The notes: generated by a model from the letters alone, not told the origin. Shown: positions 1 to 64,000, counted from the stretch's first letter. The stretch: 64,000 nt of DNA from an uncultured Verrucomicrobiota bacterium (GCA_946055075.1 CAMGEN010000004.1:3522-67521); one strand, 5' to 3'. Numbers and translations: made by a program.

Positions 1-2
1 GC

Positions 3-1238
3 GTGACCAAGAACGACCAGCGTTTCGTCTACAACGGTTATCTCTGTATCAAGAAGATTGACGATTCCGCAACTGCTCACTCATCACTGCTCCCTGATCA
101 CTACTTCATCTGGGACCCGGCCGAGCCTGTCGCAACGCGTCCGCTCGGTTGGCTTGTCGTAGGAGAAAACTCCCCAACTTCTCAACCCTCAACTTCCCAA
201 CTTTTCTTTTACACCCACGACGGCAACAAGAACGTGAGTGAAGTTGTCGATGACAACGGCGAAGTTTCCGCCCACTATGAATATGCTCCATTTGGTTCTA
301 TTCTCGTCACGATCGGCGAATGTGCTTCGGCCAACCCTTGGCGTTTCTCGTCAGAGTATGCTGAAGATGATTCTGCAACAGTTTACTATAACTATCGGCA
401 TTTTAATACTTGGTTTGGCAGATGGTGTTGTGCCGATCCAATAGGTGACGTAGGTGGTTTGAATTCTTATTTATTGTGCCGGAATATGGTGACGCGGTTT
501 GTTGACTGCATAGGTTTGTTTTCCTCCTTTATCATAGAGACGCATCAGAATATTGTCCAGGCGGCGATTGATGATATGATTAAAGATGGCGACGTGATGT
601 GTTTGGCTGATGCCAAACGTAGACGCCAAATAGTCGAATACTTAAAATATACCAATGCAAAGATGGACTCTAAGTATAGCGATGATAAATATCTTGAGAT
701 GCATTTCAATAGAATTAAGGGGGATCATGATGAGTATAAGGCAATAGTAAGTTACACAAATTACCTATGGACTTGGGATACAAAAATAGAGTCTTTCATT
801 TTGAAAGGTGGAAATGATGGATGCCGTTCTGCGTTGCGGTCTTTAGGTGAGTTGACTCATATGTTGCAAGATTATTATGGGCATGGGGTTTCGTTTGATT
901 ATAATGATGGGGATGTCGACATCGAGATCGGTTATGCAGTTGGAGATCCATATAATCCGTTGATGAAGCCATCTGACTACAATGGTTATGTTGGAGGTAG
1001 TGAACATGGGCGCATATGGGATTCAGAACCTGGCATTCGTGCACCAGATGGGCCAGCTAATCCGCATCTTCCGATTACATGGGATTATGATGTTGGCAGG
1101 TTAGGAATGGCGAAAGAAGAAACAAAGAAAGCTTTCAATAATTATCTACGAAAATGGTGTGAGAAGTGTTGCAAAGCGCGGATACCTTTGGTTGGAAGAG
1201 CAAGGCCTCGTTCGCCGCATTCGGGACGTAGACATTAA
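3..1238 (+). CDS. Rhs/YD-repeat polymorphic toxin, C-terminal portion (5' end outside window): RHS repeat-associated core plus variable C-terminal toxin domain
   Basis: Frame is open to the window edge. YEYAPFG, NPWRFSSEY, YYNYRHFNTWFGRWCCADPIGDVGGLNSY and DCIGL reproduce the canonical Rhs core terminus (RYYxPxxGRFxxxDPIG...DPxGL). About 230 aa of unrelated tail follows, and the DNA becomes visibly AT-richer from ~400. Confidence 0.85.
   Translation: MTKNDQRFVYNGYLCIKKIDDSATAHSSLLPDHYFIWDPAEPVATRPLGWLVVGENSPTSQPSTSQLFFYTHDGNKNVSEVVDDNGEVSAHYEYAPFGSILVTIGECASANPWRFSSEYAEDDSATVYYNYRHFNTWFGRWCCADPIGDVGGLNSYLLCRNMVTRFVDCIGLFSSFIIETHQNIVQAAIDDMIKDGDVMCLADAKRRRQIVEYLKYTNAKMDSKYSDDKYLEMHFNRIKGDHDEYKAIVSYTNYLWTWDTKIESFILKGGNDGCRSALRSLGELTHMLQDYYGHGVSFDYNDGDVDIEIGYAVGDPYNPLMKPSDYNGYVGGSEHGRIWDSEPGIRAPDGPANPHLPITWDYDVGRLGMAKEETKKAFNNYLRKWCEKCCKARIPLVGRARPRSPHSGRRH
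172..203. repeat. Tandem 7-8 nt micro-array (reverse complement reads AAGTTGGG AAGTTGAG GGTTGAGA AGTTGGGG) inside the Rhs CDS
   Basis: ccccaacttctcaaccctcaacttcccaactt has CAAC recurring every 7-8 nt. It encodes SPTSQPSTSQL. Same unit type as the array at 44625. Confidence 0.6.
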
Positions 1239-1255
1239 CAGGAATGATTTGATAT

Positions 1256-2155
1256 ATGAGAACTTTTTTAACTTTAAAACACTTCTGGCTGTTGGTGCTT
1301 GTGCCTGCTCTGTTGTCTTGCGGTTGCGCCAGCCGACCACGCGGATATGCATTTGAGGTAGAGTTGGTTGGAGAATTGCCAAACAGCGTCGAAGATTACG
1401 CGGTTCTAAAACTTGGGGATGATTATCTTGGGCCGGTTTGCTGCGCAAGCGGTATTCTCCGTGATTCTTTAGAATCGGTTCACAGTTCAATGGCACTGTA
1501 TTCCTGGTACCCGAAATGTGCAAATGAAGCGTGGAAAAAGATATGCGCCATGCCAGAGGCATTGCCTGATTTCTGCCGCAATGATGCTTCACAGATAAAG
1601 ACAGCGGGGAATTTATGCGGCGGGCGATTGCCTCGGTTCATGGAGATGGCGACGAGCCTGCTTGATTGCACAAATAGTCCCATTAGTGTTTCGGAGGTAA
1701 TCGTAGGTACACGTTATTATTTTTACCCACAAGAAGATCATTGTACGGTCGCAAAAGAATCATTAGCAGCGCTTGCGCTCGAAAAACTGTGCCCAAATTT
1801 ATTGACACTGCATGTGGATGAGAAAGTGATTACGGGCTGGTTCATTGTTGATCACGGACGTTGCCCGTTGCCTGTCAAAATCGACCTCCCTTCTCGGCGC
1901 GATTTCCTGTTTTCTGATGAACAAGGTCGCATTTTTGCGCGTGTGACTGTGCATCTATCATGGGGCTATTGGGATCGCTATCCGGTTGATGACAGAGGCG
2001 TTTATCGTGAGATCTTCAAGACGGCATTTCGGCTGTTTCTCTCTGATGTGAAAGCGCCGTTCTTGTTGTCGGGCTTTGCCGGTTATAATAGCGCCACGAA
2101 ACGTGTTGAGGCGGGCTACAGGAAGGTGAAGGGTCAGAGCTTGTTGATAGAGTAG
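1256..2155 (+). CDS. Hypothetical lipoprotein, candidate cognate immunity protein of the Rhs toxin
   Basis: Starts 17 nt after the toxin stop. N-terminus MRTFLTLKHFWLLVLVPALLSCGCAS is a signal peptide plus lipobox Cys. No family motif recognised. Lower GC than the flanking core. Confidence 0.6.
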   Translation: MRTFLTLKHFWLLVLVPALLSCGCASRPRGYAFEVELVGELPNSVEDYAVLKLGDDYLGPVCCASGILRDSLESVHSSMALYSWYPKCANEAWKKICAMPEALPDFCRNDASQIKTAGNLCGGRLPRFMEMATSLLDCTNSPISVSEVIVGTRYYFYPQEDHCTVAKESLAALALEKLCPNLLTLHVDEKVITGWFIVDHGRCPLPVKIDLPSRRDFLFSDEQGRIFARVTVHLSWGYWDRYPVDDRGVYREIFKTAFRLFLSDVKAPFLLSGFAGYNSATKRVEAGYRKVKGQSLLIE

Positions 2156-2490
2156 TATTGATAGAGGTACGCCAAGCAAAGCTCGGCATGGACTATTAGC
2201 TGAAAGGAGCTAAATCGTAAAGAAATCGACATACGATTAGGAGGACAGGCCGTGCAAAGGGCGACCGATGTGCGGGAGTCCTGTCTGACGAAGAAGTAAG
2301 CCGCAACGCAAGTGAACTTCCTACGTAAAGTCTCGTTAACTCTAAATCCGCGTGACCAGCAAGTCTCTATGTGTGAAGTCAACACCTCGTGGCCAATTCG
2401 ATTTGGGCTGCGGGGCAGTGGGCCAGGGTCTGACCCCAATGGTGGTGTAATAATGCAATTGGATTCCGTACTTTTCAGGACAAATAGTTT

Positions 2491-2499
2491 TGATATAAT
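2491..2499 (+). promoter_or_regulatory. Extended -10 box TGaTATAAT
   Basis: tgatataat lies 29 nt upstream of ATG 2529. AGGAGG lies between them, so this is a leadered transcript. Confidence 0.5.
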
Positions 2500-2528
2500 A
2501 ACGAGGTCATCAGACAAGGAGGAAGAAG

Positions 2529-3764
2529 ATGTTCATTACAGCTGCAGTGTTCGCCGCCACGATTACGCTGACCGCGCCGGAGAACGGCGCGACCTACGAC
2601 ACTCACACGCCGTGCGTGAACGAGTTCCTCTCGCATCCCGCGGAGCGCAGTGTCCGTCCGCCGGAGCCGCCGCTGAGCGAGGACGAGATCAAGAAGCGTG
2701 ACGCGCAGAACAAGAAGTACGACGCCTGGGTCGCCGCCGGCAAACCCAAGGCCTCGCGCGCGAAGAAGTGGGAGCGCCGCTACAACTTCTACGAGCGCAA
2801 CGAATGGACCGAGGCCCTCTACAAGAAGTCCTGCGAGGAGGCGAAGACCTACAAGCCGTTCCAGTGGCAGGCCGACTTCAAGGGCAAGGAGATGACGATC
2901 GAGTTCTCCGAGACGAAGGACTTCGCGAAGAGCGTCGTCGAGAAGCTGCCGGACGGCGCCAAGGGCAAGTTTCCGTGGTTCCTGAAGGTCGGCACAAAGT
3001 ATTACTGGCGCGTCACCGCGAAGGACGAGGGTGGCGCGAAGGTCGTCTCGGACGTGCGTGAGTTCACGACCCTTGACAACCATCCGCGCATGATCGGCTG
3101 GCCGTCCCTCAACTGCCGCGATATGGGCGGCGGCGAGAACGCGGACGGCGTGAAGGTGCGTCAGGGGCTCGTCTTCCGCGGACAGAAGGCGCACGGGCGC
3201 AGTCTTTTCGACGCGAGTAAGCTGACTACCATGGATGAATTCAAGTGGTTCTATGTCGAGATGCTCGGCATCAGGACCGATCTCGACCTTCGCGGCAAGG
3301 ACGAGTCCGATTCGGCCGAGAAGCAGTTCAACTGTCTCGGCTTCGAGCACTTCGGCTGTCAGCACTTCTATCATCCGATCTACCCGTATCACATCGGGCT
3401 TCCGGACATCAAGGTCAAGATCGCCGAGATCTTCCGCGTGATGACGAAGATCGAGAACTATCCGATCTACTTCCACTGCGCCGTCGGTTCCGACCGCACG
3501 GGTACGATCGGCGTGCTCCTTGACGGACTCCTCGGCCGCACCGACGAGCAGATCTACAACGACTACGAGCTGCCGACCTTCAATCAGAACCTTCCGCGTC
3601 TCCGTTACTGCCGCAAGGCGGCAGGTATGTTCGGCGAGCTCGATCCGAAGACCTCGAAGATGGGCGGCGCCACGATCCGCGAGAACGTCGTGAAGTATCT
3701 CAAGGGTATTGGTCTCACGGACGACGAGCTTAATGCGATTCGCGACATCATGCTCGAGAAGTAA
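2529..3764 (+). CDS. Secreted protein-tyrosine/dual-specificity phosphatase-like protein (CX5R active site)
   Basis: HCAVGSDRTG is a C-X5-R(T/S) P-loop. Hydrophobic N-terminus MFITAAVFAATITLTA. AGGAGG Shine-Dalgarno sequence upstream. Confidence 0.7.
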   Translation: MFITAAVFAATITLTAPENGATYDTHTPCVNEFLSHPAERSVRPPEPPLSEDEIKKRDAQNKKYDAWVAAGKPKASRAKKWERRYNFYERNEWTEALYKKSCEEAKTYKPFQWQADFKGKEMTIEFSETKDFAKSVVEKLPDGAKGKFPWFLKVGTKYYWRVTAKDEGGAKVVSDVREFTTLDNHPRMIGWPSLNCRDMGGGENADGVKVRQGLVFRGQKAHGRSLFDASKLTTMDEFKWFYVEMLGIRTDLDLRGKDESDSAEKQFNCLGFEHFGCQHFYHPIYPYHIGLPDIKVKIAEIFRVMTKIENYPIYFHCAVGSDRTGTIGVLLDGLLGRTDEQIYNDYELPTFNQNLPRLRYCRKAAGMFGELDPKTSKMGGATIRENVVKYLKGIGLTDDELNAIRDIMLEK

Positions 3765-3800
3765 TCGTAACGGATGTTCGCTTCGGGCAGAAAGGACGAT

Positions 3801-6416
3801 ATGGATATGAAGATGATGCTGGCTGTCGTCGGAATGACGGCGGGTTTCGTGGCGGGGGCGGCGGTGATCGAGGCTGGACACGCCGGATCGGTAGAGCTGC
3901 GCGAACTCGGTGTGACGATGGGTCCTGTGCTCATTGATAAGGACTGGTCGCAGTACCGAGCGACTGGTTCGTGGATGCCGGCGGAGGACGGAACGACGGA
4001 CTTCAGGCTCAAGGATCGCGCGGGCAAGGTGATTGTCGAAGGCAAGGCGAATTACAGCGCCGATTCCGGTAAGATCAAGGTTCGTTGGGATTTCACGGTC
4101 AAGGAGACGTTCTCGGGGAACGGACTCGTCGTCGCGACGAGCCTTCCGATCGCGAAGTTCGCGGGGGATGAGCTGCTGCTGGACGGGATGAAGAAGACGC
4201 TTCCCGCGGAACGGCAGGAGAATCCGTTTATCGCCAACAGGTCCGTGAAGACGATGACGGTGGGCGGCAGGAAGCTCGAATTCGGGTTTAGTGCGCCGAC
4301 TGCGGTCCATGTGCAGGATAACCGCAAGTGGAACGGTCGCGATTACGGGGCCCGGTTCTCGACCGGGGTGAATGATCTCAAGTCCGGTGAACGGCGATCG
4401 CTTGAGGTCGTGATTTCTGCTGATGGCGCGCTCGAGTTCGTGAAGGGTCTGACGGTGATCGGCGGAGATGAATGGGTTCCGCTTGAGGATTCGACCGTGA
4501 TCAGGGAGGGGAGTGTGCTCGACTTCTCCAAGATGCCGTGGATCGATGCGCCGGCGGGGAAGCACGGACGGGTGGTGGTGCGGAACGGACACTTCGAGTT
4601 CGAGAAGCTGCCGGGCGTGAGGCAGCGTTTCTACGGAGTGAACCTCGTGTTCGGCGCGTGCTACATGAACGAGCGGGAGGCGGAGGATCTTGCGGACCGG
4701 ATCGTGCGCATGGGCTACAATACGATCCGCATCCATCATCACGAGCGGGAGCTCTGCGACAAGCAGGATGGCACGACAATCCGTCAGGAGCAGATGGCGA
4801 AGCTTGACTATCTGATGAATGCGTGCATTAAGCGCGGCATCTATGTCACGACCGATCTCTACGTCTCGCGCAACGTTCCGTGGCGGAGTTGCGGTGTTGA
4901 TAAAGACGGGATCATTCCGATGCAGGAGTTCAAGGAGCGCATCCTTTTCCAGGAGGGCGTGTATTCGAACTATCTCGCGTTCGCGCGTCAGTTCCTCAAT
5001 CACGTCAATCCGAAGACGGGACGCCGCTGGGCGGATGAACCCGCGCTCGCGCATCTCGCGCTCGTCAACGAGGGCAATCTCGGCAACTGCGGCTACGGAG
5101 TGATCCGCGATCTTCCCGAGGTCAAGGCGGCGTACAAGGGCGTGATTCCGAAGAATCCGTGGGAGAATACCGTCGACAATCAGAGGTTCTGCATCTATCT
5201 GGCGGACGTGGAGACCGCGTTCGTGAAGAAGATGCAGAGGTTTATTCGGGAGGAGATCAAGAGCGAGGTGCTGCTGACGGACCTCTCCTGCTGGAAGAAT
5301 CCGGTCCAGTTCCAGCTACCGCGTCAGCTCTTCGACTATATCGACGATCACTTCTACGTCGATCATCCGTCCTTCCTCGAGCAGAGCTGGCGTCTGCCCT
5401 CGAAGCTTCCGAACACGAACCCGGTGCGCAATACGCGCAATCTCGGCTTCGAGGCGGTGTTCAAGCACCGTGATCTGCATAAGCCGTTCACGCTCACCGA
5501 GTTCAACTATTCGGGACCAGGACAGTTCCGCGGCGTCGGCGGCATGATGCTCGGCGCACAGGCGGCGCTGCAGGATTATGACGGCGCGTGGCGTTTCGCG
5601 TGGAGTCACGACCACGACGGCGCGCTGACGCCGAAGTCGATGAACTATTTCGATGTTGCCAGGGATCCGCTGCAGCGTGCGACCGAAAGAGCGGTGATGA
5701 CGCTTTTTATGCGTCAGGACATGAAGCCGCTGACGAGGACCTATGCGCTAGCGTTTCCGGAGGCGAAGCTTCGTGACGAGACGATCGGACTTCCGCAGGC
5801 GGACATGAAGAGCGAGTGGTTCGGGTGGTATTACCGGCTTGGGACCGCGGTCACCGGCCTGGATCCGAAGTGGTCCGTTGACGATTATCCCGGATACGAT
5901 TCCGTCAAGGATTCGTACTACCGCGATCTCGTGAAGGGGCTTACTCCCGGAGACGGACAGGTCGTGCTCGATCCCGAGCAAGGGATCTTCGGCGTTGTCA
6001 CGCCGATGACCTGCGGTTTCTTCGCCGAGCGCGGCGGTTTTGCCGCGGGTGCGGTGAAGGCGGAGATTGCAGGGGCTCCGGCGGCGGTGTGGGCTAGTTC
6101 GCTGGACGGCAAGCCGGTCGCGGAATCCGCGCATGTCCTGTTAACCCACGTTACGGACGTTCAGGATACCGGCACGCTGTATGCGGACAAGGCGAAGACA
6201 ATCCTCTGCAAGTGGGGTAAGCTTCCGCACATGATGCACAAGGGGACGGCGATGATTCGCGTCAAAACCGCCGCGGAGAAGGTCTATGCGGTCGGTTCAG
6301 ATGGCTCCCGCCGCGGCGAAATCGCCGCGGAGCGCCAGGGCGACGAACTCGTCTTCACCGCCGATACCGCGCGTGATCCGTCTTCCGCGACCTACCTTTA
6401 CGAGCTCGTGAAGTAA
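3801..6416 (+). CDS. Glycoside hydrolase, clan GH-A TIM-barrel type (GH5-like), secreted
   Basis: YGVNLVFG...GYNTIRIHHHE and LALVNEGN (NE acid/base motif). Signal-like MDMKMMLAVVGMTAGFVAGAAV. Start chosen at the ATG after AAAGGA; the ORF track start 3774 is also possible. Confidence 0.6.
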   Translation: MDMKMMLAVVGMTAGFVAGAAVIEAGHAGSVELRELGVTMGPVLIDKDWSQYRATGSWMPAEDGTTDFRLKDRAGKVIVEGKANYSADSGKIKVRWDFTVKETFSGNGLVVATSLPIAKFAGDELLLDGMKKTLPAERQENPFIANRSVKTMTVGGRKLEFGFSAPTAVHVQDNRKWNGRDYGARFSTGVNDLKSGERRSLEVVISADGALEFVKGLTVIGGDEWVPLEDSTVIREGSVLDFSKMPWIDAPAGKHGRVVVRNGHFEFEKLPGVRQRFYGVNLVFGACYMNEREAEDLADRIVRMGYNTIRIHHHERELCDKQDGTTIRQEQMAKLDYLMNACIKRGIYVTTDLYVSRNVPWRSCGVDKDGIIPMQEFKERILFQEGVYSNYLAFARQFLNHVNPKTGRRWADEPALAHLALVNEGNLGNCGYGVIRDLPEVKAAYKGVIPKNPWENTVDNQRFCIYLADVETAFVKKMQRFIREEIKSEVLLTDLSCWKNPVQFQLPRQLFDYIDDHFYVDHPSFLEQSWRLPSKLPNTNPVRNTRNLGFEAVFKHRDLHKPFTLTEFNYSGPGQFRGVGGMMLGAQAALQDYDGAWRFAWSHDHDGALTPKSMNYFDVARDPLQRATERAVMTLFMRQDMKPLTRTYALAFPEAKLRDETIGLPQADMKSEWFGWYYRLGTAVTGLDPKWSVDDYPGYDSVKDSYYRDLVKGLTPGDGQVVLDPEQGIFGVVTPMTCGFFAERGGFAAGAVKAEIAGAPAAVWASSLDGKPVAESAHVLLTHVTDVQDTGTLYADKAKTILCKWGKLPHMMHKGTAMIRVKTAAEKVYAVGSDGSRRGEIAAERQGDELVFTADTARDPSSATYLYELVK

Positions 6417-6498
6417 GAAAAAGCACTTGCTTATCGGCAAGAAGAATGTTACTATTTTGGTTAAAAGCCTCGTTTGTGGGAATCTAAGGAATGCAATA

Positions 6499-9400
6499 AT
6501 GAACAAATTGCTGTTTCTTGCCGTTGCGGTACTGGCCGCGGGTATGCCGTCGTTACACGCGGATGAGCCGTCCGGCTTCGCGAAGAAGGTTGAGCTCACG
6601 CTCTCGAATGCGGCGAAAACCGCAATCGGAGAAGGATCTTTCGCCAACGTCCCGATTCTTGTGAAGCTCAGCACGGCGATTTCCGGCTTCGCTTATTCGG
6701 ACTTCCAGAGCGCGCGCGGATCGGATATGATCTTCGTGGATGAACAGGGGAACGTCATTCCGCACGAAATCGACACGTGGGATCCGACCGGCGAATCGCT
6801 CGTCTGGCTCAAGCCCGCCACCTTGTCATCCGCCCTCGGCAAGATCACGATGTACTACGGGAGCGCGGATATACCAGCGTCATCCGCTAGCGACGTGTGG
6901 CGCAACTACACGGGTGTTTGGCACTTTGAGGATGCGACCGGGCTTTCAACTTCGCAGTCTGAACAATGGCCGACTGCGAAAGCGGTGTATGCGAACTCGA
7001 CGGCAGTTGAGGGGTTGGAGGGATTTTTGCATACCGCGTCTATTCCAGATGAGGTCGGGTGCTTTGGCAAGTGTTTTCGTGTGAACACCGCCGGATGCAA
7101 GACCGGGAATTATAACGATGGTGGCGTGTGGGTGAATGATGCGGGCGAAAATTCTCCGCTTGATTGTAATGGGACATTCACCATCTCAGGGTGGTTTAAG
7201 CATCCCACCGAAAAATATTATTACGACCACATTTTCTATAAACGTTCGGCGAGTGATAATTTGGCGAAATCCGGAACCAAGCAGTTCGTCAACGGATTCG
7301 CCGTCGAGCTAAGCGCCAAAGTTGCCGCAACTCCGAAGTTTGATGTGCGCGGCAGTGGCAGCACGTCAAAGCAGGGGGGTGCCATCGATGCGTATGATAA
7401 GTGGTCATATCTGACATTTGTCTTTAACGGCACTAATCTTGACGTGTATGAAAATGGAGTGAACGAATACAGCTCGACTGGACTTGACACCGTGAAGGAC
7501 AACAATGCGCCGTTAGCATTTGGCGCGCGTCCCGACGTCGCGTATTCCGGTTTTACGGGCGATGCCCACTGGTGTGGTTGGATCGATGAGGTTCGCTTTA
7601 GCTCGTCCGCCGCGACGGCCGATTATGTATCCGTCGAATACAAGGCGATGACGCAGGACTTCTTTGATTTCGGCGAAGCGCAGTCGCTGGCGGAGGACCT
7701 GCCGGTCTTGGGTGTTCCTGAACTACAGTGGGACGGCGATAAATGGAATTTCTCGGCTGAGATGTCAGGTGGCCGCGGTAAGATTTATTCCGTTATTACC
7801 GATGTGGCTACAGGCATGGCGGTGACCAATGCGGTTTCAGACGGTGTTGTTGAGGGGATTGGAGCATTTGGCTTTTCGCCAGACCTTGCGTCCGGTGGAG
7901 TTTATACGTTCTTTGTGCTGGGGGTCACTGCTTCGGACATCGCCGTCAAGGTGTATGGCGAGTATCAGGTGTCCGCGGATGCCGTTACGGTTATAAAGAC
8001 GAAGGATGCGGAAGAGGCGGGCAGGGTTCCGGGCCGATTTGTGTTTTCGCGCGCGACAGGCGGACCTGAATTTACGTTGCAGTATGAGGTTTCCGGTACG
8101 GCGGTCGCAGGCGAGTCGTATGCGGAGATTTCAGGCGCGGTGACATTCGGCGAAGGAGTGACTGAAGTCGTGGTCAGTGTTGATCCCTATATCAACCCGA
8201 CGGTGAACGAGGATACAACGGTCATAGTCGCGCCGGCGTCAAGGGCTCAGCTCGCTGTCGCGTCCGCCACAATGACGATTGTCAATGACACGGCCGCTTC
8301 CGGTGCGGTGACGCGTTTCGTTTCCGTGACGGGAAATGATGAAAACGACGGACTCACGATGGCTCACCCTCTGCGCTCGGTAGCGGTTGCTTGTGCAGCC
8401 GTTGAAGCCGCCCTTACGGATGACGGCAAGGGATGCGTGTATGTGGGTGCCGGAAATTACGCCGAGACATCCAGCGTTTCCGGATCGAATGACAAGAGCT
8501 GCGTCGTAGTGACCAAGGCGATATCCGTAATCGGACTTACCGGTGATGCGGATGATGTCGTCATCACCCGTGGTACACAGTCATGCCGTCTGTTCGAAAT
8601 CAACCATGCGGATGCGAAACTCCAATTCCTTACGCTGAGGGGCGGGTATCTTGATTCGGCGACCGACAGTGCCGGCGGGTGCGCGATGATCGGCTCGAAC
8701 GGCGGAACGATAGCGGACTGCGTTCTGGAGAATGGAACTGCGCACAAATGGGGCGGCGGAGGCGGAAACCTCTATATGATTGACGGACGAGTCGTTCGCA
8801 CCGTTATTAGGAACGGTACGGTACTAGAATCATCACTTCGAGCCGGACGCATAGGCGGAGGTGGTGTCGCGATGAAGGGGGGGATAATCGAGAACTGTCT
8901 CATCACCGGCAATACCAAGGGATATGCCGCCGGAGTGATGGTTTACGGAGGTAAGGTGCTGAATTGCACGGTCACGGGGAATTCCGAAGCCCAATGCGGC
9001 GGCATCATGGTAAAGGCGGGAACCTCGAGTGAGGTGCGGAACACGATTATCTACGGTAATGTTGGAACTTCGACGGAAGAGCCGGACAATTGTAATGTCT
9101 ATATTATCTCTTCGGGAGATTCCAGTGTCGGCTGGAGCGGCACGGATAGCGTCTTCTTTAATTGTTATGGTGAAGTTGCGATCAATGCGAATTGTACTGC
9201 CGCCAACCCTTATTTTGCCGCGCCGGAAATCGGGGATTACCGACTTCGTGCGCTTTCGTCATGCCGTGATGTGGTGACGGATTATTCAACTACCGGTGCG
9301 ATATCGGATACGGATCTGGACGGCGAGTCGCGGCAGCGTGGTGCCGCGGTTGACGCGGGATGCTATGAAATGGATCAAAGCGTGTTTGCCGTTGATTTTG

Positions 9401-10725
9401 ATTTCATACCGCGAGGATTGTTTACTCCAGCCGTTGTGGATTGCAGGGCGGTTGCCATTGGCGGCGAGGGGACGATTGTCTACAAGTGGGATTTGGATGG
9501 CGACGGAGTGGCGGAACGTGAGACCACGGATTCGGCTTTCGTGTGGAATGATTTCCCTGCCGGGACTTGGACGGTCGGTGTCAAAGCGACGGACGGATCC
9601 GCTCGAGAGGTCTCCGCGGTCAAGACGATATCGGTAAAGACGGCGCCGAGGAATATGTATGTGAAGGACAGTAATCCTGACGCGCAATTCCCTTATGATA
9701 CTTGGGAGACGGCGGCGAGCGGTCTGGCGGGAATGCGTGCCGCTGTAGCGGCTGGTATCGACGGTTCGACGGTCTGGGTCGGTGACGGCGTCTATGCGCA
9801 TGGCATTAACGACGGCGTCGGCGTTACGATTTCCGAAGGCGTCCGGCTGATTGGTTACAGCGGGGATCCTTCGTCGGTGGTCATCACGAATACGCTCGGG
9901 CTTGCGAACGCCAATGCGGGTCGCAGCGACCTTCGTGACGTCTGCCTGAATCACCCGAACGCGTTCGTGGCCAATATGACTCTCGCGAAGGGCAGTATCT
10001 ACCACAATGGCAACAAGGGAGGGAATGTGACGATCGATACGCTCGGAGGCACTGTCTCCAACTGCGTGCTAACCGCCGGTAGTGCGGCCAATTACTACGG
10101 TGACTGCGGCGGCGCTTTTCTTTCGGCGGGACTGCTGACGCATTGCATTATTGAAAAGAGCACCATTCAGTCCAAAGGTGCCGGGAATAAGGGAGCGGCG
10201 ATCTTCTCGAAGTCCGGTTCCAGGGTTTCGAACTGCCTCATCCGTGATGTTGTCAATGAAGTGGCGGTAGAGGCCAATATTGTCCGTGTTGCTGGTCAGA
10301 TCGAAAACTGCACTGTAGTCAACTGCAATGTAGGCACGAACAACCACGAGGCCGTTCGTTGTGATTCCACTGCGGACGCGCGAAATGTTGTGGCGTTCGG
10401 GAACACGGCACCATCCGGTGTCGACGAAGCAACCGTGGTCCGCGGTTTCGGTGGTACGGCGACCTGCTTCATCAATTGCGCGTCAGATGACGATTCTCCG
10501 GTTGACGGGACGGATTGTATCACGATTACCGCGGCGGCGTTCAAGGACTACGTGAACGGCGATTTCACACCGGCTTCCGGCGGGGCGCTTCGCAACGCCG
10601 GCGTGCCGATCGCGAACGCTCCGAAGAAGGATCTTGCGGGCAAGAAGCGGATTCGCGACTCGAACATCGACATCGGCTGCTACGAGTATCAGCCGCCGGT
10701 CGGTCTCAAGTTGTTTGTGAAATGA
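6499..10725 (+). CDS. Very large secreted DUF2341/LamG-like plus two right-handed beta-helix modules and a PKD-like domain (adhesin or polysaccharide-binding type)
   Basis: Signal peptide MNKLLFLAVAVLAAGMPSLHA. DUF2341-like VPILVKL...GSDMIFVDEQGNVIPHEIDTWDP..SLVWLKP. Repeated G-x-(I/V)-x-N-C beta-helix rungs. Each module ends DxDGxxR..AVDAGCYEM or NIDIGCYEY. Confidence 0.75.
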   Translation: MNKLLFLAVAVLAAGMPSLHADEPSGFAKKVELTLSNAAKTAIGEGSFANVPILVKLSTAISGFAYSDFQSARGSDMIFVDEQGNVIPHEIDTWDPTGESLVWLKPATLSSALGKITMYYGSADIPASSASDVWRNYTGVWHFEDATGLSTSQSEQWPTAKAVYANSTAVEGLEGFLHTASIPDEVGCFGKCFRVNTAGCKTGNYNDGGVWVNDAGENSPLDCNGTFTISGWFKHPTEKYYYDHIFYKRSASDNLAKSGTKQFVNGFAVELSAKVAATPKFDVRGSGSTSKQGGAIDAYDKWSYLTFVFNGTNLDVYENGVNEYSSTGLDTVKDNNAPLAFGARPDVAYSGFTGDAHWCGWIDEVRFSSSAATADYVSVEYKAMTQDFFDFGEAQSLAEDLPVLGVPELQWDGDKWNFSAEMSGGRGKIYSVITDVATGMAVTNAVSDGVVEGIGAFGFSPDLASGGVYTFFVLGVTASDIAVKVYGEYQVSADAVTVIKTKDAEEAGRVPGRFVFSRATGGPEFTLQYEVSGTAVAGESYAEISGAVTFGEGVTEVVVSVDPYINPTVNEDTTVIVAPASRAQLAVASATMTIVNDTAASGAVTRFVSVTGNDENDGLTMAHPLRSVAVACAAVEAALTDDGKGCVYVGAGNYAETSSVSGSNDKSCVVVTKAISVIGLTGDADDVVITRGTQSCRLFEINHADAKLQFLTLRGGYLDSATDSAGGCAMIGSNGGTIADCVLENGTAHKWGGGGGNLYMIDGRVVRTVIRNGTVLESSLRAGRIGGGGVAMKGGIIENCLITGNTKGYAAGVMVYGGKVLNCTVTGNSEAQCGGIMVKAGTSSEVRNTIIYGNVGTSTEEPDNCNVYIISSGDSSVGWSGTDSVFFNCYGEVAINANCTAANPYFAAPEIGDYRLRALSSCRDVVTDYSTTGAISDTDLDGESRQRGAAVDAGCYEMDQSVFAVDFDFIPRGLFTPAVVDCRAVAIGGEGTIVYKWDLDGDGVAERETTDSAFVWNDFPAGTWTVGVKATDGSAREVSAVKTISVKTAPRNMYVKDSNPDAQFPYDTWETAASGLAGMRAAVAAGIDGSTVWVGDGVYAHGINDGVGVTISEGVRLIGYSGDPSSVVITNTLGLANANAGRSDLRDVCLNHPNAFVANMTLAKGSIYHNGNKGGNVTIDTLGGTVSNCVLTAGSAANYYGDCGGAFLSAGLLTHCIIEKSTIQSKGAGNKGAAIFSKSGSRVSNCLIRDVVNEVAVEANIVRVAGQIENCTVVNCNVGTNNHEAVRCDSTADARNVVAFGNTAPSGVDEATVVRGFGGTATCFINCASDDDSPVDGTDCITITAAAFKDYVNGDFTPASGGALRNAGVPIANAPKKDLAGKKRIRDSNIDIGCYEYQPPVGLKLFVK

Positions 10726-11017
10726 GTTTTCCGCTCGCCCTCGAGCGGCGACTTTCGATTGTCAGGTCATCACGGGGTGTCCGTTCGTTTGGGATGGTTC
10801 CTGGGATGGCGATGTCTTCACGCCTGGCGACTACACGCTGCCGGCCGAAGTCACTGGCGAGCCGAATCCGTGCCTCGGTGCGGGCGTGAAGCTCGACTGG
10901 ATGACGGCGGATTCAAAGGATTTGGCCGGGATTCCCCGCCTGCGCGAGAACGATTTCGTCGACCTCGGCTGTTACGCGTTCGTCATGAAATACGGTCTGC
11001 TTCTTATCATTCGGTAA
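10721..11017 (+). pseudogene. Orphan C-terminal fragment of a paralogue of the upstream beta-helix protein (no start codon)
   Basis: The frame is open from the stop at 10718-10720. It translates to ...WDGDVFTPGDYTLPAEVTGEPNPC...DSKDLAGIPRLRENDFVDLGCYAFVMKYGLLLIIR*. This mirrors the end of the 6499-10725 protein (KKDLAGKKRIRDSNIDIGCYEYQPPVGLKLFVK*). Confidence 0.55.
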
Positions 11018-11071
11018 CGGACAGGTGTCCGTTTTGGTAAAGAAAATTACGGACAGGTGTCCGTTTTGGTA
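11017..11071. promoter_or_regulatory. Two identical 23-nt direct repeats, each holding a 7+7 inverted repeat (ACGGACA-GG-TGTCCGT); candidate operator
   Basis: acggacaggtgtccgttttggta occurs at 11017-11039 and again at 11049-11071 (32-nt period). The second copy abuts a TTGACG -35 box. Confidence 0.7.
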
Positions 11072-11100
11072 TTGACGGCGTCAGGTGATTGTGGTATTCT
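11072..11100 (+). promoter_or_regulatory. Sigma70-type promoter TTGACG-N17-TATTCT with a TG extension
   Basis: ttgacg(11072) gcgtcaggtgattgtgg tattct(11095-11100). ATG 11108 lies 7 nt after the -10 box. Confidence 0.55.
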
Positions 11101-11107
11101 CATGAGT

Positions 11108-12310
11108 ATGAAGAATTATCCACGCATCTATCGGACGATTATCGCGGATCATTTCTCGCGGTCCGGACAGATGGTGTTTCTGTCCGGACCGCGTCAGGTC
11201 GGCAAGACGACCGTCGCGGAAGGGTTGGCGACCAAGTACCTGAGTTGGGACGATGACGACGCACGGCGGGCTGTTCTTTCAGGGCAAAAAGCCGTTGTCG
11301 ACGCTTACGGACTGACGGCGCTCTCCGAGACGGATAAGGTGGTAGTGTTCGATGAGATTCTCAAATACCACCACTGGAAGCAGTTCCTTAAAGGATTTTA
11401 CGACGTCTATGCGAAAGGGTTGAAAATCGTCGCGACTGGTTCCGCGAAAATGGATGTGTACAAGAAAGGCGGCGACAGCATGATGGGAAGGTATTTCCCA
11501 TATCGCATTCATCCCCTTAGTGTAGCTGAACTTCTTGATGTATCGATCCCGGGCGAATCATTGGTCAGGAAACCGCGGAAAATCTCTGATGGGGAATGGG
11601 ATGCACTATTAAGGTTTGGTGGATTCCCCGATCCTTTCGTCCGAAGGGATGTCAGATTCTCACGGCGGTGGAACTCGCTGCGTTTCGAGCAGTTGACAAA
11701 GGTGGATGTACGCGATTTGACGCAGATTGTCGAGCTGGATCAGCTAGCGATGCTGGCGGAGATCCTCGGACGGCGTTCGGGAGAACAACTCGTCTATAAG
11801 AACCTTGCTGTTGAGGTCGGCGTCGATGAGAAGACAATCAAGAAATGGGTGAAGACGTTGAAGTATCTTTATTTCGGCTTCGAGGTCCGTCCGTGGTTCA
11901 AAAACGTCGAGAATTCGATTCGCAAGACGCCGAAATGGTTTCTGCGCGATTGGTCGCAGATCGAGGATGAAGGGAAACGAGCCGAAACGCTCGTCGCCTG
12001 TCATTTACTGAAAGCGGTTGACGGCTGGACCGATCTCGGGTACGGTGATTTCTCATTGCATTACCTGAGGAACAAACAGAAGAAAGAGGTGGACTTCCTC
12101 GTGGCAATAGACAATAAGCCGTGGTTCCTGGTAGAGGTCAAGAAAAGCGACGAGGTGATTTCCGACGCTCTGGCGATGTTTCAACGTCAAACAGGGGCGA
12201 AACACGCGTTTCAAGTGGTGTTGGACTCTAAGTTCGTCAATCGGAGTTGCTTTGAGATCGATTCGCCTGTCGTCGTGCCCGCCAGAACATTCCTGAGTCA
12301 GCTGATCTGA
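11108..12310 (+). CDS. AAA+ ATPase (AAA_14/DUF4143 type) with a PD-(D/E)xK nuclease-like C-terminus
   Basis: Walker A GPRQVGKTT and Walker B-like VVVFDEI. C-terminal KKEVDFLVAIDNKPWFLVEVKKSD fits D...E-x-K. Start chosen as the second in-frame ATG; 11102 or the track start 11057 are possible. Confidence 0.75.
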   Translation: MKNYPRIYRTIIADHFSRSGQMVFLSGPRQVGKTTVAEGLATKYLSWDDDDARRAVLSGQKAVVDAYGLTALSETDKVVVFDEILKYHHWKQFLKGFYDVYAKGLKIVATGSAKMDVYKKGGDSMMGRYFPYRIHPLSVAELLDVSIPGESLVRKPRKISDGEWDALLRFGGFPDPFVRRDVRFSRRWNSLRFEQLTKVDVRDLTQIVELDQLAMLAEILGRRSGEQLVYKNLAVEVGVDEKTIKKWVKTLKYLYFGFEVRPWFKNVENSIRKTPKWFLRDWSQIEDEGKRAETLVACHLLKAVDGWTDLGYGDFSLHYLRNKQKKEVDFLVAIDNKPWFLVEVKKSDEVISDALAMFQRQTGAKHAFQVVLDSKFVNRSCFEIDSPVVVPARTFLSQLI

Positions 12311-12315
12311 TAAAA

Positions 12316-12324
12316 TGCTAGAAT
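12316..12324 (+). promoter_or_regulatory. Extended -10 box TGcTAGAAT
   Basis: tgctagaat lies 6 nt before ATG 12331. Confidence 0.45.
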
Positions 12325-12330
12325 AGGAGA

Positions 12331-12519
12331 ATGAAGATGAGACGCATATCGGTCCTGATGTCCGTATCGTTGTCGGAGGCGACTTCAAAGGCGTTTACGG
12401 GGAGCCGTCGCTCGGAAGGGGGTTGTCATAATTGTAAGGTGACGGTGAAGTCCGTCCCGGTGTGTGTTTCCCCGTGTTTACTCGTCGAGCGGGCGGCGAT
12501 TGAGATTTCCAAGGAGTAA
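12331..12519 (+). CDS. Possible small Cys-rich protein (62 aa), or alternatively just the 5' leader of the downstream hydrolase gene
   Basis: The ORF sits 6 nt after an extended -10 box, the same geometry as other leaderless genes here. MKMRRISVLMSVSL...GGCHNCKVTVKSVPVCVSPC. No family recognised. Confidence 0.3.
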   Translation: MKMRRISVLMSVSLSEATSKAFTGSRRSEGGCHNCKVTVKSVPVCVSPCLLVERAAIEISKE

Positions 12520-12523
12520 AATC

Positions 12524-14026
12524 ATGATACTTACGGCAATCGTGCTGGCGGCGAATATCGTCAGTTTCAAGGATGCGGACAAGATCAAGTCATGGGACGC
12601 GTGGGACGATCATAAGGCGAAGCATGCGATCACGAACGTTCTGCAGAAGGAGAAGCGGCGCGTCACGTGGGAGAAGCTGAATGCGCTCGATCCGGGGCTG
12701 AAGATGATCGGACGGCTCGCGGTGCGCGAGTCGAAGGACATCAAGGGCTCTAACTGGTCCATCGGTTGCGAGACCATGGACCGCGACTATGCCGATTGGG
12801 ACAGCTTCAAGGCGCTCTTGCCAGGGCTTGGCGTGAAGCACGCGCGCTTCTTCTCTGGCTGGGCGAAGACGGAACAGGAGAAGGGCGTCTACGACTTCGC
12901 CTGGCTCGATCCGCAGATCCGCGAGTGTGCGGCGATGGGCATCAAGCCGTGGATCTGCATCTCCTACGGAAACCCCGTCTGGGGGAGCGACTTTCGCCTC
13001 GGCATGCGCGTGAAGCAGGTGACCGGTAGCCCGGAGTCATTCGCGGCGTGGATCCGCTACGCGAAGGCGCTCGTCGAACGGTACAAGGATGTCGTGGACG
13101 AATGGGAGATTTGGAACGAACCGTTCGACCAGGCGCAGGAATACGCGGAGATGTTCTATCAGACCGCGAAGGCTGTAAGGGAAGTCCAGCCATCCGCGAA
13201 GTGCTACTGCACCGCGGTCTCGATGCGTCCGGACATGACGAAGAGCGATTACTTCGTGGTGCTCGAGAAGCTGAAGAAGGAGAATGCGCTTGATCTGGCG
13301 AGTTACTTCATCTATCATCCTTACGCGGAGAATCCCGACACTTCGTATGAGGCGGGCGAAGGACAGTTCGGGTGGCAGATGGCGATGCCGCTCCGCCGGC
13401 TCGTGAAGAGCTATTCGGGGAACTTCGACATCATGCAGGGTGAGGTCGGGTGTCCGAGTCAGCTTGAATACGCGCACGCGATGTGCAACAACGAGTGGAC
13501 CGAGTATTCGCAGGCGAAGTGGCTGCTCAGAAGGACGATCGGCGACGCGGTGCGTTCGATCCCTTCAAACGTCTTCACGATGATTGACCTCAAGTACACG
13601 TTCATGTTGCAGAGCTACGGACTGGTCCGTTCGAACCTGCTCCGCGAATTCGTCTACCGTCGTCCCTCGTACAACGCGATGGCGCACGTATTCAATCTGC
13701 TGGATGATGATGCGAAGCCGCTCGGCGTGGAGAAGCTTAAGTGCGGGTCGCGCGAAATTACACGGGCGAGGTTCTCGCGGTTCGGGCAGGAACTGAACTT
13801 CTTCTGGTTCTCCGATAAGCAGCCATCGAATGAGCTTGCGTTCGAGAAGGTCGATCTCGGGCAGGTCTTCGGGTCAAAGGTTGAGGGCGCGACCTGGACC
13901 GATATGATCACGGGACGCGTCTTCGAGATCGACGATATGAAGTCTGTCCCGCTTTGGGATTCTCCGGTCATGGTCGCGCCTCGCGCCTCGGTGGTACTGG
14001 TCTCGGATAAGGATGGTGTGAAATGA
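12524..14026 (+). CDS. Glycoside hydrolase, clan GH-A (GH5/30/39-like)
   Basis: AAGGAG lies 8 nt before the ATG. N-terminal hydrophobic MILTAIVLAANIV. DEWEIWNEP acid/base motif. Confidence 0.65.
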   Translation: MILTAIVLAANIVSFKDADKIKSWDAWDDHKAKHAITNVLQKEKRRVTWEKLNALDPGLKMIGRLAVRESKDIKGSNWSIGCETMDRDYADWDSFKALLPGLGVKHARFFSGWAKTEQEKGVYDFAWLDPQIRECAAMGIKPWICISYGNPVWGSDFRLGMRVKQVTGSPESFAAWIRYAKALVERYKDVVDEWEIWNEPFDQAQEYAEMFYQTAKAVREVQPSAKCYCTAVSMRPDMTKSDYFVVLEKLKKENALDLASYFIYHPYAENPDTSYEAGEGQFGWQMAMPLRRLVKSYSGNFDIMQGEVGCPSQLEYAHAMCNNEWTEYSQAKWLLRRTIGDAVRSIPSNVFTMIDLKYTFMLQSYGLVRSNLLREFVYRRPSYNAMAHVFNLLDDDAKPLGVEKLKCGSREITRARFSRFGQELNFFWFSDKQPSNELAFEKVDLGQVFGSKVEGATWTDMITGRVFEIDDMKSVPLWDSPVMVAPRASVVLVSDKDGVK

Positions 14027-15336
14027 AGTTGCAGGGTTGCATGGGTAAGTATTACAAGTGGTTTCTGCTACTCCTGCTGTCGGGGGCGTTCTTCTTCCAT
14101 CAGGCGGACAGGGCTCTCTTCGGACTCCTGACGCTTCCGATTCAGAACGAGCTCGGTCTCGATGGAGTCCAGATCGGCTGGATCAACACGGTGCTTTTCT
14201 GGACGCTTGCGGCGATGGCGTTCGTCGCGGGTCCGGTGGGCGACTGCTTCTCTCGCAAGTGGGTGATCACGATTTCGCTGATGGCGTGGTCCGTGATGAC
14301 GGTCATGATGGGCTTCGTCGGCGAGTGGCATGTGCTCGGATTCGTGCTGCCGGCGTTCGTCGTCGTGATGTTCTTCCGCTCGATCGCGACCGGCATCGGG
14401 GAGAGCTTCTACGGTCCGTGCTATCCGCCGCTTATCGCGAGTTACCACAAGGAGACGCTTTCGGTTGCGCTTTCGATCCATCAGGGTTCGCTCTATTTCG
14501 GACTCATGACGTCCGGACTGATCGTCGCGAAGACGCTCGGGCTGCTCGGTGACTGGCGCAATGTCTTCATCGCCTTCGGCGCGGCGGGTTTTGTGCTCGG
14601 ATTGTCGTTCATCTTCCTGTTGAAGGATGGATCCAACCGCGAACCACGAACCACGAACCACGAACCACGAACCTCGCTTTTCTCCGGCTACAAGGCGTTC
14701 TTCACCAATCCTTCGGCGATTCTCGCGATGTGCGGCTTCATTGCAATCGTGTTCGTCAACAACGCATATCTCTGCTGGGCGCCGAAGTTCATGGCGGTGA
14801 AGTTCATGGCGGATATGCCGATGAAGGAGGCGGTGGCGCAGGCGGGGTCCGCGACGATGCTCTGGCATCATCTGTTCGCGTTCGCGGCGATCATGGCGGG
14901 CGCGGTGGTGACGGACCGTTTTGTGAAGCGGTTTCCGCGTTTCCGTCTCGGTTTCCAGATCACGGCGCTGCTCCTGGGCGCCCCGTGTCTCGCGATCGTC
15001 GGGTTCTCGTCCTCGGCGACTATGATGATCGTGATGAGCGCGCTTTACGGCGTCTTCCGCGGCTTCTTCGAGGTGAATACCCACGCGTCGCTGTTCGACG
15101 TGATGGATCCGCGGTTCCGTTCCACTTCGGTCGGGATCTTTACGCTTTTCGCGTTTTCCTTCGGCGGACTTTCCGGCGTGCTGATGGGCTGGCTTTCCGA
15201 TGAATATGGCGTTCGGGGCTTCGAAGTCGGGTTCGGAATCATGGGCGTCACCTACGTCATCGGTGCGGTATTGATGATGATATCCTTCTTTTTCACCTTC
15301 AAAAAAGATAGTGCAAAGCTCAAGGATTTGGTATAA
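14023..15336 (+). CDS. MFS transporter
   Basis: About 12 hydrophobic segments. GPVGDCFSRKWV resembles MFS motif A. ATGA start/stop overlap with the upstream hydrolase. Confidence 0.8.
   Translation: MKLQGCMGKYYKWFLLLLLSGAFFFHQADRALFGLLTLPIQNELGLDGVQIGWINTVLFWTLAAMAFVAGPVGDCFSRKWVITISLMAWSVMTVMMGFVGEWHVLGFVLPAFVVVMFFRSIATGIGESFYGPCYPPLIASYHKETLSVALSIHQGSLYFGLMTSGLIVAKTLGLLGDWRNVFIAFGAAGFVLGLSFIFLLKDGSNREPRTTNHEPRTSLFSGYKAFFTNPSAILAMCGFIAIVFVNNAYLCWAPKFMAVKFMADMPMKEAVAQAGSATMLWHHLFAFAAIMAGAVVTDRFVKRFPRFRLGFQITALLLGAPCLAIVGFSSSATMMIVMSALYGVFRGFFEVNTHASLFDVMDPRFRSTSVGIFTLFAFSFGGLSGVLMGWLSDEYGVRGFEVGFGIMGVTYVIGAVLMMISFFFTFKKDSAKLKDLV
14641..14673. repeat. Perfect tandem heptamer (GAACCAC)x4 plus GAACC inside the MFS central loop
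   Basis: gaaccacgaaccacgaaccacgaaccacgaacc encodes EPRTTNHEPRT. Confidence 0.95.
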
Positions 15337-15337
15337 T
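15329..15337 (+). promoter_or_regulatory. Extended -10 box TGgTATAAT overlapping the MFS stop codon
   Basis: tggtataat contains TAA 15334-15336. ATG 15368 lies 30 nt downstream, with GAAAGG in between. Confidence 0.45.
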
Positions 15338-15367
15338 TCTTTCATAATACTTGAGAAAGGAATTTCA

Positions 15368-16336
15368 ATGAACAAGCTTATCATTGCGCTTGCCGGCTGT
15401 GCCATTTGTGCCGGAGTCTTCGCGGAAGTCAATATTCCGACGGACAAGTTGAAGTTCAAGATTGTGGTCCTTGCAGGACAGTCCAATATGGCTGGCCGCG
15501 GCACGGTTGATCCGGCGGACAACAAGGCGCATCCGCGGGTGGTGATGCTCAATCAGAAGGGCGAGTGGGTTCCGTGTGTTGACCCGATTCATTACGATAT
15601 CAAGAACTCCGGCGTGGGTCCGGGCAAGTTCTTCGGCGAGGCTCTCGCCGAGAGCGACCCCTCAATTGTCGTCGGACTTGTTCCGACCGCGGTCGGAGGC
15701 ACGCCGTTGCAGGCGTGGGTTCCGGGCGGAAAGTCCAATAAGGGCGGCAACAACTGGCATCCGTATGACGACATGGTCGCGCGCACGAAGCAGGCGTTGG
15801 AGAAGGGCACACTTACGGCGATCCTCTGGCATCAGGGGGAGTCGGACTGCATGCGTCGCAATGGCTATCTCTATCAGTATCGGTTCCCTGAGATGATCGC
15901 GCGTTTCCGTAAGGACGTCGGTGCCGAGGGTGTGCCGTTGATCTGCGGCGGACTTCATCCGAATATGGAGAAGGATTGGTTTGGCAAAATCCTGGCGAAC
16001 GCGAAGCGCTGGACCTGCGAGTACGCGTACGGTCCCGGCAAGTACACGACCTGTCCCGAAGACGTGAAGCTGCAGCCTGACAACATCCACTATACCAAGG
16101 AGTCGCAGCAGGAGTACGCGAAGCGCTATTTCGCGGCGTATCAGGAGGTCCTTAAGGCGTTGGCGGCGGATAAGGAATACTGGAAGAAGCCCAATAACGA
16201 AGCCGCCAAGATCAAGGCCGCGGCGATTCCGGATTGGAAGGCGAAGGATGCGGCGACGCAGATCGGACTCGTTCCAGAGACGCTTCCGGAGCCGATCGAG
16301 AAGTGGGTCTTCCCGAAGGGGCGTCCGCAGAAGTGA
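15368..16336 (+). CDS. Sialate O-acetylesterase-like (SASA/DUF303) carbohydrate esterase
   Basis: Signal MNKLIIALAGCAICAGVFA. VVLAGQSNMAGRG and WHQGESD motifs. Confidence 0.75.
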   Translation: MNKLIIALAGCAICAGVFAEVNIPTDKLKFKIVVLAGQSNMAGRGTVDPADNKAHPRVVMLNQKGEWVPCVDPIHYDIKNSGVGPGKFFGEALAESDPSIVVGLVPTAVGGTPLQAWVPGGKSNKGGNNWHPYDDMVARTKQALEKGTLTAILWHQGESDCMRRNGYLYQYRFPEMIARFRKDVGAEGVPLICGGLHPNMEKDWFGKILANAKRWTCEYAYGPGKYTTCPEDVKLQPDNIHYTKESQQEYAKRYFAAYQEVLKALAADKEYWKKPNNEAAKIKAAAIPDWKAKDAATQIGLVPETLPEPIEKWVFPKGRPQK

Positions 16337-16355
16337 GAAAACGTAAAATTCGCTA

Positions 16356-16385
16356 TTGACAAGCAAGCGCCGCATGTGTTATACT
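16356..16385 (+). promoter_or_regulatory. Promoter TTGACA-N18-TATACT (TG-extended) for tRNA-Leu
   Basis: ttgaca(16356) ... tgttatact(16377-16385). The tRNA starts at 16413. Confidence 0.6.
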
Positions 16386-16412
16386 ATGTGGCGTTTTGCT
16401 ACTCAAAACAAT

Positions 16413-16497
16413 GCTCGGGTGGTGAAATTGGCAGACACGTATGCTTGAGGTGCATATGGGTAACTCCTTGCGGGTTCGAGTCCCGCCCCGAGCACCA
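16413..16497 (+). tRNA. tRNA-Leu (anticodon GAG), long variable arm, CCA encoded
   Basis: Hand-folded: acceptor GCTCGGG/CCCGAGC, anticodon stem TATGC/GCATA with loop TTGAGGT, T-arm GGGTTCGAGTCCC, and ACCA 3' end. Confidence 0.9.
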
Positions 16498-16508
16498 AAT
16501 CTGAAATA

Positions 16509-16531
16509 CCGCCCTGACGGCGGTTTTTTTT
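16509..16531 (+). terminator. Rho-independent terminator
   Basis: CCGCC-CTGAC-GGCGG followed by eight T. Confidence 0.8.
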
Positions 16532-16539
16532 GTTATACT
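16531..16539 (+). promoter_or_regulatory. Extended -10 box TGtTATACT
   Basis: Starts at the last T of the terminator T-tract. GTG 16546 lies 6 nt downstream. Confidence 0.4.
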
Positions 16540-16545
16540 TTTACC

Positions 16546-16854
16546 GTGATATTCAATGTTCGAGGTGCGGTATGGGTTTTGGCGGCCATGGTCTTGGTTG
16601 CTAGCATCTGCTTCTTGGATGTGCGTTGCAGTAGTGATGACGAGGATAATCGTACATATGTGCGAGTGAAGTCCGAGATGGAGTTTGCCTGGCGGGCTAA
16701 GGAGGAGCAGCGTATGGAGGATTTGGCGAAGACTGCGCGGGATTTACGTAGGATGTCCGTCAAGCTTAGATCCCAGGGGGACGAGCGGGCGGCGAAGGAG
16801 GCCGAAGAGGCGGCCGATCGTATAGAGCGGGAGCTTAAGAGGAAAAATAGGTAA
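16546..16854 (+). CDS. Small membrane-anchored coiled-coil protein (hypothetical)
   Basis: The track ORF 16441-16854 overlaps tRNA-Leu, so the start was moved to in-frame GTG 16546 (ATG 16588 is an alternative). One TM segment (AVWVLAAMVLVASICF), then a charged helix. Confidence 0.4.
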   Translation: MIFNVRGAVWVLAAMVLVASICFLDVRCSSDDEDNRTYVRVKSEMEFAWRAKEEQRMEDLAKTARDLRRMSVKLRSQGDERAAKEAEEAADRIERELKRKNR

Positions 16855-16868
16855 AGGAGGATTAAGCA

Positions 16869-17585
16869 ATGATAGACTTCGAAAAGGAATTCGGCAAGCC
16901 TGGTCATCAGCCTGGGTTTACAGAGAAGGCCGTGTTGTCCAGAATGTTCAAGATCGTTTACGGATGGATGGCGATCGGACTTGCGTTGTCGGGTGTCTCG
17001 GCGTGGTATACGGCGTCCAGTGGGCTGTGGGCGACGATTCTGAATGGACCTGGCTTTCTGACCTGTGTCATTGTAGAGCTGGCATTGGTGTTCATCTTGA
17101 GCGCGGCAATCAATAAAATGCCGGCGGCATTCGCTTACGTGATGTTCCTGGCTTACGCTCTGGTGAACGGGCTGACTTTGTCCGTGGTCTTTGTCGCCTA
17201 TGAACTTGCGGCTGTGCAGCGGGTGTTTTTTATTACGGCGGCGATGTTCGGCGGACTTGCTCTCTGGGGCTCGTTCACGAAAGACGATCTTTCATCCGTC
17301 GGTTCGTTCTGCTATATGGCGCTCTGGGGGCTGATTGTGGCTGGGATTGTCAACATCTTCATGCACAGTGATGCGTTAGATTATATCTGTTCGATTGCGG
17401 GCATCCTAATCTTCACTGGTCTCACGATGTACGATGCGCAGAAGATCAAGCGCTTGGCGGCGGCTGAAGGGACGATGGATTCTGTGGCGATTCACCGTGT
17501 CGGCATTATCGGTGCTCTTAATCTGTATCTCGACTTCGTCAATCTGTTTCTGCATTTGCTTCGGTTGATGGGGCGCAAGCGTTGA
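16869..17585 (+). CDS. Bax inhibitor-1/YccA family membrane protein
   Basis: Seven hydrophobic segments. FLAYALVNGLTLS and GLTMYDAQKIK are typical of BI-1/YccA. AGGAGG Shine-Dalgarno sequence. Confidence 0.8.
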   Translation: MIDFEKEFGKPGHQPGFTEKAVLSRMFKIVYGWMAIGLALSGVSAWYTASSGLWATILNGPGFLTCVIVELALVFILSAAINKMPAAFAYVMFLAYALVNGLTLSVVFVAYELAAVQRVFFITAAMFGGLALWGSFTKDDLSSVGSFCYMALWGLIVAGIVNIFMHSDALDYICSIAGILIFTGLTMYDAQKIKRLAAAEGTMDSVAIHRVGIIGALNLYLDFVNLFLHLLRLMGRKR

Positions 17586-17588
17586 CCG

Positions 17589-18065
17589 ATGGAGATCGAG
17601 ATTCCCCTGGCTGAAGTAATCCGTTACATGAAGGCGGGTGCGAAGCCGCTGGAAGGCGGACTTCTGGAGCTCGTCAAGGCGTTGATTGCGGAAGCACCGA
17701 TTGATGCCCGCGGCGTCTGGAAGACAGAGAAGGATGCAATTTACCTTTGCGGCACGATCGGGATTCGTTTTGACCAGTGGCAGCGCAGGCTAAGCGTGCT
17801 CGGGGCGACTGAAGCATTGATCGCGCAGTCGATTGGCGCGGCGGCGGTGGAGCAGGTGATGGACGCCGTTGAAGCCGAAGCCAAGGCGGCGACGCCTGGA
17901 GAATGGGGAGCTCGGAGAAGTCCGGGTTACGGATCGATGCCGCTTTCCGATTCCGCGAAGATCCTTGCGAAGCTTGACGCGACCAGGCGCATCGGCGTTG
18001 CGGTTACCAAAGACTATTTTCTAGTCCCAGTCAAATCGGTGACGGCAGTGTGCCACAGGCTCTAA
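17589..18065 (+). CDS. Hypothetical protein, possibly methionine-synthase activation-domain-like
   Basis: 158 aa. GYGSMPLSDSAKILAKLDATRRIGVAVTKDYFLVPVKSVTAV resembles small 'vitamin B12-dependent methionine synthase activation domain' proteins (from memory only). Confidence 0.5.
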   Translation: MEIEIPLAEVIRYMKAGAKPLEGGLLELVKALIAEAPIDARGVWKTEKDAIYLCGTIGIRFDQWQRRLSVLGATEALIAQSIGAAAVEQVMDAVEAEAKAATPGEWGARRSPGYGSMPLSDSAKILAKLDATRRIGVAVTKDYFLVPVKSVTAVCHRL

Positions 18066-18076
18066 ACTAGGGAAAT

Positions 18077-18153
18077 TGGTCGGAGCGGAGGGATTTGAAC
18101 CCTCGGCCTTTTGCTCCCGAAGCAAACGCGCTACCAGGCTGCGCTACGCTCCG
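18077..18153 (-). tRNA. tRNA-Pro (anticodon CGG), CCA encoded
   Basis: Reverse complement folds as CGGAGCG-TA-GCGC..GCGC-G-TTTGC-TTCGGGA-GCAAA-AGGCC-GAGGG-TTCAAAT-CCCTC-CGCTCCG-A-CCA. Confidence 0.9.
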
Positions 18154-18230
18154 ACACGGGATTTTGAGCTGCTAAGCCGCAAAACATTGTATAGTATACT
18201 ACTTTTGCCCCTGATGAGTCAAGTGGGATA

Positions 18231-18239
18231 TGGTATAAT
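18231..18239 (+). promoter_or_regulatory. Extended -10 box TGgTATAAT upstream of the helicase gene
   Basis: tggtataat lies 56 nt before ATG 18296. The leader contains the heptamer array 18244-18271. Confidence 0.45.
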
Positions 18240-18243
18240 ATTA

Positions 18244-18271
18244 GTGAATAGTGAACAGAGAACAGTGAACA
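18244..18271. repeat. Tandem heptamers GTGAATA GTGAACA GAGAACA GTGAACA (intergenic)
   Basis: Read directly from the sequence. Confidence 0.85.
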
Positions 18272-18295
18272 AGTTTTGGAACGGCTTTTCCGCTA

Positions 18296-20443
18296 ATGAC
18301 TGACTTTTCGAAATTATTGAATCCGGAACAGTGCGCGGCGGCGACGGCAGGGGATGGTCCGTTGCTGGTGTTGGCGGCGGCCGGAACTGGCAAGACGCGG
18401 ACCCTCGTGCATCGCGTGGCGTATCTGATTGAAAATGGGGTGCCGGCTGATCGCATTTTGTTGTTGACCTTCACTAATCGGGCGGCGCGCGAGATGCTTG
18501 ATCGGGCGCAGAAGGTGATTGGTGACGGTGTCGCGGGGATCTGGTCTGGAACCTTTCACTCGATCTGCGCGCGTCTTCTGCGGCGTTATGGCGGATCCCT
18601 CGGTTATCAGCCGAGCTTTCAGATTCTGGATGAGGACGATCAGAAGAAGCTGATCGGCGAGATCATCAAGTCAACGGTGAAGGATACGAAGGATTTTCCA
18701 AAGAAGGAGGTCGTCGCCAAGATGATCTCCGAGGCGCAGAATGAGTCGAAGCCGATTGAACTGATTGCTGCACGCTGGCAGACGAAGGCGGCAGGTTTCA
18801 CACCGGAGGAGATCGTTGAGATTGCCGGCAAGTACAATGCGAAGAAGCTCGAGCTTGGGGCGATGGATTTCGACGATCTGCTGGTTAACGGGCTCCGTCT
18901 TCTGAAGGAAAAGGAGAATGTCCGCGAGATGCTTCAGGAGCATTTCCTCCATGTGCTGGTGGACGAGTATCAGGATACTAACGGCCTCCAGGCGGAGTTC
19001 ACTGACATCCTAGCGGCGAAGCATCGCAACATCCTCGCGGTCGGCGATGATTTTCAGTGCATCTACACCTGGCGCGGAGCCCAAATTGAGAACATTATGG
19101 AGTTTCCGAAGCGCTGGGAGGGCTGTCGAGTGATTAAGCTTGAACGAAATTACCGTTCCGTGCCCGGAGTCCTCAACGTCGCGAATGTGGTGATGCGCGA
19201 CGCGCCTAATCAGTTCGAGAAGATTCTGAAGCCCATCCGCAGTGCGGTGACCGAAGACAAGCCGTGGATCTATCGTGTGTATGACGACGAGGCGCAGGCG
19301 ACGGAGATTATGAAGGTCGTCGCAGAGATGCGTCGGAACGGGTTTCGCTATTCGGATATCGCGGTTCTGTACCGCAGCCATTTCCAGTCCATCAAGATTC
19401 AGATGTCCTTCGCCCGTCGCGGCGTTCCGCATCGTATCACCTCGGGTGTCGGTGTTTTCGAGCAGGTCCACACGAAGGACGTGCTCGCGTATCTCAGGCT
19501 TATCGTGAATCCTGCGGATGAACTTTCCTTCCTCCGCTTCGTCTGCCTTTTCCCGGGTGTCGGAGAGAAGGGGGCGCAGAAGATGTGGGACAGGCTCGGC
19601 CGTCAGTTCGATATGAGGCGCAGGGAGGACCGCGAGGCGCTCCTCGGGCTCTTCGGCGCGAAGGCGAAACCATTGTTTCCGCCGCTTATGAAGGCGATGG
19701 AGGTTGTGCAGGAGCACCTGGATGACGATTCGATCGGTGAAGTGATCGAGGATTTCTGCGATCTGTTTTATGAGGATTATCTCCGTAGAGAGTTCGGTGA
19801 TGCCGATGCCGAGGACCGCCTTGAGGATGTCAAGGAACTCGCCGCGCAGATCGCGGGGGGAGAGGTGCAGGAGGGAGAACTGCAGGGTGCAGGGTGCGGA
19901 GTGCAGAGTGATGGATGGCGGCGGTTGGAGGCGTTCTTGAGCGATGTCGCGCTGATGACGAACCTGGACGTGAGGAAGAATGATCCCGAACTTGATCGCG
20001 TGACGCTGTCGACGGTGCATCAGGCGAAGGGCATGGAATGGCCGGTGGTGATTGTGCCGTGGTTGTGCGAGTCGATGTTCCCGTCGGGCAAGGCGGTCGA
20101 GGAGAATCGGATGGACGAGGAGCGGCGGCTTTTCTATGTTGTTGTGACGCGGGCGAAGGACAAACTTTATATGTTCGTGCCGCAGATGCGTAAGATGGCG
20201 GACGGCGGGATCTTTCCGGTGGACCCCTCGCAGTTCGTAAAGGAGATTCCGCCGCAGCTCTGCAGTTGTATTCGCGTGCAGTCCGCCCCGCCGGCTTATG
20301 GCGGCGGCTATGGTCCGCGCGGCGGGTACAGTGGCGGCTACAGTGGCGGCTATGGTTCGCGAGGCGGATATGGCGGCGGGTATGGCGGTTATTCAAAGCC
20401 GAAATCTACGACGATTATCAAAACCACGTGGAGGAAGTCATGA
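18296..20443 (+). CDS. UvrD/PcrA/Rep-family ATP-dependent DNA helicase with a Gly/Tyr/Arg-rich C-terminal tail
   Basis: LNPEQ..GPLLVLAAAGTGKT (Walker A), VDEYQDTN, TVHQAKGMEWPVV, and tail PAYGGGYGPRGGYSGGYSGGYGSRGGYGGGYGGY. Confidence 0.85.
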   Translation: MTDFSKLLNPEQCAAATAGDGPLLVLAAAGTGKTRTLVHRVAYLIENGVPADRILLLTFTNRAAREMLDRAQKVIGDGVAGIWSGTFHSICARLLRRYGGSLGYQPSFQILDEDDQKKLIGEIIKSTVKDTKDFPKKEVVAKMISEAQNESKPIELIAARWQTKAAGFTPEEIVEIAGKYNAKKLELGAMDFDDLLVNGLRLLKEKENVREMLQEHFLHVLVDEYQDTNGLQAEFTDILAAKHRNILAVGDDFQCIYTWRGAQIENIMEFPKRWEGCRVIKLERNYRSVPGVLNVANVVMRDAPNQFEKILKPIRSAVTEDKPWIYRVYDDEAQATEIMKVVAEMRRNGFRYSDIAVLYRSHFQSIKIQMSFARRGVPHRITSGVGVFEQVHTKDVLAYLRLIVNPADELSFLRFVCLFPGVGEKGAQKMWDRLGRQFDMRRREDREALLGLFGAKAKPLFPPLMKAMEVVQEHLDDDSIGEVIEDFCDLFYEDYLRREFGDADAEDRLEDVKELAAQIAGGEVQEGELQGAGCGVQSDGWRRLEAFLSDVALMTNLDVRKNDPELDRVTLSTVHQAKGMEWPVVIVPWLCESMFPSGKAVEENRMDEERRLFYVVVTRAKDKLYMFVPQMRKMADGGIFPVDPSQFVKEIPPQLCSCIRVQSAPPAYGGGYGPRGGYSGGYSGGYGSRGGYGGGYGGYSKPKSTTIIKTTWRKS
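19880..19914. repeat. Tandem heptamers CTGCAGG GTGCAGG GTGCGGA GTGCAGA GTGATGG inside the helicase CDS
   Basis: Read directly. Encodes ELQGAGCGVQSDG. A further GTGCAGG sits at 19865. Confidence 0.8.
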
Positions 20444-20916
20444 ACGTTCGCCCTGCGACACTTGCGGACGCGGAGATGATCTTCGCGCTCATCAACTTGA
20501 ACCGAGATCAGCTCGTGCCGCGTTCGCTTGGTAATATCGTCGAATCGATCGACCGGTTTTTTGTCGCGGAAACGGACGGCGAGATGGCTGGTTGCGCGTC
20601 TTATACGATTCATCCCGAAATCGGCAACGCCGAGGCTGCGGCGGTCGAGGTGGTGTCCGTTGCGGTGAAATCGATCTTTCGTCGTCAAGGTATTGGTAAG
20701 GAGCTGGTGGAGGCGGTGATCGCGAAGGCGAAGATGTTTTGTCCGCATGAAGTCGTGGTACTGACTTTCGCGCCGGAGTTCTTCACTGCGCTTGGTTTCA
20801 GGGAGATTCCGAAGACGCAGATCATGCACAAGCTCTATACGGGCTGCATCAACTGCACCAAGCACGCCGATCCTTATACCTGTCCCGAAATCGCAATGTG
20901 CAAGTCACTTGCATAA
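20440..20916 (+). CDS. GNAT family N-acetyltransferase (N-acetylglutamate synthase-like)
   Basis: ATGA overlap with the helicase stop. RRQGIGKELV acetyl-CoA motif. C-terminal CINCTKHADPYTCPE, as seen in small ArgA-like GNATs. Confidence 0.7.
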   Translation: MNVRPATLADAEMIFALINLNRDQLVPRSLGNIVESIDRFFVAETDGEMAGCASYTIHPEIGNAEAAAVEVVSVAVKSIFRRQGIGKELVEAVIAKAKMFCPHEVVVLTFAPEFFTALGFREIPKTQIMHKLYTGCINCTKHADPYTCPEIAMCKSLA

Positions 20917-20938
20917 GTTGCTAAAGTGGACGAATATT

Positions 20939-20947
20939 TGCTATAAT
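20939..20947 (+). promoter_or_regulatory. Extended -10 box TGcTATAAT, 8 nt before the ATG (leaderless geometry)
   Basis: tgctataat-atcagaca-ATG(20956). A possible -35 TTGCTA lies 18 nt upstream. Confidence 0.55.
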
Positions 20948-20955
20948 ATCAGACA

Positions 20956-22152
20956 ATGTTCGATTTTCTGAAAAAGAAGGCAAAAGGGCCCGTTATTTAC
21001 AAGCGGGCTGAGCATTGTATTTCTCGGAAGAACATCGATCCTGATGCGTTGAAGGTTCTTTATCGTCTCTCTAGTCTTGGTTTTACGGCATATCTTGTCG
21101 GCGGTGGGGTGCGTGACCTGCTGATGGGCAGGAAGCCCAAGGATTTTGATGTCGGCACGAGTGCGCGTCCTAATGAGGTGAAGCGCGCCTTTCGCAATTG
21201 CTTCCTGATTGGGCGTCGCTTCCGTCTTGCGCATGTGCGTTTCGGTGAGAAGGTGATAGAAACGGCGACTTTTCGGCAGAATTCTCAGACTGTCGGCGAA
21301 ATTATCGAGCATGCGTCGGAGGGTCCGTTGGAGGACAACACGTTCGGAACTCCTGAGACCGATGCGTATCGTCGCGACTTCACGGTCAACGGCTTATTCT
21401 ACGACATCAAAGACTTTTCGGTGATTGATTGGGTCGGCGGCATGCGTGACATCGAGAAGAAGGTCATTCGTGCGATTGGAGATCCCGACATCCGCTTTCA
21501 GGAAGATCCGGTGAGGATGATGCGTGCCGTCAAGTTCTCTTCGCGCCTTGGATTCAGAATTGAGAAGAAGACGATGGATGCGATGAAGAAGCGGCACGCG
21601 TGCATTCTTGCAGCATCGCAGCCGCGTGTTTGTGAAGAGGTGTTCAGGCTTTTCCCGTATGGCGAGTCAGCGAAGGCATTCAGGCTAATGTGGGAGACGG
21701 GGATGCTTGGTGATCTGCTTCCTGATCTCGCGCGTTACATTTCTCGTTCAGGCGGGGCGAAGAGTCCGGAATGGAAGTATCTTGAGGTCCTGGACCGATA
21801 TGAGAAGATGATGGCGGAAAAGGGCTTTGAGGTCTCGAATGGGCTTCGCGCCGCGGTCCTGATGACTGGTCTTGCTCGCATTGACAAGAAGAATGGTGCG
21901 GGTAGGCGTGTGATGCATAAGATGCTTGAGGCGCTCCATATTCCGAAGGCGACGTATTTCCTTGGTTCGCTTCTGATCGAGAGCCGGGTGCGGTTTTTGG
22001 TTTCTCCTTCGAAGGGAAGAACGAGGTTTATTCACAACCGTGACTTCCTTGATGCGCTTGATTACAATCGCATCGTGTTTAGGGCGGAGGGACGCGACGA
22101 GAAGGTTTTAAACGAATGGTCAGACCTCTACGAAGAGAAAGGCAACAAATGA
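20956..22152 (+). CDS. pcnB: Poly(A) polymerase I (tRNA nucleotidyltransferase superfamily)
   Basis: ISRKNIDPDALKVLYRLSSLGFTAYLVGGGVRDLLMGRKPKDFDVGT...FRNCFLIGRRFRLAHVRFG closely parallels the E. coli PcnB N-terminus. Confidence 0.8.
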   Translation: MFDFLKKKAKGPVIYKRAEHCISRKNIDPDALKVLYRLSSLGFTAYLVGGGVRDLLMGRKPKDFDVGTSARPNEVKRAFRNCFLIGRRFRLAHVRFGEKVIETATFRQNSQTVGEIIEHASEGPLEDNTFGTPETDAYRRDFTVNGLFYDIKDFSVIDWVGGMRDIEKKVIRAIGDPDIRFQEDPVRMMRAVKFSSRLGFRIEKKTMDAMKKRHACILAASQPRVCEEVFRLFPYGESAKAFRLMWETGMLGDLLPDLARYISRSGGAKSPEWKYLEVLDRYEKMMAEKGFEVSNGLRAAVLMTGLARIDKKNGAGRRVMHKMLEALHIPKATYFLGSLLIESRVRFLVSPSKGRTRFIHNRDFLDALDYNRIVFRAEGRDEKVLNEWSDLYEEKGNK

Positions 22153-22772
22153 ACGAAGAACTCATGCAGGAAATCAAATCAACCCTCCCGTGGCTTGTTG
22201 TCGCGGCCATTGCGGTCGCTGGTTATTACGGGGTGAAGAACTATTTGGAGAACCGTCGGGTCGAATCCAGCAACGCGCTTATCGCTTCCTATACGACGGA
22301 CGAATTCGAGGCGGCGGTGCAGCGGTTCGGTTCTACCGATGCCGGTGGTGTGCTGAAGCTTCGTCTCGCGAAGAAGTATTTTGATGATGGGCGTTACGAG
22401 GAAGCGTCCTCGATCTATGACGAGCTTGTGGCGAAGGCGCCTGGCGGTTATGAGGACATTCCCGTGGTCGGTAAGGCGCAGTGCCTTGAAGCGCAGGGCA
22501 AATACGCTGACGCGCTGGCAGCTTATGAGGCATTTGCCGCAGCGAATCCGAAGAGCTTCCTTGCGCTTACCGCGAAGCTTGGAGCCGTCCGTGCGATTGC
22601 CCTTGGTGGAGACAAGGAGAAGGCGCTAGCGAAGCTTGCGGAGGTCAAGGAGTCGGTTAAGGACGACGAGCTCTCCAAGGCTCGTGTGGAGGCTATCGAA
22701 GATACGGTCAGACGCTATCAGGCTCCAGTTGACAAGGACGATCCGGCTGTAGTTCAGTCAGAAGCCAAGTAA
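22149..22772 (+). CDS. Membrane-anchored TPR protein (YfgM-like)
   Basis: ATGA overlap with pcnB. One N-terminal TM segment (LPWLVVAAIAVAGYYGV), then TPR-like helices. Confidence 0.55.
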   Translation: MNEELMQEIKSTLPWLVVAAIAVAGYYGVKNYLENRRVESSNALIASYTTDEFEAAVQRFGSTDAGGVLKLRLAKKYFDDGRYEEASSIYDELVAKAPGGYEDIPVVGKAQCLEAQGKYADALAAYEAFAAANPKSFLALTAKLGAVRAIALGGDKEKALAKLAEVKESVKDDELSKARVEAIEDTVRRYQAPVDKDDPAVVQSEAK

Positions 22773-22777
22773 GATTC

Positions 22778-23524
22778 ATGAAGTTCGTACGGGAGATCGG
22801 TAAATCCGGTAAGATCGCGGCCGCTTCGGTGGCCGCGTTCCCGTCTGTTTTCCGTAGCGCTGATAGCCGTGCGGACTTCATGCTGCAACTTTACAGGACC
22901 GGCATCGCCACGCTCCCCGTGGTCACGGTGGTTTCGTTGTTCATGGGGATGATCCTGTCGTTGCAGGTCGGGTTGGAGTTGCGGCGTTTCAATCAGGAGA
23001 TCTATCTCGGGGCGGCGGTGATGCTGACGTTGATCCGCGAGATGGGGCCGTTCTGCTGTGGCATCTGTTTCGCTGCGTGTGTAGGGTCGGCTATCGCGGC
23101 GGAGGTCGGCACAATGAAGGTGAATGACGAGATTGATGCGCTGACGATCATGAAGATCTCGCCGATTCGGTATCTTGCGGCGCCACGCATCTTGGCGCTG
23201 GTGCTGATGGCGCCGATCATCGCCTTCTACTGTTGTGTGATCGGCACGCTCGGAGGCGGCATTGTCGGCATTACTCAGTTGAACGTGGATTTCGGGCAGT
23301 ACATCGCCTCTGCTTTGTCGATGGCGGAGGCGAAGGATCTTTTCGTGGGGCTTGCCAAGGCGACGTTGTTCGGGTTCGTGATTGGCGTGGTGTCGTTTTC
23401 CGAAGGTGTTGGTTCGCGTCTAGGAGCGACTGGTGTCGGCAAGGCGACGCAGCGCAGTGTGGTCATGAGTTTTCTGTTGATTCTGATCCTAGGATATATG
23501 GTCACGAGGGCGTTTTACGAGTGA
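22778..23524 (+). CDS. mlaE: MlaE-family ABC transporter permease
   Basis: LIREMGPF...VGSAIAAEVGTMKVNDEIDALTIMKISPIRYLAAPRILA matches the MlaE signature region. Confidence 0.8.
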   Translation: MKFVREIGKSGKIAAASVAAFPSVFRSADSRADFMLQLYRTGIATLPVVTVVSLFMGMILSLQVGLELRRFNQEIYLGAAVMLTLIREMGPFCCGICFAACVGSAIAAEVGTMKVNDEIDALTIMKISPIRYLAAPRILALVLMAPIIAFYCCVIGTLGGGIVGITQLNVDFGQYIASALSMAEAKDLFVGLAKATLFGFVIGVVSFSEGVGSRLGATGVGKATQRSVVMSFLLILILGYMVTRAFYE

Positions 23525-23567
23525 AATCAGGTGCGGGTTAGCGGTGTAGTGCAATGTCAAATGACTG

Positions 23568-24272
23568 ATGGAAGGTAAAGTCATAGAGTTTCGCGATGTG
23601 ACGAAGGGTTTCGGAGCCGGCAAGGTTCTGGACGGGATCTCATTCTCGGTCAACAAGGGTGAAGTGGTCTGCATTACCGGTCCCTCGGGCACTGGCAAGT
23701 CGGTGACGCTTAAGCATATCGTTGGTCTCATCGAGCCGGATTCGGGAGAAATTGAGTTGGCGACGGATCGTATTGGCTATCTTTTTCAATCCGGCGCGTT
23801 GCTTGCGTGGCTCACGGTTTGGGAGAACGTGGCGCTGCCGCTTAAGGAGACAACCAACCTTCCCGATGACAGAATTGAGGAGAAGGTGATGAAAGCGCTC
23901 GCGGCGGTAGGGCTTGCGGATGCGGCTGACAAGTATCCGTCAGAGATCTCCGGCGGCATGCAGAAGCGCGCGGGACTTGCCAGGGCGATTGTCTGTGAGG
24001 CGGACGTCATTCTCTATGACGAGCCGACATCTGGCCTCGATCCGGTCACGAGTGTTCATATTAATGCGCTCATTAAGAAGCTTAACGTCGAATTCGGCAT
24101 CACGTCGATAGTAGTCACTCATGATATCCCGTCCGCGCTTAAGATCGCCGACCGGATGCTGCTTATCAAGGACGGCAGGGTTGTCGAATGTTCCGCGCCG
24201 GCGGAATTTGTTAAATCACAGAATCCAGATGTCCGTGAATTCATCGCGGCGATGAAAGGGGATACGGTATGA
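23568..24272 (+). CDS. mlaF: MlaF-like ABC transporter ATP-binding protein
   Basis: Walker A GPSGTGKS, signature ISGGMQKR, Walker B ILYDEPTSGLD. Confidence 0.8.
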   Translation: MEGKVIEFRDVTKGFGAGKVLDGISFSVNKGEVVCITGPSGTGKSVTLKHIVGLIEPDSGEIELATDRIGYLFQSGALLAWLTVWENVALPLKETTNLPDDRIEEKVMKALAAVGLADAADKYPSEISGGMQKRAGLARAIVCEADVILYDEPTSGLDPVTSVHINALIKKLNVEFGITSIVVTHDIPSALKIADRMLLIKDGRVVECSAPAEFVKSQNPDVREFIAAMKGDTV

Positions 24273-25249
24273 AAAGAAGGAAGAGTCACGCGTTTTCGGA
24301 TCTGATCACTGGAATCTTCATGTTGGCGGTTCTGCTGGCGCTCGGCTACTTTACAATCGTGATCTCTGGCGTCGATATCGTCAACGGCAAGGAGCGGGTG
24401 CCGATGACGATTAACTTCCGAGCGGTAGGAGGGCTCAAGGAGCATGACGCGGTCATGTATCGTGGCACGAAGGTCGGGGCGGTCGAGAGAATCGAGCTAA
24501 CCGATGACGGACTCAAGGTGCGGCTTGAGGTTGATAAGTCTGTCAAGATCCGCACGGGCTATTCCGCGACGGTTTGCGCACTGACGATGCTCGGGGGCAA
24601 TTACCTTCAACTTGACGAGGGCGATGGTGAGGAGATCGATTATTCGTCCGCCGAGCTGACCGGCTCCGATCCGATTGACTGGATGCGCGATGTGGCCAAG
24701 GTCGCGAACAACCTGAAGGAGATTACTGAGTCTGACGAGATTCGTAACACGATTTCCAATGTCTGTTCCATCTCCGCCAAGGCCGAGGCGATCGTTTCCC
24801 GTGTAGAGGCGGGAGAGGGACTTGCTGGAAAGATGCTGTCGAAAGACGTTTCCCTGTATAACGACGTGACGTCCACGGTATTCGAGGCGAAGGCGGCTTT
24901 TGCGCACGCGAATTCGATTACTGCGCGGTTTGACGATGAGAAGTTGGTGCAGGAGTTGCGGGACGGCATTTCCGCGTTCCGGAAGGCGTGTGAATCGATG
25001 GATTTTGGCGACAGTGTGAAGGGAGATGTTAGAGAGGTTTCAGAGAGCGCCAAGAGGTTGCTTGCCTCGCTTAATGAAATGGTGGATCGGGCGAAGAACG
25101 GACAGGGTACGCTTGGCAGGTTGATGAAGGATGACGGTATGTACAACGAGGTCGAGGGTCTGATCTTCGACGTTCGTCAGATTCTTGACAATTATCGTGA
25201 CACCACGCCGATCGCGACGTTTTCGTCACTTGCCACTGGTGCGCTGTGA
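24269..25249 (+). CDS. mlaD: MlaD/MCE-domain protein
   Basis: N-terminal TM segment, then the MCE core NFRAVGGLKEHDAVMYRGTKVGAVERIEL. ATGA overlap with mlaF. Confidence 0.75.
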   Translation: MKRRKSHAFSDLITGIFMLAVLLALGYFTIVISGVDIVNGKERVPMTINFRAVGGLKEHDAVMYRGTKVGAVERIELTDDGLKVRLEVDKSVKIRTGYSATVCALTMLGGNYLQLDEGDGEEIDYSSAELTGSDPIDWMRDVAKVANNLKEITESDEIRNTISNVCSISAKAEAIVSRVEAGEGLAGKMLSKDVSLYNDVTSTVFEAKAAFAHANSITARFDDEKLVQELRDGISAFRKACESMDFGDSVKGDVREVSESAKRLLASLNEMVDRAKNGQGTLGRLMKDDGMYNEVEGLIFDVRQILDNYRDTTPIATFSSLATGAL

Positions 25250-26652
25250 TCTCGTTCCTGCTAGCATCGTTCTTTTTCACAACTCCAGAACCAGTCGAGA
25301 TGCCGCGCGCGGAAGGCTGGCTGGTCCGGGAAGGCGGGAAGGTTCGTCTGGAGGACCGTTATCATACGGACGAGCTCTGGTATTCGCAGTCCGTCACCGG
25401 CTCCTGGTTTGACGGTGATAGTCGCCGGAGTTTCACGCTGGCTAGTCTGAACGTATTGCCGCCGGCGGTTGCGGGGATTGAGACGCGTAGGGATTATGAG
25501 GATTCGAAGGTTAAGCCGGATAAGCGCGATGATGAACAGCTCCGGCGGGGGCTGTCTGCGTTGCTGCAGTCTGAGATTCCTGAGAATTTCGTTCGTCCTC
25601 GGCAGAAGCTTAGGGGCATGAAGGACGTCCGTTATTATGAAGGCACGAATCTTCCCGCGATCGTCTGTGCGTTCCTGCCTGTGAGGTCGGATCACTGGTC
25701 CGTCGCCATCTGGGATCTGCCGGAAGGTGATGATTGTCGCGCGATGAAGGATCGTTTTGAGGACGAGTTCTGGAAAGAACTTGCGGAGCTGGAAACGGGT
25801 AATGAGGAACGGGAAATTGGGAATGGCGAGCGGAAGGGGAAGAAGGCGAAGCCGTCGGAGCGTGAGTTGTTGAAGCGGGATGCGGCGCATTCGGTGTCTG
25901 CCTATAAGCGGTGGCACGTTACGGCGGGCGAGGATTTCGTGATTCTGGATGATTTAAGGGATGCGCGGGTGTTTGTGAACTCGTTGACGAATGATTTGGC
26001 GGTCTGGCGAGGCAGATTCGCCGCGGCGCTGCCGACCGATGTCGACACGTCCGATGTGTTGTCCGTCGCCCGTATATACAGAAGTCGGTCGGACTTCCTG
26101 GCGGCGGCCGGCGAGGACATGCAGTGGGCGGCTGCATACTGGAGTCCATCGAGGCGCGAGTTGGTGGCGGCGTTGCCAGAAGACGGGGATCGTGCCGAGC
26201 TGCGACGAACGTTTCGTCACGAGGCGTTTCATCAGTATCTTTCCTATGCGACGGCGATGATTCCGGTATCGCCTTGGCTCAACGAGGGGTATGCGCAGTA
26301 TTTCGAGGACGAGGGACGGGATACGTTCGACCTGCCCTTGACGGAGGAGCAGTGGGATGAGATGGAGCTGGCGTTGCCGCGGCTGTTGGCGATGGATTAT
26401 TCGCAGTTCTATGCGGGGACGGACGTGCAACGACGGACAAATTATCGACTGGCATGGACTATCGCGTACTTTATGGAGCACGGTATGCGTGAAGTTCGAC
26501 ACGATCCTTTCAAGAATCTGAAGCGCGATTATTTCAAGGCGCTGAGCGAGACCAAGGATATGCGGGAAGCCGTCAGTCGGGCCTTTTCGTCAGAAGAGTC
26601 GTTGCGACTTTTCTGCAACGAGTGGAAGAGGTTCTGGAAAGTCGCTCATTGA
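25246..26652 (+). CDS. Hypothetical protein with a peptidase-MA/DUF1570-like motif pair
   Basis: RHEAFHQYLSY (HExxH) followed by WLNEGYAQYFE. GTGA overlap with mlaD. Confidence 0.55.
   Translation: MISFLLASFFFTTPEPVEMPRAEGWLVREGGKVRLEDRYHTDELWYSQSVTGSWFDGDSRRSFTLASLNVLPPAVAGIETRRDYEDSKVKPDKRDDEQLRRGLSALLQSEIPENFVRPRQKLRGMKDVRYYEGTNLPAIVCAFLPVRSDHWSVAIWDLPEGDDCRAMKDRFEDEFWKELAELETGNEEREIGNGERKGKKAKPSERELLKRDAAHSVSAYKRWHVTAGEDFVILDDLRDARVFVNSLTNDLAVWRGRFAAALPTDVDTSDVLSVARIYRSRSDFLAAAGEDMQWAAAYWSPSRRELVAALPEDGDRAELRRTFRHEAFHQYLSYATAMIPVSPWLNEGYAQYFEDEGRDTFDLPLTEEQWDEMELALPRLLAMDYSQFYAGTDVQRRTNYRLAWTIAYFMEHGMREVRHDPFKNLKRDYFKALSETKDMREAVSRAFSSEESLRLFCNEWKRFWKVAH
25797..25845. repeat. Degenerate heptamer array (GGGTAAT GAGGAAC GGGAAAT TGGGAAT GGCGAGC GGAAGGG GAAGAAG) inside a CDS
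   Basis: The core GGGAAATTGGGAATGG (25811) differs at 1 nt from GGGGAATTGGGAATGG at 54655. Encodes GNEEREIGNGERKGKK. Confidence 0.5.
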
Positions 26653-26680
26653 AAAATCGCCACATGAAAGGCGATTTTTT
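26653..26680 (+). terminator. Rho-independent terminator
   Basis: AAATCGCC-acatgaaa-GGCGATTT with a T-run. Confidence 0.8.
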
Positions 26681-26688
26681 GCTATAAT
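26680..26688 (+). promoter_or_regulatory. Extended -10 box TGcTATAAT, 8 nt before the ATG (leaderless geometry)
   Basis: The last T of the terminator T-tract is the T of TG. tgctataat-accatact-ATG(26697). Confidence 0.55.
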
Positions 26689-26696
26689 ACCATACT

Positions 26697-27725
26697 ATGA
26701 AATTGAAAGAGTTACTGTTCGCGTCCGTTTTGGCCGCGACTGTCACTGGTGTAGCCGCGCCGGGCGTTGGGCATGGTCCCGACGCACGATATGCCACTGA
26801 TGCGTTTCCGGGTTTCGATCTAGAGGAAGGAAATTTCAAGCCTTCGAAGAAGGAGCCGAGCTGGTTTTCGTTTATTTTCGGCCCGAAGATGGAGACGCCC
26901 GTTGCGCAATTCGCCTGGGCGGCGGAGCTGGAATCGAACGGTTCCATCTCTCGTGCTCGGCGTGCTTATGATGCGCTGGTTCGGGAGTGGCCGGCTGCTC
27001 CGGAGGCGTGCAAGGCGCAATTAAAGGTCGCCGAGTTGTACGTATCCGAGCTTGATTACGAGGAGGCGTTCAAGGAGTATCGTTATCTGCTAGATTTCTA
27101 TTCGTCGCAGTGTGATTTTGCCATGGTTTCCGACGAGATGTACAAACTGGCGGAGATCATGCGGGAAGAGGGGAAGACGATTGTGTTCTTCAATTTTCGC
27201 AATACAACCGATGTCCGCCGTGCATACGAGTCGCTGGTGCTGCGTGCGCCTGGCGCCTCCTTCACGCCGAAGGCGATGTTGACAATTGCGGAATTGCGTG
27301 AAGACGAGGATCAGTTGTACGAGGCGGTAGCGGTGTACGAGAATCTTCGTAATCTCTATCCTGTCGGCGAGGAGTCGACGGAGGCTGCATACCGTGAAGC
27401 GCGTACGCGCATGAATATTGTTCGTCGGCACGAATACAATCGCAACCGGGTACGGGATACCGCGGCGTTCTTGCGGCAGACGCTCACTGGGGTAGTTTTG
27501 CCTGAGGGGCGGGTGGCGGAGTTGCATGAGTGGCTGCGCGAGACCGAGGCGATCCTGGAGGACGAGGCCTGGAATGCGGCGAAGTTCTATGATTCGAGGA
27601 CGCGCACAAAGCGTAGTGCGATTAACGCCTATGGGGTGTTTCTCAAGGATTATCCTGAGGGGGCGCATGCAGCTGAGGCGCGAGCCCGTATTGACGAGCT
27701 TTCTAACGGAGGAGAATTGAAATGA
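26697..27725 (+). CDS. Secreted TPR-like protein (BamD/YfiO-like, tentative)
   Basis: Signal MKLKELLFASVLAATVTGVAAP. Helical-repeat composition. Family assignment is weak. Confidence 0.45.
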   Translation: MKLKELLFASVLAATVTGVAAPGVGHGPDARYATDAFPGFDLEEGNFKPSKKEPSWFSFIFGPKMETPVAQFAWAAELESNGSISRARRAYDALVREWPAAPEACKAQLKVAELYVSELDYEEAFKEYRYLLDFYSSQCDFAMVSDEMYKLAEIMREEGKTIVFFNFRNTTDVRRAYESLVLRAPGASFTPKAMLTIAELREDEDQLYEAVAVYENLRNLYPVGEESTEAAYREARTRMNIVRRHEYNRNRVRDTAAFLRQTLTGVVLPEGRVAELHEWLRETEAILEDEAWNAAKFYDSRTRTKRSAINAYGVFLKDYPEGAHAAEARARIDELSNGGELK

Positions 27726-28240
27726 AGCGGTTTCTGGCGGTGGCTTTACTGGTGTTATCAGTTTCCGGTTGCGCTTCATATACCTGGACGTCGTCCGTAC
27801 CATCGAAGATGCGCTCGGTGCAGGTTCCAACCTTCCGTAACGAATCTTCGCTTACGGAGTCGGCGTCATTAGTGACCCGGCAGGTTCTTAGGGAGTTCCA
27901 GCGAGAGGGAACTTTCAGCCTGATGTCCGATGGTGCTGCGCTCGAGATCCAGGGAGCGGTGACGGAGGTGTCAACATACGGAGTGGAGACGAATTACCGC
28001 ATCGGCTCACGGTATTACGGCGGGACGATGCGGATCGTCGCCATGGTGTCGGTTATCGACAAACTTAACGGGCGGATTCTGATTGACAACCGTGTTTATG
28101 TTGGAGAGGCGCCGTTTTCGTCTGGGCACGACAGTACGACGGCTCTTCGTGATGCAACCGCTCGTGCAGCCGACTTGCTTGCGCAGCATGTAGTTGATGA
28201 CGTGCTCAAGATGGATTTCAATGCGAAAACGGAGAAGTGA
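27722..28240 (+). CDS. Small lipoprotein (LptE-like, tentative)
   Basis: MKRFLAVALLVLSVSGCAS lipobox. ATGA overlap with the upstream gene. Size and position next to a BamD-like gene suggest the assignment. Confidence 0.45.
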   Translation: MKRFLAVALLVLSVSGCASYTWTSSVPSKMRSVQVPTFRNESSLTESASLVTRQVLREFQREGTFSLMSDGAALEIQGAVTEVSTYGVETNYRIGSRYYGGTMRIVAMVSVIDKLNGRILIDNRVYVGEAPFSSGHDSTTALRDATARAADLLAQHVVDDVLKMDFNAKTEK

Positions 28241-28545
28241 ATATGAATGACGTTCATGCGGTTATCGAGCTTAAGATCACGCCACAGCGTGACTGCGGTT
28301 TCGGAAAGCTTGCCGAGAGGGTGTCCAAGTTTGATCAGGTGGAAGCGTGTTTTTTGATGTCCGGCGCCTACGATCTGCTCGTCTTCGTCAAGGGAGACAG
28401 TCTTCAGGATGTGGCGCAATTCGTCGCGCAGGACCTGTCCACGATTGACGGGGTGGTTTCGACGGCGACCCATTTCATGCTTAAAACTTATAAGGCTAAG
28501 GGCGTTGCGGAGTCGCTTGGAGATGACCGCATCGCGATATCGTAA
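28237..28545 (+). CDS. Stand-alone Lrp/AsnC ligand-binding (RAM) domain protein without an HTH
   Basis: VIELKITPQ...FDQVEACFLMSGAYDLLVFVKGDSLQDVAQFV...IDGVVSTATHFMLKTYK is the AsnC_trans_reg pattern. Start is GTG 28237 or ATG 28243. Confidence 0.65.
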   Translation: MNMNDVHAVIELKITPQRDCGFGKLAERVSKFDQVEACFLMSGAYDLLVFVKGDSLQDVAQFVAQDLSTIDGVVSTATHFMLKTYKAKGVAESLGDDRIAIS

Positions 28546-28554
28546 GGAGGGTCT

Positions 28555-29934
28555 ATGGCAGTCGATTTGGCACAGAAGGCCCAGAACTTCACTAATCGCG
28601 GGCGTCAGGCTCTCGAGACTGGCAAGTATGATCTTGCCGTTGATATGCTGATGGAGGCGGTGTCTGCGGCTCCCGACGTCTTGGAGACGCGCAAGCTTCT
28701 CCGGGCGGCGCAGATAGCGAATTTCAAGCGTAATGGCAAGGTCGGTTTCGGGGCGAAGCTCGGTTATATGATGGCTCGCCAGAAGATCATGGGCCTTGTA
28801 AAGAAGGGGCGTGGCGCAGAGGCGATGTTGGAGGCTGAGAAGCTGCTTTCGCTCAATCCGCTCGACCCCGATAACATTGAGGCTGCGGTTAAGGCTGCGG
28901 AGGCTGCTGGGCGCGCCGATGCTGCGGCGCTGACGATTGAGGCGGCGTACGAGTGCTCGAATAATGACCCTTCGTTGTTGGAGCGTGTCGCCACCTATTA
29001 TACGATGGCCAATCGCTGGGAGAAGGCGCGTGACGCCTATCTTAAACTTGCCGAGCTTAAGCCCGGCGACCAGCGTATCGTCCAACTTCTCAAGAACACC
29101 GAGGCTCGTGCGACGATGAACTCCGGGTGGGAGCAGACCGCTGGCAAGAAGGGCGGCTTCCAGAATTTGATCGCGAATAAGGAGCAGGCCGCCAAGCTTG
29201 ATGCTGCGAACAAGGCCGTCGTCACCGGGGACGACGCGGAGTTGCTCATCAAGGAGAAGCTTGAGCAAATCGCGAAGGAGCCGAAGAACATGAACGCCCG
29301 TCGGGCGCTTGCGAGAATCTACACGCAGTCCAAGCGCTATGAGGAGGCGGTCGCTGCCCTTGAAGAGGCGATTCAGGTCAATGGCGCGATGGATCCTGAG
29401 CTTGACCGCATGCTCTCGCAGACTCGAATCCTTTACTATGATCAGGTCATTGATGCCTGGCGTGCCCAGGGAGACGAGGATACGGCTCAGCAGATCGAGG
29501 CCGAGAAGAACCAGTATGTTCTCGATGATCTTGCGCAACGTGTCGAACGTTATCCGAACGATCTACACCTGCGTTATCTTTTGGGCGTCCAGTACTACAC
29601 TTACGAGTATTATGACGAAGCGCTTGAGCAGCTTCAGCATGCGCAGAAGTCTCCGAAGGACCGTCTGAGTTCGCTCTACTATCTCGCGATGTGCTTCCTT
29701 GCCAAGGGCCAGAACGATATGGCGGTGATGCAGCTCGAGACAGCGCGCGATGCGATTCCGACGATGGATGATCTGAAGAAGAAGGTGGTTTACCAGCTCG
29801 GTCGTTGCGCCGAGGATGCCGGAGAGCTTGACAAGGCGTACCAGTACTATAAAGATGTTTATTCCACCGATATCGGCTTCGAGGATCTCTCGGAGCGCAT
29901 GATGTCCGTCTCCCAGAAACTCAAGGCCAAGTAA
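28555..29934 (+). CDS. TPR repeat protein
   Basis: Repeated A-x-x-x-Y/ A-L-E-x-A helical pairs throughout. No signal peptide seen. Confidence 0.65.
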   Translation: MAVDLAQKAQNFTNRGRQALETGKYDLAVDMLMEAVSAAPDVLETRKLLRAAQIANFKRNGKVGFGAKLGYMMARQKIMGLVKKGRGAEAMLEAEKLLSLNPLDPDNIEAAVKAAEAAGRADAAALTIEAAYECSNNDPSLLERVATYYTMANRWEKARDAYLKLAELKPGDQRIVQLLKNTEARATMNSGWEQTAGKKGGFQNLIANKEQAAKLDAANKAVVTGDDAELLIKEKLEQIAKEPKNMNARRALARIYTQSKRYEEAVAALEEAIQVNGAMDPELDRMLSQTRILYYDQVIDAWRAQGDEDTAQQIEAEKNQYVLDDLAQRVERYPNDLHLRYLLGVQYYTYEYYDEALEQLQHAQKSPKDRLSSLYYLAMCFLAKGQNDMAVMQLETARDAIPTMDDLKKKVVYQLGRCAEDAGELDKAYQYYKDVYSTDIGFEDLSERMMSVSQKLKAK

Positions 29935-29937
29935 CCG

Positions 29938-32262
29938 ATGATATCCACAATTCTTCTCGCCGCGACCTGGATCTCCGGCGTTAACCCCGAGCTTCACACC
30001 TATAATCGCGAAGGCGAATGCGGAACTGGTGCGGTCGTGCCGTGGGCCGGCTCCCTCTGGGCGATCTCCTATGCTCCGCACATGCCGAACCGGTCGACGG
30101 ACAAGCTTTACGAGATCAAGTCCGACTTCACCAAGGTCGTCCGCAAGGAGTCCATCGGCGGCACGCCCGCGAACCGGCTCATCCATGACGAGTCGAATCA
30201 GCTCTTCATCGGTCCGTATGCGATCGACGCCCAGGGCGGGGTCCGGGTGATGGACACGATCAATCCCGACGGCACGACCAATCTCTACGGACGGCTCACC
30301 GCCTCTGCTCGGCATCTCTTCGAGCCGGCGAAGAAGATCTACACGATGACGATGGAAGAAGGCGTATACGAGATCGACGTCGATACCCTCAAGGTCACCG
30401 AGCTCTTCCGCGACGGTAACATCCAGGGGTATGGCAAGCATGACGGCGTGCTGCTTCCAGGGTACCACGGCAAGGGCGGTTATTCCGGTCAGGGCCGGCT
30501 CGTCTACGCCAACAACGGCGAGTTCTCGCCGGCGGCGATGAAGGATCCCACGACCGAGGCCGGCGTGCTTGCGCAGTGGAACGGCAAGCCGGGCGCGGAG
30601 AATTGGCAGGTCGTGCTTCGCAATCAGTTCACCGACATCACCTCGAAGGGCGGCATCCATGGTGCGAAGGATCCGGCTAAGGATCCGCTGTGGGCGATCG
30701 GCTGGGACTACCGCAGTGTGATCCTGATGATTCTCGAGGATGGTGGCTGGCACAAGTACCGTCTTCCGAAGGGCTCCCATTCCTACGACGGAGCGCATGG
30801 TTGGAACACTGAATGGCCGCGAATCCGCGAGATCGGCGAGGGTGACGACTTCCTCATGACGATGCACGGGACCTTCTGGCATTTCCCCGCGACGATGAGC
30901 GTTGGAAATTCCGCCGGTATCCGTCCGCGCTCCAACTACCTCAAGATCGTCGGCGACTTCTGTCGCTGGGGCGACAAGGTGGTGCTCGGCTGCGATGATA
31001 CGGCGGCGAACGAATTCCTCAACAAGCGCATGGCGAAGGGCAGGATGGGAGGCCCTGGGCAGTCCAACAGCTCGCTCTGGTTCCTTGATCCTTCCGCCTT
31101 CGACACGTTCGGCCCGGCCATCGGCCGCGGCGCGGTCTGGTACGAGGATGACGTGAAGGCCGGTCAGCTCTCTGACCCCTATCTGCTTGACGGTTACGAG
31201 AGTCGCACGCTTTACGTCGCTGGGGACCTCGACTTCGACGTCGAGGTGGACGAGAAGGGCGACGGCACGTGGGTGAAGACGGGTCTCAAGAAGCGTTCCG
31301 CGGGCATTTATGATCTCAAGTTCGTGAAGGGCGCGTGGATCCGTCTTGTCGCGAACAAGGACGCCGAGAAGGTGACGGCGTTCTTCAATTACGCGAACTT
31401 CGATCGTCGTGCGGTTGCGAAGGCGAAGACCGTCGAAAGCCGCGGCATCCTCCGTTCGGGGAAGGGTGATGAGAACATTCCGCTTGAATACGGCGTCGGC
31501 GATTCGCTTTACGTGATGCTCCCGGAGAACGGGGAACTCAGGCTGAAGAAGTCCGGCGACGCCGCGGAACTCGCTGATCTGCGCAAGAATTTTGCGATCG
31601 ATCTGGCGGAGAAACTCGGCGACGAGTACGATGCCGCTTCCGCGGTCATCACTGATGACGACGGCAGGCGCTGGCGTTTCCCGTATGCGACGAAGGAGCC
31701 GCGGACCGGACGGCTCTGCCGCGAGTGCTGCACCGAGCGCGACCTCCTCAATCTCGCGGGCGTGATTTACGAGCTGCCGGCCGAGAACGCGGGCGGTTAC
31801 GCGAAGATCCGCGCGGTCTCGACGCCGGGCGAGTGGATGTACGACTACTGCACGTGGCGCGGGCTCTTCATCATCTCCGGAATCGTCCCAGAAGGGGATT
31901 TCGGCAAGGTCGTGAAGTCCGACGACGGCAAGGCTCAGCTCTGGGTCGGCGTTGCCGACGACCTCTGGAAGTTCGGCAAGCCGACGGGTATTGGCGGCCC
32001 CTGGAAGGACACCGAGGTCAGGCAGGGCGTTCCGTCCGATCCTTATCTGATGACCGGTTTCGATGAGAAATTCCTTACCGTTTCGTCCGATAAGGGAGCT
32101 AACGTCACGATCGAGCTCGACATCACCGGTACTGGAACATGGATTCCGTTCCGTACATTCAAGAGTGCAGACCGCATCAACATTTCGAATATCCGCGCTT
32201 ACTGGCTGCGTGCCGTCGCGGACCGTGATTGCAAAGCCACAGTTCAACTGGAGTACAAGTAA
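29938..32262 (+). CDS. Conserved-looking hypothetical protein (774 aa) with an internally duplicated C-terminal module
   Basis: Long ORF with normal composition, 3 nt after the upstream stop. Two modules, SDPYL(L/M)xG(Y/F)...GTW...(W/Y)(I/L)R(L/A)VA(N/D)xD, at about 31171-31392 and 32031-32259. Confidence 0.7.
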   Translation: MISTILLAATWISGVNPELHTYNREGECGTGAVVPWAGSLWAISYAPHMPNRSTDKLYEIKSDFTKVVRKESIGGTPANRLIHDESNQLFIGPYAIDAQGGVRVMDTINPDGTTNLYGRLTASARHLFEPAKKIYTMTMEEGVYEIDVDTLKVTELFRDGNIQGYGKHDGVLLPGYHGKGGYSGQGRLVYANNGEFSPAAMKDPTTEAGVLAQWNGKPGAENWQVVLRNQFTDITSKGGIHGAKDPAKDPLWAIGWDYRSVILMILEDGGWHKYRLPKGSHSYDGAHGWNTEWPRIREIGEGDDFLMTMHGTFWHFPATMSVGNSAGIRPRSNYLKIVGDFCRWGDKVVLGCDDTAANEFLNKRMAKGRMGGPGQSNSSLWFLDPSAFDTFGPAIGRGAVWYEDDVKAGQLSDPYLLDGYESRTLYVAGDLDFDVEVDEKGDGTWVKTGLKKRSAGIYDLKFVKGAWIRLVANKDAEKVTAFFNYANFDRRAVAKAKTVESRGILRSGKGDENIPLEYGVGDSLYVMLPENGELRLKKSGDAAELADLRKNFAIDLAEKLGDEYDAASAVITDDDGRRWRFPYATKEPRTGRLCRECCTERDLLNLAGVIYELPAENAGGYAKIRAVSTPGEWMYDYCTWRGLFIISGIVPEGDFGKVVKSDDGKAQLWVGVADDLWKFGKPTGIGGPWKDTEVRQGVPSDPYLMTGFDEKFLTVSSDKGANVTIELDITGTGTWIPFRTFKSADRINISNIRAYWLRAVADRDCKATVQLEYK

Positions 32263-33662
32263 TGAAAGCTAAACTGACTGTTACCGTCAACGAACAGACC
32301 AAGGCGTACGTGTTACCCGAGCAAGGCGTTAAGATCGGGCGCGATCCTGGGCAGTGCCAGTTGGCGCTGCAGGATCCGAACGTCTCCTCGCTTCATGCTT
32401 TCATCGCATGCCGTAAGGGACAGTGGGTGTTGCAGGATATGAATTCCACGAACGGCACGTTCGTGAATGGCGCGAAGATCTCGACCGTTGGGCTTAAGAA
32501 TGGCGATCGTATTAAGTTCGGCACGACTGTTCAGGCGAAGATCGAGATCGAGGAGCCGAAGAAGGAGGTCGCGGTTCATAAGGAGGAGCCTAAGGCTCCG
32601 GCGCCCGAAGTCGCCAAGACTTATATCAAGGTTGATAATACCCCGCCGCCCGAGATGAGTGCGGACGATGTGGCGCTCATCAAGTTGCTCAATGAGAAGT
32701 TTCAGCTTGCCAAGGAGAACCTTTCGCAGGTGGTTATCGGTCAGATGGATGTGATCGAGCTTGTCCTCACTGCGATTTTTGCCCGTGGTCATGTGCTGTT
32801 GATGGGTGTCCCCGGGCTCGCAAAGACGCTCCTTATCTCCACGCTTTCCAAGGTGCTCGACCTTGAGTTTAAGCGCGTGCAGTTCACCCCCGACCTGATG
32901 CCTTCCGACATCACCGGTACTGACGTCCTTGAGGAGGACAAAGAGTCCGGAGGTCGTAAATTCCGCTTCGTCGAAGGCCCCGTGTTCACCAACATGTTGC
33001 TTGCCGACGAAATCAACCGTACGCCGCCGAAGACTCAGGCCGCGCTGCTTGAGGCGATGCAGGAACACCACATCACCGTCGGCTCCCACACCTACAACCT
33101 GCCCGAGCCGTTCTTCGTCATGGCGACCCAGAACCCGATCGAACAGGAAGGCACCTATCCGCTGCCGGAAGCGCAGATGGACCGCTTCCTTTTCAATATC
33201 ATCGTCAAGTACCCCGGTGCAGAGGACGAGGAGACGATCATCCGGAACGTCACTTCCAATCATAAGGTCAAGCTCGAGAAGGTGCTCGACGGCGAAACGG
33301 TGATGAAGCTCCAGGACGTCGTCAAGCGCGTCCCCGTCGCCTCCCACGTCATCAAGTACGCGACGACCCTCGCGCGCATGTCGCGTCCAAAGGAGCCGGG
33401 CGTTCCAGAGTTCGTCAAGGAGCTCGTCGGCTGGGGAGCTGGCCCCCGTGCGGGCATCTCGCTCATAACCGCCGCGAAGGCGTGGGCAATTCTGCACGGA
33501 CGTCATCATTGCACGATGAAGGATGTCGCCGCGATTGCGATGCCGGTGCTTCGTCACCGCGTGATCACCACTTTCGCCGCTGAAGCTGCGGGCGTGACAT
33601 CCGACGATCTCGTGAACATGATGCTCAAGGAGCTCAAGCCCACTCTCGACCTGGAGATCTAA
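32262..33662 (+). CDS. FHA domain fused to a MoxR-type AAA+ ATPase
   Basis: N-terminal VKIGRDP..CQLALQDPNVSSLHAFI...WVLQDMNSTNGTFVNG (FHA). Then VIGQMDVIELVLTAIFARGHVLLMGVPGLAKT and LLADEINRTPPKTQAALLEAMQE (MoxR/AAA_3). Confidence 0.8.
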   Translation: MKAKLTVTVNEQTKAYVLPEQGVKIGRDPGQCQLALQDPNVSSLHAFIACRKGQWVLQDMNSTNGTFVNGAKISTVGLKNGDRIKFGTTVQAKIEIEEPKKEVAVHKEEPKAPAPEVAKTYIKVDNTPPPEMSADDVALIKLLNEKFQLAKENLSQVVIGQMDVIELVLTAIFARGHVLLMGVPGLAKTLLISTLSKVLDLEFKRVQFTPDLMPSDITGTDVLEEDKESGGRKFRFVEGPVFTNMLLADEINRTPPKTQAALLEAMQEHHITVGSHTYNLPEPFFVMATQNPIEQEGTYPLPEAQMDRFLFNIIVKYPGAEDEETIIRNVTSNHKVKLEKVLDGETVMKLQDVVKRVPVASHVIKYATTLARMSRPKEPGVPEFVKELVGWGAGPRAGISLITAAKAWAILHGRHHCTMKDVAAIAMPVLRHRVITTFAAEAAGVTSDDLVNMMLKELKPTLDLEI

Positions 33663-34598
33663 GTGGCTGCGAAGCAACCAGACTACATGAAGTGGCTGCC
33701 GCCGAAGACGACGGCCACGATCGCGCGGTGCGAGCTTTTCGGACGCACGATGAAGTCCGGATTCATCTCTGGTCGTCACCGTTCGCCGAAGAAGGGCAAC
33801 TCAGTCGAGTTCGCCGAGCACCGCCAGTACATGCCGGGCGACGACCTTCGTACTCTTGACTGGAAGGTGTTGGGTAGGAAGGACCGTCTTTACATCCGTC
33901 AGTATGAAGAGGAGTCGAACCTCCGTGCCAATATCCTCGTTGACTGTTCTGGCTCAATGGCTTTCGCCGGAGATGTCGCTGCGGAGGTGGATGGCAAGCG
34001 GCTTTCAAAGTTTGATTATGCGCGCTATCTTGCGGCAGGTCTTACCTACATGCTGGCTGGGCAGCAAGACGGCGTTGGTCTTGTTACCTTCGATACGAAG
34101 ATCCGCGAGTATCTCCCGGCGAAGTCGTCCGCGAGTCAGACACGCCGTATTCTTGAAACGCTAGACAAGACGAAGCCTGGGGCCGAGACCGATCCCGCGC
34201 CTATCTGCGATGAGATTGCGGAGCGGATCCCTTCCCGCGGACTTATTATCCTGATTTCAGACCTCTTCACTGAGGATATTGACCGGTTGCTCAAGGCTCT
34301 GCACCACTTCCACTACCGTAAGCACGAGATGATTGTGCTGCATGTGATGGCTGATGAGGAGCTTAGTTTCAATTATGACGGTCACATTCATTTTAAGAAT
34401 CTCGAAGGGGCGGAAGAGTTGTTGCTGGATGCTAAGTCCATCCGTGCTAGCTACCTTGAGCAGGTGAACAATTTCCTTAAGAAGACTGTGGACGGAATTC
34501 GTAAGACTGGTGCCGATTACGTGCCGATGAACACCAAGGTTCCGTTTGACAAGGCGATTGTCGAATATCTCGCGCGCAGGCGCTCGGGAGGCAGGTAA
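33663..34598 (+). CDS. DUF58 (vWA-like) protein, the usual MoxR partner
   Basis: GTG start directly after the MoxR stop. GRHRSPKKGNSVEFAEHRQYMPGDDLRTLDWKV and ILVDCSGSM motifs. Confidence 0.8.
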   Translation: MAAKQPDYMKWLPPKTTATIARCELFGRTMKSGFISGRHRSPKKGNSVEFAEHRQYMPGDDLRTLDWKVLGRKDRLYIRQYEEESNLRANILVDCSGSMAFAGDVAAEVDGKRLSKFDYARYLAAGLTYMLAGQQDGVGLVTFDTKIREYLPAKSSASQTRRILETLDKTKPGAETDPAPICDEIAERIPSRGLIILISDLFTEDIDRLLKALHHFHYRKHEMIVLHVMADEELSFNYDGHIHFKNLEGAEELLLDAKSIRASYLEQVNNFLKKTVDGIRKTGADYVPMNTKVPFDKAIVEYLARRRSGGR

Positions 34599-34601
34599 GC
34601 T

Positions 34602-37433
34602 ATGCAGTTCATCAATATCTTCATGCTTGTCGGACTCGCGTCAGTCGCGATTCCGATTATCATCCAGATCCTGAACCGCAAGAACTCTCGCCGGATTGAG
34701 TGGGGTGCGTGGATCTTTCTTGACAAGACGATGAAGAAGCGTAAGAAGAAGGTGCTGCTCGAGGATATTCTCCTTATGGCGTGCCGCTGTCTTGCGTGCG
34801 GGCTCCTCGCGCTTGCGTTTGCGCGTCCGTTTGTCCGTCCCGATTCGCCTGTGCCGTGGGCGGTGACGATGCCGGTACTCCTACTCGCGATGACGATGTT
34901 CGGCATTTCCTTCGCGCTCTGGCGTTATCCCAAGCAGCGCCGGATCATGTTCTGGGGTGGCATATTCCTCTTTGCGCTGTCGATTTCCACAATTGTCTTC
35001 GAGCGTTGGCTTAATCTCAAGCGTTTCGGGCTTGGAGCTACCAAGGACGTGGTTCTTATCGTCGATGGTTCATCGTCGATGTCCATTGTCCATGATGGTA
35101 AGACCAACTTCGAAAGGGCGATTGAGGAAACGAAGAAGTACGTTGAACTCGCTCCGCGCAACACCGCGTTCGCGGTTATCATCGGCGGGCCGGTCCCGCA
35201 GGTTCTGAACCCAGTTCCTGTGGCGGACAAGCGCGTAATCATGAATGCCTTGGACCGTCTTTATCTCGCGGACGGCACCATGCAGATCGCGGCGAACCTT
35301 ACGGCTGCAGCAGTCACGCTCGCGGCAGGCAAGAACGCGGTTAAACAGATCGTGATCGTTGGCGACGGACAGACCGTAGGCTGGCCGCTTGGCGAGAAAG
35401 ATCGCTGGATAACGTTGCAGCGCGTGTTCGCCTCGTTAAAGATCCAACCGATCATTACCTGGCGCACGTTGCCGTTGCCAACTTCGATCCGTAACCTTGC
35501 GGTCGAGTCGGTGCGTCCTTCACGCGCGGTGATCGGGACGGATCGTGAAGTTCGCCTTGACGTCACACTTGTCAATGCCGGTACTGAGGCGGTTACTCCG
35601 AAGGGCCTTACGCTTACCGCTGAAGGCAAGACCTACGAGGCTCATGACATTCATCAGCTTGAGCCTGGCGAATCGCAGACGTTCTCCTTCGATCATCGTT
35701 TCCGTCATAGCGGAGGACAGTTGGTTACGGCGAAAGTCGACTGTGGTGACGATTTGCCGAACGACGACAGGTACAATTTTGCACTGCCGGTCTCTGGGGT
35801 TATGAAGACGTTGATACTTGACGGAGGGTCGGGCAGCCGCATGGATCGTTCGGCTACTTACGTGTCGTTGGCGCTGCGCCCGGAATTCCAGCAGGCGGAT
35901 CTGTCTGGCGCGAGCGGCAGGCAGTACTTAATCGAAACGGATACGAAGCCGATTTCCGATGTCGCCGAGCAGGTATCATTTAACGGATGTTCGTCCGTGA
36001 TTCTCGCGGGCGTGCGTAAGCTTTCCGATAAGAACAAGCAAGCCCTTGAGGCGTTCGTTGCCGCCGGAGGCGGACTTCTGGTGTTGCCGTCTGTGGCCGC
36101 CGACGTCGCCGATTTAAATTCGTGGAAAGGCCTCGGTTATCCGTTCCTTCCGGCACCGCTTGAGAAGCTTCGTCCTAATAAAGCGGTATTTGACACCTCG
36201 TCTTTCAGTGACATGCTTGCGCGATTCAAGACTGGAACCGATCTCGCCACGGTGTTGCCTGAGCGAATCTTCGGCTTCGGCGAGTGGAGTTCCAACGCAG
36301 TCTGTGTCGCGAAGCTTGAAGACGGGTCGCCGTTCATCCTGCAGCGCAGTTACGGGCGCGGCACGGTGATGATCGCCGCGACCGATTTCACGCCGTCGTC
36401 CGGATTCGTCACCAAACGCGGCTTCCTTCCGGCGATGCACGAGCTTGCCTATTCGCTTGCCCAGCCGTCGGCGGTTCAGCTTGATGTGCGTCCGGCCGAG
36501 GGTCTGACGTTGCTTATCGCTTCCGGTTCTCAGGGTGGTTCGGCGTCGGCGGAGAACGGGTTATTCGGTTTTTATTATCCCGAGCGTAACTTCAAAGGCA
36601 AGCCGGTGACTCGTGTCGACCAGGGTTGCCGTTATCGTTTCGACGGTTCGCCTTTCCCAAACACAAGTTTCCCCGCTGATAATTTCTCAGTCTGCTGGCG
36701 AGGAGTCGTGATTCCTCCTGAAACCAAGAAATACAAGATTGGCTTTAGTGCCGATGATCGGGCTAAGGTCACGGTCGCGCGTCGGAAGCTCAACCCCTGG
36801 GGGACGGAAATTGAGCTTGAGGGGGGAAAGGCCTATTCGATTGACGTGCGCTTCGAAGAAGATGGTGGTCGCGCGGAGTTCACCCTCTGGTGGATGGTCG
36901 GCAATACCAAGCGTGAGGATTTGTCGCGGTATGTGCGTACGCGAGCTCCAGGAGTCCCTGGTGCCGGTGAGCCGGTTGAGGTTACTGATCCGCATGGCGA
37001 GGTATTCTATGCCGAAATATTCCCGGCGGACGAAGGACTTTTCCTTCGCGTTCAGAAGAGCATCGTGCCAGGAGTATACCGCGTCGGCGGTCTTCCCGAC
37101 CAATATCGTGATGCTCTTGCCGGCGTGATGACCAAGGATGATGGTGAGATCGTGTTCTCGGTTTCGGCGGGCGTCGAGGAGTCGACCTTGACGGCGATCA
37201 CGCAGGAGGAGCTTTCCAAGATTTCCGACTACGTGCAGATCACTCAGGCTATTAAGGATGAGGATGTGATCAAGGCGATCGCGGGTGAGAGCTTCGGAAA
37301 GGAAGTGTGGCGCATGCTTGCCATCTTCGCATTCCTGTTCCTTGTCGCCGAGCCGTTCATTGCGCGTTGGATCGCGAAGAACCGCCGCACCGGCGATATT
37401 ATCGATACGGAGGAGTCATGGATCAAAATGTAG
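34602..37433 (+). CDS. BatA-type N-terminal double-TM domain plus vWA domain plus PA14-like domain membrane protein
   Basis: MQFINIFMLVGLASVAIPIIIQILNR (BatA N-terminal pattern). VVLIVDGSSSMS (vWA MIDAS). GLFGFYYPERNFKGKP...FSVCWRGVVIPPETKKYKIGFSADDRAKVTV (PA14-like). C-terminal TM segment. Confidence 0.75.
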   Translation: MQFINIFMLVGLASVAIPIIIQILNRKNSRRIEWGAWIFLDKTMKKRKKKVLLEDILLMACRCLACGLLALAFARPFVRPDSPVPWAVTMPVLLLAMTMFGISFALWRYPKQRRIMFWGGIFLFALSISTIVFERWLNLKRFGLGATKDVVLIVDGSSSMSIVHDGKTNFERAIEETKKYVELAPRNTAFAVIIGGPVPQVLNPVPVADKRVIMNALDRLYLADGTMQIAANLTAAAVTLAAGKNAVKQIVIVGDGQTVGWPLGEKDRWITLQRVFASLKIQPIITWRTLPLPTSIRNLAVESVRPSRAVIGTDREVRLDVTLVNAGTEAVTPKGLTLTAEGKTYEAHDIHQLEPGESQTFSFDHRFRHSGGQLVTAKVDCGDDLPNDDRYNFALPVSGVMKTLILDGGSGSRMDRSATYVSLALRPEFQQADLSGASGRQYLIETDTKPISDVAEQVSFNGCSSVILAGVRKLSDKNKQALEAFVAAGGGLLVLPSVAADVADLNSWKGLGYPFLPAPLEKLRPNKAVFDTSSFSDMLARFKTGTDLATVLPERIFGFGEWSSNAVCVAKLEDGSPFILQRSYGRGTVMIAATDFTPSSGFVTKRGFLPAMHELAYSLAQPSAVQLDVRPAEGLTLLIASGSQGGSASAENGLFGFYYPERNFKGKPVTRVDQGCRYRFDGSPFPNTSFPADNFSVCWRGVVIPPETKKYKIGFSADDRAKVTVARRKLNPWGTEIELEGGKAYSIDVRFEEDGGRAEFTLWWMVGNTKREDLSRYVRTRAPGVPGAGEPVEVTDPHGEVFYAEIFPADEGLFLRVQKSIVPGVYRVGGLPDQYRDALAGVMTKDDGEIVFSVSAGVEESTLTAITQEELSKISDYVQITQAIKDEDVIKAIAGESFGKEVWRMLAIFAFLFLVAEPFIARWIAKNRRTGDIIDTEESWIKM

Positions 37434-40114
37434 TCCGTACCGACCTGTTGCCAGAGACGATGCAGCTATGGATCATTGCGGTTCTCGCGGTGTTCGGTAT
37501 CGGGGCGTGGGTCTGCTGTCATTGGGCGGTCAAACGTTATCTTACCAATAAGTTCAACGTCTGGTATCGTGCGCTTTTTTCAATTCCGCTCGGCACGATC
37601 GCCTCGTGGCTTGTGCTCCAGACGCTCGGGCGTATGATGTTTCTGGCCACGCACTGGTCGTTGTTCTTCGGTTCGATTCTTTCGGCTTTTTCGATTGAGG
37701 CGGTTAGCGCCTTTTACGCGCATGAATGCGCGCGCGTTCCTCCCAGAATCGCGAAGATTCTTGTTGCTTGTCGCATGGCTGCGGTGGCGATCGTGTTGCT
37801 CGTCTTGATGCAGCCGGTGATTATCTCCGACCGCGATCGTGAGGTCAAGCAGCGTGTTGTGATTCTCATTGATGATTCCGCGTCCATGCATTTCAGCGAC
37901 AGGCAGTTGACGGACGACGAGAAGAAAGATATCACTGAAGCACTCGGATTGAATGCTTTCCCCAAGAACGGGATGACCCGCGCCGAAATGGTGCGTCAGC
38001 TCCTCCATAGGGGTGGTGAGAACGCGTTCCTCAAGAAGATTCGGGAGAATTTTCATGTCGATATCTTTCGCTTCGGTAACGGCATTCGTCGCAAGGAACA
38101 GGTCGATGACGAGGAACTGCTTTCCGCTTCAGAGAAGATGTTCAGGTCCGTAACCGACCTTGCCAAGGCCCTCGAGCTTGTCGTCAAGAACGTACCTGCG
38201 GAGGAGATCACTGCTATCCTCATTTTCACCGACGGACGGCATAACGGCGACGCTGGCGTTGAATCCATCGCCCGTCGTCTTGGCGGCTATGGTATTAAAG
38301 TGAGTTCGGTGGTTGTTGGTGGTTCGATTAAGCCGTTCGATATCGCCATCTCCTCGGTGGACGCGCGCGAGTCGGTGTTTCTCGGTGATAAGATTCGTTT
38401 TTCGGTCACCGTTTCCGCGACGGGAGCTAATGGAAAGAAGGGGCGTATCGCCTTCAAGAACGAGAAGGGCGACCAGCTTGACGAGCAGGATTTTACGATT
38501 GAAGGTAACGAATGGGCGAAGGAGTTCCGGTTCGTCGACCTGCCGAAGGAGCAAGGAGTTTATCAGTATTCATTCGATATCAAGCCAGTGGCAGGAGAAC
38601 TCTTCGATGACAATAACTCCCGAGAGATGGATGTCGCAGTCTCAGACGACCGTACCAACGTCCTGCTTGTTGATGGCCGTCCGCGGTGGGAGTACCGTTA
38701 TCTGCGCAACCTTTTTTACGGACGCGATAAGTCGGTGCATCTGCAGGACTGGATTGTCCACCCGGACATGGTATTCGGCGTTCCTGTCAAGATTCGCGAA
38801 CCCGCTTCGGCCTCTCGTCCTTTCGGCGATTCCGAAGCCGGCGAGTGGCCGGTGCAGGATAACGACTGGCGTCAGTTCGATGTCATTATCATTGGAGATG
38901 TGGACGAGAGTGTCTTCACGGATGAGGCTATTCAGCAGCTTAAGTACAATGTGGAGGAGCGAGGAACGCTATTGGTGTTCATCGCGGGATCTGAATACAT
39001 GCCGATGACCTATAAGAATCCTGCCTTGCGCGATCTCATGCCGATCGAGTACACTCCGGACGGACAGAGCCACCGTGTCGCGCCAGAAAACGATTTCGTC
39101 TTCCAGCTGACTGCGGCGGGTCGTGGACATCCGGTAATGAGTCAGTCGTCTTCAAGTGCTGAGAACGAAGAGATCTGGCAGAATATTCCTGATTTCCATT
39201 GGCGTCTGCCGATCCAAGGTGTGAAGCCTGGTGCCGATGTTCTGGCGTATGCGAAGCCTCGTGGCGAAGACGGCAAGGTCAGTCAGCTGGCCGCGCAAGC
39301 CGAGACTATTGCAGCCTCTATCGAAGATGATCCGGAAGCGGCGCTCAAGCGGCTCGAGGAGATGCGTTCGGAGCAGGCGCGTCACGCGCTCGTCGTCTCG
39401 CAGATGAAGGGTAAGGGACGCGTCCTCATGCTTACGACGGATAACATGTGGCGGCTTCGTTCGAAGGCTGGCGACCAGCTGCATCACCGCTTCTGGGGTC
39501 AGGTTATGCGATGGGGCGCGGGTGAGAAGCTGCGTACTGGCAACCATTACGTGCGTATCGGCACCGATCAGTTGCGCTATGGCGCGGGTGAACCGATCAA
39601 GGCGTTCGCGAGGTTTCTCGACGACAAACATAACGGCTTGAATGACCTTAAGCCAAAGATTATGCTCATTCCGCCTGAGGCTAGCAGCGGTCGTACATAC
39701 TCCTTGCGACTCCGCCCTGATTCAAACGGCTTTTACGAGTGCGACCTGCCTGGTTGCGCCAAACCGGGAGTTTATCGTTTGCGGCTTGAGTGCCCTGCGG
39801 CCAATGAACGTCTCGGCCGGCGTATGCCGCCGGCGCTTGAGACTTCGTTCGTGGTCGTTACCACCAAACGTCCCGCCGAAGAGGTTGACATCACCTCGAC
39901 CCGCAACCAGGTCGAGCGGATCGCGGCTTCGACGGGAGGAAAAGTGTTGAAGCCGACGGACTACATAAAACTCTCCTCCGATCTCGGCGGCGGATCGAAG
40001 ACGCTCTCGGATCGTGTTGAATACCAGCTGTGGTCCACGCCTCCGCTCTTCATCCTGGTTATCCTGTTGGTCACCGCAGAGTGGGTGTTGCGTAAACGTT
40101 CTAACCTTTCCTGA
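37418..40114 (+). CDS. Multi-TM vWA-domain protein (Bat-operon type)
   Basis: GGAGGAG Shine-Dalgarno sequence and a 16-nt overlap with the upstream gene. N-terminal TM cluster. VVILIDDSASMH (vWA). FDVIIIGDVDE...GTLLVFIAG (amidotransferase-like fold pattern). C-terminal TM segment. Confidence 0.7.
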   Translation: MDQNVVRTDLLPETMQLWIIAVLAVFGIGAWVCCHWAVKRYLTNKFNVWYRALFSIPLGTIASWLVLQTLGRMMFLATHWSLFFGSILSAFSIEAVSAFYAHECARVPPRIAKILVACRMAAVAIVLLVLMQPVIISDRDREVKQRVVILIDDSASMHFSDRQLTDDEKKDITEALGLNAFPKNGMTRAEMVRQLLHRGGENAFLKKIRENFHVDIFRFGNGIRRKEQVDDEELLSASEKMFRSVTDLAKALELVVKNVPAEEITAILIFTDGRHNGDAGVESIARRLGGYGIKVSSVVVGGSIKPFDIAISSVDARESVFLGDKIRFSVTVSATGANGKKGRIAFKNEKGDQLDEQDFTIEGNEWAKEFRFVDLPKEQGVYQYSFDIKPVAGELFDDNNSREMDVAVSDDRTNVLLVDGRPRWEYRYLRNLFYGRDKSVHLQDWIVHPDMVFGVPVKIREPASASRPFGDSEAGEWPVQDNDWRQFDVIIIGDVDESVFTDEAIQQLKYNVEERGTLLVFIAGSEYMPMTYKNPALRDLMPIEYTPDGQSHRVAPENDFVFQLTAAGRGHPVMSQSSSSAENEEIWQNIPDFHWRLPIQGVKPGADVLAYAKPRGEDGKVSQLAAQAETIAASIEDDPEAALKRLEEMRSEQARHALVVSQMKGKGRVLMLTTDNMWRLRSKAGDQLHHRFWGQVMRWGAGEKLRTGNHYVRIGTDQLRYGAGEPIKAFARFLDDKHNGLNDLKPKIMLIPPEASSGRTYSLRLRPDSNGFYECDLPGCAKPGVYRLRLECPAANERLGRRMPPALETSFVVVTTKRPAEEVDITSTRNQVERIAASTGGKVLKPTDYIKLSSDLGGGSKTLSDRVEYQLWSTPPLFILVILLVTAEWVLRKRSNLS

Positions 40115-40125
40115 TTCGAAAAGCC

Positions 40126-43100
40126 ATGTATGATACCAAGAAGATACCTCCGGCGGTAGCGAAGATTCTGAAAGCGAGTCTTTCGCGCATTCGACACATT
40201 ATCTTGTTTCGCGGCATCTGTGCTACACTCGCCGTTTTTATCGCATCTGTTCTCGCGATCATGGCGATTGATGCGATGGTCACGATCTACTCAAACTGGG
40301 TCCGTTGGATGCTCTGGTGCGGTGTTGTCTCAGGTACTGGTTCAGTAGCCTGGTTCGCGCTTATTAAGCCGCTACGTCGCAAGATCTCGCTTTCTGATGT
40401 CGCACTCTTGATAGAGCGTAATCATCCTGAGCTGGAGGAGCGTCTGTCGACGGTCGTGGAGCTTGCGGAAGAGGGGCGGGGGGGCGAGGTGTGGTCCAAG
40501 GAACTTGTCAATGAGATCACCAAGCGCGCGATTACGGACGCTACCAAGGTCTCGCCGAAGAAGGAGTTCACCTCGCGTACGATCAAGCCCCGGTTCATCG
40601 TCGCCGCCGCCGCGGTGTTGGTCCTGCTCGGGCTCTTCGCGGCGTTTCCGACTGCTACCGCGCGACTCGTCGCGCGTGCGCTGATGCCAGCCGCCGAGGT
40701 CGACAACATCTACGCCTCGTCCCTGAAGGTTGCTCCCGGCGACCAGGTGCTGCTCGCCGGCAGCTCCTTCAAGGTGTCGCTTGCGGTCAACGGCGGCTTC
40801 CCGTCCAAGGCGTTCGTCCGCACTTCGGTGAACGGCAGGAGCGAGGCGGTCGAGCGCATGGTCCGCATGACCGAAGAGGAGGCGAAGGGTCCAATCTTCT
40901 ACGAGTTCGACTATCCTTCGGTTCACGAGAGTTTCACTTATCGCGTCAACTGTGGCAGCGCCCTCACCAAGGCGTACAGCGTGAAGGTGGTCCCGACCCC
41001 GACGTTCGTCGACCGGAAGATCCGCATCGAGCATCCTGCGTATACGGAGCGCAACCCGACCGAATACACCAACTCCGCCGAGGTCGTCGCCGTTCCTGGA
41101 TCGAGGGTAGTGATTTCGTTTAGAAAACCGCGCGAGGACATCACTGGTTACATTAAGATCCCCGGCGACTGCATCCTCGAGGCGGAGCCCGTCGGTGAGA
41201 ACGGGCTTGCCTTCGCCTTCGATGTCGGCAAGGATATGGACGGCATGTGGTCTGCGATGGCGCAGGATTCCAACGGCTTCTCGAATCAGGTCGTCTCCTC
41301 CGCGGTCACGGTTGCGAAGGACACTCCGCCCTCGGTCGAGCTTACTGTGCCGGAAACGGCCGAGATCAAGCTACCGCGTTCGGGAGTCCTGCCGGTGGAG
41401 TTCAAGGCCAAGGACGACTTCAAGGTCGCAAAGGCGGTGCTTGAGATCGCGGTCGGCACTGCCGACTACAAGGATCTGCGCGAGTTCGAGCTGTCGCAGG
41501 GACAGGACGGATACGTCGTCGGCTCCGAGATGGTGTCGATCCTCGCGCTCGGTTCGCGCCTCGGCAAGTCTGCCGCATTCCAGGTGCGCGTGCGGGTCGA
41601 AGACAACCTTCCCGAGGAACTCGGTGGACCAGGCGTCACGCGCTCCTCGTCCGTCCTCGTCGAACTTCAGACCAAGGGGCAGAACGGCAGCGACGGCGGC
41701 AAATCGCTCGGCCGGCAGGAGCTGCAGAAGCAGATCGAGGAGACCAAGAAGGAGTCGGAGGACATCCGCAGGACGCTTGAGACCGCGATGCGGCACATGG
41801 AGAACGCCAGGAACGGATACCGTCATACGAACAATCCCTGGAATCTGAACGACGCTAAGAAGAACCACGATCTCTGCAAGACCCATATCAGCAACGCGGA
41901 AGGCCTTTTCGCTGATTTCATCCAGAACCTGCTCGACACCAGACTGTCCACGGGCGCGGAGATCCTCCGCCCGGTGATGGACCGGCATCTCGTCCCCGTC
42001 CGCCAGGAGGTGGAGGATATCTACCTCGTCGACATCTCCTCTCGGTATGGCCCTGCGTGCAAGTGCTACGATCATTTCAAGGAACTCATGAAGGCGTATG
42101 ACGAGGCGCTCAAGAAATACCAGATTCTCACCAAGACCGCTGAGGACATGCAGAAGCTGGAAGACCTCAAGGAGCAGCAGGAGGCGTTGGCTGAAGCTGC
42201 TGAGAAGGGCGAGATGAGTCCGCAGGAGCTTGGCGACGCCGAGAAGCAGCTGATGGACGAGATGCAGAGGGAGCTGCAGGACGACATGCAGCGTTCGCTT
42301 GACAAGGAGATCGAGAAGGCGGAGAAGATCGCCAAGCGGATGGACGAACTCGCACAGAAGCAGAAGGATATCAAGGAGAAGATGTCCGGCGACGAACAGA
42401 AGAACTCCGAAAACCAGCTCGCCCGCGAACTCGAGAACCTGGTGCGTGAGACCGACAAGCTGCTCCAGGACGTCGAGAAGCAGACCGGGATCCCGGAACT
42501 GGACGAAAGTAGGACGGCGGAACCGCTTGAAAGCACCAAATGGAGTCAGGAGGATGCGACCGACAGCGCCAAGGATGCGGCGAAGAACCTCGGAGAACAG
42601 AAGAACGAGGAAGCCAAGGCCAACATGGATGAAGTTTCGGAGGCGCTCAGCCAGGCCAAGGAGCAGCTGACCGAAGCCCAGAACCGTATGAAGCAGGCCA
42701 ACGAGCGCTTCGCCAACGAGGCGAAGGAGATGCAGGAGCTGATGAACAAGATTAACGAGGCCATGCAGGCGGCGATGGAGGCGGCGAAGGCCGAGCTCGG
42801 CAATCAGCAGATGTCGCAGGAGCAGATGGAGCAGATGGCTCAGCAGGCGGCAGAACAGATGGCGGGTCAGGAGAAGATGTCTCCCGAACAGAGGAAAGCG
42901 ATGCTCGAGGCGATGAAGGAGAGTCTGGCGAACATGACTCCCGAGCAGGCGAAAGCGATGGCCGACGCGATGAAGGAGTCCATGAAGCAGGCGATGGAGC
43001 AGATGAAGCAGGAGTTCGGTAAGCTCTCGCCGGAAGAGCTCAAGGCGAAACTCGGCGAAATCGCAAAGCAGGCCGCGCAGGAGATGCAGCAGCAACAACA

Positions 43101-43578
43101 GCAGTCGCAGTCGCAGCAGCCGCAGTCGCCGGAGATGCAGCAGATGCAGCAGAAGTTCGAGTCCGCGGCCGAGATGATGAAGCAGCAGATGCAGCAGATG
43201 ATGCAGCAGCAGAATATGCCCCAAGAGCAATTCCAGCAACAGCAGATGCAGCAGCCGCAAAACCCGATGCAGCAGCAGATGCAGCAAATGCAGCAGAATC
43301 AGCAGAATCAGCAACAGCAGCAGGACCAGCAACAGCAGCAACAGGAGCAACAGCAGAGCAGTCAGAGCCAGCAGGAGAACCAGCAGCATCAGCAGTCTCA
43401 GAGTCAGACCAGTAATGTTCGCGAGGCTCTCGGTGAGGATGACGGCGTGGACTGGTTCCGCATGAAATCTTCTTCCTCTTCCGGTGCCGAAGCTGATCCT
43501 ATGGATGATGTTCCGAGCGAATACCGCGGATTGGTCCGTGACTATTTCAAGGCTCTCAATCAAGGAGGCAAAAAATGA
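40126..43578 (+). CDS. Membrane protein with a long coiled-coil and a Gln/Glu/Met-rich low-complexity C-terminal half (DUF4175-like)
   Basis: Two N-terminal TM segments followed by LLIERNHPELEERLSTVVEL. About 400 aa of E/K/Q coiled-coil. A Q-rich tract from 43081 to 43400. Terminal EYRGLVRDYFKALN. Confidence 0.7.
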   Translation: MYDTKKIPPAVAKILKASLSRIRHIILFRGICATLAVFIASVLAIMAIDAMVTIYSNWVRWMLWCGVVSGTGSVAWFALIKPLRRKISLSDVALLIERNHPELEERLSTVVELAEEGRGGEVWSKELVNEITKRAITDATKVSPKKEFTSRTIKPRFIVAAAAVLVLLGLFAAFPTATARLVARALMPAAEVDNIYASSLKVAPGDQVLLAGSSFKVSLAVNGGFPSKAFVRTSVNGRSEAVERMVRMTEEEAKGPIFYEFDYPSVHESFTYRVNCGSALTKAYSVKVVPTPTFVDRKIRIEHPAYTERNPTEYTNSAEVVAVPGSRVVISFRKPREDITGYIKIPGDCILEAEPVGENGLAFAFDVGKDMDGMWSAMAQDSNGFSNQVVSSAVTVAKDTPPSVELTVPETAEIKLPRSGVLPVEFKAKDDFKVAKAVLEIAVGTADYKDLREFELSQGQDGYVVGSEMVSILALGSRLGKSAAFQVRVRVEDNLPEELGGPGVTRSSSVLVELQTKGQNGSDGGKSLGRQELQKQIEETKKESEDIRRTLETAMRHMENARNGYRHTNNPWNLNDAKKNHDLCKTHISNAEGLFADFIQNLLDTRLSTGAEILRPVMDRHLVPVRQEVEDIYLVDISSRYGPACKCYDHFKELMKAYDEALKKYQILTKTAEDMQKLEDLKEQQEALAEAAEKGEMSPQELGDAEKQLMDEMQRELQDDMQRSLDKEIEKAEKIAKRMDELAQKQKDIKEKMSGDEQKNSENQLARELENLVRETDKLLQDVEKQTGIPELDESRTAEPLESTKWSQEDATDSAKDAAKNLGEQKNEEAKANMDEVSEALSQAKEQLTEAQNRMKQANERFANEAKEMQELMNKINEAMQAAMEAAKAELGNQQMSQEQMEQMAQQAAEQMAGQEKMSPEQRKAMLEAMKESLANMTPEQAKAMADAMKESMKQAMEQMKQEFGKLSPEELKAKLGEIAKQAAQEMQQQQQQSQSQQPQSPEMQQMQQKFESAAEMMKQQMQQMMQQQNMPQEQFQQQQMQQPQNPMQQQMQQMQQNQQNQQQQQDQQQQQQEQQQSSQSQQENQQHQQSQSQTSNVREALGEDDGVDWFRMKSSSSSGAEADPMDDVPSEYRGLVRDYFKALNQGGKK

Positions 43579-44615
43579 TGAATAAGCGTCTGACATTGGT
43601 GCTTTCACTAGCCGTTCTTCATTCTTTACTCTTTACGCTTCGGGCCGCGCCAAAGGAAGATGAAGTTGATATGGCGATTGAGCGTGGGCTCACCTATCTC
43701 CTCAACGTCCAGAAGCCGGACGGAAGTTTCCCGGGAGAGTGCCCCTGTGCGATGCCGGCACTTGCGGGCATGGCTTGTCTCGCCAAGGGACACGTTCCGG
43801 GAGACAAGAAGTACGGGCAGCTTATTGAACGTTCGCTGGACTTCATTCTCTCGCATCACGACGAGACCGGATATTTCGGTAAGCAGGGTGGAGGCAAGAT
43901 GTATTCCCACGCGATCTCGACGTTGTTTCTTACTGAGGTCTCTGGCATGGTCTCGAAGGAGCGCCAGGCGCAGATTGATGAGTGGCTTCCCAAGGCGCTT
44001 AAGGTGATCATTGATGCTCAGCGCGTAAAGAAGAACGGCTATAATGTCGGCGGCTGGCGTTATGAGCCTAATTCGTCCGACTCCGACCTCTCATGCTCAG
44101 GCTGGAACCTGATGGCGCTCCGGTCTGCTCGTCTTAATGGCGCCCAGATTCCCGATATCGTCATCAAGCGCGCCGTCAAGTACATGCACGCGCATCACAA
44201 CAAGAAGGACGGCAATTTCTGCTATCAGGGCAGCAACGGCAGCAACGGCGTCACGCTTTCCGGCGCTGGCATTCTCTGTCTTGAGCTCTGCGGCAGCCAT
44301 GAGGATCCGGATTCGCTCGATGCCGCCAAGTATCTGGTGGGCGTCTACAAGGAGAAGATGCCGGAACAGGGCTTCATGTATTACGGCGTGTATTACGCCG
44401 CGCAGGGGCTCTTCCAGCTCGGTGGTCAGTACTGGAAGGATTACGAGGATTGGATGTATTCTACCTACTTGCCGCGACAGCGGGAGGATGGCTCCTGGCC
44501 GCCTCATCACAACGAGCGTTCACAGGTGTACTGCACGGCGATGACCATACTGGCATTCTCCGTCCCCTATCGCCAGCTCCCCGTGTATCAGCGTGACGAA
44601 ACCGTCGACGAATGA
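43575..44615 (+). CDS. Secreted prenyltransferase/squalene-oxidase repeat protein (terpenoid cyclase-like alpha/alpha toroid)
   Basis: Signal peptide. Repeats QKPDGSFPG, ETGYFG, GGWRY and REDGSWPP. ATGA overlap with the upstream gene. Confidence 0.7.
   Translation: MMNKRLTLVLSLAVLHSLLFTLRAAPKEDEVDMAIERGLTYLLNVQKPDGSFPGECPCAMPALAGMACLAKGHVPGDKKYGQLIERSLDFILSHHDETGYFGKQGGGKMYSHAISTLFLTEVSGMVSKERQAQIDEWLPKALKVIIDAQRVKKNGYNVGGWRYEPNSSDSDLSCSGWNLMALRSARLNGAQIPDIVIKRAVKYMHAHHNKKDGNFCYQGSNGSNGVTLSGAGILCLELCGSHEDPDSLDAAKYLVGVYKEKMPEQGFMYYGVYYAAQGLFQLGGQYWKDYEDWMYSTYLPRQREDGSWPPHHNERSQVYCTAMTILAFSVPYRQLPVYQRDETVDE
43613..43640. repeat. Heptamer array CGTTCTT CATTCTT TACTCTT TACGCTT in the signal-peptide coding region
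   Basis: Read directly. The first 14 nt are identical to 48819-48832. Confidence 0.6.
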
Positions 44616-44624
44616 ACCGCTGAC

Positions 44625-44662
44625 AGTTGGGCGGTTGAGAGTTGGGAGTTGAGAAGTTGAGA
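44625..44662. repeat. Tandem 7-8 nt array AGTTGGGC GGTTGAGA GTTGGGA GTTGAGA AGTTGAGA spanning the intergenic region and the TonB start
   Basis: Read directly. Confidence 0.8.
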
Positions 44663-45295
44663 TTCCCGATTGCAATCTTGATTTCGCTGGCGGTCCATCT
44701 GTTGATCGGACTTGCCATCTGGGGGTATATGGAATATGCTCCTTCACCTGATGTTCTTGCGACCCTCGATCTTTCCAGCGTCGAACTGTCCTTTGCGGAG
44801 GAAGAAGACGATTCCGCGGCGATTCTGCCGCAGCCGTCGGTTTCGACTCCTTCGCAAACGGAACCAGAAAGACCTCCGGTGCCTAAGATCGCGGAAACGC
44901 CCGAGCCGTTACTGTCTATTCCCGATGCGGTCGAAATCCCTAAGCCCGTTGAAAAGCCGACCCTCCCGGCATTCCGCGCCCCGCACCCTGCACCTGTCAC
45001 TCCAGCACCCGTCCAGGCCCGCGTCGATGCGCCTCCGCGTCCGAAGCGTGCGATTAGACCGGACTATCCGAAGGGCTCGCGCCAGCGAGGCGAGCAGGGC
45101 GATGTTGTTGTTGAGATGATGGTGAATCCGCAAGGCGAGGTCGATGAGGCGACGGTAGTGTCTTCGAGCGGATTCGTGGAGCTTGACGAAGCCGCGCTCC
45201 GCGCGGTCCGTTTCGCGAAGTTCACGCCAGCAAGATCCAGTGGCGAGACCGTCGCCTCCATTGCCCGCATTACCCTGGCCTTTAAGCTTAAGTGA
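44642..45295 (+). CDS. TonB-family energy transducer
   Basis: N-terminal TM segment, a Pro-rich linker, and the C-terminal TonB domain RPDYPKGSRQRGEQGDVVVEMMVNPQGEV...AALRAVRFAKFTPA. TTG start, either 44642 or 44657. Confidence 0.75.
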   Translation: MGVEKLRFPIAILISLAVHLLIGLAIWGYMEYAPSPDVLATLDLSSVELSFAEEEDDSAAILPQPSVSTPSQTEPERPPVPKIAETPEPLLSIPDAVEIPKPVEKPTLPAFRAPHPAPVTPAPVQARVDAPPRPKRAIRPDYPKGSRQRGEQGDVVVEMMVNPQGEVDEATVVSSSGFVELDEAALRAVRFAKFTPARSSGETVASIARITLAFKLK

Positions 45296-45342
45296 GCCCT
45301 GACGAACTGGTCTTGTGATATGGACCGCCGCGCATTGTTTTG

Positions 45343-45351
45343 TGGTATAAT
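45343..45351 (+). promoter_or_regulatory. Extended -10 box TGgTATAAT, 6 nt before the ATG (leaderless geometry)
   Basis: tggtataat-gagggc-ATG(45358). Confidence 0.55.
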
Positions 45352-45357
45352 GAGGGC

Positions 45358-46632
45358 ATGAATAATGCGGTAGTATATGTGCTCGGGGCGGTGGCGCTCG
45401 GCGTCATTGGACTGTTTGTCTTCGTATGGCGGAAAATGGCGGGTGACATGGAGTCTCTTCGGACTGATCTGATGGAGGCGCAGAAACAACTGGAAATCGA
45501 ACGTGCGCTGCGCCAGCAAGAGTTCGTTGAGGGTGAGGAGCGTGCCAAAGAGCGCGAGGCGTCCCTTAAGGAACTGATGAGCGCTACCGTCTCCGGTGCT
45601 ATTGAGAAGTTTAAGACCGCTTCTGGTGAACAGCTCAGGTCTAATGGCGCGGAGTTCGCCGAGTTCTCGAAGAAGAGCCTTGCCGATATCCTGGATCCGC
45701 TGAAGCAGCGCATCAGGGAGTACGACGAACGGGCTGACAAGGTTCATCAGGGCAATACTACGCTCGGTGCGGAGCTAAAGGGCTACGTGCGGACGATTAT
45801 GGACTCCGCGACGAAGATCCAGAGCGAGACGACAGGATTCCGTAACGACCTTAAGTTCAACAACAAGTTCCAGGGAGACTTCGGCGAAGCTCGCCTTGAG
45901 CTGGTGCTGGATCGTTGTGGTTTCGTCAAGGGCGAGGACTATGTGATGCAGAGCGGCAGCGATGATAAGATTCCCGACTGCCAGCTTTTTGACCACCTGA
46001 CGAAGAAGGTGATCGTAATCGATTCGAAGATGTCGTGGAAGAATTATGTCGAAGGGTTCGCTTCCGAAAATCCGGAAGCGCGTGCCAAGGCGCTGGATGA
46101 ACATGTCAAAAGCGTCCGTAAACAGATCGACAACCTCGCCGGTAAGCGGTATCCCGAGAAGAAGCTTGACAAGGAAGGCTATTCCTACGCACCGTTCACG
46201 ATTATGTTTATTCCTAGCGACGGGGCGTTGGTCACGGCGCTCGAGAAGGACTGCACGCTGCTGCAGTACGCGTCCGAAAGAAACGTCTATATCACCTCTC
46301 CGCTCAACTTGTTCAACCTCCTGAAGTTGTTGAAGACATGCCTCGGTAACTTTGATTTCGCCGAGAATTTGAAGGACATCGCGAACGAGGCTAGGAATGT
46401 CGTCGACAGGATTGATTCGTTGTTTTCGGAATTCGAGGACCTCGGAACGAACTTGACGAAGGCGCGATCGGCCTATGACAAGGTCTTGAAACGGTTGACC
46501 GACGGCTCGCCAGATAACAAGAGCAGTGTTCTGAAGTCCGCGAACAAGATGATTGCCCTTAGCGTTAAGCACGATAAGTTGAAATCTAAGACGATGACCT
46601 CGGTGAACCCGGAGCTGATTGGCGGCGTTTAA
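45358..46632 (+). CDS. rmuC: DNA recombination protein RmuC
   Basis: N-terminal TM segment and coiled-coil. GDFGEARLELVL, PDCQLF, VIDSK and FIPSDGAL motifs are typical of RmuC. Confidence 0.75.
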   Translation: MNNAVVYVLGAVALGVIGLFVFVWRKMAGDMESLRTDLMEAQKQLEIERALRQQEFVEGEERAKEREASLKELMSATVSGAIEKFKTASGEQLRSNGAEFAEFSKKSLADILDPLKQRIREYDERADKVHQGNTTLGAELKGYVRTIMDSATKIQSETTGFRNDLKFNNKFQGDFGEARLELVLDRCGFVKGEDYVMQSGSDDKIPDCQLFDHLTKKVIVIDSKMSWKNYVEGFASENPEARAKALDEHVKSVRKQIDNLAGKRYPEKKLDKEGYSYAPFTIMFIPSDGALVTALEKDCTLLQYASERNVYITSPLNLFNLLKLLKTCLGNFDFAENLKDIANEARNVVDRIDSLFSEFEDLGTNLTKARSAYDKVLKRLTDGSPDNKSSVLKSANKMIALSVKHDKLKSKTMTSVNPELIGGV

Positions 46633-46641
46633 CCGGGTTGT

Positions 46642-48759
46642 ATGAATATAATCGCGCTTTTTGCCGCCGTGGCGGTGGTCTCGACGAATAACGTTGCGGA
46701 CCTCGGAACGGTATTGGTCGAAGGAAGTGCGCTTTCGAAGTATCGCCCCGAAAAGGTTGAAGGCGGGACCTTTACCAGCGAGGCGCCGGAAAACCTTCCG
46801 TGTGTCGTCGACACGTTGACCGAAGATTTCATCCGCGAGAAGAATCCTACTGACCTTAATGATCTCCTTCGTTGGATTCCCGGTGTTGAGACCGGCGGCA
46901 CTTCGCTACTGGTTCGTCAGCCCGGACTCTTCTCTGTGCGCGGTATGGGCGGTACCGAACCGGCGTTGGATGGTGTGATTCCAGTGGGACGCGGCGCGGG
47001 GCTCTTCTTGGATCCGGCGATGATGGAGCGCGTCGAGGTGGTGAAGGGTCCGATGGCTTCCCTCACCGGCGGCGCTGGCGCCCAACAGAACAACAACGGC
47101 GCGGGCGGTTCGATTAACATGTACCTGAAGGGCGCGCATCTTCGTGATAGTGAACGGCTGTTCTCGGAGCAGACCTCGGTGGGACGAAACACCTGGCGAC
47201 AGCGCGCGATGGTCGACGCGAACAAGGTGATCGTGGACGACAAGTTTGCGATCCGGCTCCCCGCGGCGTTCGACATCTATTCGCCCGCATACGCGAACTG
47301 CGGCGAGCAAGATGGGGCGCGTCCGCGCGAACAGTACACCGTCGCTCCGTCGTTCGTCTGGAAACCATCCGATAAGGTCTCCTTCGGAGTCAAGACGTTG
47401 TTCGTTTCGTCCGATTCCCCTTCGTATATTGGTATCCCGATGTGGAACGGCAGGCCCGCCGGCGGTTTCAGCTGGCATGAGTCGTCCTGCCGTAAGGACG
47501 ACCGTTCGAAGTATATGGGGATGATGGTCAATCCCTGGCTAGACTGGCAGGTGACGGACGACTGGCTGCTGAAGTTTGGCGGTGCTTTCATTTATTCGCA
47601 CATGGAGCAGTCGAGTCGCGAACCCTATACTGGAACGGGCGCAGAGCTGACGGAATTCCTTAGGACAGGACTTTGGTCATCTGGCAACAAGTATCAGGTG
47701 ACAAATTTCTCTGAAAGTAGGCTGTTTCAGAAGAGCTTTAATCTTTATGTTCGTTCCGTTTACACGAAGGAAGATCTTCCTTGGGGACTCGGGAACACTT
47801 TTCTCGTACAGCCGGATTACTATTACCGTGATTCATCTGGATCGTTCGGCATTCCGACATCACGTTATGGGGTTTCGTTTCAGGATTCAGTTAGATGGAA
47901 GTGGGTCTCGCTGCTTGCCGGAGTCCGCTACGACCATTTTGAGGAAAGCAGTGGTTTAGGTAAGGTTACGATAAATCATATCGGCAGGTATGTGAATTTC
48001 CCGTCCGCTGCAGTTGACGCTTGGTCCCCACGCGTTGGACTTACGGTGAAGCCGTTGGACTGGCTTGTCTTTTTCGCAAACTGTTCCGAAACTGTGACGC
48101 CGACGCTTGGGTACTATACGGTAGATGGACGGCGTCCCGAAGATCCATGGACGGCTATGCAGTATGAAGGCGGATTCCGGGTGTGTCCGGTTGAGGCGCT
48201 ATGGCTCTCCGCGTCATATTACCACATCGATCAGAAGAATATGCCGCGGATGGAGAGCGATTACACGGCCTACTACTTTGACGGACACAATTCGTCCGAG
48301 GGTGTGGAGCTTTCGCTGGCGGGTGACATCACCAAGAACTGGACAGTCATGGCTATGTATAATTATAATTTTTACGAGGATCACACCAAGACAGGCAAGG
48401 CGCGTGAATTCGCCCGCACTCCACGCAACGTCATTTCGCTTAATACGTCGTATCGCCTTCATGGCTGGGAATGGGTCGAAGATGTTGTCGTCAGCTTGGG
48501 CTATCGTTATAAGTCTATGGCGTACGGCTGTATGCGCGGAACCTATCAGCATGAGGAGTTTCATTGGAACGCGAGTCATGTCTTCGATGTAAACGTGACG
48601 ATCCCTTTCTTGAAGTTCGGCGGACCTGAAGGCTGGTATCTCACGCTCGGTATCCGCAATCTCTTCAATGAGAACTACATCGACACCTCCCGTCACTGGT
48701 ACGAGTGCTTCGTTGGCGATCCCCGCACCTTCGAGATCGGCATCCGTGGAAAATTCTGA
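46642..48759 (+). CDS. TonB-dependent outer-membrane receptor
   Basis: Plug-like DLNDLLRWIPGV..GGTS..VRG and RVEVVKGP. Long beta-rich body. C-terminal ...FEIGIRGKF ending in Phe. Confidence 0.8.
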   Translation: MNIIALFAAVAVVSTNNVADLGTVLVEGSALSKYRPEKVEGGTFTSEAPENLPCVVDTLTEDFIREKNPTDLNDLLRWIPGVETGGTSLLVRQPGLFSVRGMGGTEPALDGVIPVGRGAGLFLDPAMMERVEVVKGPMASLTGGAGAQQNNNGAGGSINMYLKGAHLRDSERLFSEQTSVGRNTWRQRAMVDANKVIVDDKFAIRLPAAFDIYSPAYANCGEQDGARPREQYTVAPSFVWKPSDKVSFGVKTLFVSSDSPSYIGIPMWNGRPAGGFSWHESSCRKDDRSKYMGMMVNPWLDWQVTDDWLLKFGGAFIYSHMEQSSREPYTGTGAELTEFLRTGLWSSGNKYQVTNFSESRLFQKSFNLYVRSVYTKEDLPWGLGNTFLVQPDYYYRDSSGSFGIPTSRYGVSFQDSVRWKWVSLLAGVRYDHFEESSGLGKVTINHIGRYVNFPSAAVDAWSPRVGLTVKPLDWLVFFANCSETVTPTLGYYTVDGRRPEDPWTAMQYEGGFRVCPVEALWLSASYYHIDQKNMPRMESDYTAYYFDGHNSSEGVELSLAGDITKNWTVMAMYNYNFYEDHTKTGKAREFARTPRNVISLNTSYRLHGWEWVEDVVVSLGYRYKSMAYGCMRGTYQHEEFHWNASHVFDVNVTIPFLKFGGPEGWYLTLGIRNLFNENYIDTSRHWYECFVGDPRTFEIGIRGKF

Positions 48760-48765
48760 TATAAT
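48757..48765 (+). promoter_or_regulatory. Extended -10 box TGaTATAAT whose TGA is the receptor stop codon; 6 nt before the ATG
   Basis: TGA(48757-48759)TATAAT-accaat-ATG(48772). Confidence 0.55.
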
Positions 48766-48771
48766 ACCAAT

Positions 48772-49845
48772 ATGAATAGCTTCTTGAAATCTTTGATTAT
48801 CTTACATTCTTCGCTTCTCGTTCTTCATTCTTCATTCGCATCGATTGAGGATTCCCTTGCTCGTGGTGCTGATTACCTACTTTCGAAGCAGAATGAGGAG
48901 GGCTATTGGAGCGACAGGCAGATGCCCGCGCTCACCGCGCTACCGGTCTGGGCGTTGACGGGAGGTGAAAAGGGAGCAGTGAGCAATGATCAGCTGCGGA
49001 CGGCGATTAAGAAGGGCGTTGACTACGTGCTTTCGACTCAGCGTCCGGACGGCGGATTCTACGTGCCGAAACCCGGGCGCGGCGGGTCTGGCCTCGGCAA
49101 CTATAATACGTCCGTTTGCCTTTCCGCGCTTTTCGACACCGGCATCGCGCCTACAGATGCGATGCTGAAGGCGCGCGAATACATCGCGTCCTCCCAGCTC
49201 GTTGGTGATGATACGATGGCGGGAGGTTTCGGCTATGACAGAATTTCGCGTCGTCGTTACGCCGATCTTTCCAATACCAGTTACGCGCTTTCTGCGATGG
49301 CGAAGACTGCATCGCTCGAAGAGCATCGTACGACGGGTAAAAAGGTGGATCTGGATTGGGACAAGGCGATTGCGTTCGTCGATAATCTCATAAAGAAGGA
49401 GGGGCCGGACGCAGGTGGCGCCGCTTATAACGACCGCACTCCGCAGGCCGGTAGCGAGACCAATTCGGCCGGCAAGGTCGCGCTTCGCGCCTACGGGTCG
49501 ATGACTTACGCGGCGGTGCTTTCGATGTGCGCGGCAAGGCTCGACCGCGGCGATCCGCGCGTTAGGCAGTCGCTTGAATACATGACCAAGAACTGGTCCG
49601 TGGACGAAAACCCCGGCATGGGCAATCAGGGGCTCTACTATTTCTATGACATCATGGCCCGTGCGCTTTCCGCCGCCGGTGTGGACAAGGTTGGCGAACA
49701 CGAGTGGAAGAAGGAGCTCTCGGCGAAGATGATTTCGCTTCAGAAGGCGGATGGCTCATGGAGCAATGACAACAACCGGTTCTGGGAGGCCGATCCAGTT
49801 CTCTGCACCAGCTTCGCGATGCTGGTTCTGGAGCTCTGCCGGTAA
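48772..49845 (+). CDS. Secreted prenyltransferase/squalene-oxidase repeat protein (paralogue of 43575-44615)
   Basis: Signal peptide. QNEEGYWS, QRPDGGF and QKADGSWSN repeats. Confidence 0.7.
   Translation: MNSFLKSLIILHSSLLVLHSSFASIEDSLARGADYLLSKQNEEGYWSDRQMPALTALPVWALTGGEKGAVSNDQLRTAIKKGVDYVLSTQRPDGGFYVPKPGRGGSGLGNYNTSVCLSALFDTGIAPTDAMLKAREYIASSQLVGDDTMAGGFGYDRISRRRYADLSNTSYALSAMAKTASLEEHRTTGKKVDLDWDKAIAFVDNLIKKEGPDAGGAAYNDRTPQAGSETNSAGKVALRAYGSMTYAAVLSMCAARLDRGDPRVRQSLEYMTKNWSVDENPGMGNQGLYYFYDIMARALSAAGVDKVGEHEWKKELSAKMISLQKADGSWSNDNNRFWEADPVLCTSFAMLVLELCR
48805..48839. repeat. Heptamer array CATTCTT CGCTTCT CGTTCTT CATTCTT CATTCGC in the signal-peptide coding region
   Basis: Read directly. 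Encodes LHSSLLVLHSSFA (7-aa periodicity). Confidence 0.8.
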
Positions 49846-49857
49846 CAGGGGTTAAAC

Positions 49858-50580
49858 ATGAAAGCGTTAAAGGCATCTGGTGTTGGTTATAAGTACGGTG
49901 AACAGGAGGTTCTGAAGGACTTCGAGCTCGAACTCGATGCCGGCGATTTCGTCGCGCTGATGGGTCCGTCGGGGAGCGGCAAGTCCACGTTCCTCCATCT
50001 CGCCGCCGGACTTCTCCAGTGCCAGTCCGGCGTAATTGAGATCGGTGGTGAAAACATCGCCGCGATGAGCGACACCAAGGCGACAATTTTCCGCCGTCGC
50101 CACGAAGGCGTGATCTTCCAGTCCTTCAACCTGATGGAGAATCTGACGGTCGAGAAGAACATCGCGCTGCCGTTGAAGCTGGATGGGAAGTTGAAGTGTG
50201 AAGTTGAAGAGCGGATGGAAGAGCTGTTGAAACTGTTGGGACTGGAAGGGAAGGCTCAGCGGTTGCCGCGGGAACTGAGCGGCGGCGAACAGCAGCGCGT
50301 CGCGATTGCGCGGGCGTTATTCGCGAAGCCCGAGGTGGTGCTGGCGGACGAGCCGACCGGCAATCTCGACGCGAAGTCTTCGAAGGCGATTTGCGAGCTT
50401 CTCAAGGAAGTCAATAAGTCCGAACGAAGCGCAATCCTCCTCGTCACTCACGATCCTCAGGTCGCGGCTGCGGCGAAGAAGGTCGCGTTCCTCAAGGACG
50501 GTTCCATTGCTGCAATCCACGAGACCAATGGAGATGCCGAGAAAGTGTCCCACTTATATCTCGATACCTTCAGCAAATAG
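49858..50580 (+). CDS. ABC transporter ATP-binding protein (MacB/LolD type)
   Basis: [17 protein letters not shown] and [11 protein letters not shown]. Confidence 0.85.
50188..50209. repeat. Left arm of a 22-nt inverted repeat (AAGTTGAAGTGTGAAGTTGAAG)
   Basis: Its reverse complement occurs at 50598-50619 with 21/22 identity. Confidence 0.85.
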
Positions 50581-50597
50581 TTATCGCCATTGTTCAA

Positions 50598-50619
50598 CTT
50601 CAACTTCGCACTTCAACTT
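50598..50619. repeat. Right arm of the 22-nt inverted repeat (CTTCAACTTCGCACTTCAACTT)
   Basis: Intergenic, immediately upstream of the permease start. Confidence 0.85.
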
Positions 50620-50624
50620 TGTTC

Positions 50625-52853
50625 ATGAAGGTCCGTCATGTCTGCGCAATCCTCGGAATCGCCATCGCCGTCGGCGCGGTGGTGTTCGTCCGGTCGCTGA
50701 TCGCGACGAACGATCATCAGTCCGTCGCCGTCGCGGAGCGGCTGCTGAAGGCGCTGCCTGTCGCAACGGATGCGAAAGTCGCGACGCTGCAGCTCGACTT
50801 CCGTCCCGAAGGACATGTTCTCCAGGGGCCCCCCATGATCGCGATGATCGCGACGCGAACCGGGGAATTGGGAACGGGGAATGGTGTTATTGTCAGCAAG
50901 GCGGTCTTCGCGCAGCGGAAGGTGAAGGAGCTTCCAGGGATCGGCGAAGAGCTGACGTTGGTGGGACGCAAGGGCGCGTACAAGGTCCGGATTGCCGGAT
51001 ACCTCGACTGGGAACGTCCGGTCCGCGGATATCCCAATATGTTCATCTCGCCGGAGACCGCTGCGAAGATCGACGAGGAATGGAACGGATGGGAACCAAT
51101 GACGGCGGAAGAACTTGCGCCGATGTTCCGCAGCGATGCGGGACGTAACATGGACCGCTCTAAGCCGCTTCTTCTCTGGGCTGCGGCGCTTACCGCGCTT
51201 GCGCTCCTGCTCAATTCGCACTTCCTCATGATCGAGTCCCGCCGCAGGGAGTTAGCCACGCTGCGGATGCTCGGCATGACCCGCGGCAGGGTATGCCTGA
51301 TGATGCTGGTCGAGGCGCATGTGCTGGCGGTTATCGGAGCGGTGGCCGGGTGGTTGCTGTCCATCGTCGCGCTCTGGTTGTATGTCAAAGCCGATCCGGC
51401 GACCTTCCCGATGGGGATGGCGGTCGACCAGCGGTGCCTGGGCTGTGCCTTTGCCGGAGCGGTGCTCGTCGCCGTCATCGCGACGCTGATCGCGATGAAG
51501 AGCGCGCTCGCGGTGAAGCCGCTTGAGGCGGCCTCGAATCGTCCCCCGAAGCCCCGCCGTATCGGCATGCTCATCGCCTTCGCCTGCGGATTCGGCGCGT
51601 TTGTCGCGGTCGAGGTCTGGGGCTGCTCGCTCACCAAGCCGTTCATTCCGTCAATAGAGTGGCCGGACGCGATCATCTCGATTCTCCCCGGGGGCGTTTC
51701 GAGCTTCGATATCGAGAAGTTGCAGAAGCTTCCCGGTGTAAAGAAGATCGCTGAACTCCAGCCGCTGCAGGTGAATCTTGATCCGCTGGAGGAGTTGAAG
51801 GGGCCAGTCAGTGAAGAAGGAAGAGTGAAGAGTGAAGAGTTGCGGAAGAAGAATTCTTCAAAGGGGGGATTCGGTGGACGCGGAAAGCAGTATCGCAATG
51901 CGCTGTTGCTTGCGTCCGACTGGCTCCCGGATTTTAAACTGTCCGCTGTACCACTACCACTTCCCACTACCACTCTCGCCGAGGAATTGCAAAAAGGCGA
52001 CAACTGTATCGTCACCGAAATGATGGCTCGCGCTCACGGATGGAAGGTCGGGGATTTCGTGAAGCTGGATTGCGGACGCAACCTCAAGATGGCGCTCAAG
52101 ATCATCGGCATCGTCGATCTTAACTGGCACATGGTGACGTCGCGCGGACTGGTCCGTGGACTGAACCGGATGCCGGTGAACACCGACGGACCGGTCTTCG
52201 TCTCTTTCGACACGCTCGCCGCGTGCGATGCGCGTCCGCAGGAGTTCGTCCATATGACGCATCTGTGGCTCAGCTACGAGCCGGAATTCCTTGCGAAGCA
52301 CGGTCCGTTCCCTGCGGGACGCATCGTCGAGAAGGAGATTGTCGAGGCGCTCGGCGGAGCGTATCGCGCGGATAAGGACGGAGAGGTGCATGGTAATACG
52401 GTGCGGCTGCATTCTCGCGACGAGATCGCGGATGGCACGCTCGCGCACGGCAATCAGCTCGTCGGCGCGATGGCGCGGGTTCCGTTCATCTTCATCGCGG
52501 TGATTTCACTCGGCTTCATCGCGATGCTGGTCGCGTCCGCCGATGCCCGTCGTCGCGAGTTCGTGACGCTCCATGCGGTCGGTGCGACCAAGGCGTATCT
52601 TGCGATGCAGTTGGTGTACGAGGCGCTGAAGGTCGCGCTCTGGGGTGTCGCGCTGGGAGCCGCTGGTGGGGCGCTCGCGGGATGGCTCTTCACCACCGGA
52701 ACGCGTGCGGCGATGTCTAATTGGGGCCTTCCCGCCGCCTTTGATTTTCCTGCTGTCGTGATTATCGAGGGGGCTCTCGGCGCGCTCGTCTTCGCGCTCG
52801 TCGTCGCGGTGCCTGCATCGATGGTGATAATCTCCCGCGCCTTTCGACGTTGA
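50625..52853 (+). CDS. ABC transporter permease with two FtsX-like modules (MacB/LolE type)
   Basis: RRRELATLRMLGMTRGRV and RRREFVTLHAVGATKAYL FtsX hallmark segments, each followed by TM clusters. Large extracytoplasmic domains. Confidence 0.75.
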   Translation: MKVRHVCAILGIAIAVGAVVFVRSLIATNDHQSVAVAERLLKALPVATDAKVATLQLDFRPEGHVLQGPPMIAMIATRTGELGTGNGVIVSKAVFAQRKVKELPGIGEELTLVGRKGAYKVRIAGYLDWERPVRGYPNMFISPETAAKIDEEWNGWEPMTAEELAPMFRSDAGRNMDRSKPLLLWAAALTALALLLNSHFLMIESRRRELATLRMLGMTRGRVCLMMLVEAHVLAVIGAVAGWLLSIVALWLYVKADPATFPMGMAVDQRCLGCAFAGAVLVAVIATLIAMKSALAVKPLEAASNRPPKPRRIGMLIAFACGFGAFVAVEVWGCSLTKPFIPSIEWPDAIISILPGGVSSFDIEKLQKLPGVKKIAELQPLQVNLDPLEELKGPVSEEGRVKSEELRKKNSSKGGFGGRGKQYRNALLLASDWLPDFKLSAVPLPLPTTTLAEELQKGDNCIVTEMMARAHGWKVGDFVKLDCGRNLKMALKIIGIVDLNWHMVTSRGLVRGLNRMPVNTDGPVFVSFDTLAACDARPQEFVHMTHLWLSYEPEFLAKHGPFPAGRIVEKEIVEALGGAYRADKDGEVHGNTVRLHSRDEIADGTLAHGNQLVGAMARVPFIFIAVISLGFIAMLVASADARRREFVTLHAVGATKAYLAMQLVYEALKVALWGVALGAAGGALAGWLFTTGTRAAMSNWGLPAAFDFPAVVIIEGALGALVFALVVAVPASMVIISRAFRR
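51811..51859. repeat. Heptamer array GTGAAGA AGGAAGA GTGAAGA GTGAAGA GTTGCGG AAGAAGA ending in the 12-nt palindrome GAAGAATTCTTC, inside the permease CDS
   Basis: Read directly. Encodes SEEGRVKSEELRKKNSS. Confidence 0.8.
51942..51977. repeat. C-rich heptamer module tccgctgtaccactaccacttcccactaccact (copy 1), inside the permease CDS
   Basis: 32/33 identical to 54096-54128. Confidence 0.9.
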
Positions 52854-52856
52854 TTT

Positions 52857-52865
52857 TGGTAGAAT
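52857..52865 (+). promoter_or_regulatory. Extended -10 box TGgTAGAAT, 7 nt before the ATG (leaderless geometry)
   Basis: tggtagaat-acaatca-ATG(52873). Confidence 0.5.
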
Positions 52866-52872
52866 ACAATCA

Positions 52873-53601
52873 ATGTTGAAGTCTTGGCTAAAGCTTTTCC
52901 GCGTCGTTAATCTGCCGACTGTTCCTGGCGATGTTCTCGCTGGTGCTGCGTCGTTCTCGCTTGTCGGTAACTGTTATGCGCCGGTGTGGGTCGCGTGTGC
53001 GGCCGGGCTTTCGGTGCTGATTTACATGTTCGGATTAATTGATAATGACATTGTCGGTGTTAACTCCGATATCGGGCGCCCCATAGCGGATAGGGAAATC
53101 TCGCTCAATGTCGCACGAGCGGTCCGTTTCGTTATCCTGCTAGCGGTGTTGATAGTTGCTGGATTGGTCGGGTTGCCGGTGGACTGGTACTGGGCGGCAT
53201 TCGTTTTGATCATTGCGATTCTGGTCTACAATCGCACGAAGTCCGCGTTCCTTATGGGCTGCTGCCGCGGACTCAACGTCGGCTGCGGCTTTGCGGTAGG
53301 GAGCGGGGCGGCGGAGTCGGTCTGGTTGGACTGGCGGCTGCTGGTGCCGTTCGCTGTTGCTGGGATCTTCACGCTCTACATCGCGGCGGTTACCAAGTAC
53401 TCGGAAGGCGAGGAGCATGATCCTGTGCGCAAGGTGCGGGTTGGCATGCTGATCGGCGCCCATGTCTACCTTCAGCTCTTGACGCTGATCGTCTTCGCTC
53501 TGCTCGTGCCGTCAACCGTCCCGCTGATGGTCGCCGGCGCGATTCTGCTCGTCGTCTTGAGAATCCTTAAACATACCATGCCGGGAGTATCCGCATCATG
53601 A
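52873..53601 (+). CDS. UbiA-superfamily prenyltransferase-like membrane protein (short form)
   Basis: About 8 hydrophobic segments. LFRVVNLPTVPGD and GLIDNDIVGVNSD resemble the NDxxDxxxD motif. Confidence 0.55.
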   Translation: MLKSWLKLFRVVNLPTVPGDVLAGAASFSLVGNCYAPVWVACAAGLSVLIYMFGLIDNDIVGVNSDIGRPIADREISLNVARAVRFVILLAVLIVAGLVGLPVDWYWAAFVLIIAILVYNRTKSAFLMGCCRGLNVGCGFAVGSGAAESVWLDWRLLVPFAVAGIFTLYIAAVTKYSEGEEHDPVRKVRVGMLIGAHVYLQLLTLIVFALLVPSTVPLMVAGAILLVVLRILKHTMPGVSAS

Positions 53602-54644
53602 AGTCCATTCAGGAAATCGTCGATCTCGCCAGTGCCTACTACGGTAGTGCCGTCCTTTTCGCCGCCATTGACAATGACGTGTTCGCACGCGTCGAGCAGG
53701 GCGAGTTCAACGCGGCAGAACCGCCGCGGGGGATGCGGTTGCTGCTGGATGCGTGCGTCGCCGAAGGACTGCTGGAGAAGACGGATGGCAGGTACGCCAA
53801 CACCCAGGCCGGAAAGATGGCGCTGATTCCAGGCGGTCCGGCGGATCTTACCAAGGCGATCCGCTACAACCGCGACGTCTATCCCGCGTGGGGCAGGCTT
53901 GCCGAGTTCGCTAAGACCGGTAAGCCCGTGGAGCGTCCCGAGCTCCACCTCGGCGAAGACTCCGCACGGACCAAGGCTTTCGCCGCCTCGATGTTTGGAC
54001 GTGCGATGGGCATCGGCAAAGGCGTCATCACGATGCTTGATTTAGTTGTAGTTGAGAGTGGTAGTGGTACAAAGGCTGATAAAGCTCTTGATGATTCCGC
54101 TGTACCACTACAACTTCCCACTACCACTATTCACGTCCTCGACCTCGCCGGTGGACCGGGCGCGTACGCGATTCTGATGTGTCAGGCGAATCCCGGGATG
54201 AAGTGCGTTACGGTCGATCTTCCCGCGATCTCCGCGGAGGCGCAGGGCTATGTCGCGAAGTTCGGGCTTGCTGACCGCATCGAGTGCCGCGCGGGAGATT
54301 ATCATACGGACGAATACGAGTCCGAGGCCTATGATGTCGTCACGATCTTCGGCGCCCTCCACCAGGAGTCGCCGGCGCAGATCGTCGACATCCTCAGGCG
54401 TGCGCATCGCGCGCTCAGGAAGGGCGGGAAGGTGGTGGTACTCGACATGATGACGGACTCCACTCACACCGCTCCGAAGTTCTCCGCGCTCTTCGCGGTC
54501 AATATGGCGCTCACGACCGAAAACGGCTGGGTGTTCGCGGACAGCGAGCTCAAGGAATGGATGCGTGAGGCGGGATTTGTTCCCGGCGAGACTAAGCGGG
54601 TTCCTCCTCCGATGCCGCACTGGATCGTCGAGGGGTCTAAGTGA
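53598..54644 (+). CDS. Class I SAM-dependent (O-)methyltransferase
   Basis: VLDLAGGPGAYA (motif I), DLPAIS, GGKVVVLDMM. ATGA overlap with the upstream gene. Confidence 0.75.
   Translation: MKSIQEIVDLASAYYGSAVLFAAIDNDVFARVEQGEFNAAEPPRGMRLLLDACVAEGLLEKTDGRYANTQAGKMALIPGGPADLTKAIRYNRDVYPAWGRLAEFAKTGKPVERPELHLGEDSARTKAFAASMFGRAMGIGKGVITMLDLVVVESGSGTKADKALDDSAVPLQLPTTTIHVLDLAGGPGAYAILMCQANPGMKCVTVDLPAISAEAQGYVAKFGLADRIECRAGDYHTDEYESEAYDVVTIFGALHQESPAQIVDILRRAHRALRKGGKVVVLDMMTDSTHTAPKFSALFAVNMALTTENGWVFADSELKEWMREAGFVPGETKRVPPPMPHWIVEGSK
54045..54132. repeat. Inverted pair of heptamer arrays inside the methyltransferase CDS (GTTGTAG TTGAGAG TGGTAG TGGTACA ... 29 nt ... TGTACCACTACAACTTCCCACTACCACT)
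   Basis: Perfect 11-nt inverted repeat GTAGTGGTACA/TGTACCACTAC (54061-54071 and 54101-54111). The right arm is copy 2 of the 33-nt module. Confidence 0.8.
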
Positions 54645-54689
54645 AGAGGGGAATGGGGAATTGGGAATGGGGAATTGGGAATGAAGAAG
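54641..54689. repeat. Seven tandem heptamers GTGAAGA GGGGAAT GGGGAAT TGGGAAT GGGGAAT TGGGAAT GAAGAAG
   Basis: Spans the methyltransferase stop (54642-54644) and the start codon of the next gene. Confidence 0.9.
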
Positions 54690-55829
54690 CTGAACGTCAT
54701 AGCTGCGGGACTTGGATGGAAGGGTCTTGAAGCCGCCGGGATGACCGAGATGGCGGGACTGAAGTTCTCGCCGAAGGAGTCCTGTTTTCCCGCGGTCACC
54801 TGTGTCGCGCAGGCTAATTTCCGCACTGGGCTTACCCCCGCCGAGCACGGGATGGTCGCGAACGGCTGGTGGAGCGAGACGCTGAAGAAGCCGCTTTTCT
54901 GGGAGCAGAGCGCGAAGCTCGTAAAGGGCAGGCGCGTGTGGTCCGACCGCCGCGCTGCTGGCGAGAAGTTCGGGATGTTCTTCTTTCAGCAGTCGCTTGG
55001 CGAAGAGGTCGACCTCGTCATTTCGCCGGCGCCGGTTCACAAGCACGGCGGCGGGATGATCATGGCGTGTTACACGCAGCCGACGGGGATGGAGGCGATC
55101 ATCAGGAAGCTCTGCGGAAAGTTCCCGTTGTGGCGGTATTGGGGTCCGCTCGCGTCTCCGAAGGTCGGACGCAAGTGCATCGCGTACTTCAACGCGATGA
55201 CGGACGCGCATGATGTCGACGAGGCGTATCTGTACCTGCCGACGCTGGACTATACGGCGCAGAAGTACGGTCCCGCTTCGTCGCAGCACGCCTCGGCGCT
55301 GAAGGAGTTCCGTCATCAGCTGGAGACGCTGTCGGACATCTGCATGCACCGCGGTTGCGAGCTTTCGGTGGAGGGCGATTACGAGATCACCGAGGTGACG
55401 ATGGTTCCGGTGTGTCCGAACGTGGCGCTTCGCAAGGCGGGGTTTTTCAAGACGCGCACGGTCGGCGGCATGGCGTATCCCGACTTTTATCAGTCCTCGG
55501 CTTTCGCGATGTGTGACCACGAGTTCTGCGTCGTCTGTGGCGAGAAACGCGACGAGGCGGTGAAGCTCCTCCTTGCCACCGGCGAATACGAGCTGCCTCC
55601 GCAACCAACCTGTTCCCTGCTTCCCGCTCACTGTTCCCTGCTCCTCGCGAAGCGAGGAGCGTGGTGCGAGTACAAGTGGTGGACCGATGACCGCGAGGCG
55701 CCCGACTTCGCTTCGCACGTCGATATTCATAACAAGCCGGGCTTCGATCCAAAGGAGCTCTTCTTCTTCAACCGCGGCACTGTCCGCGGCACCCATGGGC
55801 GTCAGTGCCAGGTTGCTGCCGCGTTGTGA
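54681..55829 (+). CDS. Alkaline-phosphatase-superfamily nucleotide pyrophosphatase/phosphodiesterase-like protein
   Basis: FPAVTCVAQANFRTGLTPAEHGMVANGWW matches the metal-site Thr/His region of type I phosphodiesterases. Start is ATG 54681 or TTG 54675. Confidence 0.65.
   Translation: MKKLNVIAAGLGWKGLEAAGMTEMAGLKFSPKESCFPAVTCVAQANFRTGLTPAEHGMVANGWWSETLKKPLFWEQSAKLVKGRRVWSDRRAAGEKFGMFFFQQSLGEEVDLVISPAPVHKHGGGMIMACYTQPTGMEAIIRKLCGKFPLWRYWGPLASPKVGRKCIAYFNAMTDAHDVDEAYLYLPTLDYTAQKYGPASSQHASALKEFRHQLETLSDICMHRGCELSVEGDYEITEVTMVPVCPNVALRKAGFFKTRTVGGMAYPDFYQSSAFAMCDHEFCVVCGEKRDEAVKLLLATGEYELPPQPTCSLLPAHCSLLLAKRGAWCEYKWWTDDREAPDFASHVDIHNKPGFDPKELFFFNRGTVRGTHGRQCQVAAAL
55610..55660. repeat. Heptamer array CTGTTCC CTGCTTC CCGCTCA CTGTTCC CTGCTCC running into a 9-bp-stem hairpin GCTCCTCGC-GAA-GCGAGGAGC, inside a CDS
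   Basis: Read directly. The 12-nt ctgttccctgct repeats at a 21-nt spacing. Encodes CSLLPAHCSLLLAKRGA. Confidence 0.75.
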
Positions 55830-55835
55830 TATAAT
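55827..55835 (+). promoter_or_regulatory. Extended -10 box TGaTATAAT whose TGA is the upstream stop codon; 8 nt before the ATG
   Basis: TGA(55827-55829)TATAAT-atttgtca-ATG(55844). Confidence 0.55.
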
Positions 55836-55843
55836 ATTTGTCA

Positions 55844-56845
55844 ATGTCCAAGAAACTTGCAGTAGGTCATTTTTTGAATGCGGATTTTCAGTCCGCGTGC
55901 GCGGCGTATCTCCCGCGGATTCGCGAGGTGTTCTTTGCTTGGCCTGGGGTGGTGAGCTGCCGACCCGCGCCGGAATTCACGCCGGAGGTGCGGGCGCGGA
56001 TGTTCTCGGATCTCAGGTGGGCGAGGTCAAATGGGCTCGAACTTGATACGCTTTTCAACTGCAACTGTTATGGAGATATCGCGATCTCGCATGAGCTTGA
56101 GGGACAGATTCAGCGGGTGATGCGTGAGATGGATGTGGAAGGGCTCTTTCCGGAAACCGTGACCACGACATCACCTTTCGTATCGAAGATTTTGCGTCGT
56201 GATTTCCCTCAGGTGAAGATCCGGTGGTCGGTGAACCAGCGTGTGCACGGCTCGGTCGGCTTCGAGTATGTGCTGGACGATTTCGATTCGTTTTACGTGA
56301 GTCGTGAGCATCATCGCGATCTTTTCTATTTGCAGGATATTGCCCGCTGGGCCCGTCAGCACGGAAAGACGATCGGAATGCAGGCGAATTCCGGATGTCT
56401 GCGGCAATGTCCGTATCAGACATTCCATGACAATCTCCACGGACATGGTGCGAGTGTGCAGAACCAGCGCGGGATGAAGGATTTCGACTTCACCTACTTC
56501 CTTTGCAAGCGGACTTACGCGAAGCCGGAGCATGCGGAGGATTTCTTGCGCGCGACATGGATTCGTCCGGAGGATCTGCGGCGTTACGAGCCGCATGTGG
56601 ATATTGTGAAGATCGCGACGCGCCGTCATCCAGATCCTGTGGCGGTGCTGAAGGCATACGCGACCTATTCTTATGACGGCAATCTGGCGGCTTTGATGGA
56701 TCCAGCTCATGCATTCGGCAAGACTTTTGATAACGCCAGCTTCTCGAAGTCGCTGATCTGGCCGTTAGTATTGAACTGTCGTGACGCCAATAGTTGTAAG
56801 CACTGCGGTAAGTGTGCCGCGCTCATGAAGGAGGTTTATCGATGA
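55844..56845 (+). CDS. Hypothetical protein (Cys-rich, possibly a metal or Fe-S enzyme)
   Basis: Long ORF with normal composition. NCNCYGD, NSGCLRQCPYQTFHDNLHGH and C-terminal CKHCGKC. Family not recognised. Confidence 0.6.
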   Translation: MSKKLAVGHFLNADFQSACAAYLPRIREVFFAWPGVVSCRPAPEFTPEVRARMFSDLRWARSNGLELDTLFNCNCYGDIAISHELEGQIQRVMREMDVEGLFPETVTTTSPFVSKILRRDFPQVKIRWSVNQRVHGSVGFEYVLDDFDSFYVSREHHRDLFYLQDIARWARQHGKTIGMQANSGCLRQCPYQTFHDNLHGHGASVQNQRGMKDFDFTYFLCKRTYAKPEHAEDFLRATWIRPEDLRRYEPHVDIVKIATRRHPDPVAVLKAYATYSYDGNLAALMDPAHAFGKTFDNASFSKSLIWPLVLNCRDANSCKHCGKCAALMKEVYR

Positions 56846-57573
56846 AGTTCCTGACCGCAATGATGTTCGGCATGGCCTTGATCGTCGGGGTAGCAATCGG
56901 ATACATGTTTAATCCGTCCGTTGATGAGCAAATGGCTATTCAGAAGCCGGTAGGGGAGTCTGCGATCAGGGATGAAGGCGATGCGGCCAGTATTAACGCG
57001 CTCCGTGCTAGGGTTGCGGATTTGGAGGCGAAGCTGGCTGCAAAGGAGACCGAGAAGACGGCGTCCGTCGACGATCGTCAGGGGGTTCGCAGTCAACAGG
57101 TGATGACATCTCCGAGGGAATGGCGTGAGAGGTTGAGAAGGGACAATCCTCAGGGATATATTGCGATGACCAATGGGATCGCAAGATGGCGTCGGGAGCG
57201 GCTGGAGCGTGCGCAGAAGAGGGTGGATTTTCTCTCTTCGCTGGATGTCTCTCAGATGACTCCTCCGGCGCGGAAGACCCACGAAGAGTTGCAGGAGATG
57301 ATTGTGAAGCGGGAGGAGTTAGAACAGAGGATGCGCCAAATGGATGATTCAGATGGGATTCTTGATGAGGATCGCCGCGCGCTTTGGCAGGAAATACGTC
57401 AGACTGATGAGCGTATCCGGGAGCTTAACTCGTCCGAGCGTGAGAATTTGATGCTAGAGACGGTCAGGAATCTAGGTTTCAATGGGGGGGAGGCTATGGA
57501 AGTGGTGGAGACGTTTCAAGAAATCATTGAAAATACGGATAGTGGATTTCGCGCAATGGGACGACCTCGGTAA
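56842..57573 (+). CDS. Membrane-anchored coiled-coil protein (hypothetical)
   Basis: ATGA overlap with the upstream gene. TM segment MKFLTAMMFGMALIVGVAIGYMF, then a charged helical region. Confidence 0.55.
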   Translation: MKFLTAMMFGMALIVGVAIGYMFNPSVDEQMAIQKPVGESAIRDEGDAASINALRARVADLEAKLAAKETEKTASVDDRQGVRSQQVMTSPREWRERLRRDNPQGYIAMTNGIARWRRERLERAQKRVDFLSSLDVSQMTPPARKTHEELQEMIVKREELEQRMRQMDDSDGILDEDRRALWQEIRQTDERIRELNSSERENLMLETVRNLGFNGGEAMEVVETFQEIIENTDSGFRAMGRPR

Positions 57574-57592
57574 TAGGATCGTGGTAAATGCT

Positions 57593-57623
57593 AAAATTCG
57601 GCGTCTGTTGATGCCGAATTTTT
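57593..57623 (+). terminator. Rho-independent terminator
   Basis: AAAATTCGGC-gtctgttgat-GCCGAATTTTT. Confidence 0.8.
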
Positions 57624-57631
57624 GATATAAT
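57623..57631 (+). promoter_or_regulatory. Extended -10 box TGaTATAAT fused to the terminator T-tract
   Basis: tgatataat-actcaattaac-ATG(57643). Confidence 0.5.
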
Positions 57632-57642
57632 ACTCAATTAAC

Positions 57643-58503
57643 ATGGGAAAAGTAGACACAGCCATGGCTAAAGCCGCGGTTTTAACCGAGGCATTGCCGT
57701 ATATTCAGGATTTCAAGGGGTCCGTCGTGCTGATTAAGCTCGGCGGTTCTGTGATGGAGGTTGAGGGTAATCTTGAGTCTTTGATGGATGATGTCGCTTT
57801 TATGCGGGCGGTCGGGATGAAGGTTGTGATCGTGCATGGCGGCGGCAAGGCGATTTCGAAGGCGATCAAGGAGTCTGGGCATGAGCCGAAGTTCGTCGGC
57901 GGGCTTAGGGTTACGGACGATCCCACGATGGAAATCGTGCGGCATACGTTAAATAACGTGGTGAATACCGACATTATTGCCCGCCTTGCCAAACGTGGTG
58001 CCAATGCGCGTCCGCTGCATGGCAACTGGATTTTTGCGGCAAAGAAGATCTCCGAGCCCGACCGTGGTTATGTCGGAGAGGTTACCCATGCTGATACTCG
58101 CGCAGTAAACGAGATGCTTGATGCTGGGATAATTCCGGTGGTCACGCCGCTCGGAACGGGCGAGGAGGATCATCATCTTTATAATATCAATGCGGATTAC
58201 GCCGCTGCGGCTCTTGCCAAGGCGCTGAAGGTCCGTAAGTTCGCTTTGGTTTCGGACGTTCCAGGGCTTCTTAAGAATCCTGATAACCCTGAAACCCTCC
58301 TGTCTACGCTTCACCTCGATGATGTCGGGGCGTTGACGGCGGACGGGACTATCTCGGGAGGTATGCTTCCGAAGATTATGAGCTGTGTGGATGCGATTGA
58401 ACACGGGGTGAAGAAGGTTCACCTTGTCGACGGGCGCATGGCGCACTCCCTGTTACTGGAAATATTCACGCGTGAAGGCGTGGGAACGGAGATACAAGAA
58501 TGA
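57643..58503 (+). CDS. argB: Acetylglutamate kinase
   Basis: VLIKLGGSVM, VIVHGGG, GLRVTD, YNINAD and GGMLPK motifs. Confidence 0.9.
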   Translation: MGKVDTAMAKAAVLTEALPYIQDFKGSVVLIKLGGSVMEVEGNLESLMDDVAFMRAVGMKVVIVHGGGKAISKAIKESGHEPKFVGGLRVTDDPTMEIVRHTLNNVVNTDIIARLAKRGANARPLHGNWIFAAKKISEPDRGYVGEVTHADTRAVNEMLDAGIIPVVTPLGTGEEDHHLYNINADYAAAALAKALKVRKFALVSDVPGLLKNPDNPETLLSTLHLDDVGALTADGTISGGMLPKIMSCVDAIEHGVKKVHLVDGRMAHSLLLEIFTREGVGTEIQE

Positions 58504-59699
58504 GCACGAAAACCCAGGATATCCTCGACCTCTACAATTCCAAGGTCATGCCGACCTACACGCCGTCGGTGGTCATTGCTTCTGGCAAGGGAATTACCGT
58601 CCGTGACGTGGACGGACATGCGTATTATGACTTTACTTCTGGCATCGGCGTTCAGAATGTCGGTTATGGCAATAAGAAGGTGGTTGAGGCGATTCAGAAC
58701 CAGGCTGCCGCGCTGACTCATTGCTCCAACCTTTACGTGAATGCTCCAGCTACGGTGCTTGCTTCCAAGCTCGTTGAGATCTCCGGGCTTGGTGGCAAGG
58801 TGTTTTTCTGCAATTCCGGCGCCGAGGCGAATGAGGCGGCCATCAAGCTTGCTCGCAAGTGGGGTGCGGCCAACGGCGGGCGTTACGAGGTTGTGACGTT
58901 TCGTCAGGGCTTCCACGGGCGTACCCTTGCGACGGTGGCTGCGACAGCGCAGGCGTGGTGCCAGGAGGGTTATGACCCGCTGCCCGTCGGCTTTGCGTAT
59001 GCCGACTATAACGATCTGGAGTCGGTCAAGGCGGCGATCAACGACAAGACCGTTGCTGTCATGCTCGAGGCGGTGCAGGGTGAGGGCGGTGTCACGCCGG
59101 CGACCGATGAGTTCATGAAGGGTGTCCGTGCGCTTTGCGACGAAAAGAACCTTCTCATGATCTGTGACGAGGTGCAGGCCGGAATGGGTCGCACTGGCAA
59201 GTGGTTTGCGTGGCAGAACTACGGCATTCAGCCCGATCTCTTCACCTGTGCGAAGGCGCTTGGCGGCGGGCTCCCGATGGGGGCGCTAGTGTCGAACGCG
59301 AAGCTTGCAGACGTCTTCGGCGCATGTGCTCACGCCTCAACATTCGGCGGTAATCCGGTTGCGGCGGCTGCGGCGAATGCGGTGATTGAGGTGATCGAAA
59401 GCGAGAATCTCCTTGATAACTGCGTTAAGGTCGGAGCGATCCTCAAGGAGAAGCTGGAGGAGTTCGTCGATCAGTACGATCAGCTTCTGGAGGTCCGCGG
59501 CATGGGCCTCATGCTTGGACTCGTCACTGAGGGTTCAGCAAAAGATATCGTCGAGGCGCTCAAGGCGCAGGGGCTGCTGGTCCTTACCGCCGGAGAACAC
59601 GTGGTTCGGTTCCTGCCGCCGCTTACGCTTTCCGAGGATGATCTTGAAGATGTGTTTGATATGATTTCGGACGCGTTGGACTGCGCCTTCGGCGGATGA
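58500..59699 (+). CDS. argD: Acetylornithine aminotransferase (class III PLP aminotransferase)
   Basis: SGAEANEAAIKLAR, FHGRT, DEVQAGMGRTGKWFA, and K in TCAKALGGG. ATGA overlap with argB. Confidence 0.85.
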   Translation: MSTKTQDILDLYNSKVMPTYTPSVVIASGKGITVRDVDGHAYYDFTSGIGVQNVGYGNKKVVEAIQNQAAALTHCSNLYVNAPATVLASKLVEISGLGGKVFFCNSGAEANEAAIKLARKWGAANGGRYEVVTFRQGFHGRTLATVAATAQAWCQEGYDPLPVGFAYADYNDLESVKAAINDKTVAVMLEAVQGEGGVTPATDEFMKGVRALCDEKNLLMICDEVQAGMGRTGKWFAWQNYGIQPDLFTCAKALGGGLPMGALVSNAKLADVFGACAHASTFGGNPVAAAAANAVIEVIESENLLDNCVKVGAILKEKLEEFVDQYDQLLEVRGMGLMLGLVTEGSAKDIVEALKAQGLLVLTAGEHVVRFLPPLTLSEDDLEDVFDMISDALDCAFGG

Positions 59700-59713
59700 G
59701 TTAAGAGCTGCGC

Positions 59714-59741
59714 GTAAAGAGGTAAAAGTTGCGGAAGCGGA
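59714..59741. repeat. Short heptamer array GTAAAGA GGTAAAA GTTGCGG AAGCGGA (intergenic)
   Basis: Shares GTTGCGGAAG with the array at 51839. Confidence 0.5.
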
Positions 59742-59751
59742 TTATTTGATC

Positions 59752-61842
59752 ATGGCGGAGCAGAAACAGAAGCGGTATTTGGGGATTGACATCGGGTCCA
59801 CGACATTTAAGGCTGTGATCCTTGATGCTGATGGCAAGGTCGAGCGTACGATTTACAAGCGTACGCAGCCTGTTGAAAGTGGCAAGGTGGCATGTACCGG
59901 ACACTGTTCGGCTTGTGGCAATTGTTCTGGCGGCTCCGCGAAGAAGCTTTCGCTTGAGTTTCTTCGTTCCGCTGGGATTGATTTCGCCGGAGTTGATAAG
60001 CTCGTTGTTACCGGTTCACAGATTGTCGAGGACACCAGGAAGTTCATCCCTTACGACTTTCAGGTTTCGGAAGTGACTGCGCATGTCGAGGGTGCTAAGT
60101 TCCTGCATCCTGACGTTGACGCGATTATCGATTGCGGCGGACAGGATTCGAAGTGCATGGTCTACAATCCGTTCATGAAGCTCTGGACGAGTATGATGAG
60201 CGGTGTTTGCGCGGCCGGTACTGGCAGTTTCCTTGATTCGGTCGCCAACAAGCTCGGCGTGCCGATCGAACAGGTCGCGGGCAAGGTGAATTACGATTCC
60301 GACACCGAGTTTAGTTCGGTTTGCGCAGTGTTGTCCGCGACTTCGATCAACAAGTTCAAGAACCGCGTGCCGATCGGCGATCTGCTCGCGGGCGCGTGCA
60401 AGGCGCAGGCGCGCACGATCCTCAATTCGGTCGGGCAGCTCCTCCTGAACGCCCCTGGGCGTAAGATCCTCTTCCAGGGCGGCGTTGCGTTCAACAAGGC
60501 CGTAGCTTACTTCCTCGAGAAACTTACTGGCTCCCAGATCGTCATCCCTCAGTATCATGAGGTGATGGGTGCGCTTGGAGCGGCGGTGATCGCGAAGAAG
60601 CTCGACGAGCTCGGTCCGGATGTGAAGATCGCAAAGGTCGAGTACGAGCCCACTCGCGGCAAGTCCGCGCTTCTCCGCATCAAATCTACGAAGCACGACT
60701 TCTTCTCAAAGGACGAGTCGAAGCCGCTCGTTTGGCGCAATCTTTTCTTCCCGACTGAGATCCTCAATGCCTTCGACTGCCGTATCCGTACGCTTGAGAC
60801 TTACGCTGCATTGTTTGGGCGCAAGGCCGATTTCGTGAAGGAGGCGCTAGGAAATGCTGCGCAGAAGGGCTACGATCAGCAGACCTGTTCGTTCCTCCGC
60901 ATGCTCGAGGGCATGAAGCTTGAGAAGCCGGATTTCGTCGTTTCGACTTCGCAGCCATGCCAGCAGGCGGAGCGTGTTTTCGAGGATCTTGTTACTGAGT
61001 ACGAATGTCCGGATCGGTTGTATTCGTTGCAGACTCCGATTAAGCGTCAGAGCGCGCATGCTGTGGAGATGATGGCCGAAGGGCTTTCTGAGGCGATTTA
61101 TATGATGGAGAAGTCGTTCGGCAGAAAGCTCGACATGGGGCGTCTTGAGGAGGCGTGCGTCCTTTCGAACGAGGCGGCCGAGATCGGCAGGAAATGCAAT
61201 GAGCTTCGCTTTACTTCGCCGCCTCTCGTCAAGGGGTCAGAGGCGATTTATAATGCGGTTGTGTTCTCCCAGCTCTGGGGCACGAGGGATCTTGTCGAGA
61301 TTCAGAAGGCGTGGCACGAAGAATTGCTGATGAAGAAGGAGTGGGCAGAGAAGCGTATGTCGATTGACGACACCCACCGTATTCTCTGGATGCATTTGCC
61401 GCCGTTTTACGACAACAAGCATCTCACTTATCTTGAGAATGTCTGCAATGCGCCAATCGTGTTCGAGGAGACCAACTTCATCGGGTGGAGTCCGCTCGAC
61501 CCGAAGGATCCGATGCGTTCGCTCGCGAAGAAGTTGTTGGAGTCTGGCTTCCTCGATCCAGCGCTACGTGTCGAATACGTGAAGAGGTCCATCCCGGCTG
61601 CAAAGTTCAACGGTGTCGTTCTTTATACTCACGGATTCGGACGTTGTTCGCTTGCGGACCGTTCGTTCTCGAAGTTGCTTCGCAACGAACTTGACAAGAT
61701 TGGCGTTCCCCTGCTGGCGCTCGAAGGCGATTGCATGGACGCGTCGATCGATCCGTGTTCGACTGTCACCAAGATTGCGTCCTTCACCGAGGCGCTGAAT
61801 CTGAAGAAATACGGGAATATCTTCGGACGGATCGAGAAGTGA
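59752..61842 (+). CDS. Fusion of a BcrAD/BadFG-type ATPase (2-hydroxyacyl-CoA dehydratase activase-like) with a dehydratase (HgdB/D-component-like) domain
   Basis: YLGIDIGSTTFKAVI (ASKHA phosphate-1 motif), DCGGQDSK, and Cys cluster CTGHCSACGNC. The C-terminal half has conserved Cys residues typical of HGD-D proteins. Confidence 0.65.
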   Translation: MAEQKQKRYLGIDIGSTTFKAVILDADGKVERTIYKRTQPVESGKVACTGHCSACGNCSGGSAKKLSLEFLRSAGIDFAGVDKLVVTGSQIVEDTRKFIPYDFQVSEVTAHVEGAKFLHPDVDAIIDCGGQDSKCMVYNPFMKLWTSMMSGVCAAGTGSFLDSVANKLGVPIEQVAGKVNYDSDTEFSSVCAVLSATSINKFKNRVPIGDLLAGACKAQARTILNSVGQLLLNAPGRKILFQGGVAFNKAVAYFLEKLTGSQIVIPQYHEVMGALGAAVIAKKLDELGPDVKIAKVEYEPTRGKSALLRIKSTKHDFFSKDESKPLVWRNLFFPTEILNAFDCRIRTLETYAALFGRKADFVKEALGNAAQKGYDQQTCSFLRMLEGMKLEKPDFVVSTSQPCQQAERVFEDLVTEYECPDRLYSLQTPIKRQSAHAVEMMAEGLSEAIYMMEKSFGRKLDMGRLEEACVLSNEAAEIGRKCNELRFTSPPLVKGSEAIYNAVVFSQLWGTRDLVEIQKAWHEELLMKKEWAEKRMSIDDTHRILWMHLPPFYDNKHLTYLENVCNAPIVFEETNFIGWSPLDPKDPMRSLAKKLLESGFLDPALRVEYVKRSIPAAKFNGVVLYTHGFGRCSLADRSFSKLLRNELDKIGVPLLALEGDCMDASIDPCSTVTKIASFTEALNLKKYGNIFGRIEK

Positions 61843-61863
61843 GGTTGAAGGTTGAGAGTGGAA
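61843..61863. repeat. Short heptamer array GGTTGAA GGTTGAG AGTGGAA (intergenic)
   Basis: Read directly. Weak (3 units). Confidence 0.45.
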
Positions 61864-61871
61864 TAAACAAG

Positions 61872-63323
61872 ATGGAAAACACCAACGAGTATCGTGAACA
61901 GCGTCTCAATTCGATGAAGACGCTCAAGGAGATGGGCTACGAGCCTTTTGGCTGCAAGTACGATCATGTGGACCTTAAGGTCGCGAGAGAAACATTCGAA
62001 GAAGGTAAGTCCGTCCGTGTCGCCGGGCGCCTCCTCATGATTCGCCGCATGGGCAAGATGAACTTCTGCACCATGAACGACGGTACGGACCGCTTTCAGC
62101 TGATCTTCAAGCGTGACGAGCTTTCAGAAACCGCGTTCGCGGCGTTCAAGCAGCTAAATCTCGGCGACATCATCGGCGCCGAAGGCGCGTTCTTTACGAC
62201 GCAGAAGGGAGAGAAGTCTGTCGTCGTCAAGGAATGGACGATGCTGGCGAAGGCTCTCGAGCAGCCGCCAGAGAAGTTTCACGGACTCGTCGACGAGGAG
62301 GAGTGCTACCGCCGTCGTTACGTTGACCTCATGACTAACGATGAGACTCGCGCGCGCTTTTTCACGCGTTCGCGTCTCCTTATGGAGATTCGCAAGTATC
62401 TTTGGTCCAAGGGGTTCGTCGAAGTCGAGACTCCAATCCTCCAAAATCAGGCCGGCGGCGCCGCGGCGAAGCCGTTCTTCTCGCACTTCAACGCTCTCGA
62501 CCAAGACTGCGTGATGCGCATCGCCCCCGAGCTCTACCTTAAGCGGCTTCTTGTCGGCGGCATGAACAAGGTGTTCGAGCTTGGCAAGGACTTCCGTAAC
62601 GAGGGTATTGACCGTACCCACAACCCCGAGTTCACGGTGTGCGAGATCTACGAGGCTTACGGCGACCGCACTTCGATGGAGGCGATCATGGAAGGACTGC
62701 TTCCGCATCTCTGCGATACCGTCATCGGCAAGCGGGTTGTCGAGTACGGCGAAAACAAGGTGCCGATTGACTTCACTCCTCCGTATCGTCGTGTAGCCTA
62801 CAAGGATCTCGTGAAGGACCTCATGGGAGCCGATTGGTTCGATAAGCCGTTTGACGCGCAGCTTGCCCAGGCGAAGCAGATGGCGAAGGAGAAGGACGTT
62901 AATCTTGAGCTTGATGGGATTACGACCGAGCTCATGCTTACGCACGAGGTCTACGACAAGATGATCGAGAAGACCCTGATGCAACCGACGTTCGTCACCC
63001 GCATTCCGCACGAATTCGTCCCGCTTGCGAAGACCTGCAAGGACGATCCGTCGCTGGTGGATGTCTTCGAATTCGTGGTCGCCGGCCGCGAGCTTTGCCC
63101 GGGATACACCGAACAGAACGATCCGCTCGAGCAGCGCAAGGCTCTCGAGAATCAAGCGGGCGAAGACACCGAGAAGATTGACGAAGATTTCATTTCCGCG
63201 CTGGAGTGCGGCATGCCTCCGACTGGCGGTCTCGGTTTCGGCGTCGACCGGCTCGTGATGTTCCTCACCGGCTGCGACTCGATCCGCGACGTGGTCCTCT
63301 TCCCGCAGCTCAAGAAGGCGTAA
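61872..63323 (+). CDS. lysS: Lysine--tRNA ligase, class II
   Basis: RVAGRLLMIRRMGKMNFCTMNDG (OB anticodon-binding domain), FRNEGIDRTHNPEFT (motif 2) and GGLGFGVDRLVM (motif 3). Start moved to ATG 61872, as the track start overlaps the upstream gene. Confidence 0.9.
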   Translation: MENTNEYREQRLNSMKTLKEMGYEPFGCKYDHVDLKVARETFEEGKSVRVAGRLLMIRRMGKMNFCTMNDGTDRFQLIFKRDELSETAFAAFKQLNLGDIIGAEGAFFTTQKGEKSVVVKEWTMLAKALEQPPEKFHGLVDEEECYRRRYVDLMTNDETRARFFTRSRLLMEIRKYLWSKGFVEVETPILQNQAGGAAAKPFFSHFNALDQDCVMRIAPELYLKRLLVGGMNKVFELGKDFRNEGIDRTHNPEFTVCEIYEAYGDRTSMEAIMEGLLPHLCDTVIGKRVVEYGENKVPIDFTPPYRRVAYKDLVKDLMGADWFDKPFDAQLAQAKQMAKEKDVNLELDGITTELMLTHEVYDKMIEKTLMQPTFVTRIPHEFVPLAKTCKDDPSLVDVFEFVVAGRELCPGYTEQNDPLEQRKALENQAGEDTEKIDEDFISALECGMPPTGGLGFGVDRLVMFLTGCDSIRDVVLFPQLKKA

Positions 63324-63342
63324 GTGGATAATGTTTGCCCTA

Positions 63343-63372
63343 TTGACGCGGAGACGGCAATTTTGATAGAAT
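63343..63372 (+). promoter_or_regulatory. Promoter TTGACG-N18-TAGAAT (TG-extended) for rpsT
   Basis: ttgacg(63343) ... tgatagaat(63364-63372). A 41-nt leader with CAGGAG before ATG 63414. Confidence 0.55.
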
Positions 63373-63413
63373 ATTAAGAACAGATTCCAAGTTATCAGGA
63401 GTAATAAAGAAAT

Positions 63414-63689
63414 ATGGCTAATGTAAAAGGCGGACGCGCCGCTCGTAAACGTGATCGTCAGAACGAGAAGGCCCGTGTGCGCAATCAGTCGACGAAGGCG
63501 AAACTTCACGACGCTCACAAGAAGCTTTTCAAGGCGGCGGACGCCAAGAAGGATGACGATGCCAAGGCGAAGTTCAAAGAGTTCGTCTCCGGTCTTGACA
63601 AGGCCGTGAAGAAAGGTATCATCAGCAAGAACACGGCGGATCGCAAGAAATCCCGTGCTCAGCTGAAGCTCAACAAGATGGCCAAGTAA
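63414..63689 (+). CDS. rpsT: 30S ribosomal protein S20
   Basis: MANVKGGRAARKRDRQNEKARVRNQSTKAKL..., a basic 91-aa protein with the typical S20 N-terminus. Confidence 0.9.
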   Translation: MANVKGGRAARKRDRQNEKARVRNQSTKAKLHDAHKKLFKAADAKKDDDAKAKFKEFVSGLDKAVKKGIISKNTADRKKSRAQLKLNKMAK

Positions 63690-63732
63690 GCCGTCGGGCT
63701 TATGAGCTCGTTTGCTTAGTTGAATCAGCATT

Positions 63733-63763
63733 CGGAAGGTATCACCTTCCGGGTGCTTTTGTT
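63733..63763 (+). terminator. Possible terminator hairpin (weak)
   Basis: CGGAAGG-tatca-CCTTCCG, followed after 5 nt by TTTTGTTATTTT. Confidence 0.4.
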
Positions 63764-63794
63764 ATTTTCAAGACTAGAAAGGATCAAACAAAGT

Positions 63795-64000
63795 ATGGAT
63801 AAGAAGACTCTCCGTGACGTCGATCTCAAGGGTAAGCGCGTTGTGATGCGTGTTGATTTCAACGTGCCTATGGCCAAGGACGGTTCCGGCAAGATCACCG
63901 ATGACACCCGCATCGTTGCGGCGCTCCCCTCGATCAAGTACGTCCTCGAGCAGGGCGGCTCGCTCGTTCTCATGTCGCACCTCGGTCGTCCGAAGGGTGT
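63795..64000 (+). CDS. pgk: Phosphoglycerate kinase, N-terminal part (3' end outside window)
   Basis: [25 protein letters not shown]...[33 protein letters not shown]. Confidence 0.9.

Follow-up and report, generated by a model that had tools for sequence, protein, structure and literature searches.

An in-frame hairpin in a Kiritimatiellae methyltransferase gene, probably the ORF-less relic of an intervening-sequence-like cassette

Intervening sequences (IVSs) of rRNA that carry no ORF and measure about 100 nt are known. Among the ORF-bearing kind, the IVS of Coxiella is a selfish element of 428-444 nt that combines a 28-bp terminal stem with an ORF of the PF05635 family and is excised by RNase III (PMC4990558). 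A different class of small repeats, the TAACTGA repeats of Beggiatoaceae, Cyanobacteria and Bacteroidetes, consists of 7-nt units in two to six copies that lie mostly just upstream of start codons, with some in ORFs; repeats of this type are direct repeats of one unit type for which a role in translational regulation has been proposed (MacGregor 2015, PMC4679880). In the part of the literature available to us, the heptamer-built P6b hairpin of the Nostoc trnL intron is also among the nearest descriptions. Here we analyze an 85-nt hairpin-forming repeat that lies in frame within a methyltransferase gene, at positions 54044-54128 of a 64,000-nt stretch of DNA from an uncultured Verrucomicrobiota bacterium (hereafter, the window).

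The hairpin and its host gene

The arms of the element, 28-29 nt long and built of a mix of 6- and 7-nt units, face each other across a short loop (Table 1). An inverted-repeat search delimits them as 54043-54071 and 54101-54129, that is, 29 nt each, 83% complementary and 29 nt apart, and the description given in the earlier note, with arms at 54045-54071 and 54101-54128 separated by 29 nt and sharing a perfect 11-bp inverted repeat, is accurate in both coordinates and sequence. The 11-mer, GTAGTGGTACA/TGTACCACTAC, has three exact occurrences in the window versus 0.18 expected by chance, one mismatch allowed. The GC content of the segment is 0.40-0.45 versus ~0.62 in the flanks. The 3' part of the loop, TTGATGATTCCGC, corresponds to a "head" motif found also ahead of the array at window positions 56-70. 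The hexamer TTCCGC/GCGGAA was dropped as a family signature because it is common in this genome; the notable part of the head motif is the longer TTGAYGATTCCGC shared by two sites, whose adjacency was judged informally. An Rfam search of positions 50000-56000 returned no family at the element site and no rRNA.

The element forms a hairpin. Its RNA fold has an energy of -35.4 kcal/mol (z -4.4), which none of 200 shuffles equals, and its DNA fold reaches -17.9 kcal/mol (z -4.4). For the 92-nt core the RNA fold is -33.3 kcal/mol (z -5.5), and all three full copies fold at -33 to -42 kcal/mol, with z between -5.5 and -6.8.

Table 1. Coordinates of the host gene, the parts of the element and related arrays in the window
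Feature	Position	Strand	Description
Host gene	53598..54644	+	348-aa Methyltransf_2-type SAM methyltransferase with N-terminal dimerisation domain; element at residues ~150-177
Left arm	54044..54071	+	G-rich array of 6-7-nt units, AGTTGTA GTTGAGA GTGGTA GTGGTACA; ends in GTACA apex
Loop	54072..54100	+	29 nt, AAGGCTGATAAAGCTCTTGATGATTCCGC; 100% identical in L013
Right arm	54101..54128	+	C-rich inverted copy of left arm, TGTACCACTACAACTTCCCACTACCACT
Solo right arm with TCCGC head	51942..51974	+	32/33 identical to 54096-54128; in frame in FtsX permease gene (SAVPLPLPTTT)
AGTGAAG heptamer array, then GTTGCGGAAG head	51810..51848	+	in frame in FtsX; slot pair with 51942-51974
GGGGAAT-type array	50856..50890	+	in frame in FtsX (GELGTGNG); L001 and L002 have 21 nt (3 units) more
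GGGGAAT/GGGAATT heptamer array, 5 copies	54648..54683	+	fills the spacer from the methyltransferase stop to the next start codon
TTGACGATTCCGC head and GCTCACT-type array	56..102	+	in frame in RHS-type protein (KKIDDSATAHSSLLPDH); same head as the methyltransferase element
GAAGTT(G) array	50187..50209	+	in frame in ABC ATPase gene; 95% complementary to 50598-50619

Within ORF 53598-54644 the element is read in frame and encodes VVVESGSGTKADKALDDSAVPLQLPTTTIH, between ...ITMLDL and VLDLAGGPGAYA. The homologues of the host protein are Kiritimatiellae proteins of 320-355 aa, and in an alignment of 30 of them all relevant length variation falls between GIGKGVVPML and VLDLAGGPGAYA, where many have GKLEGR alone as linker, at 6 aa the shortest. 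The best solved relative, the MTHB methyltransferase 7wdq, has ~5 residues where the window protein has ~30, and its alignment to the window protein consists of two blocks with a ~25-aa gap in between. The Pfam Methyltransf_2 catalytic-domain match begins only at residue 179, just past the segment. In the AlphaFold model (mean pLDDT 69), residues 147-177 are predicted to form a coil between a helix (122-146) and strand β-1 (178-183), with pLDDT below 50 for residues 152-174. The segment is a true insertion in a permissive surface loop before motif I. The earlier note had proposed just this, an in-frame palindromic insertion between these same flanking peptides, and its proposal is upheld by the short linkers of the homologues and of 7wdq, by the looping out of the segment in the model and by a copy at an unrelated locus (L013, see below). 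The element survives because it adds 28 codons without a stop in the host frame to a surface loop that tolerates 6 to 44 residues, and its effect on the protein is most likely that of a neutral disordered loop.

This methyltransferase slot is hypervariable and is not a conserved long linker. Some homologues do have linkers as long as that of the window protein, which the earlier note had named as grounds for doubting an insertion, but these hold unrelated inserts: direct AGTGGG arrays in L014, a different hairpin (-49 kcal/mol) in L015, and in L016 a CCCGAAC/T heptamer array that encodes RIPNPEP repeats. L014 and L015 are 96% identical outside the slot and yet have different inserts, hence its content turns over fast. 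Among close relatives, L002 has the full element, at 91% protein identity, and in L001 and L003 there remain 21-27 nt of the left arm alone. A gene-identity matrix gives (L002,(L001,L003)), with the window as their outgroup. The window lineage and L002 probably inherited the element from a common ancestor, and the left-arm remnant of L001 and L003 is probably the result of a single in-frame deletion of 69 nt in the ancestor of these two. The cluster of the host protein allele (P0001) has 31 members, with the allele intact in many assemblies.

Copies and micro-arrays outside the methyltransferase gene

A peptide query retrieved P0121, a 75-aa ORF on L013 that carries the element and corresponds to the N-terminal variable region of IF-2, where this second copy is read in frame. 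The locus is unrelated, the element lying between nusA-like and mazG-like genes with the NusA-like gene upstream; a 61-nt core composed of the inner arms and the whole loop is nevertheless 100% identical to the window, and the similarity begins and ends at the arm ends. Judging from this identity, the element has spread beyond the methyltransferase gene. No direct repeat that could represent a target-site duplication is common to the flanks of both full copies; the earlier note had rightly refrained from claiming one. Within the 64 kb there are one full copy and one solo arm, and the non-orthologous full-length copies known are two only. We infer the mobility of the element from this distribution alone.

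An exhaustive HMMER scan of 1.84 billion representative proteins, used as the census of the peptide, found it in one other protein only, P0121. A concatenated two-frame peptide query cannot serve as one, since it gave a single candidate and failed to retrieve P0001 and P0002, which are known carriers. The GTDB representative genomes do not contain the exact hairpin, and the exact loop-arm junction has no match in the JGI metagenomes; assemblies of ENA and Logan include the lineage, those of JGI do not. The matches to the hairpin that GTDB did return belong to an unrelated palindrome of Planctomycetota and Chitinophagaceae, GTAGTGGTACAGTTTG...CAAACTGTACCACTAC, which shares the 11-mer core alone, and were set aside as coincidence. 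A 67-nt palindrome, GTAGTGGTACA(G/C)TTTG ... CAAA(C/G)TGTACCACTAC, recurs in several Gemmataceae (L005, L006, L007, L008, L010 and L012), its carriers including three contigs of one Frigoriglobus MAG. This looks like a separate repeat family that has only the 11-mer core in common with the window element.

Micro-arrays are found across the whole window. Tandem Repeats Finder (TRF) detects 13 arrays with a period of 6-8 and at least three copies, versus 0.2-0.3 in codon-block or dinucleotide shuffles, which represents an enrichment of ~40-fold. At least 10 micro-arrays lie in frame inside genes, encoding among others the RHS-type protein, a transporter, the ABC ATPase and FtsX, and four are located directly upstream of start codons. 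The array at 54648-54683 occupies the position that cassette arms have in operon spacers (see below). At orthologous positions in FtsX, the flanks are ~90% conserved and the arrays differ between strains in copy number or unit type, showing that content turns over rapidly at fixed slots; in L003 (positions 1-147), the arrays at the two FtsX slots are mutually complementary.

Several further observations concern the surroundings of these arrays. The units at the two FtsX slots are AGTGAAG and TACCAC in the window and L001, AGTCGAA and GCTCACT in L002; the 94-109 nt between the slots are conserved coding sequence, and the arms seem to have been swapped at fixed slots. The GAAGTT(G) arrays at 50187-50209 and 50593-50619 form an inverted pair of 22 nt, 388 nt apart, which is approximately the length of a cassette; between them lies the 3' half of the ABC ATPase gene and no four-helix-bundle gene, and the downstream array is in the spacer before FtsX. 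The C-terminal toxin tip of the RHS-type protein (3-1238) has an unusually low third-position GC content (0.42) and contains two in-frame micro-arrays, at 72-102 and 175-203, the first of which is preceded by the TTGAYGATTCCGC head, as in the methyltransferase element. At positions 42700-43400, in ORF 40126-43578, a long coding repeat rich in CAG and ATG, which has no relation to the heptamer arrays, gives a Q/M-rich region of low complexity in a 1151-aa protein. Finally, the cluster at 49858-56845 encodes the ABC ATPase, the FtsX permease, a UbiA-like prenyltransferase, the methyltransferase, a type I phosphodiesterase and a 335-aa protein; it is conserved in L001, L002, L003 and L016, with a different gene order in L016, and may be a pathway for a prenylated, methylated compound.

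Gene-bearing cassettes and the origin of the element

L018, a relative of L013, has at the same IF-2 position, after EAAEGKK, a pair of 36-nt inverted arrays that are 92% complementary and enclose 337 nt. A 125-aa ORF begins at the inner end of the left arm and continues across the right arm; it matches TIGR02436, "four helix bundle protein" (E 4e-40), and PF05635, "23S rRNA-intervening sequence protein" (E 3e-41), and shows weak similarity to the Avd protein of diversity-generating retroelements (DGRs). When the window and L018 are compared (TCCGCTGTACCACTACAACTTCCCACTACCACT and TCCACTGTACGACTACGACTTCCGACTACGACT, respectively), the left arms have 23 identities in 28 aligned positions, while the right arms are identical at 28 of the 33 nt of 54096-54128, which comprise the arm and the 5-nt TCCGC head; from unit to unit, the differences recur at one and the same position. 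When the arms are aligned from the GTACA/TGTAC apex, changes on both sides leave the pairing intact at four stem positions, and two others pass from mismatch to pair. On this comparison of arm sequences, the window element and a full cassette have homologous arms.

The design of this cassette is general. Relatives of the L018 ORF (42-83% identity) were collected from 80 metagenomic loci, 74 of them testable; strong complementarity around the start and end of the ORF is present in 49 of these 74 and in 0 of 121 offset controls. The cassettes measure 408-546 nt (median 449 nt). Their arms are tandem arrays, with a unit that varies from locus to locus and a period of 7 in 38 of 44 cases, and the arm upstream on the ORF strand is G-rich and C-poor in 42 of 44, the polarity seen in the window element. 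At about half of the loci the cassette stands between two long co-oriented ORFs, the first of which terminates at the left arm and the second of which starts at the right arm, so the usual niche of the cassette is a spacer within one transcription unit; no rRNA context was found by Rfam in the 20 cassette loci tested. ORF-less array hairpins are present in these loci as well, their count of 11 being a lower bound since a strict hairpin scanner misses the imperfect stem of the window element.

Individual cassettes provide additional observations. The cassette ORF closest to that of L018 (L022:1451-1883, 83% identity) is frameshifted, with 96 aa in one frame and the conserved C terminus in another; the arms of this decaying copy consist of AGTTGTA units and in this resemble the outer part of the left arm in the window. 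The right arms of L080, L083 and L087 are AACTGAA/AACTGAC arrays, whose unit is the same as that of the TAACTGA start-codon repeats (PMC4679880), a hint at a common origin. L013 and L018 are contigs of 670 and 1313 nt in which the element is followed by mazG and cmk, respectively, not by the rest of infB, and they may be assemblies joined through a repeat. Element-bearing contigs are often very short (L013, L018, L014 and other ENA contigs) and continue into different genes after the element; these repeats may break or mis-join metagenome assemblies.

We conclude that 54044-54128 is probably what is left of an IVS-like four-helix-bundle cassette, a relic that has no ORF, lies in frame and is tolerated in a permissive loop. 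The full-length form of the family would be an element of ~410-550 nt consisting of a G-rich array of 7-nt units, a ~120-aa four-helix-bundle gene of the PF05635/TIGR02436 type (the "23S rRNA intervening-sequence protein", Avd-like) and an inverted C-rich array, in which the arms may be the part that acts in cis for copying. One copy would have come to lie between the last helix of the N-terminal domain and Rossmann strand β-1 of the methyltransferase, and the window element would have derived from a full cassette through loss of the ORF; the many solo micro-arrays of the window could be further-decayed arms. In the transcript, the hairpin could be a substrate for RNase III, by analogy with the stems of rRNA IVSs. 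The window element lacks an ORF, its loop being 29 nt long, and a tblastn search of the window with the cassette ORF yields arm translations only, with no intact or pseudogenised four-helix-bundle ORF. Reading the loop as the fused 5' and 3' ends of the cassette ORF is plausible by eye, but not significant against shuffles (p 0.06-0.9); with no significant homology even at the best value (p = 0.06), origin by internal deletion is plausible and unproven. We know of no role of the four-helix-bundle protein in DNA movement, and the element has no known transposase, nor a target-site duplication.

Could the hairpin have arisen where it stands, from a tandem array expanded by slippage in a permissive linker and then copied in inverted orientation by fold-back or template switching, without any mobile element? 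Such a purely local origin would fit the direct arrays at the slot in L014 and L016, the left-arm-only allele of L001 and L003, the three-unit difference between strains in the GGGGAAT array of FtsX and the missing target-site duplication. We regard it as unlikely, and L013 largely refutes it, since the 61 nt identical at that unrelated locus include the nonrepetitive 29-nt loop; besides, an arm recurs with its TCCGC head in FtsX, a gene-bearing cassette has homologous arms, and the gene-identity matrix makes the L001/L003 allele a derived deletion, not an ancestral state. Selection for the protein feature itself, with the 28 extra residues having a function as flexible linker or as interaction loop, and the palindrome in the DNA being incidental, is very unlikely, even if the allele is intact in many assemblies (the 31 members of the P0001 cluster) and was retained in L002 at 91% protein identity. 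Both the length and the sequence of the linker are hypervariable among close relatives, genes with 96% identity in their other parts included, the structural model has very low confidence in the segment, this DNA is found again in unrelated contexts, and the changes between copies preserve base pairing rather than the peptide.

The two remaining alternatives accept a mobile element, of another kind. A dedicated family of in-frame palindromes in the sense of the Rickettsia palindromic elements (RPEs), which would spread mainly into coding sequences and supply peptide modules to many proteins, is improbable: the element is in frame, palindromic, ~85 nt long and at the protein surface, with a second copy read in frame in the N-terminal ORF of IF-2 and at least 10 micro-arrays in frame in window genes, but its peptide was found in a single other protein by the exhaustive scan, full cassettes are mostly in spacers between co-oriented genes, and no curated family of RNAs or repeats is seen to be related to it in sequence. 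The size and hairpin architecture resemble those of REPINs (PMC3116915), doublets of two inverted REP-type sequences moved in trans by a RAYT, an IS200/IS605-like Y1 transposase, for whose elements the lack of a target-site duplication would be expected. We consider a REPIN-like doublet highly improbable nonetheless, as the arms are tandem heptamer arrays that differ between members and not a conserved REP motif, the gene associated with them in the loci in hand encodes a four-helix-bundle protein and not a RAYT, and REPINs are extragenic while the window element is intragenic.

Beyond the relic itself, it is conceivable, and we propose it tentatively, that PF05635-type genes bracketed by inverted heptamer arrays are widespread, unrecognised small mobile cassettes that reside mainly in operon spacers but also land in frame, and that decay into hairpins, solo micro-arrays and hypervariable loops; they could explain the cyanobacterial STRR and TAACTGA repeats that several phyla have upstream of start codons, with the rRNA IVS as one niche. 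Our literature searches turned up no paper that connects PF05635/TIGR02436 genes with inverted heptamer arrays or with in-frame relics inside protein genes. If true, this proposal would unite the ORF-bearing IVSs of 23S rRNA, the orphan four-helix-bundle "S23p" family, the start-codon heptanucleotide repeats and the in-frame palindromic inserts of enzymes, it would offer a concrete source of rapid length variation in surface loops between near-identical strains, and it would raise the testable question of whether the RNase III processing of rRNA IVS stems extends to hairpin-bearing mRNAs. For annotation, such inserts break domain matches, as with the Pfam match that starts after the insert, and they probably fragment metagenome assemblies.

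Comparison with described systems

The window element has the terminal inverted repeats, the small size and the lack of a transposase that characterize miniature inverted-repeat transposable elements (MITEs) and, as for MITEs and REPINs, a small non-autonomous palindrome appears to share its ends with a longer gene-bearing element. Unlike in MITEs, there is no target-site duplication and no recognisable transposase, the cassette gene is not a known transposase gene, and a relationship of the loop to the cassette by internal deletion is not demonstrable. The variable array arms and the intragenic position argue against membership in the REPIN/RAYT system.

With the Rickettsia palindromic elements, to which the earlier note had compared it, the window element has in common that a hairpin repeat of similar size lies in frame in a conserved enzyme, adding a surface peptide and preserving the ORF. 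The analogy holds for this behavior and not for membership: the host belongs to a different phylum (a Kiritimatiellae lineage), no sequence relation is apparent, the in-frame copies that the protein scan could detect are very few, seemingly unlike the abundance of RPEs, and the arms of the family are variable arrays, with a gene present in the full-length form. The micro-arrays throughout the window and the link to cassettes of the four-helix-bundle (23S-rRNA-IVS) protein had escaped the earlier note. The micro-arrays invite comparison with the heptanucleotide repeats (cyanobacterial STRR and TAACTGA), since the window has period-7 tandem arrays enriched over chance, four of its arrays upstream of starts and at least 10 in ORFs; inverted pairing and a four-helix-bundle gene, neither of which is mentioned in PMC4679880, set the present family apart.

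As for the IVSs, the window element differs in being located in a protein-coding gene, where it is translated in frame, and not in helix 9, 25 or 45 of 23S rRNA, and in lacking the PF05635/S23p ORF. Excision by RNase III, if it took place here, would cut the message, the element being part of an mRNA. The 7-nt tandem-array arms of the cassettes also depart from IVSs, for which we found no array arms described. Like the ORF-bearing 23S rRNA IVSs of Leptospira and Coxiella burnetii (S23p/PF05635), L018 and the 49 of 74 metagenomic loci have a long inverted-repeat stem around a ~120-aa ORF of the same family, and their size of 408-546 nt is comparable to the 428-444 nt of the Coxiella IVS (PMC4990558). 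The stem of the window element itself, with arms of 28-29 nt and an energy of -33 to -35 kcal/mol, compares with the 28-bp stem of the Coxiella element.
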